Positions 1 through 64,000 of a DNA stretch of 64,000 nt are shown here, piece by piece. The notes beneath the pieces were generated by a model. The model made no database searches and was not told the DNA's origin. It saw only the letters and a program-made list of their open reading frames with translations. The translations under genes and the position numbers were made by a program. The stretch comes from Candidatus Woesearchaeota archaeon (GTDB lineage: Archaea > Nanobdellota > Nanobdellia > Woesearchaeales > GW2011-AR9). The DNA lies in the NCBI GenBank assembly GCA_018676855.1, contig JABHDY010000003.1, positions 240,838 to 304,837 on the forward strand, given 5' to 3'. Within the stretch, counting starts at the first letter, position 1. The number at the start of each line of letters is the position of its first letter.

Positions 1-2
1 TT

Positions 3-791
3 CTTGCCCTCATCTTTGTTGGAAGTGCAGCACAACCAGGATGGTTCTACCTCACATGTCTAGGATTCATTTCTCTTTCATGTATGTCGTCAGTTGGGTA
101 CATAATAAACGACATTGTTGATCTAAATGCTGATAGGGCTCATCCAGAGAAGAGGTCAAGACCTCTCGCATCTGGAAAGATAAAGAAAGGTGGAGCAATA
201 ATTCTCATGTTGATACTTTTTACTATATCATTATATTTGGCACAATATTTAGGAATAAACTTTTTATATGCAGTGATATCATTATTTGTTTTGACACAGT
301 TCTACTCATTTTTTTTCAAAAGGATAGTTTTTGCAGACATTCTCGTTATTGCCATTTTGTTTGTCATTAGAGCAGTTTCTGGTGTATACATAATTAATGT
401 TGAGATTAGTATGTGGCTAATTCTTTGTCCGTTTTTCTTATCATTATTTTTGTCAACTGGAAAGAGACGGTCTAACCTTGTTCTCTTAAAAGAAAAAGCG
501 GCAGAAACGAAAAAAGTTTTACAATATTATACTGTCGAACTTACAGATAGCCTTATCCTTATCTCTACAACGTTATTTATCATTTCATATACATTATATT
601 GTTTTTTGAGTGACCATAACCATTTAATATATACTTTACCATTTGCATTGTATGTAATATTCAGATACTTTTATTTAATAAAATCGGGATCGATTATTGC
701 TCGACATCCAGAAAAGATTAGAAAAGACATACCAATAGTGTTAGGTATATTATTATGGATCATTTCTGTCATCGTCATATTATACATTTAA
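3..791 (+). CDS. UbiA-family prenyltransferase (decaprenyl-phosphate phosphoribosyltransferase-like), 5'-truncated by window edge
   Basis: YIINDIVDLNADRAHPEKRSRPLASG motif and multiple TM helices; the frame is open from position 3, so the true start lies upstream. Confidence 0.85.
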   Translation, partial: LALIFVGSAAQPGWFYLTCLGFISLSCMSSVGYIINDIVDLNADRAHPEKRSRPLASGKIKKGGAIILMLILFTISLYLAQYLGINFLYAVISLFVLTQFYSFFFKRIVFADILVIAILFVIRAVSGVYIINVEISMWLILCPFFLSLFLSTGKRRSNLVLLKEKAAETKKVLQYYTVELTDSLILISTTLFIISYTLYCFLSDHNHLIYTLPFALYVIFRYFYLIKSGSIIARHPEKIRKDIPIVLGILLWIISVIVILYI

Positions 792-830
792 ACAAAAGTT
801 TATAAAAACTATAAATTCAAATTAAAAAAA

Positions 831-2372
831 ATGACATTAATTATACTTGGCATAGACGCGTTACATCATCAACTTATTAAGAAATGTAAAGATGAAATGC
901 CTACGTTGTATACACATCTTCAAAAAGATACACAAGGAATTCTACGAACAACAATCCCATACTTCACCGGACCGACGTGGACATCGTTCCAAACAGGTAA
1001 AAAAATTGGAAATCACGGAATTGCAAATTTTTTCAAATATGATGACAAACTTCAAATTGATGTAGTGTCAAGTAAGGATATAAAAGAAAAAACGTTCTAT
1101 GAACTTGCAGATTCTCAGGGTAAAAAGTGTTTCATTATGAACCTTCCATTTTCATATCCTGCAAAAATTGATGGAGATATTGTCTTCTCGTGGTTGCACC
1201 TTTACAAGAATATTGAAGACTTGTTTCATCCAACATCATTACAAGAAACGTATCCTTCATTACAAAAGTACGTTTGTCGAGCAGATCGATCACGAAGTGT
1301 TATAAGATACTTAAATTCTGCTCTTGACGTTGCTAAATCGCAGAATAATGTTGTGAAAGACGTATTGAAACGAAAAGAACATGATGTATATTTTTTCCTT
1401 CTTAACGCAGCAGACATGGTACAGCATAAAGCGTTTGACGATTTAATGCATGATAAAAATAATAAAAAAACAAAAATAAGTAGAAAGATATTACAAGAAT
1501 TAGATTCAGTTGTTGAATGGATTGATAAGAACAAAGATGATAACACAACTGTTTTGATTGCAAGTGATCACGGGTTTCAAGTATATGATGGAAAGTTTTT
1601 TTGTAACAGCTGGTTAAAGAAGAACGGATATTTAACAACGTCGATCAAAGAGGGAGAAGGAACGTCACTACAAGACGTCATAATTCGTGGGCAGAAAAAA
1701 AAGAAACGGAACATTGACATTTCAAAGTTTATTATCTTTGTAAAGAAACGTCCAAAACTGTTTCGGTCCCTTGAACCATTTTACGATTTTTGTATAAAAA
1801 TATTACCATTTAATGTAGTAAAACAACCAAAGATAAATTTTGATAAAACACAAGCTTTCTGCAGGTCACTTTTTGAAGGAACAATTCTTCTTAACAAAAA
1901 TCTTTCTGATACTGAAAAAGAAAAGTTAAAGAAAGAACTTATTGAAAAACTTAACGAGATAAAAGACATTGAAGCTCATGATTGTGAAGAGTTCTTTAAA
2001 GGAAAATACAGCAAAAAGTTAGGAGACATTATTGTCACGTCAACAAAGTATGAAATTGATACCACTATTGGTGATACAGAATTTATGCACATTAAACGAG
2101 AAATGCATTCGCTTGACGGAATATTTATGGCATATGGTAAGGATATTAAAAAGGAGTATACTACACAAGGAGCAAACATTGTTGACGTTGCACCAACAAT
2201 TCTTCATAAGTTAGGTGTTCCCATTCCAAAAGATATGGATGGGAAAGTGTTACAAAATATTTTTGTTGATAGTTCAGAGTTACAAAAAAAAGAAATAGTC
2301 TTTGAAACAGAGAATAACACTGAAAAGGAAAAGGATCTTCTTAAATCAAGTATTAAGAACTTACGATTGTGA
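831..2372 (+). CDS. Alkaline-phosphatase superfamily protein (type I phosphodiesterase/nucleotide pyrophosphatase-like)
   Basis: LGIDAL, TTIPYFTGPTWTSFQTG (Thr nucleophile), SDHGF, MHSLDGIF, DVAPTILH..G...DMDG motifs. Confidence 0.85.
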   Translation: MTLIILGIDALHHQLIKKCKDEMPTLYTHLQKDTQGILRTTIPYFTGPTWTSFQTGKKIGNHGIANFFKYDDKLQIDVVSSKDIKEKTFYELADSQGKKCFIMNLPFSYPAKIDGDIVFSWLHLYKNIEDLFHPTSLQETYPSLQKYVCRADRSRSVIRYLNSALDVAKSQNNVVKDVLKRKEHDVYFFLLNAADMVQHKAFDDLMHDKNNKKTKISRKILQELDSVVEWIDKNKDDNTTVLIASDHGFQVYDGKFFCNSWLKKNGYLTTSIKEGEGTSLQDVIIRGQKKKKRNIDISKFIIFVKKRPKLFRSLEPFYDFCIKILPFNVVKQPKINFDKTQAFCRSLFEGTILLNKNLSDTEKEKLKKELIEKLNEIKDIEAHDCEEFFKGKYSKKLGDIIVTSTKYEIDTTIGDTEFMHIKREMHSLDGIFMAYGKDIKKEYTTQGANIVDVAPTILHKLGVPIPKDMDGKVLQNIFVDSSELQKKEIVFETENNTEKEKDLLKSSIKNLRL

Positions 2373-3230
2373 TGTACTTCTAATCTTCTCAAGAACACTG
2401 TATGGAATATCAAGTTCTCCCAATACGACAGGTTTCCGTTTAGGACCATGAAAGTCAGACCCGCCAGACTGAAGAAGACCATGTTGTTCTGCATAGTCTC
2501 TAAACTGTGTGTTACGTTTTGTAGAATCATCTTCAGGGATACGATTAATCTTTGTATAAGAATAGGACGTTTCAAGACCCTGACCACCACGAGAGACAAA
2601 GTAATCCAGTAGTTCAAACACGCGCGTTTCATCATATATGCCTGGATGTGCAAGTATTGCAACACCACCCGCGTTTTTAATGAGAGTAATAGCCTCTCCT
2701 ATTGTCGGATAAAATGCTCGTGCAACAAAGCCAGGCTTATCATTACCAAGATACTGATCAAAAACACTTTTCATGTCAGGAAATTTGTCAGGATACTTTT
2801 CCATTAGAATTGCGGCAACATGTGGCCTGCCAAACGAATAGTTTGTTATCTTCACAACTTCATCAAACGTTATATCAAACCCAAGTTCTTGCAACTTTTC
2901 AATCATTTGTCTTTTTTGGTTAATACGTTCATCGTGAACCTTTTCAGAAAATGCAATGAGGTTTTTATTAGTATAATCCACAAATAAACCTACTACATGA
3001 ATTTCGGTAAAACCTTTATCTTTATCACTGCAACTAATTTCTATTCCGGGAACAATTTCTATACCTTTTCCCTGAGCATACTCAACAGCTTCTTTACAAC
3101 CAGAAATAGTATCATGGTCAGTTATTGCAACTGCTTTTAATCCACTTGCTATTGCTTGATCAACAAAATCTTCAGGGGACAATTCTCCATCAGATTTGTT
3201 TGTATGTGCATGTAAATCTACTTTATCCAT
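2361..3230 (-). CDS. PHP-domain metal-dependent phosphoesterase (TrpH/YciV-like)
   Basis: DLHAHTNKSDG, AITDHD, GIEIS, GRPH, LAHP, GGSDFHG motifs. Confidence 0.9.
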   Translation of the reverse strand: MDKVDLHAHTNKSDGELSPEDFVDQAIASGLKAVAITDHDTISGCKEAVEYAQGKGIEIVPGIEISCSDKDKGFTEIHVVGLFVDYTNKNLIAFSEKVHDERINQKRQMIEKLQELGFDITFDEVVKITNYSFGRPHVAAILMEKYPDKFPDMKSVFDQYLGNDKPGFVARAFYPTIGEAITLIKNAGGVAILAHPGIYDETRVFELLDYFVSRGGQGLETSYSYTKINRIPEDDSTKRNTQFRDYAEQHGLLQSGGSDFHGPKRKPVVLGELDIPYSVLEKIRSTSQS

Positions 3231-3240
3231 TTTCTTTAGT

Positions 3241-3834
3241 TTATTCGTTCAATAACAATATAAGTGTATCTTTTAATGTTGTAAACAATTCAGATTTAAT
3301 CATTGTCTTTTCTACTACATCCATCTTCACAAACTTTTCATTCGTTTCAGTGTCAGTATGAACTTCTTTCCTTCCAAAAGATGAGTCAACAGTATACGGT
3401 TGACCTATATTATTTCTAAAAGGAAAAATCTTAATATGTAAATGTTCTTTCTTTTCGTTCCATGTTGTCCATTTACCGTACGATGCTATGGAAATTGACG
3501 ATTCTCGTGTCGGAGAAGGATCTGTAAACTCAGAATCTTGATCTTTCATAACCTGAAACAGTGCATTACTTACTTTTGCAAATAGAAGACCGTAGTTCTT
3601 TGCAAGTTCTGAATTAGTATTAACTTCTGTAAAATTTGTATAATGATGATGTGGCATAAGTTGTATTGTACAATCGTTTTCTGGATCACCACCAGTTTTA
3701 GGCGAAAGAGTTGCTAACCACATATTATCAGTTTCTGAACCCACTTTACAAATAACAACTGCCCCATATGAAGAGGATTCTCCTACATCTAACGATGTTT
3801 CTTGACAAAGGTTACACTTCTCATCATGTTCCAT
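3241..3834 (-). CDS. Divergent HIT-superfamily protein
   Basis: N-terminal CxxC, LMPHHH strand, HLHIK triad-like motif. Confidence 0.55.
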   Translation of the reverse strand: MEHDEKCNLCQETSLDVGESSSYGAVVICKVGSETDNMWLATLSPKTGGDPENDCTIQLMPHHHYTNFTEVNTNSELAKNYGLLFAKVSNALFQVMKDQDSEFTDPSPTRESSISIASYGKWTTWNEKKEHLHIKIFPFRNNIGQPYTVDSSFGRKEVHTDTETNEKFVKMDVVEKTMIKSELFTTLKDTLILLLNE

Positions 3835-3928
3835 ATTATTCTATTCAAAAACTGCCCATTAATAAATGTTATTAATAAAAGATTTATTTCATAATATTTA
3901 TAAACAGACTTGGTAAATTTTAAGCACT

Positions 3929-4585
3929 ATGTCCAGTTCACAATTAGAAAGGTTGTTACAAGGTCCAATAATACGTAAAGCAGAGTGCGGATTTTGCGAT
4001 TTTGGTCAGAAAAATATTGGAGATGAAGATGCAAGGGGAGCTATCATCATTCATCAAACGGGAAAAAATCCAGAAGTTGATTGGTATGCAACCTTACAAG
4101 ATACGGTAACGTCGGATCCAGAAACAGGATTTAGAATACTTCTTCTTCCTACGGGGCATGTACGAACTTTTGCTCAAATTGGAATGAGCAACAAAATGGT
4201 TGCTAAATATGGGGCGTCAATGGCAACCCTCAGCATTGCGATACAGAAGGTCCGTGCAGCAGAAGCTGAAAAACATGAAATGAAATACGTACCAATGGAA
4301 CGAATTGATGGTAAATGCTATGCAAACGGAAACTCACAAGCGCATGTGCACATTAAGTTTGATGAACCTTCTAAAGGATTGGCACAACCTTTTCCGGCCG
4401 ATACGGGCCCATGGACAAATAAAGATATGTTTTACCTTCGAAAAAATGGTTCTACAGAACTTACCCCTTATGTTGTCGCAGAACCTATTGAAAAACAAAG
4501 ACATTCACCTGAAAGAATGCAATTTCTTGCAGAACAATTAATTGAACAATGTGCAAGAACGTACATATTCTTAGAACGACTATAA
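3929..4585 (+). CDS. Divergent HIT-superfamily protein (paralog of 3241..3834)
   Basis: CGFC, LLLPTGHV, NGNSQAHVHIK; shares the W-x-AT-L, DPE and QP segments with its neighbour. Confidence 0.55.
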   Translation: MSSSQLERLLQGPIIRKAECGFCDFGQKNIGDEDARGAIIIHQTGKNPEVDWYATLQDTVTSDPETGFRILLLPTGHVRTFAQIGMSNKMVAKYGASMATLSIAIQKVRAAEAEKHEMKYVPMERIDGKCYANGNSQAHVHIKFDEPSKGLAQPFPADTGPWTNKDMFYLRKNGSTELTPYVVAEPIEKQRHSPERMQFLAEQLIEQCARTYIFLERL

Positions 4586-5659
4586 AAGTACTTTAATATA
4601 TTCTTTCTCTCTTCTATCATCCATGTAGGCATCAAAGTATCCAACAACAATCCTATAATAAACACTACCATCCTTACAATCAACTCGTTCTAGAACACCA
4701 CACGTTTGAATCTTCTCACCAGGATATGCCATCATGCAATAATCGCGTGAATAAAAAGCAACTTTTGTAATATCACCTGGAACAGAACCACTAACAACAC
4801 TAACATCTTTAATATCGTAACATCCTGGTCGTACAACAGAACTAAAATTGTCTGTAACAGTACCTTCAACAGTTACATTTCCTAATGATGTATATGTTTC
4901 CTCACCCCATTGAAACCACGTTTCTTCTTCCTTTTCTGCAGCAAAGATAACAAATAATCGTTCGTTAAAGAATCCTTCAGATTTCTTCCTGTTCATAAGG
5001 TAATAAAAGTCATCTTCAGAAAATGTATTGTACCTATTTCGTCGTTTATGAAATGAAATCCATTCGTCTTTAGTTTTCCATCGTAACAATTCGTGCTGTG
5101 CAGTTTCCAAATATTTCATTAATTTCCAGAAATTTTCCTTTCCGTACACAACAATGTTAATATCTGATATAGTTGGATTGTAATGGCCCATAAGTGTTGA
5201 ATATGTTATTCCTAAATCTTTAACACGTAACCCACTTTGAAGAAGGAACGTAGCAAATTTATGCACAAGTTTAAGATAATCGTCAAGTGATCCTTCAGGC
5301 ATACTAATCAATTCTGAGAAACCTTTTCGCGGATAATAAATTCGTTCAATATTATCTATTGGAACGGAAAAGAAAAGTCTATCATCAGTATGAACGGGAC
5401 TGTTTAAAACATATTGTGGATACTTAATCTTGAAATTGGTAAGATATTGTCTAAGTTTTTCTTTATCTGACCACATGTTAAGCCTATTCATTTTCTTTCC
5501 AGAAATGAACCTATATTGTAAGCCATCAGATTCAACTTTATCAGTAGGAATATATTTAGGTTTTACTAAGATAGAATTAAACGGATGTTCATTTCCATAT
5601 ACTTGACATTGTAACCCATCTTTGGTTGTTATGATGGATGATTCATAAAAATGTACCAT
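4580..5659 (-). CDS. Pol-beta-like nucleotidyltransferase-fold protein (archaeal predicted NTase); start reassigned to MVHFYES
   Basis: GITYSTLMG...SDINIVVYG; ATG at 5659 directly follows the stop of the upstream paralog; C-terminal OB-like GVLERV region. Confidence 0.7.
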   Translation of the reverse strand: MVHFYESSIITTKDGLQCQVYGNEHPFNSILVKPKYIPTDKVESDGLQYRFISGKKMNRLNMWSDKEKLRQYLTNFKIKYPQYVLNSPVHTDDRLFFSVPIDNIERIYYPRKGFSELISMPEGSLDDYLKLVHKFATFLLQSGLRVKDLGITYSTLMGHYNPTISDINIVVYGKENFWKLMKYLETAQHELLRWKTKDEWISFHKRRNRYNTFSEDDFYYLMNRKKSEGFFNERLFVIFAAEKEEETWFQWGEETYTSLGNVTVEGTVTDNFSSVVRPGCYDIKDVSVVSGSVPGDITKVAFYSRDYCMMAYPGEKIQTCGVLERVDCKDGSVYYRIVVGYFDAYMDDRREKEYIKVLL

Positions 5660-5660
5660 T

Positions 5661-6731
5661 TTAGTCAACAAGTACCTTAAGGTACTCCTCCTTTCCTCTA
5701 TCAGTTGTATACGTATCAAAATATCCAATAACAATTTGATAATATGGTTCTCCTTCTTGTGGTGTAACTTTTTCAAGAAGACCGCACGCTTCAACTTGTT
5801 CTCCCTCCCGAGCTTGAAGAACAAACGGTCGTGACCATGTGACAATACGTTTCACAGGAATGTTCTCATGACCTTCAATAACTTCAGATTTTTGTAAGTC
5901 ATAATATCCTGGCCGTACAATAGAATTGTATACATTTCCTACAGTTCCACGAAGTTTGACCGTGCCAAGAGGTTCATGATTATCATTCCAGTTATACCAT
6001 AATTCGTCAGGTTCCTCAACACAAAATATGGAGAAAACATTGCCGTCAAAAAGCCCATCATCTTTTTTCTTCACCATATTGTACACATATTCTTTTTCAC
6101 TATATTGTGTGGATATGACTCTGTCACGATAATATTTTGCCCAATCTTCTTCAGATTTCCATTTAAGTAATGGATGTTCAGCAGTTTCAAGAAAATTAAG
6201 AACTTTCCATCCATTATCCTTCCCAAATACTAATATGTCAATGTCAGACTTACCATAAGTATAATTTCCAAGAAGCGTTGAATGTGTAATTCCAATATCG
6301 TCAATACGTATACCGCTCTTAAGCATAAGTTCAATAAAACCTTGCGTTGCTTTTAGATAGGGGTCTACATTATCAACGGGAACTTTCATTAATTCTTTAA
6401 CTCCTTCACGCGTATCGTACGTTTTTTTAATTTTATCTTTTGGAACTACTAAAAACCAGTTCTTATGAAGAGGACATTCATAGAAGTAATACGCAAAGGT
6501 ACTTTTTAACCGTGCAAGGTTCTCTTCAACAATTTCTTTTTTATTAAAAAGGTTAAACCGAGTCATACATTTACCAAAAAGAAAACGTTTTTTTAACCCA
6601 GTAAAATCCAGAACAGATTCTGGAATATATTTTGGTTTAACAATAACAAACCCTTCAGGGTGAGAGTTTGCGTATACTTTACACTGAATACCGTCAATGG
6701 TATCGATCAAAACAGATTCATAAAAATGCAT
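5661..6731 (-). CDS. Pol-beta-like nucleotidyltransferase-fold protein (tandem paralog)
   Basis: GITHSTLLG...SDIDILVFG; colinear with 4580..5659 (HFYES, VKPKYIP, VRPG, GYFD). Confidence 0.75.
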   Translation of the reverse strand: MHFYESVLIDTIDGIQCKVYANSHPEGFVIVKPKYIPESVLDFTGLKKRFLFGKCMTRFNLFNKKEIVEENLARLKSTFAYYFYECPLHKNWFLVVPKDKIKKTYDTREGVKELMKVPVDNVDPYLKATQGFIELMLKSGIRIDDIGITHSTLLGNYTYGKSDIDILVFGKDNGWKVLNFLETAEHPLLKWKSEEDWAKYYRDRVISTQYSEKEYVYNMVKKKDDGLFDGNVFSIFCVEEPDELWYNWNDNHEPLGTVKLRGTVGNVYNSIVRPGYYDLQKSEVIEGHENIPVKRIVTWSRPFVLQAREGEQVEACGLLEKVTPQEGEPYYQIVIGYFDTYTTDRGKEEYLKVLVD

Positions 6732-6795
6732 TGGAGTTCACCTTTTCATTTGATTGTAATTTTATCATTATTGTATATATTTTATTATTTTTTTA

Positions 6796-8181
6796 TTATT
6801 GTAATATAATTGGTTTAACGGTTATTGTATCAGGAATTGGTACGTCAAGTAATTGTAATACTGTTGGTGCTACTTGCCGAATATCAATGTCTGCAATACG
6901 TTCTTGTTTTTGTACAGTATCTCCCGCAATGATAAATATGCCCTGACGTGCATGACCAGCACTATCAGCTCCAACAGCCGTTTGCCACGAATATAATCCC
7001 TCCTGACCTAAATCAGGATTTGATGCCCATCGTAAATCGTCAAAATAGACAGTAATGTCAGGACATTCAGGATGGTCAGGGTTATTGTACACTTCTTTTG
7101 TATAGACTTTTGTGTCAAGAAGATTGCCCGTATCGTCAGGAATAGATTTCAATTCTTCTACTAATTTTTCTTGAAATTGTTGATACTCTTCATCGAGAAC
7201 ATTTTTATTCAAGAAGATTCGTGCATTGTACGCACCAGCACCAAACGCTTTACTCTTAGACAAGTCAACATATTCAAATTTGAACCTTACTTTTCCCTCT
7301 TTAATTGTATTCTTTGCATCATCAGTAAGGACAAGATATCCTTTGTCAATAAGCCAATTATTAATGTTAATTTTCCCTTTTTGTCCAACCATTCCATGAT
7401 CAGATACAACTATAGTAGTTGTTCCTTCAGGAAGTAGTGTGATTAATTCTGCTAACTTGGTATCAAGATATTTATAATAATTCTTTAACGCATCTTTGTA
7501 TAGTGAATCTTTGATAAATTTTCGATGACCTTCATCAAAATGGTGCCATAACATATGTTGTAACCTATCAGTTCCAATCATAACAGAATGAAAAAAGTCC
7601 CATTCGTTATTAATAAGAAAATCTTTCAATAATGTTAATTGCATGTCTGTCATTGTATACACACGTTTAATTAATTCACCGGTGTCAAGCGCTTTATGTC
7701 TTCCTAATCCAACAGCAACATCAAAAAACATGTCAGGATGGTCAAACTGTTTGATTTTATCTGTAATATCTTGAGAAGATGTACTTTTGCTATCAGGGCC
7801 AAGAGCAAGGAAACCAGAGACCATAACTCCGTTGATTGGCGTAACAGGATATGTTAACGGATTGTACAAGACAATACTTTTCTTTCCATGCTGAGTAAGA
7901 ATGTCCCAAACTCTATCACATTGAATTGTGTTTGAGTTTACAATTTGTGTTTGACCATCTTTATCTTTATAGGTAAAACTAAAAACTCCCAATTCACTTG
8001 TATCTCTTCCAGACATCATAGAATTCCATGCAGTAATGGTTGATGGTGGAATGGTACTATTTAATTTTGCAGATATGCCTGTAGTAATAAGTCGTTTAAT
8101 TGTTGGCAAATCATCTAACCATTCATCAAATAATAAACGTGGTGCAGCACCATCAATTCCAAACACAAACACTTTTGACAT
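6796..8181 (-). CDS. Alkaline-phosphatase superfamily protein (phosphodiesterase/nucleotide pyrophosphatase-like)
   Basis: FGIDGA, STIPPSTITAWNSMMSG, GTDRLQH, SDHG, HARQGIF, VAPTVL. Confidence 0.85.
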   Translation of the reverse strand: MSKVFVFGIDGAAPRLLFDEWLDDLPTIKRLITTGISAKLNSTIPPSTITAWNSMMSGRDTSELGVFSFTYKDKDGQTQIVNSNTIQCDRVWDILTQHGKKSIVLYNPLTYPVTPINGVMVSGFLALGPDSKSTSSQDITDKIKQFDHPDMFFDVAVGLGRHKALDTGELIKRVYTMTDMQLTLLKDFLINNEWDFFHSVMIGTDRLQHMLWHHFDEGHRKFIKDSLYKDALKNYYKYLDTKLAELITLLPEGTTTIVVSDHGMVGQKGKININNWLIDKGYLVLTDDAKNTIKEGKVRFKFEYVDLSKSKAFGAGAYNARIFLNKNVLDEEYQQFQEKLVEELKSIPDDTGNLLDTKVYTKEVYNNPDHPECPDITVYFDDLRWASNPDLGQEGLYSWQTAVGADSAGHARQGIFIIAGDTVQKQERIADIDIRQVAPTVLQLLDVPIPDTITVKPIILQ

Positions 8182-8209
8182 TTTTAATTATATAATTATA
8201 ATACAAGAT

Positions 8210-8482
8210 TTAATCGAGATATCCTAAACTTTCTAACCGTTTAAGTCGTTCTTGTACTTGCTCTTGCGAGGGAGCTGGATCTTCTTCAGGAACTTTGCTT
8301 TCAGGTTGATCTTGTTCTTCAACATTTGAAAGAACTTCTTGAAGAACGTATGAAACATAACTTGATGCATCAAAATCCGTATTTTCTATCCTCTTTTCAA
8401 TTATCTGTGCTATCTCGTGCGGTATCTTGACCGTAAGTGTATTTTCTTTAACAATATCGTCTGACATCTTCTGTTCCTCCAT
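8210..8482 (-). CDS. Small CopG/ribbon-helix-helix-like protein with C-terminal RLxxLGYLD tail
   Basis: TVKIP..IA..IEKRIE...SSYVSYVLQEVL RHH pattern, acidic linker, RLKRLESLGYLD. Confidence 0.7.
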   Translation of the reverse strand: MEEQKMSDDIVKENTLTVKIPHEIAQIIEKRIENTDFDASSYVSYVLQEVLSNVEEQDQPESKVPEEDPAPSQEQVQERLKRLESLGYLD

Positions 8483-8628
8483 ATACTCTTCAAAATCCCA
8501 TAACCTTTTATTAAGTTAATGAATTAATGGTCATGAGACACGTACAATTAGCTCTAAATTGGGTCTCTCTTTCAGAACATTTAAAAAAGGGAAAAGAACA
8601 TGAAGAACGTGAAAAATGGTGAAAACAG

Positions 8629-10053
8629 ATGATAGAAATTAATTCATTTCTTGTTATGAACAATTTTTCCATTAAAGATACAATGCGTATCATTGGAAAT
8701 AATGGGTTAGGAATAGCATTCGTGACAAATAATGAAGGAACATTATTGGGAACTGTTACTGATGGCGATATACGAAAAGCGTTAGGAAACGGTACAAGTA
8801 TCAGTACTGATGTTGAACAAATTATGAATACAAATCCGATAACCGTTCAAGAAGAATTTACGTCACACGATTTGAAGAATAACGTTCATCAAAGAATTAA
8901 AGGATTCTCACGATATTATACATTAAAAGTTCCAGTCGTAGATAATAACAAAAAAGTTGTCAATATTGTTATGTATAACCTTCACGATAATACGTACGAA
9001 CTTTTGAAAGAATTTAACTCGCATCAAACAAAAGATGTTAAGAAAGTTCTTGTTGTTGGCGGAGCAGGATATATCGGTTCAACGCTATGTCATCAACTTA
9101 TTGAGAAGGGATACGATGTTCGTGTGCTTGATAAAATGACGTTTGGCCATGGTTCCATTTCAGAATTACAAAAATTGCCTAACTTTGAATTACTTGAAGG
9201 AGATTTACGTAACATTACAACTATAACGTCTGCTTTAGAAAATATTGATGCAGTTATTCTGTTAGCAGGAATTGTTGGCGATCCAGCAAGTTCAAAAATT
9301 CCAAAAGAAACTATTGAAACAAATTATTTTGCAACACTTGCATTAGCGAACGCATGTAAATATTATCAAATTAACAGGTTTGTATTTGCGTCAACATGTA
9401 GTGTCTATGGATCAAGTTCAGGTATTGTAACGGAAGAAGATGCATTGAACCCATTATCGTTATATGCTCGGTCAAAGATTGATTCTGAACAAAGTATTCT
9501 TAATCTTAAAGATACAAACTTTGCACCAACTATGTTACGAATGGCAACAGTGTACGGTCTTTCACGACGAATGAGGTTCGACCTTGTTGTTAACATTTTT
9601 GCGTTAAAAGCGGCAACGGGCGATACAATTTCAATTTTTGGTGGCGATCAATGGCGACCATTTGTTCACGTGGAAGATGCAGCATCAGCATACATTAAAT
9701 GTTTAGAAGCGCCATTAAAAGATATTGCAGGTGAAACGTTTAACATTGGAGCAGAAAATTATACAATTAATCAATTGGGAGAATTTGCGAAAGAATTATT
9801 TCCTGAAGCAACAATAGAAAAAACTGATAAGCAAGTTATTAAGGGAGCGTTAGACTCACGAGATTATAAAGTATCGTTTGCAAAAGCAAAACGTATTATT
9901 AAGTTTGAACCACAACGTACCGTTAAGAAAGCGATGTTAGACATAAAAAACGCTATCGAACAAGGATCTCTTGACAATTTTAACGATAAAGCGTATTATA
10001 ATGTTGAAATGGCAGAGAAAAAAAGTGTGCCAGATAATTCAAAGGAGATATAA
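8629..10053 (+). CDS. CBS-pair domain fused to NAD-dependent epimerase/dehydratase (extended SDR)
   Basis: LLGTVTDGDIRKAL CBS motif; GGAGYIG, ASTCSVYG, YARSK SDR motifs; GGTGA SD upstream. Confidence 0.85.
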   Translation: MIEINSFLVMNNFSIKDTMRIIGNNGLGIAFVTNNEGTLLGTVTDGDIRKALGNGTSISTDVEQIMNTNPITVQEEFTSHDLKNNVHQRIKGFSRYYTLKVPVVDNNKKVVNIVMYNLHDNTYELLKEFNSHQTKDVKKVLVVGGAGYIGSTLCHQLIEKGYDVRVLDKMTFGHGSISELQKLPNFELLEGDLRNITTITSALENIDAVILLAGIVGDPASSKIPKETIETNYFATLALANACKYYQINRFVFASTCSVYGSSSGIVTEEDALNPLSLYARSKIDSEQSILNLKDTNFAPTMLRMATVYGLSRRMRFDLVVNIFALKAATGDTISIFGGDQWRPFVHVEDAASAYIKCLEAPLKDIAGETFNIGAENYTINQLGEFAKELFPEATIEKTDKQVIKGALDSRDYKVSFAKAKRIIKFEPQRTVKKAMLDIKNAIEQGSLDNFNDKAYYNVEMAEKKSVPDNSKEI

Positions 10054-10055
10054 CA

Positions 10056-10571
10056 ATGATAATTTGGATAACTGGCATGTCAGCATCGGGAAAAACTGCA
10101 ATAGCAAACGAATTATACCCATTACTTAAAAACAAACATAAACATACAATTCTTCTTGACGGCGACGTTTTTAGGGATATGCATAAAAATGATGTTGACC
10201 ATTCAATGGAAGGACGAAAAAAAAACGGTGACAGAATTTGTCAGATGTGTAAGTTCTTAGACAAACAAGAAATTAACGTTATTTGTGCGTCCCTTGCTCC
10301 GTTTCACGAGATTAGAGAATGGAACAAAGCTAATTATAATAAATATTTTGAAGTTTTTTTAGATGTACCACTTAACGTTCTTGTACAACGAGATCCTAAA
10401 GGATTGTACAAAATGGCACTTAATGGAGAAATGAAAAATATGGTTGGAATAGATTTACCATTTCCACCACCACGAAATCCAGATTTAGTAATTAATAATA
10501 TTGGTGATAGGACGCCAAAATCTATTGCAGAAGAAATATTTTCTACTGTCGAACCTAATTTAGAAAACTAA
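10056..10571 (+). CDS. cysC: Adenylyl-sulfate (APS) kinase
   Basis: IWITGMSASGKT P-loop, LLDGD, RDPKGLY, GID.PF..P. Confidence 0.9.
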   Translation: MIIWITGMSASGKTAIANELYPLLKNKHKHTILLDGDVFRDMHKNDVDHSMEGRKKNGDRICQMCKFLDKQEINVICASLAPFHEIREWNKANYNKYFEVFLDVPLNVLVQRDPKGLYKMALNGEMKNMVGIDLPFPPPRNPDLVINNIGDRTPKSIAEEIFSTVEPNLEN

Positions 10572-11581
10572 CCATAAATATGTTTAATTCTTTTCTCATA
10601 CTCTTCTACAAGATCTTCCATGATTGAAATACATTCTGGAGATGCTTTTGACCGAATGTCTTGTTCTTTCTTCTCTCTATCTTCAGGTTTGATAATTCGT
10701 GGGATTCTCCCCTTTGTCAATGCTTTGCGTAATGATCCTGTTCTTGTTCGTCCAATAAAATTTTCCATTTTAACAACGTCTGGTTCAGGATTCGTTGCAA
10801 ATGTATCAAATCCAATAAATAACACTTGTTTCTTCTGTTCATCTGAAAGACTCTCATAACCTTCCCACATTCTTTGTAATCGTACAGCACACATTTTAAT
10901 AACCTTATCAGTTGGAGATTTACATGCCAGGTATTCTTCTTCCCAGCCGTAACAGTACCATGGAACAAGTTTTTTTCCGTGAAGAATGTTTAATGAAAAT
11001 ATTCGTGGATCGTCGGCTTCTCTTTTTCCATATCCTCTTCGACAGTTGCCAAAAATTGAATCGATTGGATGCCGTAACATTTCTATGATACGTAAACTTT
11101 TACCGAACGCGTCAAAGTAAATACTATTAATGCCAAGTATGTCATGTGTTTGAACTTGAAATATTGGTTTTTCTTTTAGAATTTTTTCAACAACAACGTC
11201 TCCCTCAGGAGCAAATAATCGTTTGAGGTATTTGAAAGGTTTTATTTGGTTAAACACACCAGAGTTGTCACTTTTTCTAAAATTGATACTTCGAGATATC
11301 ATTGATTCGTACAACTTTGTTTCCATTTCTAAACGAAGGCAGGCAACTGCTGCATCTCGTGTAATTTTTTTTAGTTTGTATAACCGTGGTATTCTATCAA
11401 AATTAGTTTCTATCCGGTGTAGTTCAACATTTTCAAGACTTGTTAAAATGGGACTTAACATCGTTTTTCCAGTCCGCGTAATACCATCTATTAACACAAC
11501 GGGTTGTGTGTAAAAATTCTGTCTGTAGAGTTTTACTCGTTTTGTATCTGGTTCTTTTGATGTTGTTTTCGATATTGTCAT
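10568..11581 (-). CDS. Sulfotransferase-like P-loop protein
   Basis: IDGITRTGKTML (5'-PSB-like), MLRHPID (3'-PB-like); adjacent to cysC. Confidence 0.6.
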   Translation of the reverse strand: MTISKTTSKEPDTKRVKLYRQNFYTQPVVLIDGITRTGKTMLSPILTSLENVELHRIETNFDRIPRLYKLKKITRDAAVACLRLEMETKLYESMISRSINFRKSDNSGVFNQIKPFKYLKRLFAPEGDVVVEKILKEKPIFQVQTHDILGINSIYFDAFGKSLRIIEMLRHPIDSIFGNCRRGYGKREADDPRIFSLNILHGKKLVPWYCYGWEEEYLACKSPTDKVIKMCAVRLQRMWEGYESLSDEQKKQVLFIGFDTFATNPEPDVVKMENFIGRTRTGSLRKALTKGRIPRIIKPEDREKKEQDIRSKASPECISIMEDLVEEYEKRIKHIYG

Positions 11582-11606
11582 GTTATTTATTTATTAGTTT
11601 ATTAGT

Positions 11607-12659
11607 TTATTTATTTACCAATTCCCAATTCAGTGGCGTTCCTTTCGTTACGTCTTGTGTAAACGTTTTACCAAGAATTTCTGGAAGATGTTGAGGATGT
11701 AATCCCTGGCCAGGCCGAATGGACCGAACATTTTCTTCTGTAATAATTTCTCCCTCAGAAACGTCCTTAACAATGAATAATGAACGTAAGAAAATTCGTT
11801 CTGTTTGCATTTTGTCTGTTAATTTGTACGTTCTTTCACCTAACGCTTTCTCTACGTCACGAACAGCATTGACCATAGTTTTAAATTCAGTATAATCTAA
11901 CGAAAATGCAGAGTCTGGACTTTCCATTTCTTTATTGAGGATGAAATGTTTCTCAACAACCTTCGCGCCAAGAGGAATGGATGCAATGGGAACAGTTGTA
12001 CCCAAAGAATGATCGGAGACTCCAAGTATAACATCGAACAGTTCTGCTAAATGTTCCATTGACCGTAAATGAACATCTTCAAGAGGTGTCGGATATGCAG
12101 ACACACATTTTAAAAGAATGATTTGATCATTACCAACCCTCTTGCATGCGTTAAGTGCTTTTTCAATATCGTCTAATGTTGCTGCACCCGTTGCAATAAT
12201 CATCGGTTTTCCTTTTGATGCCATATATTCAATCAATGGAATGTCGGTTATCTCTAACGATGCAAGTTTGTACGCAGGAACATTCATTTTTTCTAAAAAG
12301 TCAACTGCAGTTTTATCAAACGGTGATGAGAAACAAATTAATCCTATACTTTCTGCATACTCCTTAAGTTTAGGTTGCCAGTCCCATGGTGTGTACGCTT
12401 TCTGAAACAAACTGTACAATGTTTCTCCATCCCATAACGTCCCATGTTTAATTTTAAAATACCCTTTATCAGAATTCATAGTAAGGGTATCTGCTGTGTA
12501 CGTCTGAAATTTAATAGCGTCTGCTCCCGCGTCCTTTGCTGCTTTAATTGTCCTCATTGCAAGGTCATAGTCTTGGTTATGATTAGCAGATAATTCAGCA
12601 ATGATAAATGCTGGCTGTCCTTCACCAATTTCACGTCTTGCAATGGTAACTTTTTTCAT
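11607..12659 (-). CDS. pseI: Pseudaminic acid synthase (NeuB/PseI family)
   Basis: IIAELSANHNQ, AIKFQTY, SSPFD, SDHSLG, EKHF, C-terminal SAF domain RPGQGLHP. Confidence 0.88.
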   Translation of the reverse strand: MKKVTIARREIGEGQPAFIIAELSANHNQDYDLAMRTIKAAKDAGADAIKFQTYTADTLTMNSDKGYFKIKHGTLWDGETLYSLFQKAYTPWDWQPKLKEYAESIGLICFSSPFDKTAVDFLEKMNVPAYKLASLEITDIPLIEYMASKGKPMIIATGAATLDDIEKALNACKRVGNDQIILLKCVSAYPTPLEDVHLRSMEHLAELFDVILGVSDHSLGTTVPIASIPLGAKVVEKHFILNKEMESPDSAFSLDYTEFKTMVNAVRDVEKALGERTYKLTDKMQTERIFLRSLFIVKDVSEGEIITEENVRSIRPGQGLHPQHLPEILGKTFTQDVTKGTPLNWELVNK

Positions 12660-12663
12660 GTTC

Positions 12664-13728
12664 TTATTTTCCTCTCGAGATACGCTCTGCCGCCATATGG
12701 TTTACCAAATCATAGAACCTGTTCGTCGAAGCCTCGTTATCAAAGTATCCAGGAAGATGAACATCATTTCCTCGAACTTGAATAGTATCTTCAGTAAAAA
12801 CTGTTGAACTTGGTGTACAAAGATACCTATTTGAATCTCCAACATCAACTTCTTCAATCCCATATAATCCTTGAAGCTGTCCACCATGCACTGCATTTCT
12901 TAATGCTCCAATAAACGCATTACGATCAACTGGGTCTTTCAAGCCGAATCGGAACTTTATAGCCGAGACATTTGTCATTGGGCAAACAACATAATCAACA
13001 AGAAATCTATCTGGAGCAAGGAAAGATAACAAGTTTGGTGCTACCACTTCAAGTGTACACTCTTTTCTATACAGAACCTGATTTTTTGGATCTTGTAATT
13101 TATATTCAGGCATGTTATGAGCAACACTAACATCTGCATCCTCAACACCAAATGTATCATTCATCCATTTGGCTAATGGAACAAACGCGTTTACAGTACA
13201 AGAACCATACGACGTCACCAAATCTGTATCAAGATTAAAGTCTTTATGATTAAATCCAAATACTAATGTTTTATCTGCCTGAGGAGCAGTTGCAGAGATA
13301 ACTAAGTGTTTAGTTCTTCCTGTAAGAAATTTGTGTCGTGCTTCATCTGAATATTCAGCATGTCCACCTGAACATTCAAACACCATGTCTGGCTGACCAA
13401 TCCATGGAATTTCATCAAGAGATTTTGCACCAGTTCTTGTAAATAAGATTTGTCTGTTACTTGTTCCATGAGGTGTTGAGATGAGAAGTCTGTCCCCTTC
13501 AACTTTAAATTTGTATTGAAAGAAATTAACAGCAGGATCTTTTTTAATCATTCTTGCCGCATCATCAATAGTGAGAACCGGATCATTAATATATTGTATA
13601 TCAAAAAATGCACTGTCTCGACGGTCAAGCCAATGTTTCAACATGTGTAATCCAAATCGTCCAAAGCCATTCATACCTGCTACTAATTTTCCTTCTAATC
13701 CCGTTGTTGGGTTTTCTGTATCTGTCAT
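12664..13728 (-). CDS. Divergent class I GAPDH/erythrose-4-P dehydrogenase-like protein
   Basis: GMNGFGRFG, IND, FECSG, VISA, SYGSCTVN (catalytic Cys), YFDNE. Confidence 0.75.
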   Translation of the reverse strand: MTDTENPTTGLEGKLVAGMNGFGRFGLHMLKHWLDRRDSAFFDIQYINDPVLTIDDAARMIKKDPAVNFFQYKFKVEGDRLLISTPHGTSNRQILFTRTGAKSLDEIPWIGQPDMVFECSGGHAEYSDEARHKFLTGRTKHLVISATAPQADKTLVFGFNHKDFNLDTDLVTSYGSCTVNAFVPLAKWMNDTFGVEDADVSVAHNMPEYKLQDPKNQVLYRKECTLEVVAPNLLSFLAPDRFLVDYVVCPMTNVSAIKFRFGLKDPVDRNAFIGALRNAVHGGQLQGLYGIEEVDVGDSNRYLCTPSSTVFTEDTIQVRGNDVHLPGYFDNEASTNRFYDLVNHMAAERISRGK

Positions 13729-13749
13729 AATATCTCCTCCAGGGTATAA

Positions 13750-16302
13750 TTATTGATGTACATTACCGATAGGTTCAGTTTCTATCTGTAACGTTTCGTG
13801 TACTTTATCTTCAAGTTTGTTAAGTTCGTCAAACGTATCCGCGACGATAATAATATGATTAATTCTACTTGCACAGTTTCTATAATCTTTCACTTCATCA
13901 CCTATTTTCATTGAATGAAAGATATTTCTCACACCAGGCATATTTTCTATTTCTTCTAACCCTTTTATATTTCTAATGATTCCCGGTTCTGGAAAAACTG
14001 ATGTTGTCTTTGACCATTTCATCCATCTGGAAACTAAATCTCTAGGGTCCATTTCTTTCCCAGCAGCTATGTCTATTGTTGCTTTAACGATATCTATACC
14101 TAATGAATACGGTTTACGATATTGAGAGTCAAAACCGCCAGATGTTCGTGCAGTTACTTCAATAATTCGCGGTTTCCCGTCAACAATGATTAAGTCTCCT
14201 TTAAACGCACCATTGTCAACACCTAACGCAGTTGCTGCTTTTTCCATTAATGTGTACATGTCTGCCTGCATTTTCTCAGGTAACAATGATGGTGTTAATG
14301 AACCTACTTGTACAGAATATTCTTGCACGGGACGAAATTGTCTGTCTGAAACGCCTGCAGGAAACAGTTTTCCTTTATACATAACAGTATCAACACTATA
14401 TTCGTCACCTTCAAAGAATTGTTCAATAATTGCTTCTTTCCTCATGAAACAAAATTTCATTGCATCGTCAAACGCAGCAACAATTTCTTGATCAGTTGTT
14501 CCGTCCCGTAAAACTTTCACGCCACGACTTGCAGAATTGTCTAACGGTTTAATGATGCACGGATATCCAACTTTCTGTACAGCGTTTAATGCTTCCTCAA
14601 CAGTTTTTGCGGATCCAAACTTAACATAATCAACATTCTTTTCGTTAAGAACAGTTCTCATCTTAACTTTATCATTACAATTTAATGCAGCTTCAGGATC
14701 AATTCCTGGTAAGCCAGCAGCATGAGCAGCCATTGCAACGGTATATTCAACATCGCACCCTTGTGTATAGACAGCAACAATCTTATTTTCAGCTTTCAAT
14801 CGTTTCGCTAACTCAACATGCGCACCAATATCTTTTGTGCTAATAGCAAATGCTTCGTCCGCTAATTTTGCAGCCTCAGATTCTATGTTCATGTCTGTTA
14901 TATATACATAATATCCTAATTCTTTTGCTTTTTCGACAGCAACTTTTTGTAAAACTCCTGCCCCAACAATTAAAATTCCTTTTTGTTCCATTATAATCTC
15001 CTCTTTATTATTTTTAGTATGAATATCATTATCTGGATGTTGTATAAAGTACTGTTCTATTTCTTTATAGGAACGTACAATACCATCTACAACGTGAGAA
15101 TGAAGCAAATCTTTATCATTATTAATATTATGAAAGTCTAATAGGATGGTTGAAAACCCAGCATTTTTTGCTCCAAATAAATCAATATCAATATCGTGAC
15201 TTATGTACACACAATCGTGTGGAAAAACTCCTAATTGTGCAGCACAATCAAGATATGGTTGTTTGTTTGGTTTTGGTGTTTCATACGCACAAACAATGAC
15301 ATCAAAATACGTGTTAATTCCTACATTCTTTATTCTATCAAGTTGAATATCATGTTTTCCGTTCGTTACTATCCCTAATTTATATTTTCCATGTACTGAT
15401 TGAAGATATTCTAGAACGCCAGGTAACAATTTCTCATCAACTTTCTGTGTAAGAAAATTGTCAACTATTGATTTAACATAACTTTGATCTTGGTTTAACT
15501 TTGTCAGGACATCATTAACATGAAATTTGTATTTTGAACCTTTATCAGTATAGACTTGCCAGAAAAATTTTCCAAAGTTAGTTAATCCTAACTCTTCCTC
15601 AGCAAAAATGATTGTTTTTTCCCACCGTTTATGAATCCAGGATTCTTCATCAACTAACGCATCATCAAAATCAAATATGATAGCTTTAATGCATTGTATG
15701 TCATCTTTTATATTTCTTATTTCTTTTACAATTTCACTTTTTTCCTGAGAATAATATTCTTCTCGCAGTACAGAATGAAGTATCGAATCATGAAATTTGT
15801 TCTTCTTGTACACATGATTACGTAATACACCTTCCTTCACAAATCCTACTTTTTCAAGAACCGCAAGATGTTTATCTCTAAAACAATGTGTTTCAGAAAC
15901 AAGTCTATTATGATGTAATCGTTCAAATCCATACTGAAGTAACATGCGTAGTACATCTTCAAATAGTGTAAGATACTCTTCTGACCCCTCAATTATTTCT
16001 GTATCAAGTAAAAATGATAATTCTGCCCGTGCAGAGATAGAGTCAATATTGGTAAAACCACAATATCCAATAAACTTACCATCCACATTTACAATTGAAA
16101 ATAGTATTTCTTTGTTTGAGTTTGAAATTCGTTTCCAATACTCCTCCTGATTGTGTGAGGTTAACGGCTTAGACTGTCGTAAAACTGCAATCTGTTCGTT
16201 ACGCCATTTCTTAATCAGTTCCATATCAGAATACTCTAACGAAGAAAGGTAACATGATGATGATGAGATTATCTTTTCTCTCATGGTGTTATTATCTCTC
16301 AT
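13750..16302 (-). CDS. Triple fusion: GNAT N-acyltransferase (PseH-like) + HAD hydrolase + ATP-grasp ligase
   Basis: WRN...GFVKEGVLR GNAT; IIFDFDD, VTNG, KP HAD; IIKPLDNSASRGV, IEQF, IIEVTARTSG ATP-grasp; ATGA coupling at 16302 with a GGAGG SD. Confidence 0.8.
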   Translation of the reverse strand: MRDNNTMREKIISSSSCYLSSLEYSDMELIKKWRNEQIAVLRQSKPLTSHNQEEYWKRISNSNKEILFSIVNVDGKFIGYCGFTNIDSISARAELSFLLDTEIIEGSEEYLTLFEDVLRMLLQYGFERLHHNRLVSETHCFRDKHLAVLEKVGFVKEGVLRNHVYKKNKFHDSILHSVLREEYYSQEKSEIVKEIRNIKDDIQCIKAIIFDFDDALVDEESWIHKRWEKTIIFAEEELGLTNFGKFFWQVYTDKGSKYKFHVNDVLTKLNQDQSYVKSIVDNFLTQKVDEKLLPGVLEYLQSVHGKYKLGIVTNGKHDIQLDRIKNVGINTYFDVIVCAYETPKPNKQPYLDCAAQLGVFPHDCVYISHDIDIDLFGAKNAGFSTILLDFHNINNDKDLLHSHVVDGIVRSYKEIEQYFIQHPDNDIHTKNNKEEIIMEQKGILIVGAGVLQKVAVEKAKELGYYVYITDMNIESEAAKLADEAFAISTKDIGAHVELAKRLKAENKIVAVYTQGCDVEYTVAMAAHAAGLPGIDPEAALNCNDKVKMRTVLNEKNVDYVKFGSAKTVEEALNAVQKVGYPCIIKPLDNSASRGVKVLRDGTTDQEIVAAFDDAMKFCFMRKEAIIEQFFEGDEYSVDTVMYKGKLFPAGVSDRQFRPVQEYSVQVGSLTPSLLPEKMQADMYTLMEKAATALGVDNGAFKGDLIIVDGKPRIIEVTARTSGGFDSQYRKPYSLGIDIVKATIDIAAGKEMDPRDLVSRWMKWSKTTSVFPEPGIIRNIKGLEEIENMPGVRNIFHSMKIGDEVKDYRNCASRINHIIIVADTFDELNKLEDKVHETLQIETEPIGNVHQ

Positions 16303-17090
16303 TGTATACCTCCAACTTTCTTTGCCCATGTCGTTAGATGTTGAGGGAACCCCGTCTTTGTTACATATCCCATTGATAACAAAAGACGTTCAACTCCAAT
16401 AAATGTTATAGCACCATCAACCTTATGATAAGAAGCAATTGCAACATGAACATTGCTATCTGAAAGGTTACGTGAACATCCTTTAAGTGCTTCAATCTCT
16501 GCACCTTCAATATCCATTTTAATAAAATTAACATGTTGAATTTTTAATTCTTTCAACCGACTATCAAGTTTGATAACGGACGTTAGAGGAAGGTGTGGTT
16601 CTTCTTCTGGATCAAGAATAAATGATGATTCGCCACCCTGCATCTTGAATCGTAATTGTGTATTGGTACTCCATAATCCCTCAGAAAAAACATCTACGTT
16701 TGTAATACAATTCAGTGCAATAAGGTCAAGCAATTCTTCACGACCATTTGTATCTGGTTCAAACGCTAACACTTGGCCAGTATCACCAACAAACTTTGAT
16801 GCTATCAATGAAAACACACCGCCAGATGCACCAGCATCAATAACAACATCATTTTTTTGTGGCCGATGATATTTCAAGTAACCCTTAAGAACCGTTGCAA
16901 GACTTCCACACGGATTTTTTCTAAATTTGAGAGTAAAGTTTGGAAATGTAACATAGTACATATTCTCTTTAAAAGAAATGGTGTACACATTTTTTCCAAA
17001 AATATTCTGATACACACATCGTACTTTATGTTTAAAAACTGAGTCTGGAACAAGTTGTCCGTACAATTTAGCAAGCCTGAATTTTGTCAT
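16299..17090 (-). CDS. FkbM-family methyltransferase
   Basis: VIDAGASGG, AFEPD, FIKMDIEGAE. Confidence 0.88.
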   Translation of the reverse strand: MTKFRLAKLYGQLVPDSVFKHKVRCVYQNIFGKNVYTISFKENMYYVTFPNFTLKFRKNPCGSLATVLKGYLKYHRPQKNDVVIDAGASGGVFSLIASKFVGDTGQVLAFEPDTNGREELLDLIALNCITNVDVFSEGLWSTNTQLRFKMQGGESSFILDPEEEPHLPLTSVIKLDSRLKELKIQHVNFIKMDIEGAEIEALKGCSRNLSDSNVHVAIASYHKVDGAITFIGVERLLLSMGYVTKTGFPQHLTTWAKKVGGIQ

Positions 17091-19186
17091 GTTAACCTCT
17101 TAAAACCAGAATGGCACACAGGACCTTTGAGATATTTATCAGGATTACCTTCACTGATAGCCTTTGAAATAAAACTAAATGTATCATCAACTGCACGAAG
17201 ATATTGAGTTATATGGTCTTCTTTATGCGCATAGGATGCGAAGTACGCAGTCGTTGCCAAGAATCCTTTTTCCAACATTAATTGTGTAAACAATGTTTTA
17301 AGAACAAGAGGATTATCATACTCAAACGAAAAACTGCTTAATGGATAAATTCCTGAAACTTTAATTTTTATACCATACTTCTCTGCTAACATTGCCCACC
17401 CTTCCTGTACTTGTTTTCCATTTTGTTTAAGATGAGACGCAACATTATTTTCTTCTAATTTCTTGATTGTAGCAAGTGCTGCAGTAAACCCTATCCGTTC
17501 TGTCCAAAATGAACTGCTAATGAATGACCCTTGTGCAGCTTCCATAACGTTCCTTGTTCCAATGATAGCAGCGATTGGATACCCATTTCCCATGGCCTTT
17601 GCAAACACTGCAACGTCAGGATTGATTCCCAAATTTAAATGTGCACCACCTAACGCTAACCTAAACCCAGAAGACACTTCATCAAATACTAACACAATAC
17701 TTTGTTCTTTGGTAACTGCACGAATTTTTTCCAAAAATCCGGGCGCAGGATAACGGCCACGTAACGGCTCCATAACAACTGCAGCAATATTTCCTTGATG
17801 TTTCTGAACTAATTGTAAAAATTCGTCAATATCATTATAATGAAACGGAACGGCTGTTCCCTGTAATGCACGAGGAACTCCCCTGGGTTCTAATCCTGGA
17901 AGAAGATGCCCATCTAATGCAGCATCGTCCGCTAAATTTGTTGCAATGTACCAATCATGCCATCCATGATATCCGCAGAAAAGTATAAGGTCCTTGCCCG
18001 TTTTTGCACGTGCTATCCGTACCGCAACGGCAACCGCTTCGCCACCCGTTCGTGCAAACCGTACATTGTCTGCCCAAGGGTGAAGTTGTACCATCTTTTC
18101 TGCAAGTTCAACTTCTTCTGGACAGTTTAATGTCGTCTTTGTAGAATTGGTAATTGCGTTTGTAACGGCAGTATCAATATCATTATCTGCATATCCTAAA
18201 ATTGACGTACCAATGCCCATGTAACACAAATCTAAATATTCATTATCATCTAAATCCCAAACGGAACATCCCTTTGCTTTCTTGTAATATGCTGGCCACA
18301 AGTCCGGCAAATGTAATTCTGGTCTCTTTGATAATAATTGTGTTCCGCCAGGAATGAGCCGTTTTGCTTTTTCATAGAGTTGTTGTGATTTTCCAAGAGG
18401 AATTTTTAGTGAAGGTACTTTTTCTTGCACAACCGTATCTTCCTGTAACGATTTAGCATAGCCTTCATTCATTGATAAGTGTGCATTAATTTTTAGTAAG
18501 TCAGGATTATCTTTTACTACACGTACAATATCATGTAATCGTGAATCTTGTGAAGTAATCTTTTTCAACAGTTCATTCAGAAGTTCTACATCTTCTTTCT
18601 CATCAACGGTTAATCGAATATGTGATACGTCTTCATGATGTTGAAGATTAGTATGTTTGAAAAGTTCTTTATTTTTCCATATATAGGGTGTTACATGTTC
18701 CCTCTCTGATGGTAGGGTTGCTTCATGCCATGCCTTTTCTAACGCAGAAAAAGTAAACATGTCAAAGTCCATCCCATCAGGAAATGATGGTGGATGTGCA
18801 TTCGACCCATAATCAGCACTATCCCGTATAAACAATTCAATTGTTTTATCAATAATCTCAGGATCAATTAAAGGACAATCGCCCGTAATCCGTACAATGA
18901 TATCCGCATTAAAACGTTTTGCACACTGATAATACCTATCAAGAACGTCATTTTCATTTCCAACAAAGTAATTGAATCCTTTCTTTTTTACTTCTTCAAT
19001 AAGAGAAAGGTTATTCAGATGATCGCTCGTAGCAAGAACAACATCGTCAACACGTTGCGCTTTCCTGACACGTTCAAGAACATGATGTACTAACGGTTTG
19101 CCTGCAAGTAAACTTAACATTTTTCCAGGAAATCGTGTGGAACCCATCCGAGCTTGAATAATTGCAATTACTTTTTGTTTTGCCAT
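17087..19186 (-). CDS. SpsF/PseF-like cytidylyltransferase fused to class III aminotransferase (GSA aminomutase-like)
   Basis: IIQARMGSTRFPGK, RITGDCPLIDP; CGYHGWHDW, FDEVSSGFR, FAKAMGNG. Confidence 0.85.
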   Translation of the reverse strand: MAKQKVIAIIQARMGSTRFPGKMLSLLAGKPLVHHVLERVRKAQRVDDVVLATSDHLNNLSLIEEVKKKGFNYFVGNENDVLDRYYQCAKRFNADIIVRITGDCPLIDPEIIDKTIELFIRDSADYGSNAHPPSFPDGMDFDMFTFSALEKAWHEATLPSEREHVTPYIWKNKELFKHTNLQHHEDVSHIRLTVDEKEDVELLNELLKKITSQDSRLHDIVRVVKDNPDLLKINAHLSMNEGYAKSLQEDTVVQEKVPSLKIPLGKSQQLYEKAKRLIPGGTQLLSKRPELHLPDLWPAYYKKAKGCSVWDLDDNEYLDLCYMGIGTSILGYADNDIDTAVTNAITNSTKTTLNCPEEVELAEKMVQLHPWADNVRFARTGGEAVAVAVRIARAKTGKDLILFCGYHGWHDWYIATNLADDAALDGHLLPGLEPRGVPRALQGTAVPFHYNDIDEFLQLVQKHQGNIAAVVMEPLRGRYPAPGFLEKIRAVTKEQSIVLVFDEVSSGFRLALGGAHLNLGINPDVAVFAKAMGNGYPIAAIIGTRNVMEAAQGSFISSSFWTERIGFTAALATIKKLEENNVASHLKQNGKQVQEGWAMLAEKYGIKIKVSGIYPLSSFSFEYDNPLVLKTLFTQLMLEKGFLATTAYFASYAHKEDHITQYLRAVDDTFSFISKAISEGNPDKYLKGPVCHSGFKRLT

Positions 19187-19214
19187 TTTATGTATTTTAA
19201 TTTATTTTAAATTA

Positions 19215-21344
19215 TTATTTCTGTGGCCAATGTATTGGCAAGATAACTTTTTCATTATCTTCTTTCATTCCCTCTAAAATGCCATAGATGTTTTGTATTC
19301 TTTCACTGTACTGTAAAGAACCCACATTTTCTTGAATATTTGCAAGACCATCAATTCCAAGAATAACTTTATCAATATGTTTGTTCAACATCGCAAAATT
19401 AATACAGAATGACGATAAAGGAATGTTCGTTTCCTTTGCCAAGTTTTGAAGTTGTCGAACTTTATCCTTAACATGTACAAACTCACCAGTTAATTCGTCA
19501 GGGTTCTTAAACAATAATCCCTGTAAGAATACTGATCGAACATAAATCTCAATACCACGTTCTTTAAGTTTTGGTAACAAGTACGAAAACCGTTGATCAA
19601 AAATGCTAAATGGAAGTTGGATAATGTCAACATTAATATTATGCTCAAGAATATACTCAGCTTCGTGCGGATGATATAATGACAATCCAATTTTTTGTAT
19701 TTTCCCTTCACGCTTCAGTTTCTGTAATTCATCCCACATCTCAGGATGTTCTAAAAACTTATTAAAATGATGAATAAGATACCCATACACGTGCGAAGAA
19801 TTCAATCGTACTAACGATTCAGTAAAATGTCGTTCAATTTCTTCATTGTGAAACTTTGAAATGACTTGTAATCCAGATTGTGGATTATTCTTAATATATT
19901 CACCAATGACACCCTCGCTATCTTGATACCCATACGCAGTATCTAATACCGTAATACCCGAATCAAGAGCATACTGTAAAATCTGAAACACTTCTTCTTT
20001 GGGAATTTTACCACGTACATTATTAATACCATAATCATACCCAAACTGTGCCGTCCCTAACGCAATATTTGACGTTGTTGGAATTGAAAACGATTGTTCT
20101 TTTTGATGCATGTTTGGTACATTTTTTCTATAATGCGTAATAACTTTTGTTACTGCAGTAATAACATCTTCCACATCATTATCATCCATCTTAGGAAATA
20201 ATGGAATGGTAATAAGACCATTATACACTTTTTCAGTAATGGGAAAATCTCCCGGTTTTAATCCATAATTATGTTGATAATATGAATGAAGATGTATTGG
20301 AATATAATGAACATTAACGCCAATATTTTCTGCTTTTAACGCTTTAATTATTTGGTTTCTGTCAACCGTTAATAGAGTTTCATCAACATGAATTGTATAC
20401 AAATGCCATGCACTTTGAATGTCTGGATGAACAGTTTGTACAGTAATTTCTGGAAATTGTGAAAAAGCTTCATTATATCTAGTAACAATCACTTCCCTTC
20501 TTTTCTGAAACAGGGGCAATTTTTTCAGTTGTGCAATGCCAAGTGCAGCTTGAAATTCTGTCATGTTATACCGATGACCAAGACGTTGCATGTCATACAT
20601 CCAGTCAGCTTTTTTTCCGTACCGTTCCATAGCTTCTTTGGTAATACCATGTGTCCGATGCATCACACACAATTTTGCCAGTTCTTCATTATCCGTTGTA
20701 ATGATACCACCTTCGGCCGTTGTCATATTTTTAACGGGATGAAAACTAAATATTGACAAATCGCCAATAGACCCAATTTTTTGATCTTTATACTTTGCTG
20801 ATAAAGCATGTGCTGCATCTTCAATAATTTTAATGTCATAATCCTGTGCAATTTTTTGTATCTCATCCATATTGCATGGATTACCACCATAATGTACAGG
20901 AATGATTGCTTTTGTTCTAGGCGTTATTTTTTTTCTGATTTGATCTGGATCAATATTGTACGTTTTCGGATCTATATCTACAAGAACGGGAGTTGCTCCA
21001 CAATAGACAATACAATTTGCTGTTGCTAAAAATGTTAAGGGTGTTGTAATAACTTCGTCACCAGGACCAATGTCAAGTGCACCGACACAACAGTGAAGGG
21101 CAGCAGTTCCAGAATTTACTGCAACTGCATATTTTGCTCCAACAAACGCTGCAATATCTTTTTCAAACTGTGTACATTTAGGGCCGGTCGTAAGCCAATT
21201 AGAATCTAATACTGATAAGACTTCCCGTCGTTCTTCCTCACCTATCCACTGTGTTGCGTAGGGTAAAAAGTTTTCTCTGACAGGTTTCCCACCATCAATT
21301 GCAAGTTGTATTTTTTGAGTATCTGTAGTCATAATGTTAATCAC
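19215..21344 (-). CDS. PseC-like DegT/DnrJ aminotransferase fused to aldo/keto reductase
   Basis: NSGTAALH, EDAAHA, FSFHPVKNMTTAEGG; LGTAQFG, LDTAYGY, RSVFLQG. Confidence 0.85.
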   Translation of the reverse strand: MINIMTTDTQKIQLAIDGGKPVRENFLPYATQWIGEEERREVLSVLDSNWLTTGPKCTQFEKDIAAFVGAKYAVAVNSGTAALHCCVGALDIGPGDEVITTPLTFLATANCIVYCGATPVLVDIDPKTYNIDPDQIRKKITPRTKAIIPVHYGGNPCNMDEIQKIAQDYDIKIIEDAAHALSAKYKDQKIGSIGDLSIFSFHPVKNMTTAEGGIITTDNEELAKLCVMHRTHGITKEAMERYGKKADWMYDMQRLGHRYNMTEFQAALGIAQLKKLPLFQKRREVIVTRYNEAFSQFPEITVQTVHPDIQSAWHLYTIHVDETLLTVDRNQIIKALKAENIGVNVHYIPIHLHSYYQHNYGLKPGDFPITEKVYNGLITIPLFPKMDDNDVEDVITAVTKVITHYRKNVPNMHQKEQSFSIPTTSNIALGTAQFGYDYGINNVRGKIPKEEVFQILQYALDSGITVLDTAYGYQDSEGVIGEYIKNNPQSGLQVISKFHNEEIERHFTESLVRLNSSHVYGYLIHHFNKFLEHPEMWDELQKLKREGKIQKIGLSLYHPHEAEYILEHNINVDIIQLPFSIFDQRFSYLLPKLKERGIEIYVRSVFLQGLLFKNPDELTGEFVHVKDKVRQLQNLAKETNIPLSSFCINFAMLNKHIDKVILGIDGLANIQENVGSLQYSERIQNIYGILEGMKEDNEKVILPIHWPQK

Positions 21345-21790
21345 CTATTTTTTGTATTCCATATTTCTTTTCCAAAGAAATCCCATGCGAACCGAAAGTC
21401 GTCACCTTTTGACTCTTCCAGTGAACTTGATGAGAAAAAAATGATTGTTGTATTATCTTCAAGAGCTTTAAAACCGTTAGCATACCCAGCAGGAATTTTA
21501 AGAATTGACGGTTTTGCACTGTGTAAAATATATGTTGTGGGAAGGCCAGTAAGCTGTCTGTTGTCCATTTTTGAACAAATTATTTTTACACAGCCCTGTG
21601 GAACAAAAACGTACTTTGTTTCTTTTTCATGGCCATGAAATGCTCGAACAACATTATTTGCCACATTTTTTACTTGATAAAACCGTTTTATACCGCTCGA
21701 TATAAAGTCAAAATCGTTCACAAAAGAAACACTTCCCCTATCATCGTACGCAATGCCACCTTCAAATAATTGTATCTCGTCATGCATCAT
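21341..21790 (-). CDS. RmlC/FdtA-like cupin sugar epimerase/isomerase
   Basis: DDRG, VRAFHGH, IPAGYANGF. Confidence 0.8.
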   Translation of the reverse strand: MMHDEIQLFEGGIAYDDRGSVSFVNDFDFISSGIKRFYQVKNVANNVVRAFHGHEKETKYVFVPQGCVKIICSKMDNRQLTGLPTTYILHSAKPSILKIPAGYANGFKALEDNTTIIFFSSSSLEESKGDDFRFAWDFFGKEIWNTKNR

Positions 21791-22032
21791 TGTATTATTT
21801 GGTTATGTGAATAAAAGCCATTAACCAACCTCATTTTTTAGTCTTAATTTTTATATGTTTTTGTACTTGTTATATACATTTTCTGGCCATTTGTCAGTAT
21901 ATAAAGTTTCTGAAATAGAGGTAAAGATGAAAGACTTGAAACGGAGCATGAAAAAAAGAATGATTTATAAATTCATTACATTTAAAAAAGAAAAACACTG
22001 AATCACATTAAAAATTAAAAAATGGTGAATAT

Positions 22033-22770
22033 ATGAGTCAATCAGAAGAATTCTGGAAAACGAGGTCTGAGAAATATAATAATCTTAACTGGGTCACTGA
22101 CGATTCTTATTTGAACGCTATCATTGAAGCGGGCAATTTTACGAAAGACGATAAAATTCTTGATGTGGGAACGGGAACTGGCGTTATTGCGCATACAGTT
22201 GCTCCACTCGCGAAGGAAATTATTGGTGTTGACATCTCACAAGATATGTTACAGCACAGTAATTGGAAAGATAACAAATATTTTTTACGAAGAGATATCA
22301 GAGACAGAATCTTTCATGAAGGCGTTTTTGATAAGGTAACGGCACGAATGGTCTTTCATCACATTATTGAAGATACACAAAAAGCAATGGACGAATGTTA
22401 TCATGTTTTACGGCCAGGAGGTAAGATGATCCTTGCTGAAGGCGTTCCACCAACTAAAGAGTTAAAGGATGCGTACGAAGAAATTTTTAAATTGAAAGAG
22501 GAAAGGATAGTTTTCCTTGAAGAAGATCTTGTTCAAATGTTTGAAAAAGCAGGATTTAAAGATGTTAATGTTATTACTCACCTTCAAAAAGGGTTCAGTG
22601 TTACAAACTGGATCGAAAATGCTGGCGGTTTGTCTGATGATGTAAAGAAAAAAATTCTTGACCTTCATATTAACGGAACTGACGAATTTAAAAGAATTTA
22701 TAACCTTCGTATTGTTGATAATGAATGTCTTATTGATACTAAAAGTTTAATTGTGGTAGGAACAAAATAA
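22033..22770 (+). CDS. Class I SAM-dependent methyltransferase
   Basis: ILDVGTGTG, GVDISQDML, VLRPGG. Confidence 0.85.
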   Translation: MSQSEEFWKTRSEKYNNLNWVTDDSYLNAIIEAGNFTKDDKILDVGTGTGVIAHTVAPLAKEIIGVDISQDMLQHSNWKDNKYFLRRDIRDRIFHEGVFDKVTARMVFHHIIEDTQKAMDECYHVLRPGGKMILAEGVPPTKELKDAYEEIFKLKEERIVFLEEDLVQMFEKAGFKDVNVITHLQKGFSVTNWIENAGGLSDDVKKKILDLHINGTDEFKRIYNLRIVDNECLIDTKSLIVVGTK

Positions 22771-22771
22771 A

Positions 22772-24265
22772 TCATTTCTTGACAAGTTTTATCAAATTAT
22801 TTATTTCTTGAATGTTAAACGCTTTTATAATAGAAAGAATTATGAGATATAATATACTACTGATACAAATTGATACAAGTGCACCGAGCCATCCTATAAG
22901 AATGGTTGACGAGAGTATAAGCAGTATAGCCGTAAAGACAAATCCTGCTCCCACAATTTTCATCCATATTTTCCATGGCGATGGCATTGCAATAAATTTT
23001 GTAACATAGTTAGTTGATAATATCAACATACATCCATAACTTATTGCAGTAGAAAGAGCTGCCCCAACAATGCCAAGTGCAGGAATTAACAGAATGTTAA
23101 GAATAATGTTAATAGCCGCAGCAAAAAGTACAATTTTCATAACAATTGCCGGTTTACCAATAGCAGTAATGATTGCATGATTATTTGCAGCAATAACATA
23201 TCCAAGAACGCCCACCAAAATAATTCTGAATGCAAGAATTCCTGAAAGATATTCAGGTCCGAACAAAGTTTCAATAAACAATGGTGCAAAAACAAATATT
23301 GAAATGATTAATGGAAGTGTAATCATAAATGTATATTTGTACAATAACTGTACTCCTGCAAAAAGTCGTTTATGATCTTTACGTGCCCACAATTCAGATA
23401 CCATTGGTAAAAGAATTTTAGAATTTGCCTTTGCAAAGAAAAGGAATAGAAGTGCTGTTGGAAGAACAACGTTGTACACACCTACCTTCTCTAACGACAC
23501 AAAATATGTTAAAATTAAAACGTCCAACCACGCAATAACTTTATTTCCGACACCGGTAAAGATAACGGGAGCCGAAAAAGTAAAAAGTTCTTTAATTGCA
23601 ATTTTGAGATCTGTTATTTTAGCTTTCCAGATGTCTGTAAACTGAACAACTTTAATCATAAGTACAAGAAAAGCTGTCGTACTTCCAATAACGAATGCAA
23701 TGGCTGCAGATAGAATTCCATATCCTAAACTGTACAGAATGAAAAAACTTACAATTGTCATTCCTAACCTAATCAGTTCTTCTGACCCGTACCATTTAAC
23801 TTTTTGAAATCCTTGCAATATACTATACGCAACATTACATAATAAAGAAACAAAAACGTAGATGGCAAAGAGTATAAGTAACGTTGCTGCTCGTGGATCT
23901 TTGAAATAATTGTCTGCTAAATATGATGAAGATAGTATGAAGAAAACAATAAGGATTGTTGATGATATTAATTGAAACACAAATGATGCTACAATAAGCG
24001 TTTTTATCTTAGAATAATTCTTTTCAACTGCATAATGTGCAATAAATTTTACAAGGCCACTTCGTAACCCAAAATCTCTAAATAAGAGAAGAAACATCAT
24101 AAATGCTAGAACTGCGTAGAACAAACCAAAATCTGTTGGAGAAAGTTTTCGTGCAAGAACTACTCGTAAGATGTATGCCAGTAATGACGTAATGGCCATA
24201 AGTATGGCAACAATTCCTACACCCTTGACAGCTTTTCGCGTATAATTCGTATGAGGAAGTTTCAT
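22772..24265 (-). CDS. Wzx/MOP-family oligosaccharide flippase
   Basis: ARKLSPTDFGL, many TM helices, LIPALGIVGAALST. Confidence 0.88.
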   Translation of the reverse strand: MKLPHTNYTRKAVKGVGIVAILMAITSLLAYILRVVLARKLSPTDFGLFYAVLAFMMFLLLFRDFGLRSGLVKFIAHYAVEKNYSKIKTLIVASFVFQLISSTILIVFFILSSSYLADNYFKDPRAATLLILFAIYVFVSLLCNVAYSILQGFQKVKWYGSEELIRLGMTIVSFFILYSLGYGILSAAIAFVIGSTTAFLVLMIKVVQFTDIWKAKITDLKIAIKELFTFSAPVIFTGVGNKVIAWLDVLILTYFVSLEKVGVYNVVLPTALLFLFFAKANSKILLPMVSELWARKDHKRLFAGVQLLYKYTFMITLPLIISIFVFAPLFIETLFGPEYLSGILAFRIILVGVLGYVIAANNHAIITAIGKPAIVMKIVLFAAAINIILNILLIPALGIVGAALSTAISYGCMLILSTNYVTKFIAMPSPWKIWMKIVGAGFVFTAILLILSSTILIGWLGALVSICISSILYLIILSIIKAFNIQEINNLIKLVKK

Positions 24266-24383
24266 TTATGAATATAAAAATGGAAGAAGTATGTTTTTAA
24301 ATATGATGAGTTATGGTTCTAGTGATACCGTATTATACTCTTAATCCATAAACTATTTAAACCACTTTTTTTCTTAGTTTCAG

Positions 24384-25379
24384 ATGGACGAAAAGAAAGT
24401 GTTAAACTTGTACCGGCCAGATCATTTCGGTAATGAGATTATTCTTGCTGATGGTACAGCAAGAGCAGGAAAGTCTAAACTTCACCAATTATTGTCAGGA
24501 TTTGAAGGGGTAGAATTACCTTCCCTAGAATTACTGCCTGAGAGATTATCATTCTTTTACTATCACAACCTTATTGATAAGAAAGCTGCAATTGCATTGT
24601 TAAAAACAGCATTACAATTCCGTTTGTTTTATAACATGCAAGCACGAAACGTCAATTTTAAACCTGGCGATTATTCGGGCGTCTTCGGAAACGCCAATTG
24701 GATAAAATATATCAAACGTCTTTTCCTTAAAGATTCGTCCGTTGCCATGGAAAATCTGCACAAGGAAAGAGCAATACTTCAATTGATGGTACATGATACT
24801 CTTGGATATCCAAACTTATTCTTTGATGCGTACGGTGATAAAGTATACTGGTTAGAAATGGTATGTCATCCAATAGATTTAATCAATTCTAAGTATAGAA
24901 AGAAACATGATTTAAGGGAAGACAGTTCTTCTTCATACACGTTAACATTGAAAGAGGGAGAGAATATTGTTCCTTGGTGGCACATTTATGATAAAGATGG
25001 AGAGTATTTGAAGTTGTCACACATGGACAGAGTTATCTGGTCAACATACCACCGTCTGAAACATATCATGGAAGAATATAATAAATTGTCTGATTCACAA
25101 AAGAAACAAATATTATGGATTCCGCTTGAAAAAATGATGATCGATCCTTGGACGTATATTGCAAAGATTGAAAAGTTGATAAAGCGTAAACCTGCAAAAT
25201 ATATGAAAAAGAATCTTAAGAGATATAATTTTCCTGATACGATGGAACGTATTCTAGAAAGTAGGAAGAAAAAAGAAGAGTTGATCAGAAGTAAAGCATC
25301 GCCAAAATATATTGCTCTTATGGAAAAAATGGTTACAGAGTACGAAACAACTGATTGGCACGCACTGAATCCATTATAA
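24384..25379 (+). CDS. Sulfotransferase-like protein (paralog of 10568..11581)
   Basis: DGTARAGKS, R.VNF..GDYSGVF, HD.LG, EM..HPID, VPWW segments shared with the paralog. Confidence 0.6.
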   Translation: MDEKKVLNLYRPDHFGNEIILADGTARAGKSKLHQLLSGFEGVELPSLELLPERLSFFYYHNLIDKKAAIALLKTALQFRLFYNMQARNVNFKPGDYSGVFGNANWIKYIKRLFLKDSSVAMENLHKERAILQLMVHDTLGYPNLFFDAYGDKVYWLEMVCHPIDLINSKYRKKHDLREDSSSSYTLTLKEGENIVPWWHIYDKDGEYLKLSHMDRVIWSTYHRLKHIMEEYNKLSDSQKKQILWIPLEKMMIDPWTYIAKIEKLIKRKPAKYMKKNLKRYNFPDTMERILESRKKKEELIRSKASPKYIALMEKMVTEYETTDWHALNPL

Positions 25380-25403
25380 GTCATTTCTTGAATAACCTGA
25401 TTA

Positions 25404-25487
25404 TGTATACTAGCGCCCTGACCTCAGTCGAGGCACATGAGGTGAATCGCAGATAAAACTCATAATCGTGCCGTGCCCAAGTATACA
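25404..25487. ncRNA. GC-rich nested stem-loop element of unknown function between convergent genes
   Basis: TGTATACT(25404-11)/AGTATACA(25480-87), GGCAC(25432-36)/GTGCC(25468-72), ATGAG(25437-41)/CTCAT(25459-63); alternative CCTC/GAGG hairpin. Confidence 0.35.
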
Positions 25488-25508
25488 AATCTTTTCTATT
25501 CAAGAAAT

Positions 25509-26864
25509 TTATTTCTTCATTGTATCTACTTGATATTTAAGATATTCTTTAACACTACGCGCTTCATACATATAATTAATTATCTCGTCAATCTCTTGAT
25601 CAATCTCTTGAATAAAACCTTCATTATGAGCAATCTCTTCCTGAACAGAAACATCTTCAATATAATGTTGAACATCAACAGGTGCGCCCTTTTCTAACTT
25701 GTTTAATGGAAGGTCCATATCATCGATTTTACGGAAGGGAAAGAAATGTCTGGTTGTCCTTGGAGAAAAGATATTGCCCGTTAAACCACGTTCAACAACT
25801 TCAGATTTTGAAATGTTCGTTTTATCAATTATTAAATGTCTGTGCATTAATCGTGTTCCTACCCGAATATTTTCATTATTATAATCAACGTACTGAACGG
25901 GAACGGTTTTATATCCATGCATTAAAAAGAAAATGTATCGATGACTACCATCTAATACAATTCCAGTATTTTTATCAACAAGAAGTGGTGCTTTAACAAA
26001 TCCATCTTTTAATAGAAGGTTGTTTAAATTGTTAAGATGGTTCGGAAATACTTTTTCTAACGGTTTAATTGTGTTTATAGAAACAATTTCGTACTTGCTA
26101 GATGTTGTTTCTAGTTGTTTAATTGGTTTATCTGTAAATAATTCATTTGCTTTGTGTAAATCGTTATGATCATCAATTTCAAACCATTTCATACCATGAA
26201 CGGGACATACAAACAACGGTGTTGAACCGTTGATATGTTCTGCAATGACAAGATCGTAGTACACATTTGTGTTTCCTTTCTGTACTTCAATGTCTAACCA
26301 TTGAGAGAATTGTTTACCAAATTCTGCCGTTATCTTTAAAATTCCTACAGATTTATGATAATTGTCATTATATTCTGTGAGTGGCTCTCTGACAATTTGT
26401 ATTTTTTGTACATGATGTCCGTCTCCCGTTGTTAACATACACCCTTCTTTAAATAAACTAAACCTGTCACCTGCCCAATACGAAAGGGTATGATTCGTAT
26501 TCATGATTCGTGTAAGAACGTTTTTGTCAAAGAACGAATCTCCTTCAATTAAGAGTGAACCTTGTTCTAAATGATCTCGTACTAACCATAACGAATACAT
26601 GTTATTCGTTGTTGCATACTCTTTACTTTCAATATATGTGATGTTCATATTTTTGTATGATGTTCCAATGGTGTTTTGTATTACATTTGCAAGATGACCA
26701 ACAACAAGGACAACATCTTTGATACCTTCATCTGCTAAGTGATTAAGTGTATTGATAAGAATCGGTGTACCGTTAACTTCAACCAAACATTTTGGGATAG
26801 TATCCGTAATTGGTTTTAACCTATTACCAAGTCCCGCAACTAAAAGTATTGCTTTCTGTATCAT
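25509..26864 (-). CDS. LicC-like NTP-transferase fused to ParB/SerK-like (serine-kinase-type) domain
   Basis: AILLVAGLGNRL..PKCL, TNNMYSL, WFEIDD; KPLE, PLLVD, LDGSHR, FSPRTTRHFFPF. Confidence 0.8.
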   Translation of the reverse strand: MIQKAILLVAGLGNRLKPITDTIPKCLVEVNGTPILINTLNHLADEGIKDVVLVVGHLANVIQNTIGTSYKNMNITYIESKEYATTNNMYSLWLVRDHLEQGSLLIEGDSFFDKNVLTRIMNTNHTLSYWAGDRFSLFKEGCMLTTGDGHHVQKIQIVREPLTEYNDNYHKSVGILKITAEFGKQFSQWLDIEVQKGNTNVYYDLVIAEHINGSTPLFVCPVHGMKWFEIDDHNDLHKANELFTDKPIKQLETTSSKYEIVSINTIKPLEKVFPNHLNNLNNLLLKDGFVKAPLLVDKNTGIVLDGSHRYIFFLMHGYKTVPVQYVDYNNENIRVGTRLMHRHLIIDKTNISKSEVVERGLTGNIFSPRTTRHFFPFRKIDDMDLPLNKLEKGAPVDVQHYIEDVSVQEEIAHNEGFIQEIDQEIDEIINYMYEARSVKEYLKYQVDTMKK

Positions 26865-27811
26865 TGTAATAACTCTTTTAATCTTTCATAATTCTCATTA
26901 TACGCAACCCTGTAATAAGTTCCGTCCAAGCCCGTTTTATTATCACACGACTTAACATTAAAATGCGTTATTGGTTTGGTTGATTGTACCATGACAAAAT
27001 TAGCTTTCGTTGGAAAGACTTTGAGGTATGGAATCTGTTTTAGTAAATCAACCATTTTACGTGTTCCTTGTATGATACGTATTCGTGATTGTTCATACTC
27101 TTCTTTATGATCTAACAGGAGGTCAATAAGAGCTTCCGTCACAGAATTAATGTTCCAAATAGGAATCTTTTTGACAAAATCGTTTATCAGATCTTCATCT
27201 TCAGATGCAATATATCCTAACCTAATACCACAAATCCCATAATTTTTTCCTAAGCTTTTGATAAGTATGACGTTTGTTCCTTTTGGTAGTTCTGGAATAG
27301 TTTCCGCGACAAAATCTATAAAACTAATATCAATTGCAAATTTAACATGTGGAAATTCGTTCACTAATTGTTGAATGTCATCTCTGTAAAGTCCAGTAGG
27401 ATTATTAGGATTACAGAAACAAACAGTATCTACTTCATGCTGTTGTATTGCTTGTCTTATTTCATCTGTTGTTGCATTGTATGGTATAGGAACATGGTTT
27501 GATATTTCCCATTCGTTAAAATTAGGAACAGTTACTAACGCTTTTGTTGAATAGTTTTGTAATAGAATTCTAATAGCTTCACAACTACCGTTAACAGTTA
27601 GAAGTGGTATGGTAACATTTTCTAATCGTTTTACTTTTTCAGAGATAACTTTTTGGTTAGATGGATAGTATCTTATTAGATGAAGTAAATCATTTTTTAA
27701 TTGGTTCATAATTTCGTCTGTTGGAAAGTACGGATTAATCATAAAATAGAAATTGTCTGAACTATCTTTCATTCTTGTTACGAGTTGTTTTTGCATAAGA
27801 TTACCTACCAT
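26861..27811 (-). CDS. PLP-dependent class I/II enzyme (CobD threonine-phosphate decarboxylase/HisC-like)
   Basis: RYYP, NGSCEAI, CNPNNPTG, D.SF.DF, KSLGKNYGICGIRLGY. Confidence 0.75.
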   Translation of the reverse strand: MVGNLMQKQLVTRMKDSSDNFYFMINPYFPTDEIMNQLKNDLLHLIRYYPSNQKVISEKVKRLENVTIPLLTVNGSCEAIRILLQNYSTKALVTVPNFNEWEISNHVPIPYNATTDEIRQAIQQHEVDTVCFCNPNNPTGLYRDDIQQLVNEFPHVKFAIDISFIDFVAETIPELPKGTNVILIKSLGKNYGICGIRLGYIASEDEDLINDFVKKIPIWNINSVTEALIDLLLDHKEEYEQSRIRIIQGTRKMVDLLKQIPYLKVFPTKANFVMVQSTKPITHFNVKSCDNKTGLDGTYYRVAYNENYERLKELLQ

Positions 27812-27911
27812 TGAATCATAATTGTTCGTATATAAAGGTTATTGACTTTGGTTCTATAGAAATATATATAAATCGATTAATCTTACTTAACTCATAAATG
27901 AGGTGTTTATT

Positions 27912-28742
27912 ATGAAAAAAGTAATTATTTGTGGAGTTTTACTTGTTGCAGTTCTGTTTGTTATAGGTTGTGGAACAGGTAAGGCTATAGACTTTGGAGA
28001 AGATATGAAAGGACCATCTGAAGAAGATGTTATGGAAATGAAGAGTTATTTCCAATGTGGAAGTGTTTGTTCAGAGTTAGATAATAAAGAAATGTTTATA
28101 GAATGTGTTGATGTTTGTGAAACTGAATTTGGTCATGATGATGAAATGGAAGGACCAAGAATGGAAGGACCAAGGGAAGAAGATACGTCAACAGATCCAA
28201 GTCAATTTTGTGATGAAAAAACACCATATTATGATGCTAAACTTAATGAATGTTACGGAGATCAAGAAACGTGCACAGATAGTGATGGTGGATTAATGAG
28301 AGAATTAAAAGGAGTTGTCAATGACGACCCAGCGTTAACTGATGAATGTGAAGGAACAACTGATGTAAGAGAATGGTACTGTGATGAGAATGGTTTGCCC
28401 CAAGATATGAGTCTTGCATGTGACAATGGTTGTGTAGATGGTGCGTGTTTAGTAGCAGCTCAATTAGAATGTAACTCTGTTTACCAAGATGAAGATCAAT
28501 TTTACATAGGAGAAACGTTATGGCAGTACAAAGGAGCAGATAACCGGTTTAAGACTGACGGAATGGTTAAGTTCAAAAATTGGAACACAGGAGAAACTTT
28601 AGATCAGAGATTTTGGAGTTATTCTGATTTCAGCAACTTTAGTATAGCTATTTCGCCAGGTGTTTTTCCTTTTGAGGCCTTTATGAACGCCTCACCAACA
28701 GATGTAGATGATTGGGCGATCATGTATACAACTTGTAATTAA
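27912..28742 (+). CDS. Secreted/lipoprotein-like Cys-rich acidic surface protein
   Basis: MKK + hydrophobic stretch + IGC lipobox; CTDSDGG and C.NGC.DGAC disulfide motifs; GAGGTG SD before ATG 27912. Confidence 0.65.
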   Translation: MKKVIICGVLLVAVLFVIGCGTGKAIDFGEDMKGPSEEDVMEMKSYFQCGSVCSELDNKEMFIECVDVCETEFGHDDEMEGPRMEGPREEDTSTDPSQFCDEKTPYYDAKLNECYGDQETCTDSDGGLMRELKGVVNDDPALTDECEGTTDVREWYCDENGLPQDMSLACDNGCVDGACLVAAQLECNSVYQDEDQFYIGETLWQYKGADNRFKTDGMVKFKNWNTGETLDQRFWSYSDFSNFSIAISPGVFPFEAFMNASPTDVDDWAIMYTTCN

Positions 28743-28767
28743 TTTCTTTCTTTTCTTTTTTTCTTTT
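28743..28767 (+). terminator. Archaeal oligo-T terminator
   Basis: tttctttcttttcttttttt tract directly after the stop codon. Confidence 0.5.
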
Positions 28768-28804
28768 CATAATCTTTAAATAGCACACATTTCTCAAAAC
28801 CAGC

Positions 28805-29593
28805 ATGGTTGAGTCTATCAAAGAATTACGCGTCATATGTCAGAAGAAAGCACAATTGTATAACAAGAAAGGAGAAAAGAATACGTCCGAACCAATACAA
28901 GAATACATTTATGATAGGTTTCTAAGAGCAGTGTCAATATACATTACAAAAATAGTATTATACACACCCTTAACAAGTAACCAAGTGTCAGTCATATCAA
29001 TGATCGTTGGATTGTTTGCTGGTTTCTTATTCAGTTTTGCTCATCCATTGTACTGGATAGCAGGTTTTGTAGGATTACAATTCTTTCATTTCTTAGATGC
29101 AGTTGATGGTGAAGTTGCACGGTACAGAAAAGTTGCCAGTCCAATTGGCAAATATTTTGATTTGTTAGCACATGGTATTGTCATTGCAGCGTTTTATACG
29201 GGGATGACGTTTGGAATATTTAAAGCCACACAACACAAACTAGTTTTCATAATAGGATTCGTTTGTTTAGCATCATTTTTGTTAACGTCATTATCCGTTG
29301 CACTCAGAAAGTTTTTATTTTATCAATATGCAATTGTTGAAAAGAAATATGATTTAATGAATAAATCGTCTAAAACTACGAACGTTCATTCTTTAAAGTA
29401 TTTTGTACGAAGATTGTTTGGCTTTGACGGTTTTGCGTTCATTGTCCTATTCGTTACAATACTTGACATGATACTTACAAACACAATAAGTTTCAGATAC
29501 CTATTCTTAATAATATCTGCTATAGCAGGACCTTTACTATTTATCAAAAGTATGTGGGACACAAGTAAGATGAAAAAACTATTTCTTTCGTAA
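28805..29593 (+). CDS. CDP-alcohol phosphotransferase family protein
   Basis: DAVDGEVAR...SPIGKYFD signature; TM helices. Confidence 0.88.
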   Translation: MVESIKELRVICQKKAQLYNKKGEKNTSEPIQEYIYDRFLRAVSIYITKIVLYTPLTSNQVSVISMIVGLFAGFLFSFAHPLYWIAGFVGLQFFHFLDAVDGEVARYRKVASPIGKYFDLLAHGIVIAAFYTGMTFGIFKATQHKLVFIIGFVCLASFLLTSLSVALRKFLFYQYAIVEKKYDLMNKSSKTTNVHSLKYFVRRLFGFDGFAFIVLFVTILDMILTNTISFRYLFLIISAIAGPLLFIKSMWDTSKMKKLFLS

Positions 29594-30340
29594 CAATCCC
29601 AGATAATAATATTTTGGTAAGAACACATCTAAAAAGCTAACAAGCCAATAGGGAAGTTTAAACTTAAGTAACATTGGCAGCCTCAACACATTTATCAACT
29701 TTTTAGATTCAACAAGTGTAAAGTCTGGAAATATTGTTTTAATAATTCTATCGTCAAACGTTGGCAATTTACGTTTTTTCCGTACACTACCATACACTAA
29801 CCTATTACAAAAATTGATAAATGGTGAATTATAAAAATCAAAAAATAGTACGTACCCGCCACGTTTAACCTTTGAAGAAATGTTCTGTGCAATTTGTACA
29901 ACATCATCATGCGGAATAGCATTAAACAAATAGTTGCATAACACAACATCAAAATGGTTATCTTTGAACGGCATGTCGTACACATCTCCCTGGACAAACG
30001 TAATGCCAGGATTGTACTGCTTTGCAACGGTAATCGAATCCTGAATAAAGTCCATACCGTACACTTCTAAAGAAGATTTCTTTACATATGCTAAACAGTT
30101 AGTAAAAAAGCCGTGATGGCAGCCAACATCTAAAATGGCAGATTTTTGTAATTGAACCTTATGCTTATTTAACAATTGTATAAATTCCTGTGCTCTTCGA
30201 TAATCCCACCATAAACCGTGATGATTACGTTGTGAGAATTTGTTTGATACTGTTTGATCAAAATTGTCAGCACCAGAATTGTATCCTGTAGGATCATGAA
30301 TGTACCGTTCTTTTCTCTTCTGACGTACAGAAACCATCAT
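29579..30340 (-). CDS. Class I SAM-dependent methyltransferase
   Basis: ILDVGCHHG, MPFKDNHFDVV. Confidence 0.82.
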   Translation of the reverse strand: MMVSVRQKRKERYIHDPTGYNSGADNFDQTVSNKFSQRNHHGLWWDYRRAQEFIQLLNKHKVQLQKSAILDVGCHHGFFTNCLAYVKKSSLEVYGMDFIQDSITVAKQYNPGITFVQGDVYDMPFKDNHFDVVLCNYLFNAIPHDDVVQIAQNISSKVKRGGYVLFFDFYNSPFINFCNRLVYGSVRKKRKLPTFDDRIIKTIFPDFTLVESKKLINVLRLPMLLKFKLPYWLVSFLDVFLPKYYYLGLLRKK

Positions 30341-32277
30341 GCGACCCTAAACAAAATAAAACCGTCAAATTGTTGAACAAGGACAAACCTAAACGGTAAT
30401 GCTGCTGCATCATTAATCCTTTCTGTGATAAGTCCGCTAACCATTTCATTGGTCCACGAATCATCGTCCCTATACGAATCAGCCTTAACGGACTTAATAT
30501 CGCCGTATGTAAATGCTAAGTACTCGTATTCATGATCTTTTAAGAATTTGTATACTATGTTAATATCCTTTTCTACAATGCCCTGCCTGAACTCACGTTC
30601 ATCTTCACACCAGACACATGCGTCCATATTAACGCCAAGGACAAACCTGTTTGCTCTTTCACCGTACATGAAAACTTTACTGTTTAACGGTAAATTATCT
30701 TTCATCCATACTAAACCTGAAACTTCGCTAGGAATTAACCGTCCGCCTGGTGGCCAGCCAGGATTAGTATTATGAAAATATTTTGCATGGCCAGACGTTG
30801 CAAAGATTCCGCCAACGAGTAAAAGTAAAACGACTATCCAAAGAACTTTTTGTTTCTTAAACAAGTTAGCTACTGTTAACATACCAAAGCCGACAAGGAT
30901 AGAGAACGGAATGGCAAGGAGCATCCACATTCTAAACGCGCCAAAACCTATTGGAAGGTTAAATGTCATTGAATTGACAAACAAAAAAGTAAACAGGAAC
31001 CATACAAGAACAACCATTAACCAATAATTTTTTGCTTTGAAAACTTTTTTATATTTTGCAAAGATAAATACAAGAACGATAACTAATAAAATTGAGACAA
31101 CAATTCCCCATCCAATCGGTTGGTTAATCATGTTCGTTTTCTGTGCCGTAAAAAAATCTGCAAACGTGTAAACACGGGTTGCACTTCCACCGTCAGGACT
31201 AAACGTTCGCATGAACGCTGAACCAAACTGTGACAGAACAGAGGCGCTACCTGACGCTGCACCTTCAATAGCTGTTCCTGGCCGTGCCTGCATACGTATC
31301 ATATCTTTATACTTAAATGCCCACCAAAATAATGATAAAATTATTCCGTAGAGTGCAGATAATGCAATATGTTTCTGAAATTTTTTGGTATATATCCATT
31401 TGACAATAAAATAAATTGCTGCCATAATGCCCAACTTAATTGCTTGGTACGGATGTGTTAAAAGTATTGCACCTGTCGCAATTCCTGTAATGTACGTCCA
31501 TTTGGTATCTTTCGAAATCATTTCATAACAATAAATGAGTATAAAGAACAGTCCAGGGATAAGACTATGTGACCAGACAAAATGGCTCAGATAAGCAGGA
31601 ATCATAGATAAAATGAACGTTGACGCTAATGCCACGTACGAACTTTTTGTTAACACCTTTACCATAAAGAAGAAAAATAAGAAGCCGAGAGCAATGACAA
31701 GCGCGTTAAAGAATTTTATTGTCCATTGTGCATCGGGACTTGTTTGATGAAGGACACCCATCATCATTGAATATGCTGGCGGGTACGGGTCAAGATAATT
31801 TACTTGCCTAAAATAATCAACATCTAACGTTTTTTCCGTTGCAACATATTTCATCTCTCGGACATATACCCACGGATCGTCATCTTCCATATACGAATAT
31901 GCTAAACTTCCCGATGCGTACGTGTACAAGTTAAATGCGAAAAGTAATAAGAGTATAACGTATATTATTTGTTTCTTATTAATTTTTGACGGAAGTTTGA
32001 AATCTGAAATTATATTTTTTCTCCTTTTGATTACTGTGTAGAGGACTGTTATGATTGACAGTATAAGAAATACCCACCAATACAATGGAACATGTAACGT
32101 GTTAAGAATAACGCCAACAACGGTAAATGTACACATTCCAATACCAACATGCATAATGTTCTTTTCAAAATTGTCTCTCGTATCTTTTATCTTTAATATA
32201 TGAGATACTGAATACCCAAAACCCCACATATACACAAAAAACAGAATAATTGTTACAATGTTCATTAGTGAGCCCAT
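30337..32277 (-). CDS. Polytopic membrane protein, GT-C-fold glycosyltransferase-like
   Basis: About 13 TM segments, EDDDPW acidic motif in the first external loop, YPP, soluble C-terminal domain. Confidence 0.55.
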   Translation of the reverse strand: MGSLMNIVTIILFFVYMWGFGYSVSHILKIKDTRDNFEKNIMHVGIGMCTFTVVGVILNTLHVPLYWWVFLILSIITVLYTVIKRRKNIISDFKLPSKINKKQIIYVILLLLFAFNLYTYASGSLAYSYMEDDDPWVYVREMKYVATEKTLDVDYFRQVNYLDPYPPAYSMMMGVLHQTSPDAQWTIKFFNALVIALGFLFFFFMVKVLTKSSYVALASTFILSMIPAYLSHFVWSHSLIPGLFFILIYCYEMISKDTKWTYITGIATGAILLTHPYQAIKLGIMAAIYFIVKWIYTKKFQKHIALSALYGIILSLFWWAFKYKDMIRMQARPGTAIEGAASGSASVLSQFGSAFMRTFSPDGGSATRVYTFADFFTAQKTNMINQPIGWGIVVSILLVIVLVFIFAKYKKVFKAKNYWLMVVLVWFLFTFLFVNSMTFNLPIGFGAFRMWMLLAIPFSILVGFGMLTVANLFKKQKVLWIVVLLLLVGGIFATSGHAKYFHNTNPGWPPGGRLIPSEVSGLVWMKDNLPLNSKVFMYGERANRFVLGVNMDACVWCEDEREFRQGIVEKDINIVYKFLKDHEYEYLAFTYGDIKSVKADSYRDDDSWTNEMVSGLITERINDAAALPFRFVLVQQFDGFILFRVA

Positions 32278-32285
32278 AATTACTA

Positions 32286-32299
32286 AAATTTATAAATAT
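32286..32299. promoter_or_regulatory. TATA box in a roughly 40 bp divergent intergenic gap (possibly bidirectional)
   Basis: aaatttataaatat between divergent starts at 32277 and 32319. Confidence 0.4.
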
Positions 32300-32318
32300 T
32301 GTGATTGCTGAGTCATGT

Positions 32319-33029
32319 ATGGACGATATAAATTATGACCATATTGAAAAGATGGAAGCCCATAATTGGTGGTATAAGGGAAAGAGAGACATATTTGACA
32401 ATATATTGTCTAAAAAGAAAAAGAAATTTACTTCTGCACTTGATATTGGCTGTGGTGTTGGTTCCCATTTAGGTGTTCTTAAGAAACATGCAGAAAATGT
32501 TGAGGGTATTGACTTTTCTGCAAAGGCAGTATCGTACTGTAAAGCAAAAGGATGGAACACTGTTTCTAAAGGCGATGTCTGTAACCTTTCTCGAAATACG
32601 AAATATGACGTGGTCTTATGCTCAGAATTGTTGGAACATGTTGATGATGTAAAGGCTGTTACAGAAATTTCGTCAGTGATGACAAAAGGTGGAGTGTTTA
32701 TCTTTTCCGTTCCTGCCCATTCATATTTATGGAACGATAATGATATATTGAGTCATCATAAAAGAAGGTATGAAAAGAAACGGTTACGGAAGTTGTTAGA
32801 AAAAGATTTTACCATTCGCCGATTAAGTTACTGGAATTCTGTACTGTTCCTACCAACATGGCTATTTTATAAATTTAAACGAAAAGGTACGATGACTAAC
32901 AATCTTAATTTGGTACCAAAAGGGTTAAATGGATTATTGTACAAAATATTAAAGTTTGAGAATATGTTATTTCATAAAATTATGATGCCACAGGGAATAA
33001 CTCTTATTGGAGTGTGTACAAAAAAATGA
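32319..33029 (+). CDS. Class I SAM-dependent methyltransferase
   Basis: HNWWY, LDIGCGVG, ELLEHVDD, SVPAH...HHKRRY. Confidence 0.85.
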   Translation: MDDINYDHIEKMEAHNWWYKGKRDIFDNILSKKKKKFTSALDIGCGVGSHLGVLKKHAENVEGIDFSAKAVSYCKAKGWNTVSKGDVCNLSRNTKYDVVLCSELLEHVDDVKAVTEISSVMTKGGVFIFSVPAHSYLWNDNDILSHHKRRYEKKRLRKLLEKDFTIRRLSYWNSVLFLPTWLFYKFKRKGTMTNNLNLVPKGLNGLLYKILKFENMLFHKIMMPQGITLIGVCTKK

Positions 33030-33640
33030 ACTTTACGCAGAACGTTATGAAACTGATAATAAGGAATATTAAAGGGAAGGCAGTATTAGATATTGGCAGT
33101 GCCGGCCAGGGAAATGTTAATTCCGATACGTGGATATTTGGCACATTACAAAAGTATGCGTCGTCACTTAAAGGCATTGATATTGAACCGTGTAATGATC
33201 CTAATGTTACGGTTGGAAGTGCAGAAACATTTTCTTTCCGTGAAAAGTTTGACGTGATAACACTATTTGACGTTATTGAACATGTAGATAATGTTGGTAT
33301 TGCGTTAGAGAACATGAAAAAACATTTGAATGACGGTGGGAAGGTTATTATGACAACACCGAACATGACAAGTATTGGTCCATTTCTTGACGTGTTGTTA
33401 TTGCGTGGAATTAAAAGTAATAAGACCCATACACTTGGGTATAACGCAAAGATGTTACATTATATGTTACGGAAACACGGATTTAAAGATATTAAGATTA
33501 AATTTGATAAGTATCCACTTGCGGGAAACCATACTGGTGTAAAGAAACTATTTTCTGTTTTGAGATGTGTGTGTACATATCCTATAACTAGTATTTGGAA
33601 AGAATTTTCTCCCACATTATATGTAAGTGCTAAAGTATAA
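33026..33640 (+). CDS. Class I SAM-dependent methyltransferase
   Basis: VLDIGSAG, DVIEHVDN, TTPN; ATGA overlap with the upstream gene. Confidence 0.82.
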   Translation: MNFTQNVMKLIIRNIKGKAVLDIGSAGQGNVNSDTWIFGTLQKYASSLKGIDIEPCNDPNVTVGSAETFSFREKFDVITLFDVIEHVDNVGIALENMKKHLNDGGKVIMTTPNMTSIGPFLDVLLLRGIKSNKTHTLGYNAKMLHYMLRKHGFKDIKIKFDKYPLAGNHTGVKKLFSVLRCVCTYPITSIWKEFSPTLYVSAKV

Positions 33641-35489
33641 CGTTATCTTGTTCAATAAACTGTTTGTACCACATATGAAAATTTATCAATGTCCACATTT
33701 GCCTACTGTAAAATAACGGCGACTTTTTGTAATTTTTTGTTATGGTCTGTATGTACTGTTTGTTAAAGTATGGATTTTTCATGAGTTCTTCTGTAAGAGG
33801 TTGCAGTTCTTTCAACCAATGATCGATAGGAACAAAGAACCGTTGTTTCTTTTGCGTGTGCCGTTTATGTGGCAACCTATTTTTCATAGTATTTCTAAGA
33901 ATGTACTTATCTTTCATTCCCTGCAACTTTTGTTTTTCTGGCAGTTTAGATGCAAACTCAACAACACGGTGGTCCAGGAAGGGTACTCTTGCTTCAATTC
34001 CGTGCGCCATGGTATTCTTATCAACTTTCATTAACAAATTTTCTGTTAGCAACTCTTTATTTTCAAACAATAATTGTTGGTTTAATGTATGGTTCTTATA
34101 TGTTTGATGAATACGTTTTCCCACAGGATTTGTTTGAACTTCTTTCAATAAATCGTTCTTTGTTGCTTTTTGTTTTTCTTTATCCGTAAAGATTGAAATC
34201 ATGCTTAAGAGAGCTTCCGTATCATTATTGGTTGAGATGAATTCTATCATTCGTTTCTTACCTTCCTCTCCAAGAGATTCCATATACGAAAAGAATGGTT
34301 TATAGTATTTGGACGGAATTCTTTGTAGAATTTTTCCTACTGACTTTCTTAATGAGAGAGGTATCTTTTGTATGTACTTCTTATGTAACATCATAAATTT
34401 TTCTTGTTCATACCCTGCAAACTGTTCGTCCGCACCCTCTCCCGTTAACACAACTGTAACACTCTTTTTGGCTTCCTTAGATAATAAATATGTTGGGATA
34501 GATGTCGGATCTCCCATAGGTTCATCTTGATGATACACAATTTGTGGTAAATGTTTAATAGAATTCATACCAATATGAAGTTCTGTATGGTCAGTATTGA
34601 AATGGTTCGCCATAATTTTTGCTCGTGACAGTTCAGATTCAGCATTTTCAAACCCAACAGAAAAAGTTTTGATATTATTTGAGAAATGTGTCATGAGTGA
34701 AACTATTGCTGACGAATCAACACCGCCCGATAAATAGACGCCTAACGGCACGTCAGACATTAATCTTTTTCCGACAGAATCTTTCAGTAACGGATAAAGT
34801 TGATTATTATGTTTTGGAACGGGATTCATCACAATGTTCCAATATTTTTTAATAGTAATTTTGTTATTTTTTAGGGTTAACGTATGTCCAGGTTGTAATT
34901 TAAATATGTTTTTGAACATTGTTTCTGGTAATGGATTGGTATAGAACGAAAGGTAATTGTTAAGTGCTTTTACATTAACAGTTCTTTTTACTTCGTCAGA
35001 TACTAAGATAGCTTTAATCTCTGACGCAAAATAAAAGTTATTTTTTATTTTTGTATAGTATAATGGTTTAATTCCCATCCTGTCTCGTGCAAGGAATAAA
35101 GATTTAGTTTTTGTATTGTAAATGGCAAACGCAAAACAACCGTTAAATTTTGTTACGCATTTCTCACCGTACTCTTCATACGCATGAACAATAACTTCCG
35201 TATCAGTTTTAGATTTGAAACGGTGACCTTTCCGTTGTAATTCCGTTTTTAACTCTTTATAATTATATATTTCACCGTTAAAAATGAGTTGTAATGAACC
35301 GTCCTCGTTTGACATTGGTTGACGACCATCTTTTGATAAGTCAATAATAGATAGTCTTCTATGTCCTAGACAGATAGTACTATCAGTATAATAATTATGT
35401 TGATCAGGACCCCTATGCTGTAATAGGGAAGTCATACGTTTGATAAGTTTTTTATCTTCAAATCCGTAAAAACCTGCAATGCCACACAT
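33630..35489 (-). CDS. asnB: Asparagine synthase-like glutamine amidotransferase (glycan amidation, WbpS-type)
   Basis: MCGIAG, HRGPD, FNGEIYN, LSGGVDSS, LTGEGADE, EARVPFLD. Confidence 0.92.
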   Translation of the reverse strand: MCGIAGFYGFEDKKLIKRMTSLLQHRGPDQHNYYTDSTICLGHRRLSIIDLSKDGRQPMSNEDGSLQLIFNGEIYNYKELKTELQRKGHRFKSKTDTEVIVHAYEEYGEKCVTKFNGCFAFAIYNTKTKSLFLARDRMGIKPLYYTKIKNNFYFASEIKAILVSDEVKRTVNVKALNNYLSFYTNPLPETMFKNIFKLQPGHTLTLKNNKITIKKYWNIVMNPVPKHNNQLYPLLKDSVGKRLMSDVPLGVYLSGGVDSSAIVSLMTHFSNNIKTFSVGFENAESELSRAKIMANHFNTDHTELHIGMNSIKHLPQIVYHQDEPMGDPTSIPTYLLSKEAKKSVTVVLTGEGADEQFAGYEQEKFMMLHKKYIQKIPLSLRKSVGKILQRIPSKYYKPFFSYMESLGEEGKKRMIEFISTNNDTEALLSMISIFTDKEKQKATKNDLLKEVQTNPVGKRIHQTYKNHTLNQQLLFENKELLTENLLMKVDKNTMAHGIEARVPFLDHRVVEFASKLPEKQKLQGMKDKYILRNTMKNRLPHKRHTQKKQRFFVPIDHWLKELQPLTEELMKNPYFNKQYIQTITKNYKKSPLFYSRQMWTLINFHMWYKQFIEQDNVIL

Positions 35490-35576
35490 ATGAATATGTG
35501 TAAAAAGTCGTTTATTAAAGGTTATGAAACCCTGTAATTCACAATCTTTTTAAAACACTGTAATTCTGAAAGTTTC

Positions 35577-36515
35577 ATGACAAAACACCTTTCGGTCGTC
35601 CTTCCAGTACATAATGAAGAGAAAAATATTGAATATTTGTACAATGAGTTAAAGGAAGCGTTGAAAGATATTGAATATGAATTAGTATTTGTTGATGATG
35701 GGAGTAGAGACACATCATTTTCAATCATGGAATCGTTTGCTGCTAAAGATAAGAATGTTAAAATTGTAAAATTATTATCAAATTATGGACAAAGTACGGC
35801 ACTGGCAGCCGGCTGTGAACATGCAACGGGCGAAAATATTGTTACTATGGACTCTGATTTACAGCATGATCCGAAAGACATTATGTCATTAATTGAACCC
35901 TTATCAAAGGGGTACCATGTAGTATGTGGATGGAGACAAAAAAGGGGAGATTCGTTTGTTAAGAAGGGTTTACCTTCACGGTTCGCCAATTTTTTAGTTA
36001 ATAAAATGTTAAAGTTAAACTTGCACGATTCTGTTGGTGGTATGAAAGCGTTCAAGAAAAGGGTTGTTGAAGTTGTTCCCATGTACGGCGATATGCATCG
36101 ATACCTTCCAGTACTTGCTAAATGGAAGGGCTTTAGAATTACTGAAAGGCCGATAAAAGTTAGAGAGAGAAAAGCGGGTAAGACGCACTATAAAATGAGT
36201 CGTTTGTTTCGAGGTTTTTTAGATCTGATGACTGTCAAATTTTTCATTTCGTACTCAACACGACCATTTCACATTTTTGCCAAAATTGGTTTTGTAAGTT
36301 TCATTATTGGGTTCGGGATAGGATTTTATTACCTTCTTATGAAAATCTTTTTTGGCGTTTTTTTAATGCAAGAAATTGCGTCATTGATATTATCAGTAAT
36401 GTTAATAGTATTAGGCATTAACTTTATTTGTTTCGGTTTTATAGCAGACATGATAAGTTTCGATGCCATATCTTCTCGTAAAAGGAAAGTGTATTTGGTT
36501 GAAAAGGTAGTGTGA
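35577..36515 (+). CDS. GT2 glycosyltransferase (polyprenol-phosphate sugar synthase-like)
   Basis: SVVLPVHNEE, VDDGS, MDSDLQHDP, two C-terminal TM helices. Confidence 0.9.
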   Translation: MTKHLSVVLPVHNEEKNIEYLYNELKEALKDIEYELVFVDDGSRDTSFSIMESFAAKDKNVKIVKLLSNYGQSTALAAGCEHATGENIVTMDSDLQHDPKDIMSLIEPLSKGYHVVCGWRQKRGDSFVKKGLPSRFANFLVNKMLKLNLHDSVGGMKAFKKRVVEVVPMYGDMHRYLPVLAKWKGFRITERPIKVRERKAGKTHYKMSRLFRGFLDLMTVKFFISYSTRPFHIFAKIGFVSFIIGFGIGFYYLLMKIFFGVFLMQEIASLILSVMLIVLGINFICFGFIADMISFDAISSRKRKVYLVEKVV

Positions 36516-36563
36516 TGTAATAATTTTCTAGAACTATATTATCTTTTCCATTCGTTAGTTACA

Positions 36564-36890
36564 TTAAAATAAACCATTTGGTCGTTCAATCAATACTAGA
36601 TCTCCAATGTCAACAGATTCAGGACGAACAGGAAAAAGTTTTCTTTTCATCCTGTGAGGCTTTTCACCATTAATTGGTTCAGAATGATATGTAGTACAGA
36701 ATTTCAATTTTCCATTTGGCGCTTCATCACTTACAGGTATTAATCCAACAAAATAAAGTGTTCGTGTGTCAAGGGCGTCCTGTTTATCATCCCTTTTGTA
36801 TGTTTTAGTTACCTCAACAATTTCAGTAGGTTCTAAACCAAGTCGTAATACATCCTTGTATTCCATAGCTGGAAGCAATAATATAATCAT
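36564..36890 (-). CDS. Hypothetical protein
   Basis: 108-aa ORF co-oriented with neighbours; no recognisable motif. Confidence 0.45.
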   Translation of the reverse strand: MIILLLPAMEYKDVLRLGLEPTEIVEVTKTYKRDDKQDALDTRTLYFVGLIPVSDEAPNGKLKFCTTYHSEPINGEKPHRMKRKLFPVRPESVDIGDLVLIERPNGLF

Positions 36891-36928
36891 ATATAAATTT
36901 TATTAAATAATAATATGGTCTCTTGTAA

Positions 36929-38263
36929 CTAATCTCTCTGTAAAGAATATGCAACAGGTTTTATCTCTCTAAGTTTATTCTGAGTTTCTTCATCTATCCT
37001 TAGTCCCCGATCACTATCAAGTATTTCACACGTTTCTGGTCGAGGTAAACCTAAATCAGAAAACAAATGAATTATTTGCCTTTGTATCCTTTTTAATATA
37101 TCATGACCACGTGAACCCCTACTTTTTCCGGTCCAATGTTCATGACTACCAACATACACTTCACCATTTTCAATCAAGTTATCTAACCTTTTTTCAACAA
37201 GGTTATTTCCTTTGTGTAAAAAAGGACAACTAACAACCATCTTTCCGTTAAATGCATCTATATAATTTTGTTCTTGTTCCAATTCCTGTTCTTCTTTTTT
37301 TGGTGCAAGTTCTGATTTTAATACGTCTAATGATTCAATACTTGAAAATCTGTCTGGTTCTGTTCTTAAACGATCTTGATATTCTCCATTATTACCCAAT
37401 AAACGTTTAACGTGTAATAAAGATCTCATAAATTTTCCTAACTGTCCTTTTGAATTATATCTAAGGACATCCGGATTACTTTTTACTAAAGCCATAGTAT
37501 CTTCATTTGATAATTCAGCATGTAGAGCATGATATGTAACATCAATATCTGTAATAGAAACATCTTGCACAGATTGTGCAATAGGAGCAGGTAAGCCAAA
37601 TTCATTAATTAAATAGTCCGTAGTATGGTTTGTATAATTTTCTTCAGATGGTATTACAACTTCTTCTTTAACTTCTATAACTGTTTGTTTAGTTTTAGAC
37701 ACTTGTTTTGTTTCTTGTGGGAAGAGCATTCTTGAAAGGGTATCACTTGTACCCTTTCTCATATACTTCTTCTTTTCCAAAGTTTCTAAAATGTCTTTAA
37801 ATGTAGCCTGTGAATCTTCAGACTGTGGTATTACAACTTGATCATTGAATCTTTCAATTTCTGGTGCAACATCTTCAGTTTCTAGTTTAAGGTAATTATT
37901 ATCTTGTAAATAACAAATCTCGTTTCTAACAAACCTATAAACGCAAGAACGATCATAATCTGTAATTTCTTCTGAGTTCTCTTTTCTAACTAAAAAAGCG
38001 ACGACGTCTGAAAGATCTTCTGACATTGTTTTACGAAGTTCATAAGTTGCAACAGCACGATAAAATTCACCTACTGGATCCTTACCTTTTGTTTTATGTC
38101 CAATCATCCCTATACTAGTTTGCGTAAACTCACGAACACTTTCTAACTCACTACGACTAGGTTTAGTAAAAATTATCTTTCTAATAATAATGTCCCTAAT
38201 AGAATTCCTTCTACTTTCACGTAATTCTTCTATTTCTGATAATGAAGTAAATCTTCTAGCCAT
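36929..38263 (-). CDS. Hypothetical soluble protein
   Basis: 444-aa ORF with TTTATAAA upstream; no confident family. Confidence 0.7.
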   Translation of the reverse strand: MARRFTSLSEIEELRESRRNSIRDIIIRKIIFTKPSRSELESVREFTQTSIGMIGHKTKGKDPVGEFYRAVATYELRKTMSEDLSDVVAFLVRKENSEEITDYDRSCVYRFVRNEICYLQDNNYLKLETEDVAPEIERFNDQVVIPQSEDSQATFKDILETLEKKKYMRKGTSDTLSRMLFPQETKQVSKTKQTVIEVKEEVVIPSEENYTNHTTDYLINEFGLPAPIAQSVQDVSITDIDVTYHALHAELSNEDTMALVKSNPDVLRYNSKGQLGKFMRSLLHVKRLLGNNGEYQDRLRTEPDRFSSIESLDVLKSELAPKKEEQELEQEQNYIDAFNGKMVVSCPFLHKGNNLVEKRLDNLIENGEVYVGSHEHWTGKSRGSRGHDILKRIQRQIIHLFSDLGLPRPETCEILDSDRGLRIDEETQNKLREIKPVAYSLQRD

Positions 38264-38327
38264 AATAAATTCTTAAAAAAAGCTGTTTATAAATGTTTGC
38301 ACTTATTGTTACTAAATAGTAAAGAAA

Positions 38328-39098
38328 CTATTCAAGCAACGTATACTCAGAACTTAACGTTACATCGGACGTTTTTGCAAGGCCAATACCTAACTTGGTT
38401 AATTGGAACCTTTCAAGAATAACTTCTGATTCGTTCTCTATTGTGTAAATAACAAGTTCTACAGGTAAACCTGAATATGTATCAATAAACATCCGTTCAC
38501 TATTTTCTTCTTCGTTAATATATTCTACTACAATTGCGTCTCGACCTTCAACTTTTTTCCTATCAACGATCTCTGCATTGTACGGAACACGTTCAAGCAA
38601 TTTCAGTGGTGTTGATTCTAATTCCGTATAATTAATAGAATATGATTTTAAGTTATAATCGCAACTTAATCCAATTGAACATGAAGCTAACGCAGTTGTT
38701 CCATCATAGTACACTTCATTATAATACATATCTTCCGCAAACTTAAGATTATCAACAAACCGTATTTTTGTATTTCCGTCACGTACATAAAACGTGTATG
38801 TTGGTAACGGTTCTAACTTACCACGTTCTGATAAGAATCGTCCTACAAAGAAATATTTATAATTTGTTTGATCTTGTGCCTTTTGTATTAATCCTGTTAA
38901 TTCATTTTCTACTTGTGGTTCTGTAACAGGTTCTTCAACTTTTGGAACGTCCGTTACAACGGGTTCAATAACTTCTGGTTGTTGTTCTTCTTCAACGCAT
39001 AATGATTCATCCGTTACTATTGAACCATCTGGACATTCAATGTTTTGTGTACAACCTACTATTAATACAGTTAGTATAAGAAGATATAATAATTTCAT
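38328..39098 (-). CDS. Putative lipoprotein (LolA/DUF2092-like fold); start reassigned to MKLLYL
   Basis: IVGC lipobox, CPDG..C knot, Pro/Glu linker, [12 protein letters not shown]; TATA motif just upstream. Confidence 0.7.
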
Positions 39099-39114
39099 GT
39101 TAGTAAGGATATTG

Positions 39115-39131
39115 AGGTCGTATATAAATTT
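39115..39131 (-). promoter_or_regulatory. Duplicated TATA-containing promoter (copy 1)
   Basis: AGGTCGTATATAAATTT identical to 41775..41791; both lie 16-17 bp upstream of a lipoprotein ATG. Confidence 0.6.
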
Positions 39132-39149
39132 AATTGATTCTTTCAAATT

Positions 39150-39485
39150 TATTATTTGTATGTTAACTTTTATAGCAGTATCACTTTTTAGAACTCTAGA
39201 GAGCATAGCAACGCCTTGTTCTGTGAATGCAAATGGTAACTTTCTTCGGCCACCCTATCTTGATGTCACAGATTGTGATTTCAAGATTTTAACTTCTTCA
39301 TACGTTAACTGAAACATGAAATTCTTTGGAGATCTGTCCTTACTTCGTTTTACAGCCTGATTTAGAACTCGGGTCTCAACTTCATAAAGTTCAGCCAAAT
39401 CACTATCAATCATTACTTGAACTCCTCGAATGTCATAAATCTTGTCTTTGATAGACTCCCCTGACACTATCAATTCATTTTTCAT
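39150..39485 (-). pseudogene. ORF6N-domain DNA-binding protein pseudogene
   Basis: [27 protein letters not shown]...[27 protein letters not shown]; TAG at the normally Trp codon (39255-39257); C-terminus truncated. Confidence 0.8.
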
Positions 39486-39600
39486 CCATATAAAATATTC
39501 TTACTTATTATATAAAGGCTATCAGCACTTGTCCAGTGGGTAGTGTATGAACAAATAAGAATAAAATAAGTGTCTATTGGGTTAGTTTACTCTTTCAAAC

Positions 39601-39840
39601 TTATTCATCCGAACAATAGTCCGTATGTCGAATCATATCACAATGTCCACCATAATGAGTATAGTCATCATGTTCACTATAATCTGTATGATCTTTTCTT
39701 CTAAAGAATACAAAGCTTCCTTCATAATCGACAGTAGTAACTCTTTTTAGAATTCCTGACAAGACAGGGTTAGAAACTCTATCAACATCAATTTCTTCTG
39801 CTGTTAAATCACATAATCTTTTAAAATCTTTTGTAGCCAT
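39601..39840 (-). CDS. Putative RiPP precursor peptide with His-x-Asp repeat core
   Basis: 79 aa; GGTGG SD before ATG 39840; leader-like SNPVLSGILKRV; core RRKDHTDYSEHDDYTHYGGHCDMIRHTDYCSDE; directly downstream of a radical SAM gene. Confidence 0.7.
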   Translation of the reverse strand: MATKDFKRLCDLTAEEIDVDRVSNPVLSGILKRVTTVDYEGSFVFFRRKDHTDYSEHDDYTHYGGHCDMIRHTDYCSDE

Positions 39841-39853
39841 TTTTTTTCCACCT

Positions 39854-40951
39854 TTATTCATTTATTGCTCTATCTTTATCTAATTGTTGTATTACTTTTC
39901 TAGCAATGTGTTCATAAACTCTCTTATTTGAGGCACAACTTGGATCTTTTCCCATGATATCTCCTTCAAGATATGCTCCATGCATACAACCAGAATGACA
40001 AAGAAAGTTATAATCACATTGATTACATTCATCGTTCTTTTCATAACGTGAAGCTAATTCTACTCTTAACGGATGTTCTTGGATTTCTTGGAAGTCAGTA
40101 ATTTTATTAATATTTCCATAAGAAACATCAGGACCTGAGAAACGTGAACAGGGATATAAAGTACCGTCAGTTCCTATTGAAAGAAAACTATCTTGGCAAC
40201 TTTCTACCATATTACAAGAACTTCCACCTTTAGTAAAAAATGCTGAAACTAAAGAGTCCATATTTCCATAGTGAATTGTATGGCCTTGTTTCTGATCATA
40301 AAACCAACGATCAAATAAATGGCAAGTTGCCTGAGCTCTTTCAGTATCACTTAAGCTTAAATCATCAAATTGATCATTTGCATGACCACATTTTATCATT
40401 AAGTTAATTTTAAAATTTAATCCTTCTTCTTTAAAAAAGTCATAAATCTCGTCTAAAAATGGAAAGTTCTTTTTAGTAATTACTGCAATTACTCCTGGAG
40501 ATTTTCCTCTTTCTCTCATCATACCAATTGCTTTCATAGTAGCGTCGAAAGAAGATTTGCCTGAACGATAAGGTCTCGTAAGGTCGTGAAGTCTTTTCGG
40601 TCCATCAAGACTAAAACCTAAACCAAACCTTTCTTTGGTAAAAAAATCTGCTGATTCTGGAGTCAATAAAACACCGTTAGTTTGCATTCCATTACTAACT
40701 TTTACTGAGGCTCCAAATCTTTTTTGTAATTCAACAGCTTTTCTATAGAATTCTAGTTTTGCTGTTAATGGTTCAGCACCATGCCAAATATAACTTACTT
40801 CTTGAGCATCTCCAGTTGTTTGTAAAATCTTAATAGAATTTGTTAAAGTTTCTAAATCCATAACTTGTTTAGACTTATCACCCTCATAACAATAACTACA
40901 TCTTAAATTACAAGACTCAGAAACTTTCATTAAAACGTTTAATCTTTGCAT
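39854..40951 (-). CDS. Radical SAM/SPASM-domain peptide maturase
   Basis: CNLRCSYC, WHGAEP, QTNG, SLDGP..HD..R, SPASM C-x5-C...YPC...CxxC-x5-CxxxC...C. Confidence 0.9.
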   Translation of the reverse strand: MQRLNVLMKVSESCNLRCSYCYEGDKSKQVMDLETLTNSIKILQTTGDAQEVSYIWHGAEPLTAKLEFYRKAVELQKRFGASVKVSNGMQTNGVLLTPESADFFTKERFGLGFSLDGPKRLHDLTRPYRSGKSSFDATMKAIGMMRERGKSPGVIAVITKKNFPFLDEIYDFFKEEGLNFKINLMIKCGHANDQFDDLSLSDTERAQATCHLFDRWFYDQKQGHTIHYGNMDSLVSAFFTKGGSSCNMVESCQDSFLSIGTDGTLYPCSRFSGPDVSYGNINKITDFQEIQEHPLRVELASRYEKNDECNQCDYNFLCHSGCMHGAYLEGDIMGKDPSCASNKRVYEHIARKVIQQLDKDRAINE

Positions 40952-41027
40952 TGGTTAACTACCTTATGTTAACATCAAACCCTTTAATATAATAACAAAA
41001 CTGTACTTAATTTAAATAACTTTCTGA

Positions 41028-41759
41028 TTATTCTACTCTTTCAAACCTATCATCTAACACAACATCAGAATCCTTAACAGTATTAACAGTTAACCTATTA
41101 AAATTATATTTATGCGTAACAGTTTCACCATCAAAAGTAATTACTTCTACAGGTAAACCATAGAAACTGTCTATAGTCATACGTTTGTTGTTGTATTCAA
41201 TAATTGTCATTTTACGTCCATCTTGTGTACTTTCTCCAAACTTTTCTGCGTTTGAAGGTATATCTGAAAGTAAACTTAAGGGAGTAAATTCAGGTACATG
41301 ATCATTATATGGTAAAATGTATGCCTTACCATTATATCCACATCGTCCATCAGCTGGACAGAACCCTATTGTTTCTTCAGAATTATAATATATTTCATTA
41401 TAGAACGTATCTTCTGTAAGTAATATATTATCATCGTACACAATTTTCATTTGATTATTATTGATATATACGTCGTATGAAGGTACCGGTTCTAATTTTC
41501 CCCTATTTGATAATTCTGATCCCACAAAAGAATATTTGTAGTTATCTTGCTGTTGTCCTTTATTGATTAATTCTGTTATTTCTGAGTTTACTTCTGGTTC
41601 TTGTACTTGTGTTGGTGGTTGTACTTCTGGTTCTTGTTCCTGTGGACATTGTGTTTCGTCTTGAACTTCTGTACCGTCAGGGCACGTGAATGTTTCTGTT
41701 ATTGGTTGTGTACATCCTACAAGGAATAATATTGTTATCAAGATAATTGCGAGTTTCAT
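41028..41759 (-). CDS. Putative lipoprotein, paralog of 38328..39098; start reassigned to MKLAII
   Basis: LVGC lipobox, CPDG..C, NYKY.FVG..LS.RGKLEP.P, YNE.YY, ID.FYGLPVE shared with the paralog. Confidence 0.72.
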   Translation of the reverse strand: MKLAIILITILFLVGCTQPITETFTCPDGTEVQDETQCPQEQEPEVQPPTQVQEPEVNSEITELINKGQQQDNYKYSFVGSELSNRGKLEPVPSYDVYINNNQMKIVYDDNILLTEDTFYNEIYYNSEETIGFCPADGRCGYNGKAYILPYNDHVPEFTPLSLLSDIPSNAEKFGESTQDGRKMTIIEYNNKRMTIDSFYGLPVEVITFDGETVTHKYNFNRLTVNTVKDSDVVLDDRFERVE

Positions 41760-41774
41760 ATGATTGTTATGGTA

Positions 41775-41791
41775 AGGTCGTATATAAATTT
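41775..41791 (-). promoter_or_regulatory. Duplicated TATA-containing promoter (copy 2)
   Basis: Identical 17-mer to 39115..39131. Confidence 0.6.
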
Positions 41792-42031
41792 TATTAATCA
41801 GCCACACCCCACTGGACAACCACGCGTAAGGCTTAAATGTGCTGAATACCGGTACTTTTGATGTCACATGTTCGTTGTCCACAATGTTGGAACTCACAGT
41901 TTATAATTAAAAACACGTTAGTTAACATTAAATTTGTTTGTGACAACTGTTTCTTTACAATCATACTTAACCACTGGGACGGTATGTATAGGTACGCGCA
42001 AATCTTAGGTAAATTTAAATAAAATTATTCA

Positions 42032-42304
42032 CTAATTATTATCTTCATATAACCTATCGGCAAAAGAAGGATGAATTACTCCTGTCCTTCTTTCAAAAAG
42101 TTCAACCAGTTGCTGTTCTGTTAAATTTCCTTTGTAAGGCTTCATCCTTGGATCAATACTAAAACAATCTTCTGAAAAATAAAAATCTCCACAAGACGCA
42201 CATTTGTACAATAAACTTCCCGTTGATTCATCCCCACAAGCCCAGCCACTATCTATAGTTGTTTTGGCTAACTTTTCTAAAGAATCGCATATACATTCTG
42301 CCAT
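42032..42304 (-). CDS. Small Cys-rich (Zn-ribbon-like) hypothetical protein
   Basis: CIC...YKCASCGD; GGTGA SD upstream. Confidence 0.55.
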   Translation of the reverse strand: MAECICDSLEKLAKTTIDSGWACGDESTGSLLYKCASCGDFYFSEDCFSIDPRMKPYKGNLTEQQLVELFERRTGVIHPSFADRLYEDNN

Positions 42305-42440
42305 GTAAACATCACCAAAAATATTAGTAGTTAGTTATATTATATATAATAATTCAAGATAGAGGATAATAATAAATATAAACATAGACGTCTTTCTACA
42401 TAGTTCTTTGATGAAGGTTTAAATAAATTTACCCTAAAAA

Positions 42441-42776
42441 TCAAAGTCTAGAAACAATATCCTTATATTCAGTTAATAAACCGTGGTTTCGTGTAGCACA
42501 TCGCATACCGAACCTGAAACATTCAACTTTATGCATTCTTGAAACAAATCTATCATCTAATTCTCCCGTTTCTTTAATTTGTTTAGAGATTAATCTGTAT
42601 GCTTTAATTCCTTTTACGTACTGTAATGCTGAAAGGGTATAAATAAAAAAGTTCGTAGCACCCAAATCTATATCAAAAACATATTTTGTTGTAATTGCAG
42701 CAGCAGCTAATAAGAATCCATCAGGAGCAATTTCCATTGGTTTCACCAAATTATTAACTATTTGTTTCAGTCCCAT
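42441..42776 (-). CDS. Small hypothetical membrane protein
   Basis: Two hydrophobic segments; overlaps the 3' end of the deacetylase gene. Confidence 0.45.
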   Translation of the reverse strand: MGLKQIVNNLVKPMEIAPDGFLLAAAAITTKYVFDIDLGATNFFIYTLSALQYVKGIKAYRLISKQIKETGELDDRFVSRMHKVECFRFGMRCATRNHGLLTEYKDIVSRL

Positions 42777-43548
42777 TTTTCATACTTCCAAACACCCTTC
42801 CTTTTTTCTTATTAACAACAATAAACTTCTCAAGCATACTAACAAATTTCTTACCTGTGTTACGAGTAAACAAGAATGAAACATTATCAGAACTCATTTT
42901 AACAAATTCCCATGAATGGAAATATAAAACGGGATCAATTTTCTTCCGTATTAACTTATTTACAGCACGTTGTGTCCACCACATACCAACATTTCTCATA
43001 AAGGTCCATACGATAGGAAGACGAGTAAGTGGATATACTGCAACTGGAATTTCTTTAATTTGTAAATGTGGAAAACCATGTGGTCGTAATGAAAAACTTC
43101 GATTATTATAATATCCTGGAAGGTACGCTGGATGAAGAGAACTATCATACTCAAAACCAAGTGAATCCAATACTTCTAATAATCGTAAGGAGTATTGTAC
43201 TTGCGGTGCTCTAAACCCAATAATTTTCTCACCAATAATTGTTTCAATAATCTTTTTACCCTTTCTGATATCTTGCAAAACGTCAAATTTACGATTACGA
43301 TAATGATGTTCATAGCCGTGACACGCAATTTCATGACCAGCATTAAATATTCTCAAAACGTCTGAAGGATGTCTCTCTGCGTAATAACCAGTGATAAAAA
43401 ACGTTGCTTTAACATTATGTTTAGAAAACAATTCTAACAAACGCGTATTGCCATCATAACTAAACTGAGTATTAAAATTATCTAAATCTTTTTTACCCCG
43501 TAAATACGGCGAGTTCCATTCTTCACAATCAATTGTTATGTGTATCAT
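42754..43548 (-). CDS. Polysaccharide deacetylase (CE4/NodB-like)
   Basis: TIDCEEW, ATFF, HEIACHGYEH, GFRAP, YDSS, YFHSWEF. Confidence 0.88.
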   Translation of the reverse strand: MIHITIDCEEWNSPYLRGKKDLDNFNTQFSYDGNTRLLELFSKHNVKATFFITGYYAERHPSDVLRIFNAGHEIACHGYEHHYRNRKFDVLQDIRKGKKIIETIIGEKIIGFRAPQVQYSLRLLEVLDSLGFEYDSSLHPAYLPGYYNNRSFSLRPHGFPHLQIKEIPVAVYPLTRLPIVWTFMRNVGMWWTQRAVNKLIRKKIDPVLYFHSWEFVKMSSDNVSFLFTRNTGKKFVSMLEKFIVVNKKKGRVFGSMKNGTETNS

Positions 43549-44965
43549 ATGTATAAACCGTTATATCTACAAATTCTTCAACATTACGTAAAGAATACTC
43601 TTTATTCATTTCTTTAACAAAGAAATCGCCAGTAGCATAATTATGTGACAGGATTAAATGTACGGTATCTTTTCCTTCAATGAAAGGAGGGATGAGTATT
43701 GTATCGGACGTTTCATGTAATCGTAATTGATCCAAACCACCAGTATAATAATAATTGAATGCCCACCACGTATGGCTCGCAGTATGTAACATAATACCGT
43801 CAGTATGATCAATGAACGATGCAGTTTCGCGCCACTGTTCTTTAATATCTTCTGTATAATATGTTACCAATACAAATGAAGATATTACCAAATACAGAAA
43901 CAATAACACGGGAAACAATTTCTTAAGATCAAACATCTTTCTAGAAAAAAATAAATATAGTAATGGTAATGTAAAATGACTATACCTTATCAATGGAGAA
44001 TTGCTAAACAAGAAATCTCGGAAAAATAATGAAAATAGTAAGAACCCAACAAATATTAACGCGAATGTTAAATTAGAAACTTTAAATGATTCTATCCACT
44101 TAACAACTTTCTTTTTGCGTAACATAACAAATACTACCATTACAAATACTAAAGAACAAATAATAGCGAACCATAACAAATATGTAAAACCGTCAAATCC
44201 AAATTTGTATTGAAACTTCAACGATAATATTGTTGATAATAACCATGAAACTTGTACATAGACAAACGGTATCCAGGGTAAATATAACATAAACATTCCT
44301 AAAATTAATAATAACAGTTTTCTAATAGAAGCTGTACACCCGAACCATTTCAACCCGTGTACCTTATTAACATAATACACTACTAAATACACAAAGATTT
44401 CAGCAACAATAACCAAATATCCTAACACGTGCGTGCATAACAATGCAGTATTACCCAATATAAGAAATCCCACATTTCGAAATGATGAATCTTTCAACAA
44501 CGTAACAAAGAAATACAAACTAAACAAAAAGAAAAACATAAACATTGAATACATTTTTGCTTCTTGTGAATAATAGATAAGGACGGATGATAATGAAAAG
44601 AATAATGCTCCCAGAATGCCTTCTTTAAACCCAAACATTTCTCGAACAAAAAAGAACATCATGATAACTGATATTACGCCAAAGAACATTGGAACAAACC
44701 GTAAACTAAACTCTGACGTACCAAACACCGACACAAACGAATTTTCTATAATATAAAATCCTGGCGGGTGAACATCATTCGTTATCAGTATATCAAACAG
44801 TTCTTCATACGATAATGTAGTATAATGGTATGTAAATGCTTCATCAACCCATATCGATTCAGAACCAAGATCATTTACTCGTAAAAACAATCCAATGACT
44901 ACAACAAGTATCAATAAAAACATAACTTTTGTGTGAGAAGTTACCACTGGAAAGTATGCTTTCAT
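43529..44965 (-). CDS. GT39/GT83-like GT-C membrane glycosyltransferase
   Basis: SIWVDEAFT, DVHPP.F, SEFSLRF, YYSQEAKMYS. Confidence 0.8.
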   Translation of the reverse strand: MKAYFPVVTSHTKVMFLLILVVVIGLFLRVNDLGSESIWVDEAFTYHYTTLSYEELFDILITNDVHPPGFYIIENSFVSVFGTSEFSLRFVPMFFGVISVIMMFFFVREMFGFKEGILGALFFSLSSVLIYYSQEAKMYSMFMFFFLFSLYFFVTLLKDSSFRNVGFLILGNTALLCTHVLGYLVIVAEIFVYLVVYYVNKVHGLKWFGCTASIRKLLLLILGMFMLYLPWIPFVYVQVSWLLSTILSLKFQYKFGFDGFTYLLWFAIICSLVFVMVVFVMLRKKKVVKWIESFKVSNLTFALIFVGFLLFSLFFRDFLFSNSPLIRYSHFTLPLLYLFFSRKMFDLKKLFPVLLFLYLVISSFVLVTYYTEDIKEQWRETASFIDHTDGIMLHTASHTWWAFNYYYTGGLDQLRLHETSDTILIPPFIEGKDTVHLILSHNYATGDFFVKEMNKEYSLRNVEEFVDITVYTYDTHNN

Positions 44966-44999
44966 AATCTTTATAAAGCTTATGAAATCCTAAAATTCG

Positions 45000-45869
45000 A
45001 TGAAAGTAGTCATTTCTATACCTGCATATAACGAAGAAAGAACCCTCCCAAGAGTACTTGAAGAAATTAAAGAAATAACAAAAAATAAACATACAATTCT
45101 TGTCTTAAATGACGGGTCGGAAGACAAAACGAAAGAGGTAGCTGAAAAGCATGGTGCCATTGTCGTATCAAACAAAAAGAACCGTGGTTTAGCAGAAACG
45201 TTCAGGCAAGAAATGAAAGAGTGTATCAAACTGAAGGCAGACATAATCGTCCATACGGACGCTGACGGTCAGTACCATCCTCAACATATTCCACAATTAA
45301 TTGAAAAGGTACAGGAAGGATACGATTTGGTTCTAGGAAGTAGATTCCGTGGAAAAATTGAAAAAATGCCGTTCATGAAAAGGCTTGGAAACAAAATGTT
45401 TTCCCGTGTTATCAGTAAACTAACAAAAACGTACGTCACAGATTCAACCACTGGTTACAGAGCCTTTACAAGAGAAGTTGCAGAAGATATCAATTATATT
45501 AACACCTTTACCTATACTCAAGAACAAATAATTAAAGCTGCAAAGCAGGGATTTAAAATAACAGAAATACCAATAGTAGCCAGAAAAACAAGAAATTCGC
45601 GTTTATTCAAAAGTCCGTTACAGTACGCAATTAAAGCGTGGATAAATATTTTAAGAATATATAGAGATTATGATCCGTTAAAATTTTTTGGATATGCTGG
45701 AGGCGTCCTATTTTTTATGGGAGTATTGATAGGAATATACATCCTTGGACATATACTTGTCACGGGAAGTGCTGGCGGTATTCCACGAGTTATATTAAGT
45801 GCAATATTAATGCTAGGTGGAATACAAATAACCATTTTTGGTTTCCTTGCTGACATGTTACGAAAATGA
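45000..45869 (+). CDS. GT2 glycosyltransferase
   Basis: IPAYNEE, DGSED, DADGQY, GSRF, C-terminal TMs. Confidence 0.9.
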   Translation: MKVVISIPAYNEERTLPRVLEEIKEITKNKHTILVLNDGSEDKTKEVAEKHGAIVVSNKKNRGLAETFRQEMKECIKLKADIIVHTDADGQYHPQHIPQLIEKVQEGYDLVLGSRFRGKIEKMPFMKRLGNKMFSRVISKLTKTYVTDSTTGYRAFTREVAEDINYINTFTYTQEQIIKAAKQGFKITEIPIVARKTRNSRLFKSPLQYAIKAWINILRIYRDYDPLKFFGYAGGVLFFMGVLIGIYILGHILVTGSAGGIPRVILSAILMLGGIQITIFGFLADMLRK

Positions 45870-45946
45870 AAATTCTTAAGAATTTTCAATGTTTATTGGA
45901 AAAGGCACGGACAAAATAATGGTGAGGCATTCAATCCAACAAACAA

Positions 45947-46888
45947 ATGAAACTTAACATTATTCTAAAGATTCTTGTTAGTATTACACTTTTAGTATAT
46001 TTAATTCTAAAGATAGACATTATAAACATAATTCATATTCTTCAGAATATTCATCCTGCAATATACATCTTGTTTGCAATCCCTTTCCTTTTAGTAATAT
46101 TCCTTAATAGTATCAGTGTGTACTTTTTATTATTATCAATCAACATTAAAACCAAATTTAAAGATATTATTAAGTTCAAACTTCTTTCAAGATCATTCAG
46201 TTTATTCTTTCCAGGTCAGTTAGGAGAATTAACCCTTGCACCATTATTAAAAACAAAAAAAATTCCAATGGGCAAATCGTTAGCAGTGATAACGTTAGAC
46301 AAAATCATTTCGTTAACTCTCATTTCACTATTTGCATTTTACGGCTTTTTACTTTATTTTGAAACCAGTACGGGATGGAAATTTATAATTCCTATACTCC
46401 TTATCATCATTATCATCCCCATAATTCTCCTTTCACAAAAAAGAAGATTTTTCGTACGAAAATATATATTAAGAAAATATGCAAAATTGTTTACGGGATA
46501 TAGTAAAAATATTAGATCAATACTGAGGAAACGAAAAGATGCACTGTTCATCGATGTTACAATGACATTATTTTGGTTAGTCTCAACAGCAACCATTATC
46601 AAAGTCCTGTTCATGTATTTCGGGTTCCATGTTAACATTATAGAAATTCTTGCGATACAAGCTATAGGCGCATTATCGTCCATGGTTCCCATTTCTTTAT
46701 CAGGACTGGGCGTCCGAGAATCTATTGCTGTTTATCTGTACTACAAAATTGGTATTGACCCTGCAGTTGTGGGAACAATATTCTTACTTTTTTTGTTCGC
46801 ATCATACCTTTTCTCCACAATAACTATCATTATTGCGTCAAAAAACTTTTCAGTAAAAAAATTAAAAAGTATTGTTAAAGAAAATTAA
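45947..46888 (+). CDS. Lysylphosphatidylglycerol-synthase-TM/UPF0104 flippase-like membrane protein
   Basis: FFPGQLGE, DK, PISLSGLGVRE. Confidence 0.82.
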   Translation: MKLNIILKILVSITLLVYLILKIDIINIIHILQNIHPAIYILFAIPFLLVIFLNSISVYFLLLSINIKTKFKDIIKFKLLSRSFSLFFPGQLGELTLAPLLKTKKIPMGKSLAVITLDKIISLTLISLFAFYGFLLYFETSTGWKFIIPILLIIIIIPIILLSQKRRFFVRKYILRKYAKLFTGYSKNIRSILRKRKDALFIDVTMTLFWLVSTATIIKVLFMYFGFHVNIIEILAIQAIGALSSMVPISLSGLGVRESIAVYLYYKIGIDPAVVGTIFLLFLFASYLFSTITIIIASKNFSVKKLKSIVKEN

Positions 46889-47913
46889 CGGTTCCATTTC
46901 CGTAAAGAAATGAAGTCTACCATCCATTGTGTTAAATCAATCTTGTCAGATAACATTTTTTTCTTACGAACAGCAAACGTTTTATCGGATAACCCCCCCT
47001 CAACTAATGATCGAACCTTTGCTAACGCAGGTTTAAACGTTTTAAAATTGAATGCTAACCCATACTTTTGATGATCGTACAAATAACCAAACTGTAAATT
47101 GTTTACATACACAGCAGGCGTACCCAAAACGGCAGATTCCGATGCCATTGTTGCTCCCTCACCAACATATAACGATGAATAATACATTACGGAATGGATC
47201 TTGTCAGGCGAGACCGCCATTCGATACTTTTCAAATTCCTTAGGAAGTTCATTTTCAGACGTAATAACAACACGACCATACTTTTCTAACGTATGAACAA
47301 TTGCACGTTTCATCTTTAGGTCAAGACCTTTCTGGTTAATATCGTGCGATGCTTGCCATGAAACGAACCGTACCAAAAAGAACTTCTCACCCTTCCTAAG
47401 ACCCAAATCTTTCAGAACGGTTTTGTCAGGAACAAAATAATGTGGATGTAAATATGCCAGTTCGTGACAGCCAGGATATGTAAAATGGGTACCATTAACT
47501 TTTTTATAATACGAATCGGGCGTACAGACAGCAGATGCAAGTGGATAGACAAACCAGTTCGTCATACCTGCACATTCATTATTATAAATAACAACTGATG
47601 GCCTTCCTAACAACTTTCCAACAAGAGAAATTGAGGGACCCATATCTCCTAACAACACGTCAGGTTTGAACCTTTTAGATATCTTGTACAACCTATATGT
47701 TCGAGACACAAATTCCCATAACAGGTTAAATTTACCTTTCTTTAAAGAACTGATTTTAACAAACTTAATCTTATATTTTTGTAATAGGTCAATTGCAACA
47801 TCTTTTGTTCTTGCTGTAACAAGTATTTTGTGACCTTTTTCTTCCATGATACGTATAAAGTTCTTAAACAGATGAACATGTGCTGGATGTAAAATGTCTA
47901 TAAGTATTTTCAT
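46885..47913 (-). CDS. DUF354 family GT-B-fold protein; start reassigned to MKILID
   Basis: ILIDILHPAHVHLFK, ELAYLHP..F.PD, RFVSWQASHD, GEGATMASESAVLGTP. Confidence 0.8.
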   Translation of the reverse strand: MKILIDILHPAHVHLFKNFIRIMEEKGHKILVTARTKDVAIDLLQKYKIKFVKISSLKKGKFNLLWEFVSRTYRLYKISKRFKPDVLLGDMGPSISLVGKLLGRPSVVIYNNECAGMTNWFVYPLASAVCTPDSYYKKVNGTHFTYPGCHELAYLHPHYFVPDKTVLKDLGLRKGEKFFLVRFVSWQASHDINQKGLDLKMKRAIVHTLEKYGRVVITSENELPKEFEKYRMAVSPDKIHSVMYYSSLYVGEGATMASESAVLGTPAVYVNNLQFGYLYDHQKYGLAFNFKTFKPALAKVRSLVEGGLSDKTFAVRKKKMLSDKIDLTQWMVDFISLRKWNR

Positions 47914-48021
47914 ATACTCTTCAGACAGTAAACCATTTTTATGTTTTATGTATTTTAAGACTAATTTAGTATCAGTATACCATAACTTATTTAAGAGGAA
48001 AATAATCTTAAAACCTCTATT

Positions 48022-49632
48022 ATGGACCATTTTATACATGATACTGCAAACGTTTCTCCAGAAGCTATCATAGGCAGTAGAACAAAAGTATGGCATTATG
48101 CACAGGTACGTGAAAAAGTCATTATTGGTTCTGATTGTGTTCTGGGAAAAAATGTATATATTGATCATAATGTAAAGATTGGCAATAAAGTTAAGGTACA
48201 AAATAACGTGTCCATATTTAACGAAGCAGAAATTCAAAACGGCGTTTTTATTGGTCCACATGTATGTTTTACAAACGATAAATGTCCACGTAGTATAACG
48301 CCTGAAGGAGAATTGAAATCAACCACGGAATGGACAGCACAAAAAATTACAATTAAACATGGTGCGTCAATTGGCGCAAACGTAACTCTTTTACCAGGCA
48401 TAACAATTGGCAAATGGGCAATGATAGGTGCAGGATCAGTCATTACGAAAGACGTTCCAGATAATGCGTTAGTAGTTGGCAACCCAGGAAAAGTTATAGG
48501 ACATGTTAATGAAGAGGGAAATAAAATACAAGAAACGAACACAAGTATTCCCATAGCAAAACCTATTATTGGAAAAGAAGAAAAGCAAGCTGTCCTCGAT
48601 GTCCTCAATTCTGGCAATATTGTACAGGGAAAGAAAGTACAAGAATTAGAAAATGCGTTTGCACAATTTTGTGGTACCAAATATGCAGTTGCTGTAAGTT
48701 CAGGCACGGCAGCGTTACATGCGTCATTGTACGCTATCGGAATTAAAGAAGGCGACGAAGTCATCACAACACCATTTACGTTTGTTGCAACTGCAAACAG
48801 TATTTTAATGCAAAATGCAATGCCCGTTTTTGTTGACATCGATCCAGAAACGTATAATATTGATCCACATAAAATTAAAGAAAAAATTACCAGTAAAACG
48901 AAAGCTATTATCGCTGTAGATTTATACGGCCAGATACATGATTATACAGAAATTAAAAAAATTGCAAATGAACATAACATAAAAATAATTGAAGATGCGT
49001 GTCAATCGGTCGGAGCAGAACTTAACGGTATGAAAGCAGGTAACTTTGGTGACCTTGCAGTTTTTAGTTTGTACGCAACAAAAAATATGATGGCGGGCGA
49101 GGGCGGTATCATTACAACTAACAATGAAGAGTATGCTACCCGTATTAAACAATTTAGATTTCATGGAAAGAATGATGAAAATAAGTATGAGTATCAAGAT
49201 TTGGGATACAATTATCGTATGACTGACATGCAAGCAGCTATTGCTCTTGAACAATTAAAGAAGATTGACCAATTCACAGAAACACGTATCAGAAATGCAA
49301 CAATCCTTTCAAACGGATTACAAAACATTTCAGGAATTACCGTACCTAAAACTAATGGTAAACACGTTTTTCATCAGTATACCATTAAACTTCACAATTT
49401 TCATATAACGAGAGAACAACTTCAAACGCACTTGAAAGAGAATAATATTGGGAGTAACATTTTTTATCCGTACCCGTTACATGTACAACCAAACTTTAAA
49501 CGGTTCGGGTACCAAGAGGGAGATTTTCCTATTACTGAAAAAGTATGTACACAAGTTTTGAGCCTTCCTGTACATCCTTTAGTAACGGAAGATGATTGTA
49601 CAAGGATTATTGAGGTTATCAAAAATGCGTAG
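48022..49632 (+). CDS. WbpD-like hexapeptide N-acetyltransferase fused to WbpE-like DegT aminotransferase
   Basis: Hexapeptide repeats, KVQNNVS, FTND..PRS; SSGTAALH, EDACQ, SLYATKN. Confidence 0.88.
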   Translation: MDHFIHDTANVSPEAIIGSRTKVWHYAQVREKVIIGSDCVLGKNVYIDHNVKIGNKVKVQNNVSIFNEAEIQNGVFIGPHVCFTNDKCPRSITPEGELKSTTEWTAQKITIKHGASIGANVTLLPGITIGKWAMIGAGSVITKDVPDNALVVGNPGKVIGHVNEEGNKIQETNTSIPIAKPIIGKEEKQAVLDVLNSGNIVQGKKVQELENAFAQFCGTKYAVAVSSGTAALHASLYAIGIKEGDEVITTPFTFVATANSILMQNAMPVFVDIDPETYNIDPHKIKEKITSKTKAIIAVDLYGQIHDYTEIKKIANEHNIKIIEDACQSVGAELNGMKAGNFGDLAVFSLYATKNMMAGEGGIITTNNEEYATRIKQFRFHGKNDENKYEYQDLGYNYRMTDMQAAIALEQLKKIDQFTETRIRNATILSNGLQNISGITVPKTNGKHVFHQYTIKLHNFHITREQLQTHLKENNIGSNIFYPYPLHVQPNFKRFGYQEGDFPITEKVCTQVLSLPVHPLVTEDDCTRIIEVIKNA

Positions 49633-51364
49633 GGTAGGAGTTATTGGAGTGGGTCTAATGGGACGGAACCATGCACGAGTATATGCAGATTTAGAAAATG
49701 TTGAACTGGTTGCAATTTCCGATCCTGATGAAGTAGCCCTTACAAAACAAGCAAACAGGTTTGGATGTACCAAATATACAAATTATCAAGATATGATTGA
49801 AAAGGAAAAGTTAGACATTGTATCTATTGCTGTTCCTACAAGCCTTCATAAACAAGTATCATTCAATGTTATTGCAAAAGGGATCAATGTCCTTTTAGAA
49901 AAACCTATCGCACCAACAATCCAGGAAGCGAAAGACATCATCGAATTTGCAAGGGAAAAGAACGTCAAGTTAATGATTGGACATATTGAACGGTTCAATC
50001 CAGCAATTATTGAATTGAAGAAGCGGTTAGACAATAACGAATTAGGAAAAATTTTTAAAATTGATGTAAGTCGAGTAGGCCCCTATACAAAACGAATGAA
50101 CGATGTTGGTGTTGTTGTTGATTTAGCAGTCCATGATCTTGACATTATCAGGTATATTACGGGATCGGAAGTAATAACCACACATTCCATAACAAAGAAA
50201 CATATTCATGCTGTTCATGAAGATTTGGTTAATGCAATATTAACACTCAAGAATGGAACAATATGTACCCTTAACGTAAACAGGTTAACACCGACACGTA
50301 TACGGAAAATGTACGTTACGGGTGAAAAGGGAATGTTCGTTATTGATTATATTACACAAAACTTTTACTTTTATGAAAATACGCACGGAATTACCTACAC
50401 AGATTTCATACGTGACGTGAGCGAGGGTAGGATGACAAAATTTTTTATTGAAAAGAAAGAACCCCTTAAAGCAGAGATTGAACATTTTGTTGATGTTGTT
50501 AATAATAATAAAATGCCACTTATAACGGGAGATGATGGCTTAAAGGCTATTCAGCTTGCACATCAATTATTATCAAAGGAGGAAGTAAAAATGAAAAACG
50601 TATTAATAGTAGGATTTGGAGAAATTGGAAAATCAATGTATAATGTTATTGATGAAACGAAAAAATTTACACTGTTCAAAAAAGATGTAGAACCATTAGA
50701 ATTGCACCAAGAAATTGACGTCATGCACGTTTGCGTACCCTTCTTTGACAATTTTGTTGATATTGTATCTGAATATATTAATCAATATAAACCAAAACTT
50801 ACAATCATAAATTCAACTGTACAACCAGGAATAACGAACCAAATATTTGCAAAAACGAACGCACTTATTGTTCACTCGCCCGTTAGGGGAAGACACCCAA
50901 ACTTGGAGGGTGGTATTAAACGATTCATCAAGTTTATCGGCCCGACAACGGAAGAAGCTGGTAAACGTGCAAAGGAACATTTTGATGAATGTAACGTAAC
51001 TTCAGAAGTTCTTACTTCTGCCACGAACACTGAGCTTGGAAAATTATTATCAACAACGTATTATGCTGCTAACATTGCGTTTCATCAAGAAATGAACAGA
51101 ATTTGTGGACATTTTGGTGCAGAGTTTACAGAGTCGGTAACACGGTTCAATGAAACGTGTACAATGGACATTGACCATAAAATTCCACGACCAGTAATGT
51201 TTCCTGGCGTCATCGGCGGCCATTGTTTAATGCCTAACATTGAAATATTACGGAAAAATGTTTCTTCAAATTTCTTAAACCAGATAGTTGACAGTAATGA
51301 TAAACGGAAAGAAGAAGTTGAAAAGGAAAAGAAAGATGATACTAAAACGTACACATGTTCATAA
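49625..51364 (+). CDS. WbpB-like Gfo/Idh/MocA oxidoreductase fused to a truncated NDP-sugar dehydrogenase
   Basis: GVGLMGRNH, EKP, GHIERFNP, DLAVHDLD; second domain VGFGEIG, HSPVRG, GGHCL. Confidence 0.82.
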   Translation: MRRVGVIGVGLMGRNHARVYADLENVELVAISDPDEVALTKQANRFGCTKYTNYQDMIEKEKLDIVSIAVPTSLHKQVSFNVIAKGINVLLEKPIAPTIQEAKDIIEFAREKNVKLMIGHIERFNPAIIELKKRLDNNELGKIFKIDVSRVGPYTKRMNDVGVVVDLAVHDLDIIRYITGSEVITTHSITKKHIHAVHEDLVNAILTLKNGTICTLNVNRLTPTRIRKMYVTGEKGMFVIDYITQNFYFYENTHGITYTDFIRDVSEGRMTKFFIEKKEPLKAEIEHFVDVVNNNKMPLITGDDGLKAIQLAHQLLSKEEVKMKNVLIVGFGEIGKSMYNVIDETKKFTLFKKDVEPLELHQEIDVMHVCVPFFDNFVDIVSEYINQYKPKLTIINSTVQPGITNQIFAKTNALIVHSPVRGRHPNLEGGIKRFIKFIGPTTEEAGKRAKEHFDECNVTSEVLTSATNTELGKLLSTTYYAANIAFHQEMNRICGHFGAEFTESVTRFNETCTMDIDHKIPRPVMFPGVIGGHCLMPNIEILRKNVSSNFLNQIVDSNDKRKEEVEKEKKDDTKTYTCS

Positions 51365-53434
51365 CTTTTTCATCTTTGTAAACAAAGCAGTAGGATTATC
51401 TACCAATATTTTTTGTTGCATTTCCTGAGATAACTCATTCACGGGCCACATGGTATACTCTTCAGGCGGATAATATCCTAAATCAGAACCAAACAAGATT
51501 TTATGCGGTATCGTTGCCAAAGCATCTAAAAATACTGTACGAATTTGTTCTTTACTTTGTTCAACAGGTTTTACACTTCTACTATAAGACGCATTAGACA
51601 CTTGACGTTTAACTCTGTCAGGATCAAGTGCTGTTGTATTTAAATAGATATTAGGAAACTCTTTCGCAAGTGCAACCGCTTTCTGCATGTATTCAACGTT
51701 AAGACCGCCAAAATGTGCCAATACGAGTTTCAGGTTTGGATATTGAGTACAAACTTGCCGAATCATGTGTGCAGAAGAATAGTCTGAACCGCTCGCTGAA
51801 CAATGTAACAAGACTGGGATATCGTGCCGAATGGCAAGTTCATAATAGGGAAAATATTTTGGATCATTAAGTGGTGTATGCGATAATGACGGGAATGATT
51901 TCAGTCCCACAACATGATCGTTTTGTGCCAATTTATCAATGGCCCATGGAGCATCAGAATCTTCACGCCACATGTCCATCGTATTGTTAGGATTAAACAA
52001 TAAATAACAGCCAAGGAACTTTTCATCTTGTTGAACCATTGCAACCACATCTTTGTTTTGGCTTGAATCAAACGGAATGGTAAAAAATCGTGTATTGGTA
52101 AAATGTGACTGAGAAAAATAATCTGATGTATGATCCTTAACACCGAACCGTTCAGACGTACCAAAGAACGTATGTGTATCTATTACTAATGAAGGAACAC
52201 TGGTAGTTTCAATAGAACTTTTAGTTTCAGAAACATGTTGTAAATCATCTAATGTTATAATGGTATCTTTAGATAAGTCCAATAATGTTTCATGTTGAAC
52301 AGCAAGTACAGTTATGTCCATAGTATCAAATAACAACGTGTCTTCATAAGGATTACAATATGAACAAAACTCGTTTTCAATCAATTCTTTAGATAAATAG
52401 GGGTCGTATGCATACACGTCAATGTTATACTCTTTCAACTCTTGAATAAGATGTTTCACACGACTGTTTCTATAATCTGGAACGTTAGGTTTGAACGTTA
52501 ACCCCAAAATTAATACTTTTTTTCCACTAGACTTATGTAACCGTTTAATGATTTTTTCTGCATAGAATTTGTGCATATCATCATTGATACGTCTACCAGC
52601 AAGGATAACTTGTGGATGATGGCCCATTTCTTCCGCTTTGTATGTTAAGTAATAGGGATCAACACCAATACAATGACCGCCCACCAAACCCGGCTTATAT
52701 TTATGAAAGTTCCATTTTGTTCCTGCAGCTTCTAATACTGCAGAAACGTTAATATTCATTTTATCAAATATGATAGCTAATTCGTTCATTAATGCAATGT
52801 TAAGATCACGTTGAATATTTTCAATAACCTTTGCCGCTTCTGCAACTTTGATTGACGGTGCAACATACGTTTTAGTAATTTTTCCGTACACTTCATTAAT
52901 CACTTGAGCACTTTCTTTGTCCATACCCGCAACAACTTTAACAATTTTATCTACTGTATGAGTTTTATCGCCAGGGTTCATTCTTTCTGGACTGTACCCA
53001 ACCTTAAACCCGTCACCACAAACCAACCCTGAACTTTTTTCAATAAGGGGAACACAGACATCTTCCGTTACGCCAGGATATACTGTACTTTCGTACACAA
53101 CAATTGTTCCTGGAGAAATGTTTTCGCCAACATGTTGCGATGCAGACATAACGTATGATAAGTCCGGCTTTTTATTTTTATCAATAGGTGTTGGAACACA
53201 TACAATGATAACTTGTGCTTTTTTACAAAATGCTGGTTCTGTTGTAAACTGTATTTTTGCATTGCGTAAATCGTCAGAAGATACTTCGTGCGAAACGTCA
53301 GTATTGTTAATAAGTTGATCAACCCTTGTCTGGTTAACATCAAAACCTATAACAGAAAAATGGTTTGAAAGCATTACTCCCAAAGGTAAACCAACATACC
53401 CTAAACCCACAATTGCAATAGTATTAATTTTCAT
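51359..53434 (-). CDS. UDP-HexNAc 6-dehydrogenase (WbpA/WbpO-like) fused to amidohydrolase-2 domain
   Basis: GLGYVGLP, ESTVYPG, SPER, GGHCIGVDP; C-terminal IDTHT, LH, AHFGG, FGSD. Confidence 0.85.
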   Translation of the reverse strand: MKINTIAIVGLGYVGLPLGVMLSNHFSVIGFDVNQTRVDQLINNTDVSHEVSSDDLRNAKIQFTTEPAFCKKAQVIIVCVPTPIDKNKKPDLSYVMSASQHVGENISPGTIVVYESTVYPGVTEDVCVPLIEKSSGLVCGDGFKVGYSPERMNPGDKTHTVDKIVKVVAGMDKESAQVINEVYGKITKTYVAPSIKVAEAAKVIENIQRDLNIALMNELAIIFDKMNINVSAVLEAAGTKWNFHKYKPGLVGGHCIGVDPYYLTYKAEEMGHHPQVILAGRRINDDMHKFYAEKIIKRLHKSSGKKVLILGLTFKPNVPDYRNSRVKHLIQELKEYNIDVYAYDPYLSKELIENEFCSYCNPYEDTLLFDTMDITVLAVQHETLLDLSKDTIITLDDLQHVSETKSSIETTSVPSLVIDTHTFFGTSERFGVKDHTSDYFSQSHFTNTRFFTIPFDSSQNKDVVAMVQQDEKFLGCYLLFNPNNTMDMWREDSDAPWAIDKLAQNDHVVGLKSFPSLSHTPLNDPKYFPYYELAIRHDIPVLLHCSASGSDYSSAHMIRQVCTQYPNLKLVLAHFGGLNVEYMQKAVALAKEFPNIYLNTTALDPDRVKRQVSNASYSRSVKPVEQSKEQIRTVFLDALATIPHKILFGSDLGYYPPEEYTMWPVNELSQEMQQKILVDNPTALFTKMKKL

Positions 53435-54383
53435 ACTTTATGCCCATATACTCTTTATACCACATAATAAATTCTTTAATTCCCTGTTCAATACCTACCT
53501 TAGGCTCCCAACCAAGAACATCTTGTGTATGTGCAATATCTGCAAAGGTTGTTGGAACATCTCCTTGTTGTAATGGCATCATATTTTTCACGAACGTTTT
53601 TCCTAACTCTTTCTCGATACATTCAATAAAATAATTCAGTTCAACAGTTTTAGGACTGCCTAAATTAAACACATCATTTCCCTTAACGTTATCAAGAGAC
53701 ATGATAATACCTGCAACAATGTCTGTTATGTACGTAAAGCTCCGTTTCATCTTACCCTCATTGTACACATCAATAGGTTGATTGTTAAGAAGTGCTTTGG
53801 TAAATTTGAAAAGTGCCATGTCTGGCCGTCCCCATGGACCATAAACTGTAAAGAACCGTAACCCGTAACAATTAAATCCGTACAAATGGTGGTATGTATA
53901 CGCATACAATTCATTAACCCTTTTTGTTGCTGCATACAAACTAATAGGTTTATCAACCGTGTCTTCAACTGCAAACGGCGTCTTTTCATTGCCTCCATAT
54001 ACTGAAGAAGAGGACGCATAGACAATATCTTTCAAACCGAACTCTTTCATAAGTTCAAGAATGTTTAACGTTCCCAAAACATTAACCTTATTGTAAATGA
54101 ACGGATTTTCAAGTGAATGACGAACACCTGCCTGTGCAGCTAAATGACATATTTTGTCAAATGTATGCATTTGAAACACAGTTTTCATTGCATTATAATC
54201 CCAGATAGATATTTTGTAGAACGTCACACGATTTTTAAATTGTTCCACCCTATCTCTTTTCAATTGTGGGTTGTAATAACTGTTCATGTCATCAATGATA
54301 ACTACTTCATCTCCCCTTTCCAAAAGTGCTTGTACCACATGAGATCCTATAAATCCTGCGCCGCCCGTTACTAAGATTTTCAT
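53424..54383 (-). CDS. UDP-glucuronate 4-epimerase-like SDR
   Basis: TGGAGFIG, HLAAQAGVR, YAATK, RFFTVYGPWGRPDMA. Confidence 0.9.
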   Translation of the reverse strand: MKILVTGGAGFIGSHVVQALLERGDEVVIIDDMNSYYNPQLKRDRVEQFKNRVTFYKISIWDYNAMKTVFQMHTFDKICHLAAQAGVRHSLENPFIYNKVNVLGTLNILELMKEFGLKDIVYASSSSVYGGNEKTPFAVEDTVDKPISLYAATKRVNELYAYTYHHLYGFNCYGLRFFTVYGPWGRPDMALFKFTKALLNNQPIDVYNEGKMKRSFTYITDIVAGIIMSLDNVKGNDVFNLGSPKTVELNYFIECIEKELGKTFVKNMMPLQQGDVPTTFADIAHTQDVLGWEPKVGIEQGIKEFIMWYKEYMGIKYEN

Positions 54384-54487
54384 AGTAAACTCTACAAAAA
54401 TGGGCGTATTTAAAGGTTATGATGTTATGTTTGTTACTACTATTCATCCGTAAAATTTATAAATAAATCAGACACAAAGCCAAAACA

Positions 54488-55126
54488 ATGGCCAATCTTA
54501 ACATTGTCGTGACGTACCCCGATCATAACGGAGATGCAACAAGCAGACAGTTCTATAACGAAATATTAAGAAACGCTCCCGATGTTGCAGTAGTTCCTAT
54601 TCTTAGTGGTTCTGACATTAAACGCTTATTACATATCCAGAACGATACATTAGATAAGGGCCTTCATACAATTGTATCTAACGAAGAAGGAGTATACTGT
54701 AAAACAACTGCAGGATACGAATTTTGTCGTATGGCATTTACAGAGAGGATTGTTGTACGTTTAAATCCAATGGAACATGATCCGCGATACGTTCCACAAT
54801 TAGCAGAAATAGTACAAGAAACGAGAGGAATGGCTCTTGGCGATTTTATATACGAAGTTCCATGTTCTACTGACAGCATTTCAGAATCGTATGAAATGTT
54901 AACAATTTCGTCTGCACAGAGACTTAAAGCTATACATCCAGACGTACTTTTACCAGTATATGTTGAAGCTCGAAAGATTGCTGAACAGGTATTTAATGAT
55001 AATAAAGATGATAAACAGATAGATTTTGATAAAGCAATGATTCTTGCAGCAGTACAACAAAACGTTCCAATAGATGTTTTTCCAATTCCAATACGTGCAG
55101 AACTTGGAAGGAAAAAAGTTGCGTGA
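54488..55126 (+). CDS. Hypothetical protein
   Basis: 212-aa ORF preceded by TTTATAAATA; no confident family. Confidence 0.6.
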   Translation: MANLNIVVTYPDHNGDATSRQFYNEILRNAPDVAVVPILSGSDIKRLLHIQNDTLDKGLHTIVSNEEGVYCKTTAGYEFCRMAFTERIVVRLNPMEHDPRYVPQLAEIVQETRGMALGDFIYEVPCSTDSISESYEMLTISSAQRLKAIHPDVLLPVYVEARKIAEQVFNDNKDDKQIDFDKAMILAAVQQNVPIDVFPIPIRAELGRKKVA

Positions 55127-55132
55127 ATAATA

Positions 55133-56290
55133 TTATGATTGATGCACTTCTAGAATACGTTTTATAAGATTACGTTTTTCATTCATTTGTTTCCAAGATT
55201 CCATTCTTCTTTCTTTTGAAAAATGATAATGATCAGACCCAACATATTCAACTAAAGATGAACCAAGCTCACCCATATTAAAAGGAAATTGTCTGATGAG
55301 CCCCAAATTTTCAGCAAATGTAGCGGAAATATCTTCGTGCATATAATCTGTTGGACAGGGACAAACAACATCATATCCTCCTGTTGCAGATATCTGAAAC
55401 TGTGTAACTCCTCTCATACATCTGCTTACATTTAAATCGACAGCTCTGGAAAGAGTAACCATTTCGTCAGCAGGAAGAAAACTATAAACTTGAACATCAA
55501 TTCTTTTATCAGAAATGTATCTCTCAAATTTTGCAGAAACACTTGCATCTAAGAAAACTATGGGAGGTTCTTCTGTTTGTTGAAGAGTTTCTAAAAGATT
55601 TATAATAAACTCATGAGCCAGATCATACTCCTGGCGTTTAAGCCATCCACCGTTTGATTCAAAGTTTCTCTCATCAAACAAAGAATATCCAATTTGTATA
55701 AATAAAGATTTTCTTCCATTCAAACCAAACTTCCTTCGAACATCATCAACAATATTTGTATCACCAGATTTTAAACTTTTAAAATGTTCTTCTGTTCTCT
55801 TATCTAACGGTTGAGAAAGAACTTCGGTTGTAATCCCCCCATACATTTCTTCCACGTCTGTTGGCATTTCCCATGGAAAGTGGCATGTGAGTGCATAAAG
55901 AGTAGCTTGAGAATATACGTCTTTTTCATGGTCTGTATTTAACTGACCCAAAAATGGAGGTAAACCGCCATCAACAATAACAACTTTTTTATCATTTTCA
56001 ACTGCATGCCGAGGACCAAACGTTCTTGGTCCAAATGAAATCATGGTACTATAATCCACACTATCTAAAACTGGTTTCACTCGTCGATGTGAATCTTCTG
56101 AAGAAGAACCTTTTTCAATTATTATGTCGGGGATAAGACCAAATCGGTTTAATTTCGGAACATATGAAGATTCTGTTACTAATATGGGATTCTCTCCCTG
56201 TTCTTGTAATGCTTTATATGTCCTACTTGCTTTTATTGCTCCACCGTGGCCTCCCACAAAACCAGTAAAAATAAGAATATTATGAGTCAT
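55133..56290 (-). CDS. Hypothetical GT-B-fold-like protein; start reassigned to MTHNIL
   Basis: NILIFTG..GGH N-terminus reminiscent of MurG/GT28; GGTGA SD overlapping the ugd stop. Confidence 0.5.
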   Translation of the reverse strand: MTHNILIFTGFVGGHGGAIKASRTYKALQEQGENPILVTESSYVPKLNRFGLIPDIIIEKGSSSEDSHRRVKPVLDSVDYSTMISFGPRTFGPRHAVENDKKVVIVDGGLPPFLGQLNTDHEKDVYSQATLYALTCHFPWEMPTDVEEMYGGITTEVLSQPLDKRTEEHFKSLKSGDTNIVDDVRRKFGLNGRKSLFIQIGYSLFDERNFESNGGWLKRQEYDLAHEFIINLLETLQQTEEPPIVFLDASVSAKFERYISDKRIDVQVYSFLPADEMVTLSRAVDLNVSRCMRGVTQFQISATGGYDVVCPCPTDYMHEDISATFAENLGLIRQFPFNMGELGSSLVEYVGSDHYHFSKERRMESWKQMNEKRNLIKRILEVHQS

Positions 56291-56303
56291 AGTCTTTCCA
56301 ACA

Positions 56304-57605
56304 TCACCGTCTTCCAATACCAACATATTCAAACCCTTCTTCTTTAACCAATTCAGGTTCATAGATGTTCCTACCGTCAAACACAACTTTATCTTTCATC
56401 TTTTCGCCAAGAGACCTAAAATTAACGTTTCTAAATTCGTCCCATTCAGTTATTAAGAATATTGCAGAACTATCAGAAACACATTCAACAACAGAACTAC
56501 AGTATATAACACTATCACCAAAAACTTTCTGGGCTTCGTCCATTGCAACAGGATCATATACTTTAACAATAGCACCTTCATCCAATAATCCTTTAATCAA
56601 TACAAGAGATGCGGCTTCACGTACATCACTCGTTTTCGGTTTAAACGAAATGCCTAAAATAGAAAAAACGCGACCAGACAAAGAACCAAACCGTGTTACA
56701 ACCTTATCTAACAATAACAATTTCTGTTTCGTATTCACTAAATCAACACTTCGCAATAAGGAGGCATCATATCCACAAGAAGTAGCAGTTGCAACTAACG
56801 CACGAACATCTTTAGGAAAACAACTACCGCCATATCCAATACCCGCATTTAAGAATTTAGGACTTATACGATAATCCATACCCATTGCTTGTGATACAAC
56901 TTTCACATCTGCACCGATAGCGTCACAAATGTTTGCAATTTCGTTAATAAAACTTATTTTTGTTGATAAGAACGAATTGTTTGCATACTTAATCATTTCT
57001 GCAGTTTCCCAAGACGTTTCCAAGACGGGAATGTATGTTCGCACTCTGCCAGTGTACACCTTACGCAGTAACGCAAATGCCGTATCGGTTTTTGCACCTA
57101 CAACTATTTTGTCAGGATGTGTAAAGTCGTGCACGGCAGCACCCTCCTTCAAAAATTCTGGGTTTGAGACAACTTCAACCTGAGACAAAGGATTCTTTGT
57201 ACAAATAATCTCCGAACATTTCTTTGCCGTTCCTGGCGGCACAGTACTTTTGTTGATCAATACTTTATACCCCTGTGCAAATTCAGCAACGGACTCTGCA
57301 ACACTAAAAACGTATGACAAGTCAGCAGAACCGTCACCATTACTTGGCGTGCCAACACAATTAAATATAACGTCGCCGAAGGAAACTCCTTCTTTAACAT
57401 CCATTGTAAACCGGATACGACCTTTATCCATATTTCGTACAATCAACTCTTTAAGACCGGGTTCATAGAAATGTATGGCACCTTCTTGTAATTGAGAAAT
57501 CTTTGCTGAATCGATATCTACACATAAAACTGAATGGCCCAAATTAGCAAGACATGCGCCCGTTACAAGTCCAACGTATCCAGAACCAAATATTGTAATT
57601 TTCAT
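56304..57605 (-). CDS. ugd: UDP-glucose 6-dehydrogenase
   Basis: GSGYVGL, KSTVPPGT, SNPEFLKEG, GYGGSCFPKD, FDGRNI. Confidence 0.92.
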   Translation of the reverse strand: MKITIFGSGYVGLVTGACLANLGHSVLCVDIDSAKISQLQEGAIHFYEPGLKELIVRNMDKGRIRFTMDVKEGVSFGDVIFNCVGTPSNGDGSADLSYVFSVAESVAEFAQGYKVLINKSTVPPGTAKKCSEIICTKNPLSQVEVVSNPEFLKEGAAVHDFTHPDKIVVGAKTDTAFALLRKVYTGRVRTYIPVLETSWETAEMIKYANNSFLSTKISFINEIANICDAIGADVKVVSQAMGMDYRISPKFLNAGIGYGGSCFPKDVRALVATATSCGYDASLLRSVDLVNTKQKLLLLDKVVTRFGSLSGRVFSILGISFKPKTSDVREAASLVLIKGLLDEGAIVKVYDPVAMDEAQKVFGDSVIYCSSVVECVSDSSAIFLITEWDEFRNVNFRSLGEKMKDKVVFDGRNIYEPELVKEEGFEYVGIGRR

Positions 57606-58348
57606 TTTTTATATATAATCCCACACGGAATTTTTCCTGTATCACTTTCAAGAGCTTTCAAAAAAGCGGTTGATTTATCCGACCAATCATACTTTTCATC
57701 TACAATGTATATTTTATCTTTATAATATTCATGATTTTTTCCAAACGTTATGCACGGTTGAATAATGTCAACGAATGCAAAACCGTTATGTTGGACAGCT
57801 TTCTTCATAATGTCCACACAATGAGAAGGGTTTCCTACATAGACACGAGCAATGAACGTCGCACCGGAAGCAAGTGCAACTGCAATAGGATTAAACGAAA
57901 CTTCTATAGAACCACGTGGACTTGACTTACTTTTTGTACCCATTGTTGAAGTGGAAGAATATTGGCCCGTTGTTAAACCAAACACACCATTATTATGTAC
58001 AACGTACGTAATGTTAACATTTCTACGACATGCATGAATGAAATGGTTACCACCTTCACTATATCCATCACCATCACCACCAAACGCAATAACTGTTAAA
58101 TCTTCATTTGCAAGTTTAATTCCTTGTGCAACTGGCAGTGATCTTCCATGCAGTCCAACAAACCCGTTCGTTTTTATCCAATATGGAAGTTTAGCAAAAC
58201 AACCAACGCCAGATACAAGTACAGCATTGTGCGATTCTATGTTCAATTCAGTTAATGTTTTTTTTATGGTTGTAAGAATGGTATAATCTGCACAACCTGG
58301 ACACCAGGTAGGTTTTTCTGTACTGTTATATTCTTCTAATGTTACCAT
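57602..58348 (-). CDS. korB: 2-oxoacid:ferredoxin oxidoreductase beta subunit
   Basis: TWCPGC, SGVGC, HGRSLP, GGDGDG TPP motif, QPC; substrate specificity not determinable. Confidence 0.88.
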   Translation of the reverse strand: MVTLEEYNSTEKPTWCPGCADYTILTTIKKTLTELNIESHNAVLVSGVGCFAKLPYWIKTNGFVGLHGRSLPVAQGIKLANEDLTVIAFGGDGDGYSEGGNHFIHACRRNVNITYVVHNNGVFGLTTGQYSSTSTMGTKSKSSPRGSIEVSFNPIAVALASGATFIARVYVGNPSHCVDIMKKAVQHNGFAFVDIIQPCITFGKNHEYYKDKIYIVDEKYDWSDKSTAFLKALESDTGKIPCGIIYKK

Positions 58349-60048
58349 TTTTGTATTATTAAATTGTAAAGTTCGTCAACTGTAAATGGCTGACCATCAT
58401 ATTTCAAAATTGTATCGTTTACGTGTATCCCAGTTTTTTCCATAATTAATTTTCCTAATTGACCAGTATAATTATTTTCAATTAATAAAATCTTATTTGA
58501 TTTTGAAAGTATATCATGCACTGACGATGTATGAAAAGGACACATATATTTCATGTGTACCATATTAACACTTTTTCCTTCAGTACCCAACCTATTAACC
58601 ACTTCCATAACTGCAGAGGTTGTACTTCCCCAACAAACAAGTGTCATGTCTGCATTTATAGAACCGTACAATTCTGGCACGGGCAATTCTTCTTCAATCT
58701 TTTTTAGTTTACCCATCCTATGGCGCATCATACCGTTTCGTATTGTAGGATCTTCAGTTATACTTCCAACGTTGGTATGTTCATCACCTGCACAAGTGTA
58801 TATACCATTCTTTGTTCCAGGTAAAGTTCTCAGAAAATTGTCTTCTGAATATCTCATAAACAAACCATTTTTCATTTGGTATTGGTTAGCATTATCTATA
58901 ATATTAAACCTCTGTGAAAAGTCTATATTGAGAGTATTAGATAATTTGATCGTTGAAAAACTTTCTGCTAATAATGTATCAACAAGAACAATAACTGGTA
59001 ATTGATACTTTTCAGCAAGGTAAAATGCACGTTTAGTTTCTGTGTAACATTCCTGTACATTACCTGGAGCAATAACAACGTGTGGAAAATCTCCCTGGCC
59101 AGCAGACAAAACGAACGATAAATCGCCCTGTTCAGTTTTTGTTGGTAAACCCGTTGCAGGACCCGGCCTCTGCCCTTCAATAATTACCAAAGGTAATTCT
59201 GCCATACTTGCCAAGCCAACAGACTCTACCATTAACGAAAATCCGCCACCTGACGTTGCCGTCATTGCTCGTGAACCTGCGTACGATGCACCAAGCGCCA
59301 TATTAATAGCAGCTATTTCATCTTCCGGTTGAATCACTGTAAGATCTTTATTATTGATAGATTCTTTTGCAAGATCGTGTAAAATTGCTGACACGGGCGT
59401 CATTGGATATTGTGCATGAAACGTAATACCTGCATCTAATGCTCCCTTTGTGATAGCACCATTTCCGTTATAAAATTCAAGAGAGGATTTTTCTCCAGCC
59501 GATAAACCAATACCGACACCTTTTTCCATAGAATCATATCCCGTATGAGCAGCATTTGCCAAAATATCTAACAACTGCAGTTTATGATTAAAAATGTCTG
59601 CCATGACAGATTTGAGTACATCATACTCAATATTAAGAGATTTTATTGCTGCACCAACAAAAACAGTATTAGCAATATTCTTTTCATTCAACGTTTGTTG
59701 TATTGTTGTTATTGGAAGTGGAACATAGGTAACAGTACTTTTTGTATCTTTTATTTCAATAGAATCATTATAAAGAATCATACCGCCATCGACAACATAC
59801 GATGTATGTTTTTCTACTGTTACAGAATCTAATGCTAATAACATATCAACCTTGTCAACGTCTGCTCCTAGAGGTTTTGAAGAAATTCGAAGTGTATGAT
59901 AATTATGCCCACCTTTAATCTGTGACGCATATTCTTTACTTGAAAAAACGTGATACCCTAACTTGATGAAAATGTGTGCAATTAAATTTGCAGCAGTAGC
60001 TATTCCCCAACCTGCTTCTCCACCAACCCTGATAACAAACGAATCCAT
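58342..60048 (-). CDS. korA: 2-oxoacid:ferredoxin oxidoreductase alpha subunit (gamma-alpha fused)
   Basis: GGEAGWG, YPMTP, EDEIAA, ATSGGGFSLM, QRPGPATGLPT. Confidence 0.9.
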   Translation of the reverse strand: MDSFVIRVGGEAGWGIATAANLIAHIFIKLGYHVFSSKEYASQIKGGHNYHTLRISSKPLGADVDKVDMLLALDSVTVEKHTSYVVDGGMILYNDSIEIKDTKSTVTYVPLPITTIQQTLNEKNIANTVFVGAAIKSLNIEYDVLKSVMADIFNHKLQLLDILANAAHTGYDSMEKGVGIGLSAGEKSSLEFYNGNGAITKGALDAGITFHAQYPMTPVSAILHDLAKESINNKDLTVIQPEDEIAAINMALGASYAGSRAMTATSGGGFSLMVESVGLASMAELPLVIIEGQRPGPATGLPTKTEQGDLSFVLSAGQGDFPHVVIAPGNVQECYTETKRAFYLAEKYQLPVIVLVDTLLAESFSTIKLSNTLNIDFSQRFNIIDNANQYQMKNGLFMRYSEDNFLRTLPGTKNGIYTCAGDEHTNVGSITEDPTIRNGMMRHRMGKLKKIEEELPVPELYGSINADMTLVCWGSTTSAVMEVVNRLGTEGKSVNMVHMKYMCPFHTSSVHDILSKSNKILLIENNYTGQLGKLIMEKTGIHVNDTILKYDGQPFTVDELYNLIIQKW

Positions 60049-60050
60049 TT

Positions 60051-60785
60051 TTACATGTTTTTATAGAGTGTGTTTGCTTCTTCTAATGATTCAAAACTGC
60101 CAATGTCAAACCAATGTTCGTCAAACACAAAACCGTGAACCTGAGAATTGTTTACAAGAAATTTTACAAAGTCGCCAGAATTATCTGCACTACCACGTTC
60201 CATTGCCTGTTCAATAAAAGGCAAATCATTTTTTTTGAATAAGTAACATGCCGTACTTGCAAGTGCACTGCTTGGTTCAAGCGGCTTTTCTTCAAAACCG
60301 ATAACTTTCTCGCCATCAAGAACGCCAACGCCTAACTTTCGTCGCACTTTTTCAACATTTTTTAAATCGCAAAATGCAACGGACGACGTATTATGCTTAT
60401 CTGAAAAGTTGATAAAATGTTGCAGTTCAAACCCAAACAAGTTATCGCCTGCAATAACAAGAAGATCGTCGTTAATGTCTTTATCCTGCACAACGTAATG
60501 AATGTCTCCTACCGCTCCAAGCCTATCATCGTTACTTGTCGTTCCATCGTTAATAAGCGTGATCTTATCTGCTAAAGGATAATTACAATGCCATGTACGA
60601 AACGCATCATAAAATCGTGCATTCGTAACAACATATATATCAGTGATACCTTCAATCTTGTGAACTTTGTCAAGGATATGGTTAAGAATAGAAATGTTAT
60701 TCACTTCCAATAACGGTTTTGGCTGGTTTTCTGTAAGTGGATATAATCGTGTTGCATACCCTGCTGCTAAGATTATAGCTTTCAT
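60051..60785 (-). CDS. Sugar-1-phosphate nucleotidyltransferase
   Basis: AIILAAGYATRLYPLT..PKPLL, AGDN, EEKP, WFDIG. Confidence 0.88.
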   Translation of the reverse strand: MKAIILAAGYATRLYPLTENQPKPLLEVNNISILNHILDKVHKIEGITDIYVVTNARFYDAFRTWHCNYPLADKITLINDGTTSNDDRLGAVGDIHYVVQDKDINDDLLVIAGDNLFGFELQHFINFSDKHNTSSVAFCDLKNVEKVRRKLGVGVLDGEKVIGFEEKPLEPSSALASTACYLFKKNDLPFIEQAMERGSADNSGDFVKFLVNNSQVHGFVFDEHWFDIGSFESLEEANTLYKNM

Positions 60786-60869
60786 ATAATAAAATGTCTC
60801 AAAAATGATTTAAAAGTGTTGTGGAAGAAGAACCTGCTGTATAGTGTCACTGGTACATAAAGAATGTTT

Positions 60870-60877
60870 AAAAAAAA
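60870..60877 (-). terminator. Oligo-T terminator of 5S rRNA
   Basis: A8 on the + strand immediately 3' of the 5S gene. Confidence 0.5.
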
Positions 60878-60879
60878 GA

Positions 60880-60992
60880 TGGACAGCTTACCAAGTTTCC
60901 CGTACAAAAATACAGTACACCAAGATACGGAGGTTTTCTTAATTTCCGTGTTCGAAATGGGAACGGATGAACCAAGCCCCTATGGCCGTCCA
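60880..60992 (-). rRNA. rrf: 5S ribosomal RNA (unlinked)
   Basis: Minus strand reads GGACGGCCAUAG...CCGUUCCCAUUUCGAACACGGAAAUUAAG...GUACUGUA...UACGGGAAAC...GCUGUCC; the termini pair (helix I); TTTTATAAA about 25 nt upstream. Confidence 0.9.
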
Positions 60993-61075
60993 GTACACTA
61001 TTTATGGAGTTCATTTATAAAAGTTACGATTGGTTTTTCATAACTCTTTAAATATCATCCACATTCCTTCTTTGT

Positions 61076-62266
61076 ATGTATCAAGACGATTCTTCAGATA
61101 AACTGACTACCGTTGCTGTTTCTGGTTATTTTAATCCCATACATCATGGGCATATAGGACTTTTTAAAGAAGCAAAGAAGCTTGGTGATAAACTTTGTGT
61201 TATAATTAACAGTGATATGCAGGTAAGCATTAAGGGATCTCAAAAGTTCATGGATGAAAATGAACGGAAAGCCATTGTTGAATCTATACGGTACGTTGAC
61301 GAAGCTATTATTTCTATTGATGAAGATGGAACGCAATGTAAAACGTTAGAAATGATTAAACCTGACATCTTTGCTAATGGTGGCGACAGAAAAAATCCGG
61401 ATGACATTCCAGAATCTACTGTTTGTACACAACATGGTATTGAAATGATATTTGGTATTGGTGGTGGTAAAATGCAAAGTAGTAGTTGGTTACTTAGAAA
61501 AGTTAAGAAAGAAAGTTCAGAGACCAATTATCAAAATAAAAAAGTTATTGTTGCAGATGTTGATGAGACTATATGTGAAAGTTGTCAACAGATTTCAGTA
61601 GAAATGGCAAAAAAAATCAATAGTTTGATTGAAAGGGGATATCAGTTTGCGTTCATTAGTGGTACAAAATTTGAACATTTACACCAAATGATTTCTTCAA
61701 AACTAATCGAAGAACACCATATACTTGCAACTACCGGAACACGGTACGTCCATATTTCTGGTGATGGTTCACACACAACAAGGTATAATTACTCACTTAC
61801 AGAACAAGAAAAAGTAGAGATAAATAATGCGTTTAACAAACTAATAACACATTTTAACATCACATCTATGACAACAAAAGAAGACCAATTACAAGATAGA
61901 GATTCACAAATAACTCTTTCAGCTATTGGAAGACACGCACCATCAGAACTTAAAACAAAATATGATCCGGAAGGTAATAAAAGAAAAGTTTGGATTGAAT
62001 ATCTACAAAGATATTTAGGTAAAGACAAATATAGTTTCAAAATTGGTGGAACAACATCGGTAGACATTACACGAAAAGGTTCAGATAAAAAAGAAGGAAT
62101 TAGAAAATTTGCTGAATACAACAAAATACCGTTAGATACCATCTTATTCTTTGGAGATAAAATATATCCTGGAGGAAATGATTATCCAGCATCAAAAATT
62201 GTTGACTGCATATCTGTTTCGTCGCCCCGGGACACGTTACAGAAGCTTAATGATATTTTTCAATAA
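61076..62266 (+). CDS. HxGH cytidylyltransferase-like domain fused to HAD-IIB phosphomannomutase-like domain
   Basis: SGYFNPIHHGH, FANGGDR, SSS; DVDET, DRDSQIT, GGTTSVDIT, FFGDK..PGGND. Confidence 0.82.
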   Translation: MYQDDSSDKLTTVAVSGYFNPIHHGHIGLFKEAKKLGDKLCVIINSDMQVSIKGSQKFMDENERKAIVESIRYVDEAIISIDEDGTQCKTLEMIKPDIFANGGDRKNPDDIPESTVCTQHGIEMIFGIGGGKMQSSSWLLRKVKKESSETNYQNKKVIVADVDETICESCQQISVEMAKKINSLIERGYQFAFISGTKFEHLHQMISSKLIEEHHILATTGTRYVHISGDGSHTTRYNYSLTEQEKVEINNAFNKLITHFNITSMTTKEDQLQDRDSQITLSAIGRHAPSELKTKYDPEGNKRKVWIEYLQRYLGKDKYSFKIGGTTSVDITRKGSDKKEGIRKFAEYNKIPLDTILFFGDKIYPGGNDYPASKIVDCISVSSPRDTLQKLNDIFQ

Positions 62267-62297
62267 CTTTAATAAATACATTCATTTATAATTCATT

Positions 62298-63188
62298 ATG
62301 GACCTTGAAACAATACAAAAGTATAGTAAAGCTGGAGAAATAGCAGCAACTGCACTTCAATACGGAAAATCATTAATCAAAAATGGTGCTAAAGTAATAG
62401 AGATTCTTGACGCTGTTGAAACGAAAATTGAAGATATGGGTGGCAAACCAGCATTTCCTGCACAAATTTCGTTAAATGAATGTGCTGCACATTCTTGTTC
62501 ATCTATGGACGATGATACTATACTTAGGGACCATGTTGTTAAGTTAGATGTTGGTGTCCATATTGATGGATATATAGCAGATAATGCATTAACTGTAGAC
62601 CTATCAGGAAAGTATACGGACTTAGTAAACGCGAGTAGAGACGCACTTAATGAAGCATTAAAGATAATTAAGCCAGGGATTACATTAGCAGAAATTGGTA
62701 ATGTTATCCATAAAACTATTACATCAGCAGGTTTTTCTCCCGTACGAAATTTGTCAGGTCACGGGTTGGGCCACTATAATATCCATACAAAACCGTCTGT
62801 ACCTAACTTTGATAATGGGAATAAGAACACGCTTGAAGATGGTGACGTTATTGCCATAGAACCATTTGCGTCCATGGGAGCAGGCATTGTACAAGAAAGT
62901 GTTCCTGCAACCGTCTTTACATTAATGAAAGATACAGGTGTCAGAGATCCAATAACACGAAAGGTACTGCAAGAAATTAAAAAGTATAATGGTTTGCCTT
63001 TTGCTAAGAGATGGTTAGAACGAACATTTGGCACGCCACGAACTAACCTTGCACTGAGAACTTTAGTACGAATGGATTGTATTCAGGAACATAATCCCCT
63101 TGTTGATCAATCTCGAGGGATGGTATCACAAGCAGAACATTCAGTTATTGTCCAAGGTAAACCTCTCGTGTACACACGAATTGAATAA
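62298..63188 (+). CDS. map: Methionine aminopeptidase type II (archaeal)
   Basis: AFP, AAH, KLDVGVHIDGYIAD, NLSGHG, AIEPF, SQAEH; archaeal insert domain. Confidence 0.93.
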   Translation: MDLETIQKYSKAGEIAATALQYGKSLIKNGAKVIEILDAVETKIEDMGGKPAFPAQISLNECAAHSCSSMDDDTILRDHVVKLDVGVHIDGYIADNALTVDLSGKYTDLVNASRDALNEALKIIKPGITLAEIGNVIHKTITSAGFSPVRNLSGHGLGHYNIHTKPSVPNFDNGNKNTLEDGDVIAIEPFASMGAGIVQESVPATVFTLMKDTGVRDPITRKVLQEIKKYNGLPFAKRWLERTFGTPRTNLALRTLVRMDCIQEHNPLVDQSRGMVSQAEHSVIVQGKPLVYTRIE

Positions 63189-63189
63189 C

Positions 63190-63357
63190 TTACTCTTTTC
63201 TCATCTTAGGAAGTACTTTATACACAAAAAGTGCACCTGCACCAATTATTATCCAGAATACTTTCCAATGGATAAGACCAAAACCGAACAAGAAAATGTT
63301 AAGTACAAGGATGATTAACACACTAATACCAAGTATACGTAATTGTTTTTTATTCAT
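63190..63357 (-). CDS. Small two-TM membrane protein (55 aa; not in the ORF track)
   Basis: MNKKQLRILGISVLIILVLNIFLFGFGLIHWKVFWIIIGAGALFVYKVLPKMRKE; ATGA overlap with the hisS stop. Confidence 0.6.
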   Translation of the reverse strand: MNKKQLRILGISVLIILVLNIFLFGFGLIHWKVFWIIIGAGALFVYKVLPKMRKE

Positions 63358-64000
63358 TGTAATTGTGTAATAACTTCAGAAAGAGTTAATAATGTTTCGT
63401 TTCCAGAGACCATGTTACGGAGCGTTACTTTACCCTTTTTTACTTCATCTTCACCAATAATGATGGTGTAAGGAATTCTTAACGCATTAGCGTATTGTAA
63501 ATTCTTACTGACACCTTTCTTGCCAAGAGCAAAATCAGTGTTTATTCCTTTATCACGTAACGTTTGTGCAATCTTTAAAGATTCTTTGACAGTATTTATG
63601 GGAATTATGTATACTTTTGCAATAGATTCAGTTTTTGTTTCTTTTTCTTTTAAAACGTCCATGATGGGAGCAATACCAAACGCAATACCTACAGCGGGAA
63701 CTATTCTGTTACCACCCATAAAATTACCAATCATGTTATCATATCGGCCACCGCCAGCTAATGACGACGTAACTTTTCCTTTCTTTAAGAAGACTTCAAA
63801 AACCGTTCCTGTATAATAAGATAAGCCACGTACCATTGACATGTCAAACATTGCATTTTTAACTCCGAGAAGTTTACAGTACGAAAATAACTCTTTTAAT
63901 TCTTCAATACCTTCCTTTCCTTCTTCATCCGTCATTATTTTTTGTAGTTGTGGAAGCGTTATGTTTTCTTGTATACATGAAAGAACTTTCTTTATTTGTA
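63354..64000 (-). CDS. hisS: Histidyl-tRNA synthetase, C-terminal part (5'-truncated by window edge)
   Basis: VRGLSYYTG, AGGGRYD, PAVGIAFG, anticodon-binding domain IIIGEDE. Confidence 0.92.
   Translation of the reverse strand, partial: QIKKVLSCIQENITLPQLQKIMTDEEGKEGIEELKELFSYCKLLGVKNAMFDMSMVRGLSYYTGTVFEVFLKKGKVTSSLAGGGRYDNMIGNFMGGNRIVPAVGIAFGIAPIMDVLKEKETKTESIAKVYIIPINTVKESLKIAQTLRDKGINTDFALGKKGVSKNLQYANALRIPYTIIIGEDEVKKGKVTLRNMVSGNETLLTLSEVITQLQ

Follow-up and report, generated by a model that had tools for sequence, protein, structure and literature searches.

The window analysed here is a stretch of 64,000 nucleotides from the genome of a marine Woesearchaeota archaeon (944 kb, 92.8% complete), and on its minus strand we found a gene for a radical SAM/SPASM enzyme directly followed by a gene for a candidate precursor peptide (Table 1). 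The initial annotation had described a SPASM radical SAM gene with, 13 nt further on, a 79-aa open reading frame that has its own Shine-Dalgarno sequence, and this arrangement was confirmed: the TAA stop of the enzyme gene lies at positions 39854-39856, the ATG of the peptide at 39838-39840, and the 13-nt gap between them contains the AGGTGGA. An alternative in-frame ATG at 39861 would give an 86-aa peptide; the 79-aa start was preferred because the N-termini of homologues align with it. The precursor gene is present as a single copy within its own genome. The GC content is flat (approximately 0.31-0.33), and therefore gives no compositional sign of recent transfer.

Table 1. Features of the maturase and precursor gene pair, with positions counted along the window.
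Feature	Positions	Strand	Basis
Radical SAM/SPASM peptide maturase gene, 365 aa	39854..40951	minus	ORF, Pfam and NCBIfam matches
Shine-Dalgarno-like AGGTGGA	39847..39853	minus	read from the sequence; 6-12 nt 5' of the precursor ATG
Precursor peptide gene, 79 aa and stop codon	39601..39840	minus	ORF; peptide-family profile
Leader, residues 1-35	39736..39840	minus	alignments A2 and A3
Leader/core junction, F43-V-F45-F then R47-R48-K49	39694..39714	minus	alignment A3
Core, residues 50-79	39604..39693	minus	motif counts

The peptide had been said to comprise a leader-like half, a basic RRK site, four H-x-D triplets, three of them before a Tyr, and two Cys in the core. All of these are present, together with a third Cys at position 10, within the leader. 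The leader stretch DVDRVSNPVLSGILKRV spans residues 18-34, RRK occupies residues 47-49, the triplets are HTD-Y (51-54), HDD-Y (57-60), HCD-M (66-69) and HTD-Y (72-75), and the core Cys are Cys67 and Cys76. Read in frame from H51, the core runs HTD YSE HDD YTH YGG HCD MIR HTD YCS and ends with DE; it thus holds four H.D and one Y.E (a dot standing for any residue), with position 1 being mostly His and not Tyr. Four H.D in a peptide of 79 aa compare with 0.88 expected, a count reached by 39 of 20,000 shuffles, and the three H.D[YWF] with 0.16 expected, which only 1 of 20,000 shuffles reached. Conservation in alignments A2 and A3 falls on leader positions F6, L9, I17, V22, N24, L27, I30 and L31, with N24 nearly invariant, and the junction residues F43 and F45 are nearly invariant across the peptide family in alignment A3.

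A word-based search with the peptide alone returned only the peptide itself, and with alignment A2 (built from 16 of 22 candidate ORFs) it returned six proteins; a full HMMER profile search reached the family, with 186 cluster representatives at E<=1e-3. None of the 186, including the Woesearchaeota peptide, had a match in Pfam or NCBIfam. Motifs were counted starting from 150 of these representatives; 147 of them measure 50-160 aa, and 144 carry the leader pattern, giving 144 cores. In these cores [HYW].[DE] was counted 1236 times where 391 were expected, H.D 387 times against 104 and Y.D 427 times against 122 (both approximately 3.5-fold), and for each of the three patterns none of 500 shuffles reached the observed count. 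At least one [HYW].[DE] is found in 143 of the 144 cores, with a median of 8 motifs and a maximum of 18 triplets per core, and the residue that comes next after a motif is typically Tyr (310) or His (277); the triplets are thus arranged in tandem. The H-x-D proposed in the initial annotation as the conserved motif is indeed enriched, but the real motif is broader, a tandem [H/Y/(W)]-x-[D/E]. Judged from sequence, these peptides form a large and so far unnamed family of putative RiPP precursors, recognisable by their conserved leader, the F-x-F junction and the run of tandem [H/Y]-x-[D/E] triplets.

The composition of the triplets bears on the chemistry that they may undergo. H.Y is rarer than expected in the cores (34 vs 77), a point against the cross-linking proposed below, as DynA, the nearest named relative, links His within H-x-Y; H.K, H.R and H.A are also depleted. 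At the middle position X2, Ser and Thr are strongly favoured: H[ST][DE] is seen 294 times where 25 would be expected, with T at 167 and S at 127 of the 535 H.[DE] motifs. This bias is not explained by a simple link between the aromatic residue and X3 and could point to chemistry at X2. A genuine RiPP pair with no ring between an aromatic residue and a Cβ is to be considered, in which the enzyme would instead oxidise Ser/Thr at X2 to an aldehyde or ketone in the manner of anSME, epimerise a Cα, form an ether or ester, or decarboxylate Asp/Glu; the strictly acidic X3 could likewise mean chemistry on the carboxylate and not recognition of it. We regard such an alternative as possible but rather unlikely. 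X2 varies, being D and C in the HDD and HCD of the Woesearchaeota peptide and also R, K, N, D, H and others across the family, and the conserved information sits at triplet positions 1 and 3, as it does in triceptide motifs.

The presence of Cys67 and Cys76 near Asp residues in the core raises another option, a thioether maturase of the ranthipeptide or QhpD type that would join a core Cys to the Cβ of Asp. PapB and QhpD form such Cys-Asp S-Cβ links, abstracting hydrogen from the Asp Cβ in repeated short motifs, according to the passages of PMC11002830 that treat them, and the enzyme of the window does have sub-threshold matches to PapB (NF047865, 141.7 bits against a cut-off of 340) and to QhpD (129.9 bits). 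Cys, however, is not conserved in the cores: 60 of the 144 have none and 56 have only one. Neither C...D (19 vs 14.7 expected), C..D (12 vs 14.9) nor C.D (10 vs 15.0) is enriched in the 144 cores, and with these counts and such low scores the system does not fall within the PapB ranthipeptides. We give the thioether option very little credence.

The pairing of the radical SAM enzyme with such a peptide is conserved. A class-wide genome search detected a homologue of the enzyme at E<=1e-40 in 9 of 401 genomes, and at seven of the eight homologous class-level loci (the window's own excluded) one to three precursor genes lie directly downstream on the same strand, with a common leader of the form ...EI.V..V.N..L..I...G.F.F and a core made of tandem [His/Tyr]-x-[Asp/Glu] triplets; the relatives L174 (56% identity) and L175 (53%) have three and one, respectively. 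In an unselected FastTree of all rows, from which one radical SAM row outside 280-500 aa was dropped, the peptide was found at 11 of the 14 distinct loci of the 44-row clade that includes the window. The profile built from alignment A3 matched at 19 of 179 loci, always on the strand of the radical SAM gene, in 18 cases downstream and in one case 4 bp upstream, and in the downstream cases the start of the nearest precursor is at most 65 bp from the end of the radical SAM match. Collection scans with alignment A1 gave no homologue above 42% identity among the matches listed; homologues of 50-58% are known from a separate search. As a side observation, a Bacteroidales radical SAM clade has upstream peptides that are rich in Y-x-D.

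Beyond the two genes the loci share little. Of 20 related loci, five have a C39-like Cys/His peptidase, typical of RiPP leader removal, directly 3' of the precursors, and no further gene is common to more than 5 of the 20. Around the Woesearchaeota locus, the ORFs scanned with Pfam (29.5 to 53.4 kb) gave no match to a protease or transporter domain, which bears out the initial annotation in that no dedicated protease or transporter is adjacent; the absence of a protease holds for this locus but not for those relatives that have the peptidase. Within the window's own genome, the strongest C39-like hit (17 bits, E 1.6e-3) is a 199-aa ORF 47 kb away, and was not counted as a partner. A double-glycine cleavage site at the F-x-F junction was also considered: Gly is often found nearby, and the candidate was dropped because the loci that bear a peptidase do not show it consistently. 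The lack of an adjacent peptidase or exporter would fit an anSME or another housekeeping SPASM enzyme, next to which the small ORF would encode an unrelated or unmodified His/Asp-rich metal-binding mini-protein. We consider this highly improbable, since the two genes co-occur in archaeal as well as bacterial records while other genes recur in at most 5 of 20 loci. Further points on both sides come from the enzyme itself.

The enzyme matches Pfam Radical_SAM (PF04055) with 53.5 bits against a cut-off of 29.5, its CxxxCxxC motif being C14, C18 and C21, and Pfam SPASM (PF13186) with 26.6 bits against 21.5. Eight further Cys (246, 252, 268 and 322; 309, 312, 318 and 339) are invariant in alignment A1 and align with Cys of anSMEcpe (4K37), so that the two enzymes have in common the Cys pattern for three [4Fe-4S] clusters; they are also alike in that an N-terminal RRE domain is absent from the 365-aa enzyme, as it is from anSMEcpe. 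This structure (PDB 4K36-4K39) is the nearest solved one (138 bits for 4K37 over residues 4-353), and sulfatase maturase (TIGR03942) is the second-best family, with 225.1 bits against a cut-off of 349.45. The nearest structure and the missing RRE are in keeping with a housekeeping enzyme, and the likeness to sulfatase maturases also lends some weight to an anSME-like oxidation of Ser/Thr. The best NCBIfam match, on the other hand, is DynA (NF041298; 303.8 bits, cut-off 450), and this closest named relative is a cross-linker, which argues against the chemistries that form no ring. XyeB, GrrM and FxsB, the types named in the initial annotation, turned out to be distant: GrrM/OscB scored 130.3 bits (cut-off 310), FxsB 102.6 (370) and XyeB 78.7 (450), with YhhB at 130.3 (445) and AmcB at 105.9 (425). 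Since the enzyme falls under the cut-off of every named family, any transfer of chemistry to it is by analogy only.

In a tree of 60 rows, the enzyme falls in a 9-row clade (support 97) with L174 and L175, while sulfatase maturases form another clade (support 100) far away in the tree, the backbone of which is weakly resolved (support 82-88). True DynA loci make up a separate clade (support 100) that neighbours that of the window in both trees and scores 480-590 bits with the DynA family (L116 519, L019 590.5 and L022 480.4); the precursor of L116 belongs to the dynobactin family (NF041295; 65.4 bits, cut-off 40). The residues that follow the Aux-I Cys268 separate these groups. They are S/G-R in the clades with acidic motifs (S269 and R270 in the window enzyme), A-S in DynA and D-H in anSME, where D and H are each found in 22 of 22 rows. 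The Asp in this position is presumably the catalytic base of anSME, and its replacement by Ser/Gly in the family of the window speaks against an anSME-like oxidation as well as against a sulfatase maturase. Arg270 is present in 18/19, 25/25, 7/7 and 4/4 rows of the acid-motif groups, in 0/5 of DynA and in 0/22 of anSME, and Lys181 in 18/19 and 19/25 rows, with N in DynA and Q in anSME; the tree rows and the groups compared were chosen by the analyst, the groups being partly defined from their peptides, and the correlation between residues and motif spans related clades that are not independent. A YKYAFF subgroup also has Arg270, though its core is without the acidic repeat.

No Pfam Sulfatase (PF00884) match above the cut-off was found in the 92.8%-complete genome; the best match below it (20.5 bits) is a 513-aa ORF at window positions 831-2372, in which no C/S-x-P-x-R was seen, and the peptides show no enrichment of [ST].P.R (4 vs 2.4 expected). 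With its sub-threshold family score, its clade apart from the anSME group and C-S-R in place of C-D-H, the enzyme is best assigned, by sequence, to an unnamed clade beside DynA that is neither sulfatase maturase nor DynA proper. Two outcomes had been named in advance as arguing against a precursor and maturase pair, namely homologous enzymes lacking a conserved adjacent H-x-D-type peptide and enzymes that group with sulfatase maturases. The peptide lies beside the enzyme at seven of eight class-level and 11 of 14 distinct clade loci, and the enzymes form a separate clade without the C-D-H motif, so both outcomes came down in favour of the pair, which we regard as supported.

Structural modelling of the complex between enzyme and precursor supports binding, with the leader placed on the C-terminal helix of the enzyme and the core in the barrel. 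The model scored 0.86, compared with 0.09 for the best of three controls, a difference that speaks against an unrelated small ORF. For calibration, 58 of 80 solved complexes attain the mark, as do 2 of 110 mismatched pairs; these counts are only roughly valid here because our own alignments were supplied and small molecules were included. The runs share at least 51% of contacts, and the pLDDT of the partner is at least 71. In the model, conserved leader residues contact enzyme residues 235-249 and 346-365, peptide residues 45-49 lie within the interface and residues 54-64 inside the barrel, and enzyme residues 179-181 and 268-270, which include Lys181 and Arg270, are both within the interface.

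Taking these lines of evidence together, and by analogy with characterised relatives, we think it fairly probable that the locus is a minimal two-gene RiPP cassette in which an RRE-less radical SAM enzyme joins the ring of His or Tyr to the Cβ of the acidic X3 in tandem triplets. Triceptide-type cross-linking from an aromatic residue to the Cβ of an acidic residue appears to be the most likely function of the enzyme. In the sequence of events that we propose, the precursor leader (residues 1-35) would bind the C-terminal helix and the bridging region of the enzyme, as modelled, and the run of [His/Tyr]-x-[Asp/Glu] triplets would thread into the barrel. Conserved basic residues, Arg270 and Lys181, might hold the substrate carboxylate, while hydrogen would be abstracted from the Cβ of the acidic third residue, as in the nearest characterised relatives. 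A bond would then form between this Cβ and the ring (imidazole or phenol) of the residue two positions upstream, with a loss of 2 Da per ring; it would be a C-C bond as in triceptides or a C-N bond as in the His link of DynA. The window peptide could in this way acquire up to about five rings.

A further-reaching proposal, which we hold to be rather improbable, is that the arrays contain a hitherto undescribed bond between His imidazole and the Cβ of Asp/Glu alongside Tyr-Asp links, giving a rigid ladder of small rings made almost wholly of side chains that are metal ligands, and that in genome-reduced DPANN archaea that retain just the enzyme and the peptide and lack an exporter or peptidase the product would act in the cell or on its surface, as a metal or redox peptide or in the interaction between host and symbiont, and not as a secreted antibiotic. 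To assign the product a metal-binding or antibiotic role is at this stage a guess. In the literature covered we found no account of the enzyme clade, the leader or a His-x-Asp link; the supplementary networks and precursor lists of PMC11499958 and of Sugiyama et al. (JACS 2022) may already include the family.

The claim that the system resides in a DPANN-type host stands for this sub-megabase Woesearchaeota genome, but the system is not particular to DPANN, as further members of the family come from records titled Kiritimatiellae and Verrucomicrobiota and from numerous metagenome contigs. In a genome of the same genus (G001, 83% complete) no close homologue of the enzyme was found with this query, and the G001 homologue of a flanking lipoprotein-like gene is at a contig end. 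Contigs from four seawater runs, belonging to four studies, had 0 differing letters in long pieces and therefore offer no variants for judging selection; some short pieces from other organisms are weak fits to the locus. What emerges is an unnamed precursor family linked with a clade of its own among the DynA-like radical SAM enzymes, in a compact two-gene format (365 aa and 79 aa) that is suited to expression. If true, the His-Asp link would be a new ring type for the cyclophane toolbox, and the retention of the cassette in sub-megabase DPANN genomes would be one of few firm leads to peptide natural products in these archaea.

Among named systems DynA is the nearest. Both enzymes are of the radical SAM/SPASM type, lack an RRE and measure approximately 360 aa, and in both systems the precursor gene immediately follows. 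DynA joins a His side chain to the Cβ of the residue two positions on, in H-x-Y, as the parts of PMC11002830 devoted to it state. The DynA precursor, however, has one W-x-N and one H-x-Y whereas the family described here has many tandem H/Y-x-D/E, and the window peptide has another leader and no match to NF041295. The enzymes also differ at positions 181, 269 and 270, and the score of the window enzyme is sub-threshold. A parallel in motif is offered by YxdB, a triceptide synthase that acts on Y-x-D and joins Tyr C3 to the Cβ of Asp (Sugiyama et al., JACS 2022, as summarised in PMC11002830), so that cross-linking of Tyr-x-Asp is already known. From its description, YxdB resembles our system in having an aromatic residue at position 1, Asp at position 3 and a radical SAM/SPASM enzyme with an adjacent precursor; it differs in using Y-x-D motifs where the window peptide has mainly His at position 1. 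More generally, a radical SAM/SPASM maturase beside a leader-bearing precursor with conserved aromatic1-X2-X3 core motifs is what characterises triceptides, although the enzyme is not a member of the XyeB, GrrM/OscB, FxsB, YhhB or AmcB families. Within that group, the relevant portions of PMC11002830 and PMC11499958 report a link from Trp C7 to the Cβ of Asn/Asp for OscB, and from His C2 to the Cβ of Ala, Lys or Arg for HaaB, HtkB and YhhB. The latter three share with the window peptide a His at position 1 of a three-residue motif and differ in X3, which is acidic here, and YhhB is distant in sequence. PMC11499958, in the portion concerned, also describes how a charged active-site residue sets the specificity for X3, with D214 of HtkB selecting Lys. 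We hypothesise that Arg270 and Lys181 could be the mirror image of this D214-Lys pairing, two basic residues that would select Asp/Glu at X3.

In the window we found a gene pair on the minus strand, formed by a radical SAM/SPASM enzyme (rSAM) and a 79-aa putative precursor peptide, in which the rSAM stop codon TAA (39854-39856) is followed by 13 nt that include AGGTGGA and then by the start of the peptide ORF. The enzyme carries the CxxxCxxC motif (C14, C18, C21) and eight additional Cys, which are invariant in an alignment of 23 homologues and also align with Cys of the sulfatase maturase structure 4K37. All that the initial annotation had read in the peptide is present, namely the leader-like half DVDRVSNPVLSGILKRV, the RRK site, the motifs HTD-Y, HDD-Y, HCD-M and HTD-Y, and two core Cys; a third Cys is located in the leader. 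Read in triplets from H51, the core is HTD YSE HDD YTH YGG HCD MIR HTD YCS, followed by a terminal DE, and in this peptide alone H.D is observed 4 times vs 0.88 expected (39/20000 shuffles reach 4). An in-frame upstream ATG would give an 86-aa form, and in the alignment the N-termini of the closest homologues match the 79-aa start. A gene call of the 86-aa form from a 1.2-kb contig (P0001) differs only at residue 37 (79-aa numbering), where Gly replaces Val; this residue lies between leader and F-x-F junction.

The pairing of enzyme and peptide recurs across genomes. A first inspection of homologous loci revealed that the rSAM is accompanied by small ORFs on its own strand, which have a common N-terminal pattern and His/Asp/Tyr-rich tails, and a profile built from them gave 22 matches among 11,770 small ORFs. 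The cleanest measure of the pairing is a class-level rSAM search that is independent of the peptide, in which 9/401 genomes had a match at E<=1e-40. The conserved adjacent HxD-type peptide expected from the initial annotation was found at 7/8 of the non-window loci, always as precursor genes directly downstream of the rSAM (three each at L174 and L176, two at L178, one each at L175, L177, L179 and L180), and the precursor gene was absent at the eighth, whose rSAM has 30% identity. The closest homologues with genomic context, L174 (56% identity) and L175 (53%), have peptides that align with that of the window from the first residues. In an unselected tree, the peptide occurs in 11/14 distinct loci of the window's 44-row clade, and 2 of the remaining 3 have candidate peptides, by eye only. 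The alignment profile of the precursor family, A3, matched in 19/179 loci, every time on the rSAM strand, downstream in 18 and 4 bp upstream in one. Judged from this gene order, the peptide is a conserved partner of the rSAM. One representative gene call (P0112, 157 aa) joins, in a single frame, the C-terminal SPASM portion of an rSAM to a precursor with leader and Y/H-x-D core; a fusion or an overlooked stop codon could explain it.

No meaningful match to the window peptide and nine relatives was found in Pfam or NCBIfam, and a 16-member profile against 1.84 billion representatives returned 186 sequences at E<=1e-3, mostly of 60-120 aa. Their leader consensus is roughly (E)I.G..(I/V)(D/E)...(I/V).N(P).L...(I/V)...R....F.F, in which N24, F43 and F45 (window numbering) are nearly invariant. 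Across 144 cores the strongest signals lie at i, i+2 spacing: H.D is observed 387 times vs 104 expected, Y.D 427 vs 122, H.E 148 vs 60 and Y.E 215 vs 76, counts that 0/500 shuffles reach, and H.Y, H.K, H.R, H.A and F.D are depleted. With a median of 8 motifs per core and Tyr or His as the usual next residue, the core thus consists of [His/Tyr]-x-[Asp/Glu] triplets arrayed in tandem. The lack of Cys conservation in the cores (60/144 have none) makes thioether formation unlikely, and Cys-Asp spacings are at expectation. The middle position of the triplet, X2, is strongly biased to Thr/Ser, and the main alternative to cross-linking within the triplets is that the peptide undergoes another chemistry, for example at these residues, which we regard as a real but minor possibility. 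A sister rSAM subgroup (support 99; L096, L105, L106, L109) is followed immediately downstream by a precursor of another design, with a leader like ILGH.V....LK.SLKD.L.KRGL and a strictly conserved C-terminus ...VYKYAFF, and is another unnamed RiPP type. In a Bacteroidales clade (support 100; L023, L026, L027, L028, L101, L104), the peptides are encoded 400-900 bp upstream of the rSAM and finish with a conserved series of Y-x-D and H-G-D motifs (...YDDYNDCHGDYYDAE), and L115 and L121 show HSD/HTE followed by YGD repeats; these peptides may belong to the published Y-x-D type.

The best NCBIfam match of the window rSAM is the dynobactin maturase DynA (303.8 bits vs a cut-off of 450), followed by an anaerobic sulfatase maturase (225.1; cut-off 349.45) and TIGR04083 (189; cut-off 300), and the named cyclophane synthases XyeB, GrrM/OscB, FxsB, YhhB and AmcB score 79-130 bits, far under their cut-offs. 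Among solved structures, anSMEcpe (138 bits) and ChlB (81 bits) come closest. In both trees that we computed, a FastTree with 196 homologues and an IQ-TREE with 60 selected rows, bona fide sulfatase maturases (for example L081, 766 bits with PRK13745) form a distant clade with support 100, so the grouping that could have undone the initial annotation is not seen. Bona fide DynA loci (480-590 bits), one of which has a dynobactin-family precursor (65.4 bits), form their own clade (support 100), and the window rSAM falls with L174 and L175 in a clade of 9 rows (support 97), nested in a wide radiation whose resolution is weak (support 82-88). On tree placement and scores together, the window rSAM is therefore DynA-like yet not DynA, and not a sulfatase maturase. 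We consider a role as sulfatase maturase, or an unrelated housekeeping one, unlikely, given the separate clade, the missing C-D-H motif, the joint travel of rSAM and peptide genes, and the window's own genome (944 kb, 4 contigs, estimated completeness 92.8%), in which no Pfam Sulfatase match above cut-off was found. Its only match, at a sub-threshold 20.5 bits, is a 513-aa ORF in whose printed sequence no Cys/Ser-x-Pro-x-Arg motif was seen by eye, and it therefore bears no mark of a sulfatase that depends on formylglycine. Separately, a DynA-family gene in a Citrobacter sp. record has an internal stop codon, which could reflect a pseudogene or a sequencing error.

Coordinates of the gene pair, its neighbours and related features (window numbering unless a locus is named)
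Feature	Position	Strand	Remarks
513-aa ORF	831-2372	+	
Flanking paralogue, ~290 aa	38328-39206	-	40% identity to second paralogue, E 1e-61
ORF6N-domain ORF, 76 aa	39255-39485	-	80.6 bits; directly 3' of precursor gene
Precursor peptide ORF, 79 aa	39840 down to 39601	-	read from sequence
Stretch compared with P0001	39601-39861		
rSAM/SPASM ORF, 365 aa	39854-40951	-	Pfam Radical_SAM and SPASM matches
Flanking paralogue, ~290 aa	41028-41897	-	
C39-like peptidase gene	L015:5601-6269		directly after precursors
C39-like peptidase gene	L016:5170-5892		directly after precursors
C39-like peptidase gene	L025:5427-6044		directly after precursors
C39-like peptidase gene	L032:5371-5991		directly after precursors
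C39-like peptidase gene	L107:1660-2298		directly after precursors
494-564-aa protein	L025:2244-3935	-	
494-564-aa protein	L032:2351-3922	-	
494-564-aa protein	L179:4-1431	-	
494-564-aa protein	L094:5161-6642	+	
494-564-aa protein	L176:3654-4041	+	
Homologue of 494-564-aa protein	G000:C4:4111-5517		window's genome; E 2e-76
DynA-family gene (rSAM match)	L033:4001-5074		Citrobacter sp. record

We take the host to be of DPANN type. The stretch is present in marine/seawater metagenome runs, with contigs from 4 runs of 4 studies matching without difference. The region has an even GC content, and the cassette looks as if it had been inserted between tandem paralogues, which share a hydrophobic N-terminus ending in VGCTQ, resembling a lipoprotein signal, and then an acidic linker rich in Pro and Glu, and have nothing above threshold in Pfam or PHROGs. 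The neighbouring ORF6N ORF covers only positions 13-75 of 268 in a phage anti-repressor family, the first quarter, which marks it as a truncated mobile-element remnant. The distribution of the cassette is sporadic: a close rSAM homologue was not found in a same-genus genome (83% complete), and family members occur in records titled Kiritimatiellae (with peptide) and Verrucomicrobiota; the cassette therefore moves between lineages. One locus (L014, identical to L177; G207) comes from a record titled uncultured Methanosarcinales archaeon, which shares 4.1 kb without a difference with a genome of the window genome's family; the taxonomy given in the record title is probably wrong.

The surrounding 25 kb encode glycosyltransferases, a polysaccharide deacetylase, sugar dehydrogenases, an aminotransferase and methyltransferases, and a Pfam scan of their ORFs found no peptidase or transporter domain, in line with the earlier statement that no dedicated protease or transporter is adjacent. 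Among 20 related loci, 5 (a lower bound, as many of the 20 are short) have a 205-240-aa protein directly after the precursors, with invariant R-C and G-H motifs and Pfam matches of peptidase C39 type, which fits a candidate leader peptidase of the family. This gene is absent at the window locus, a convincing copy was not found in its genome (best 17 bits), and no recurrent exporter was found among the 20 loci. A charged, apparently coiled-coil-rich protein of 494-564 aa, without Pfam match, adjoins the cassette in 5/20 loci; we did not count it as a partner because the window genome's homologue lies on another contig, beside conserved genes of unknown function. The His/Asp/Glu/Tyr composition of the core suggests possible metal binding.

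A model of the enzyme with three clusters, SAM and the peptide scored 0.86, vs 0.09 for the best of 3 controls; the score mark is reached by 58/80 solved complexes and 2/110 mismatched pairs, counts that are only roughly valid for a model supplied with its own alignments and including small molecules. At least 51% of contacts agreed between runs, with partner pLDDT of at least 71. The best run places leader residues 1-35 against enzyme residues 346-365 and 235-249, and peptide residues 45-49 and 54-64 (YSE, HDD, YTH) in contact with the enzyme at barrel positions (55, 57, 88-90, 110-112, 152-155, 179-183) and at 268-270; the lowest-error contacts include the conserved leader residues F6, L9, N24, L27 and I30. 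The model supports binding of the peptide by the rSAM.

Triceptide synthases are described as joining an aromatic ring to the Cβ of the residue two positions on, with Tyr C3 to Asp Cβ in YxdB, Trp C7 to Asn/Asp Cβ in OscB, His C2 in HaaB and YhhB, and one C-C plus one His N-to-Cβ link in DynA (PMC11002830). In HtkB the link runs from His C2 to Lys Cβ, and preference for the third residue, X3, is reported to be set by one charged residue, D214 in HtkB and H204 in HaaB (PMC11499958). In the acidic-triplet clades, the pair after Cys268 of the first auxiliary cluster is S/G-R (Arg in 18/19, 25/25, 7/7 and 4/4 rows), whereas it is A-S in DynA (Arg 0/5) and D-H in sulfatase maturases (Arg 0/22), a correlation across related clades in groups that we defined ourselves; the YKYAFF subgroup also carries Arg (G-R at 269/270). 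At position 181 most members of the window family have Lys, DynA has Asn and sulfatase maturases have Gln. From the model contacts and this residue pattern we propose that the leader would dock on the enzyme's C-terminal helix, Arg270 and Lys181 would recognise the Asp/Glu carboxylate of the substrate, hydrogen would be abstracted at Cβ of Asp/Glu, and the ring would close onto His or Tyr as a C-C or C-N bond. Generic predictions of rSAM-RiPP clusters are reported for DPANN genomes (PMC12144867), and our literature searches found neither the window's rSAM clade nor its leader nor a His-x-Asp link; the family may already be included in networks that have been published. Cyclophane/triceptide RiPPs from SPASM enzymes are a known class, in which a Tyr-x-Asp link is already published, and the motif of the window family has exactly the same form as the triceptide motifs, with an acidic X3.
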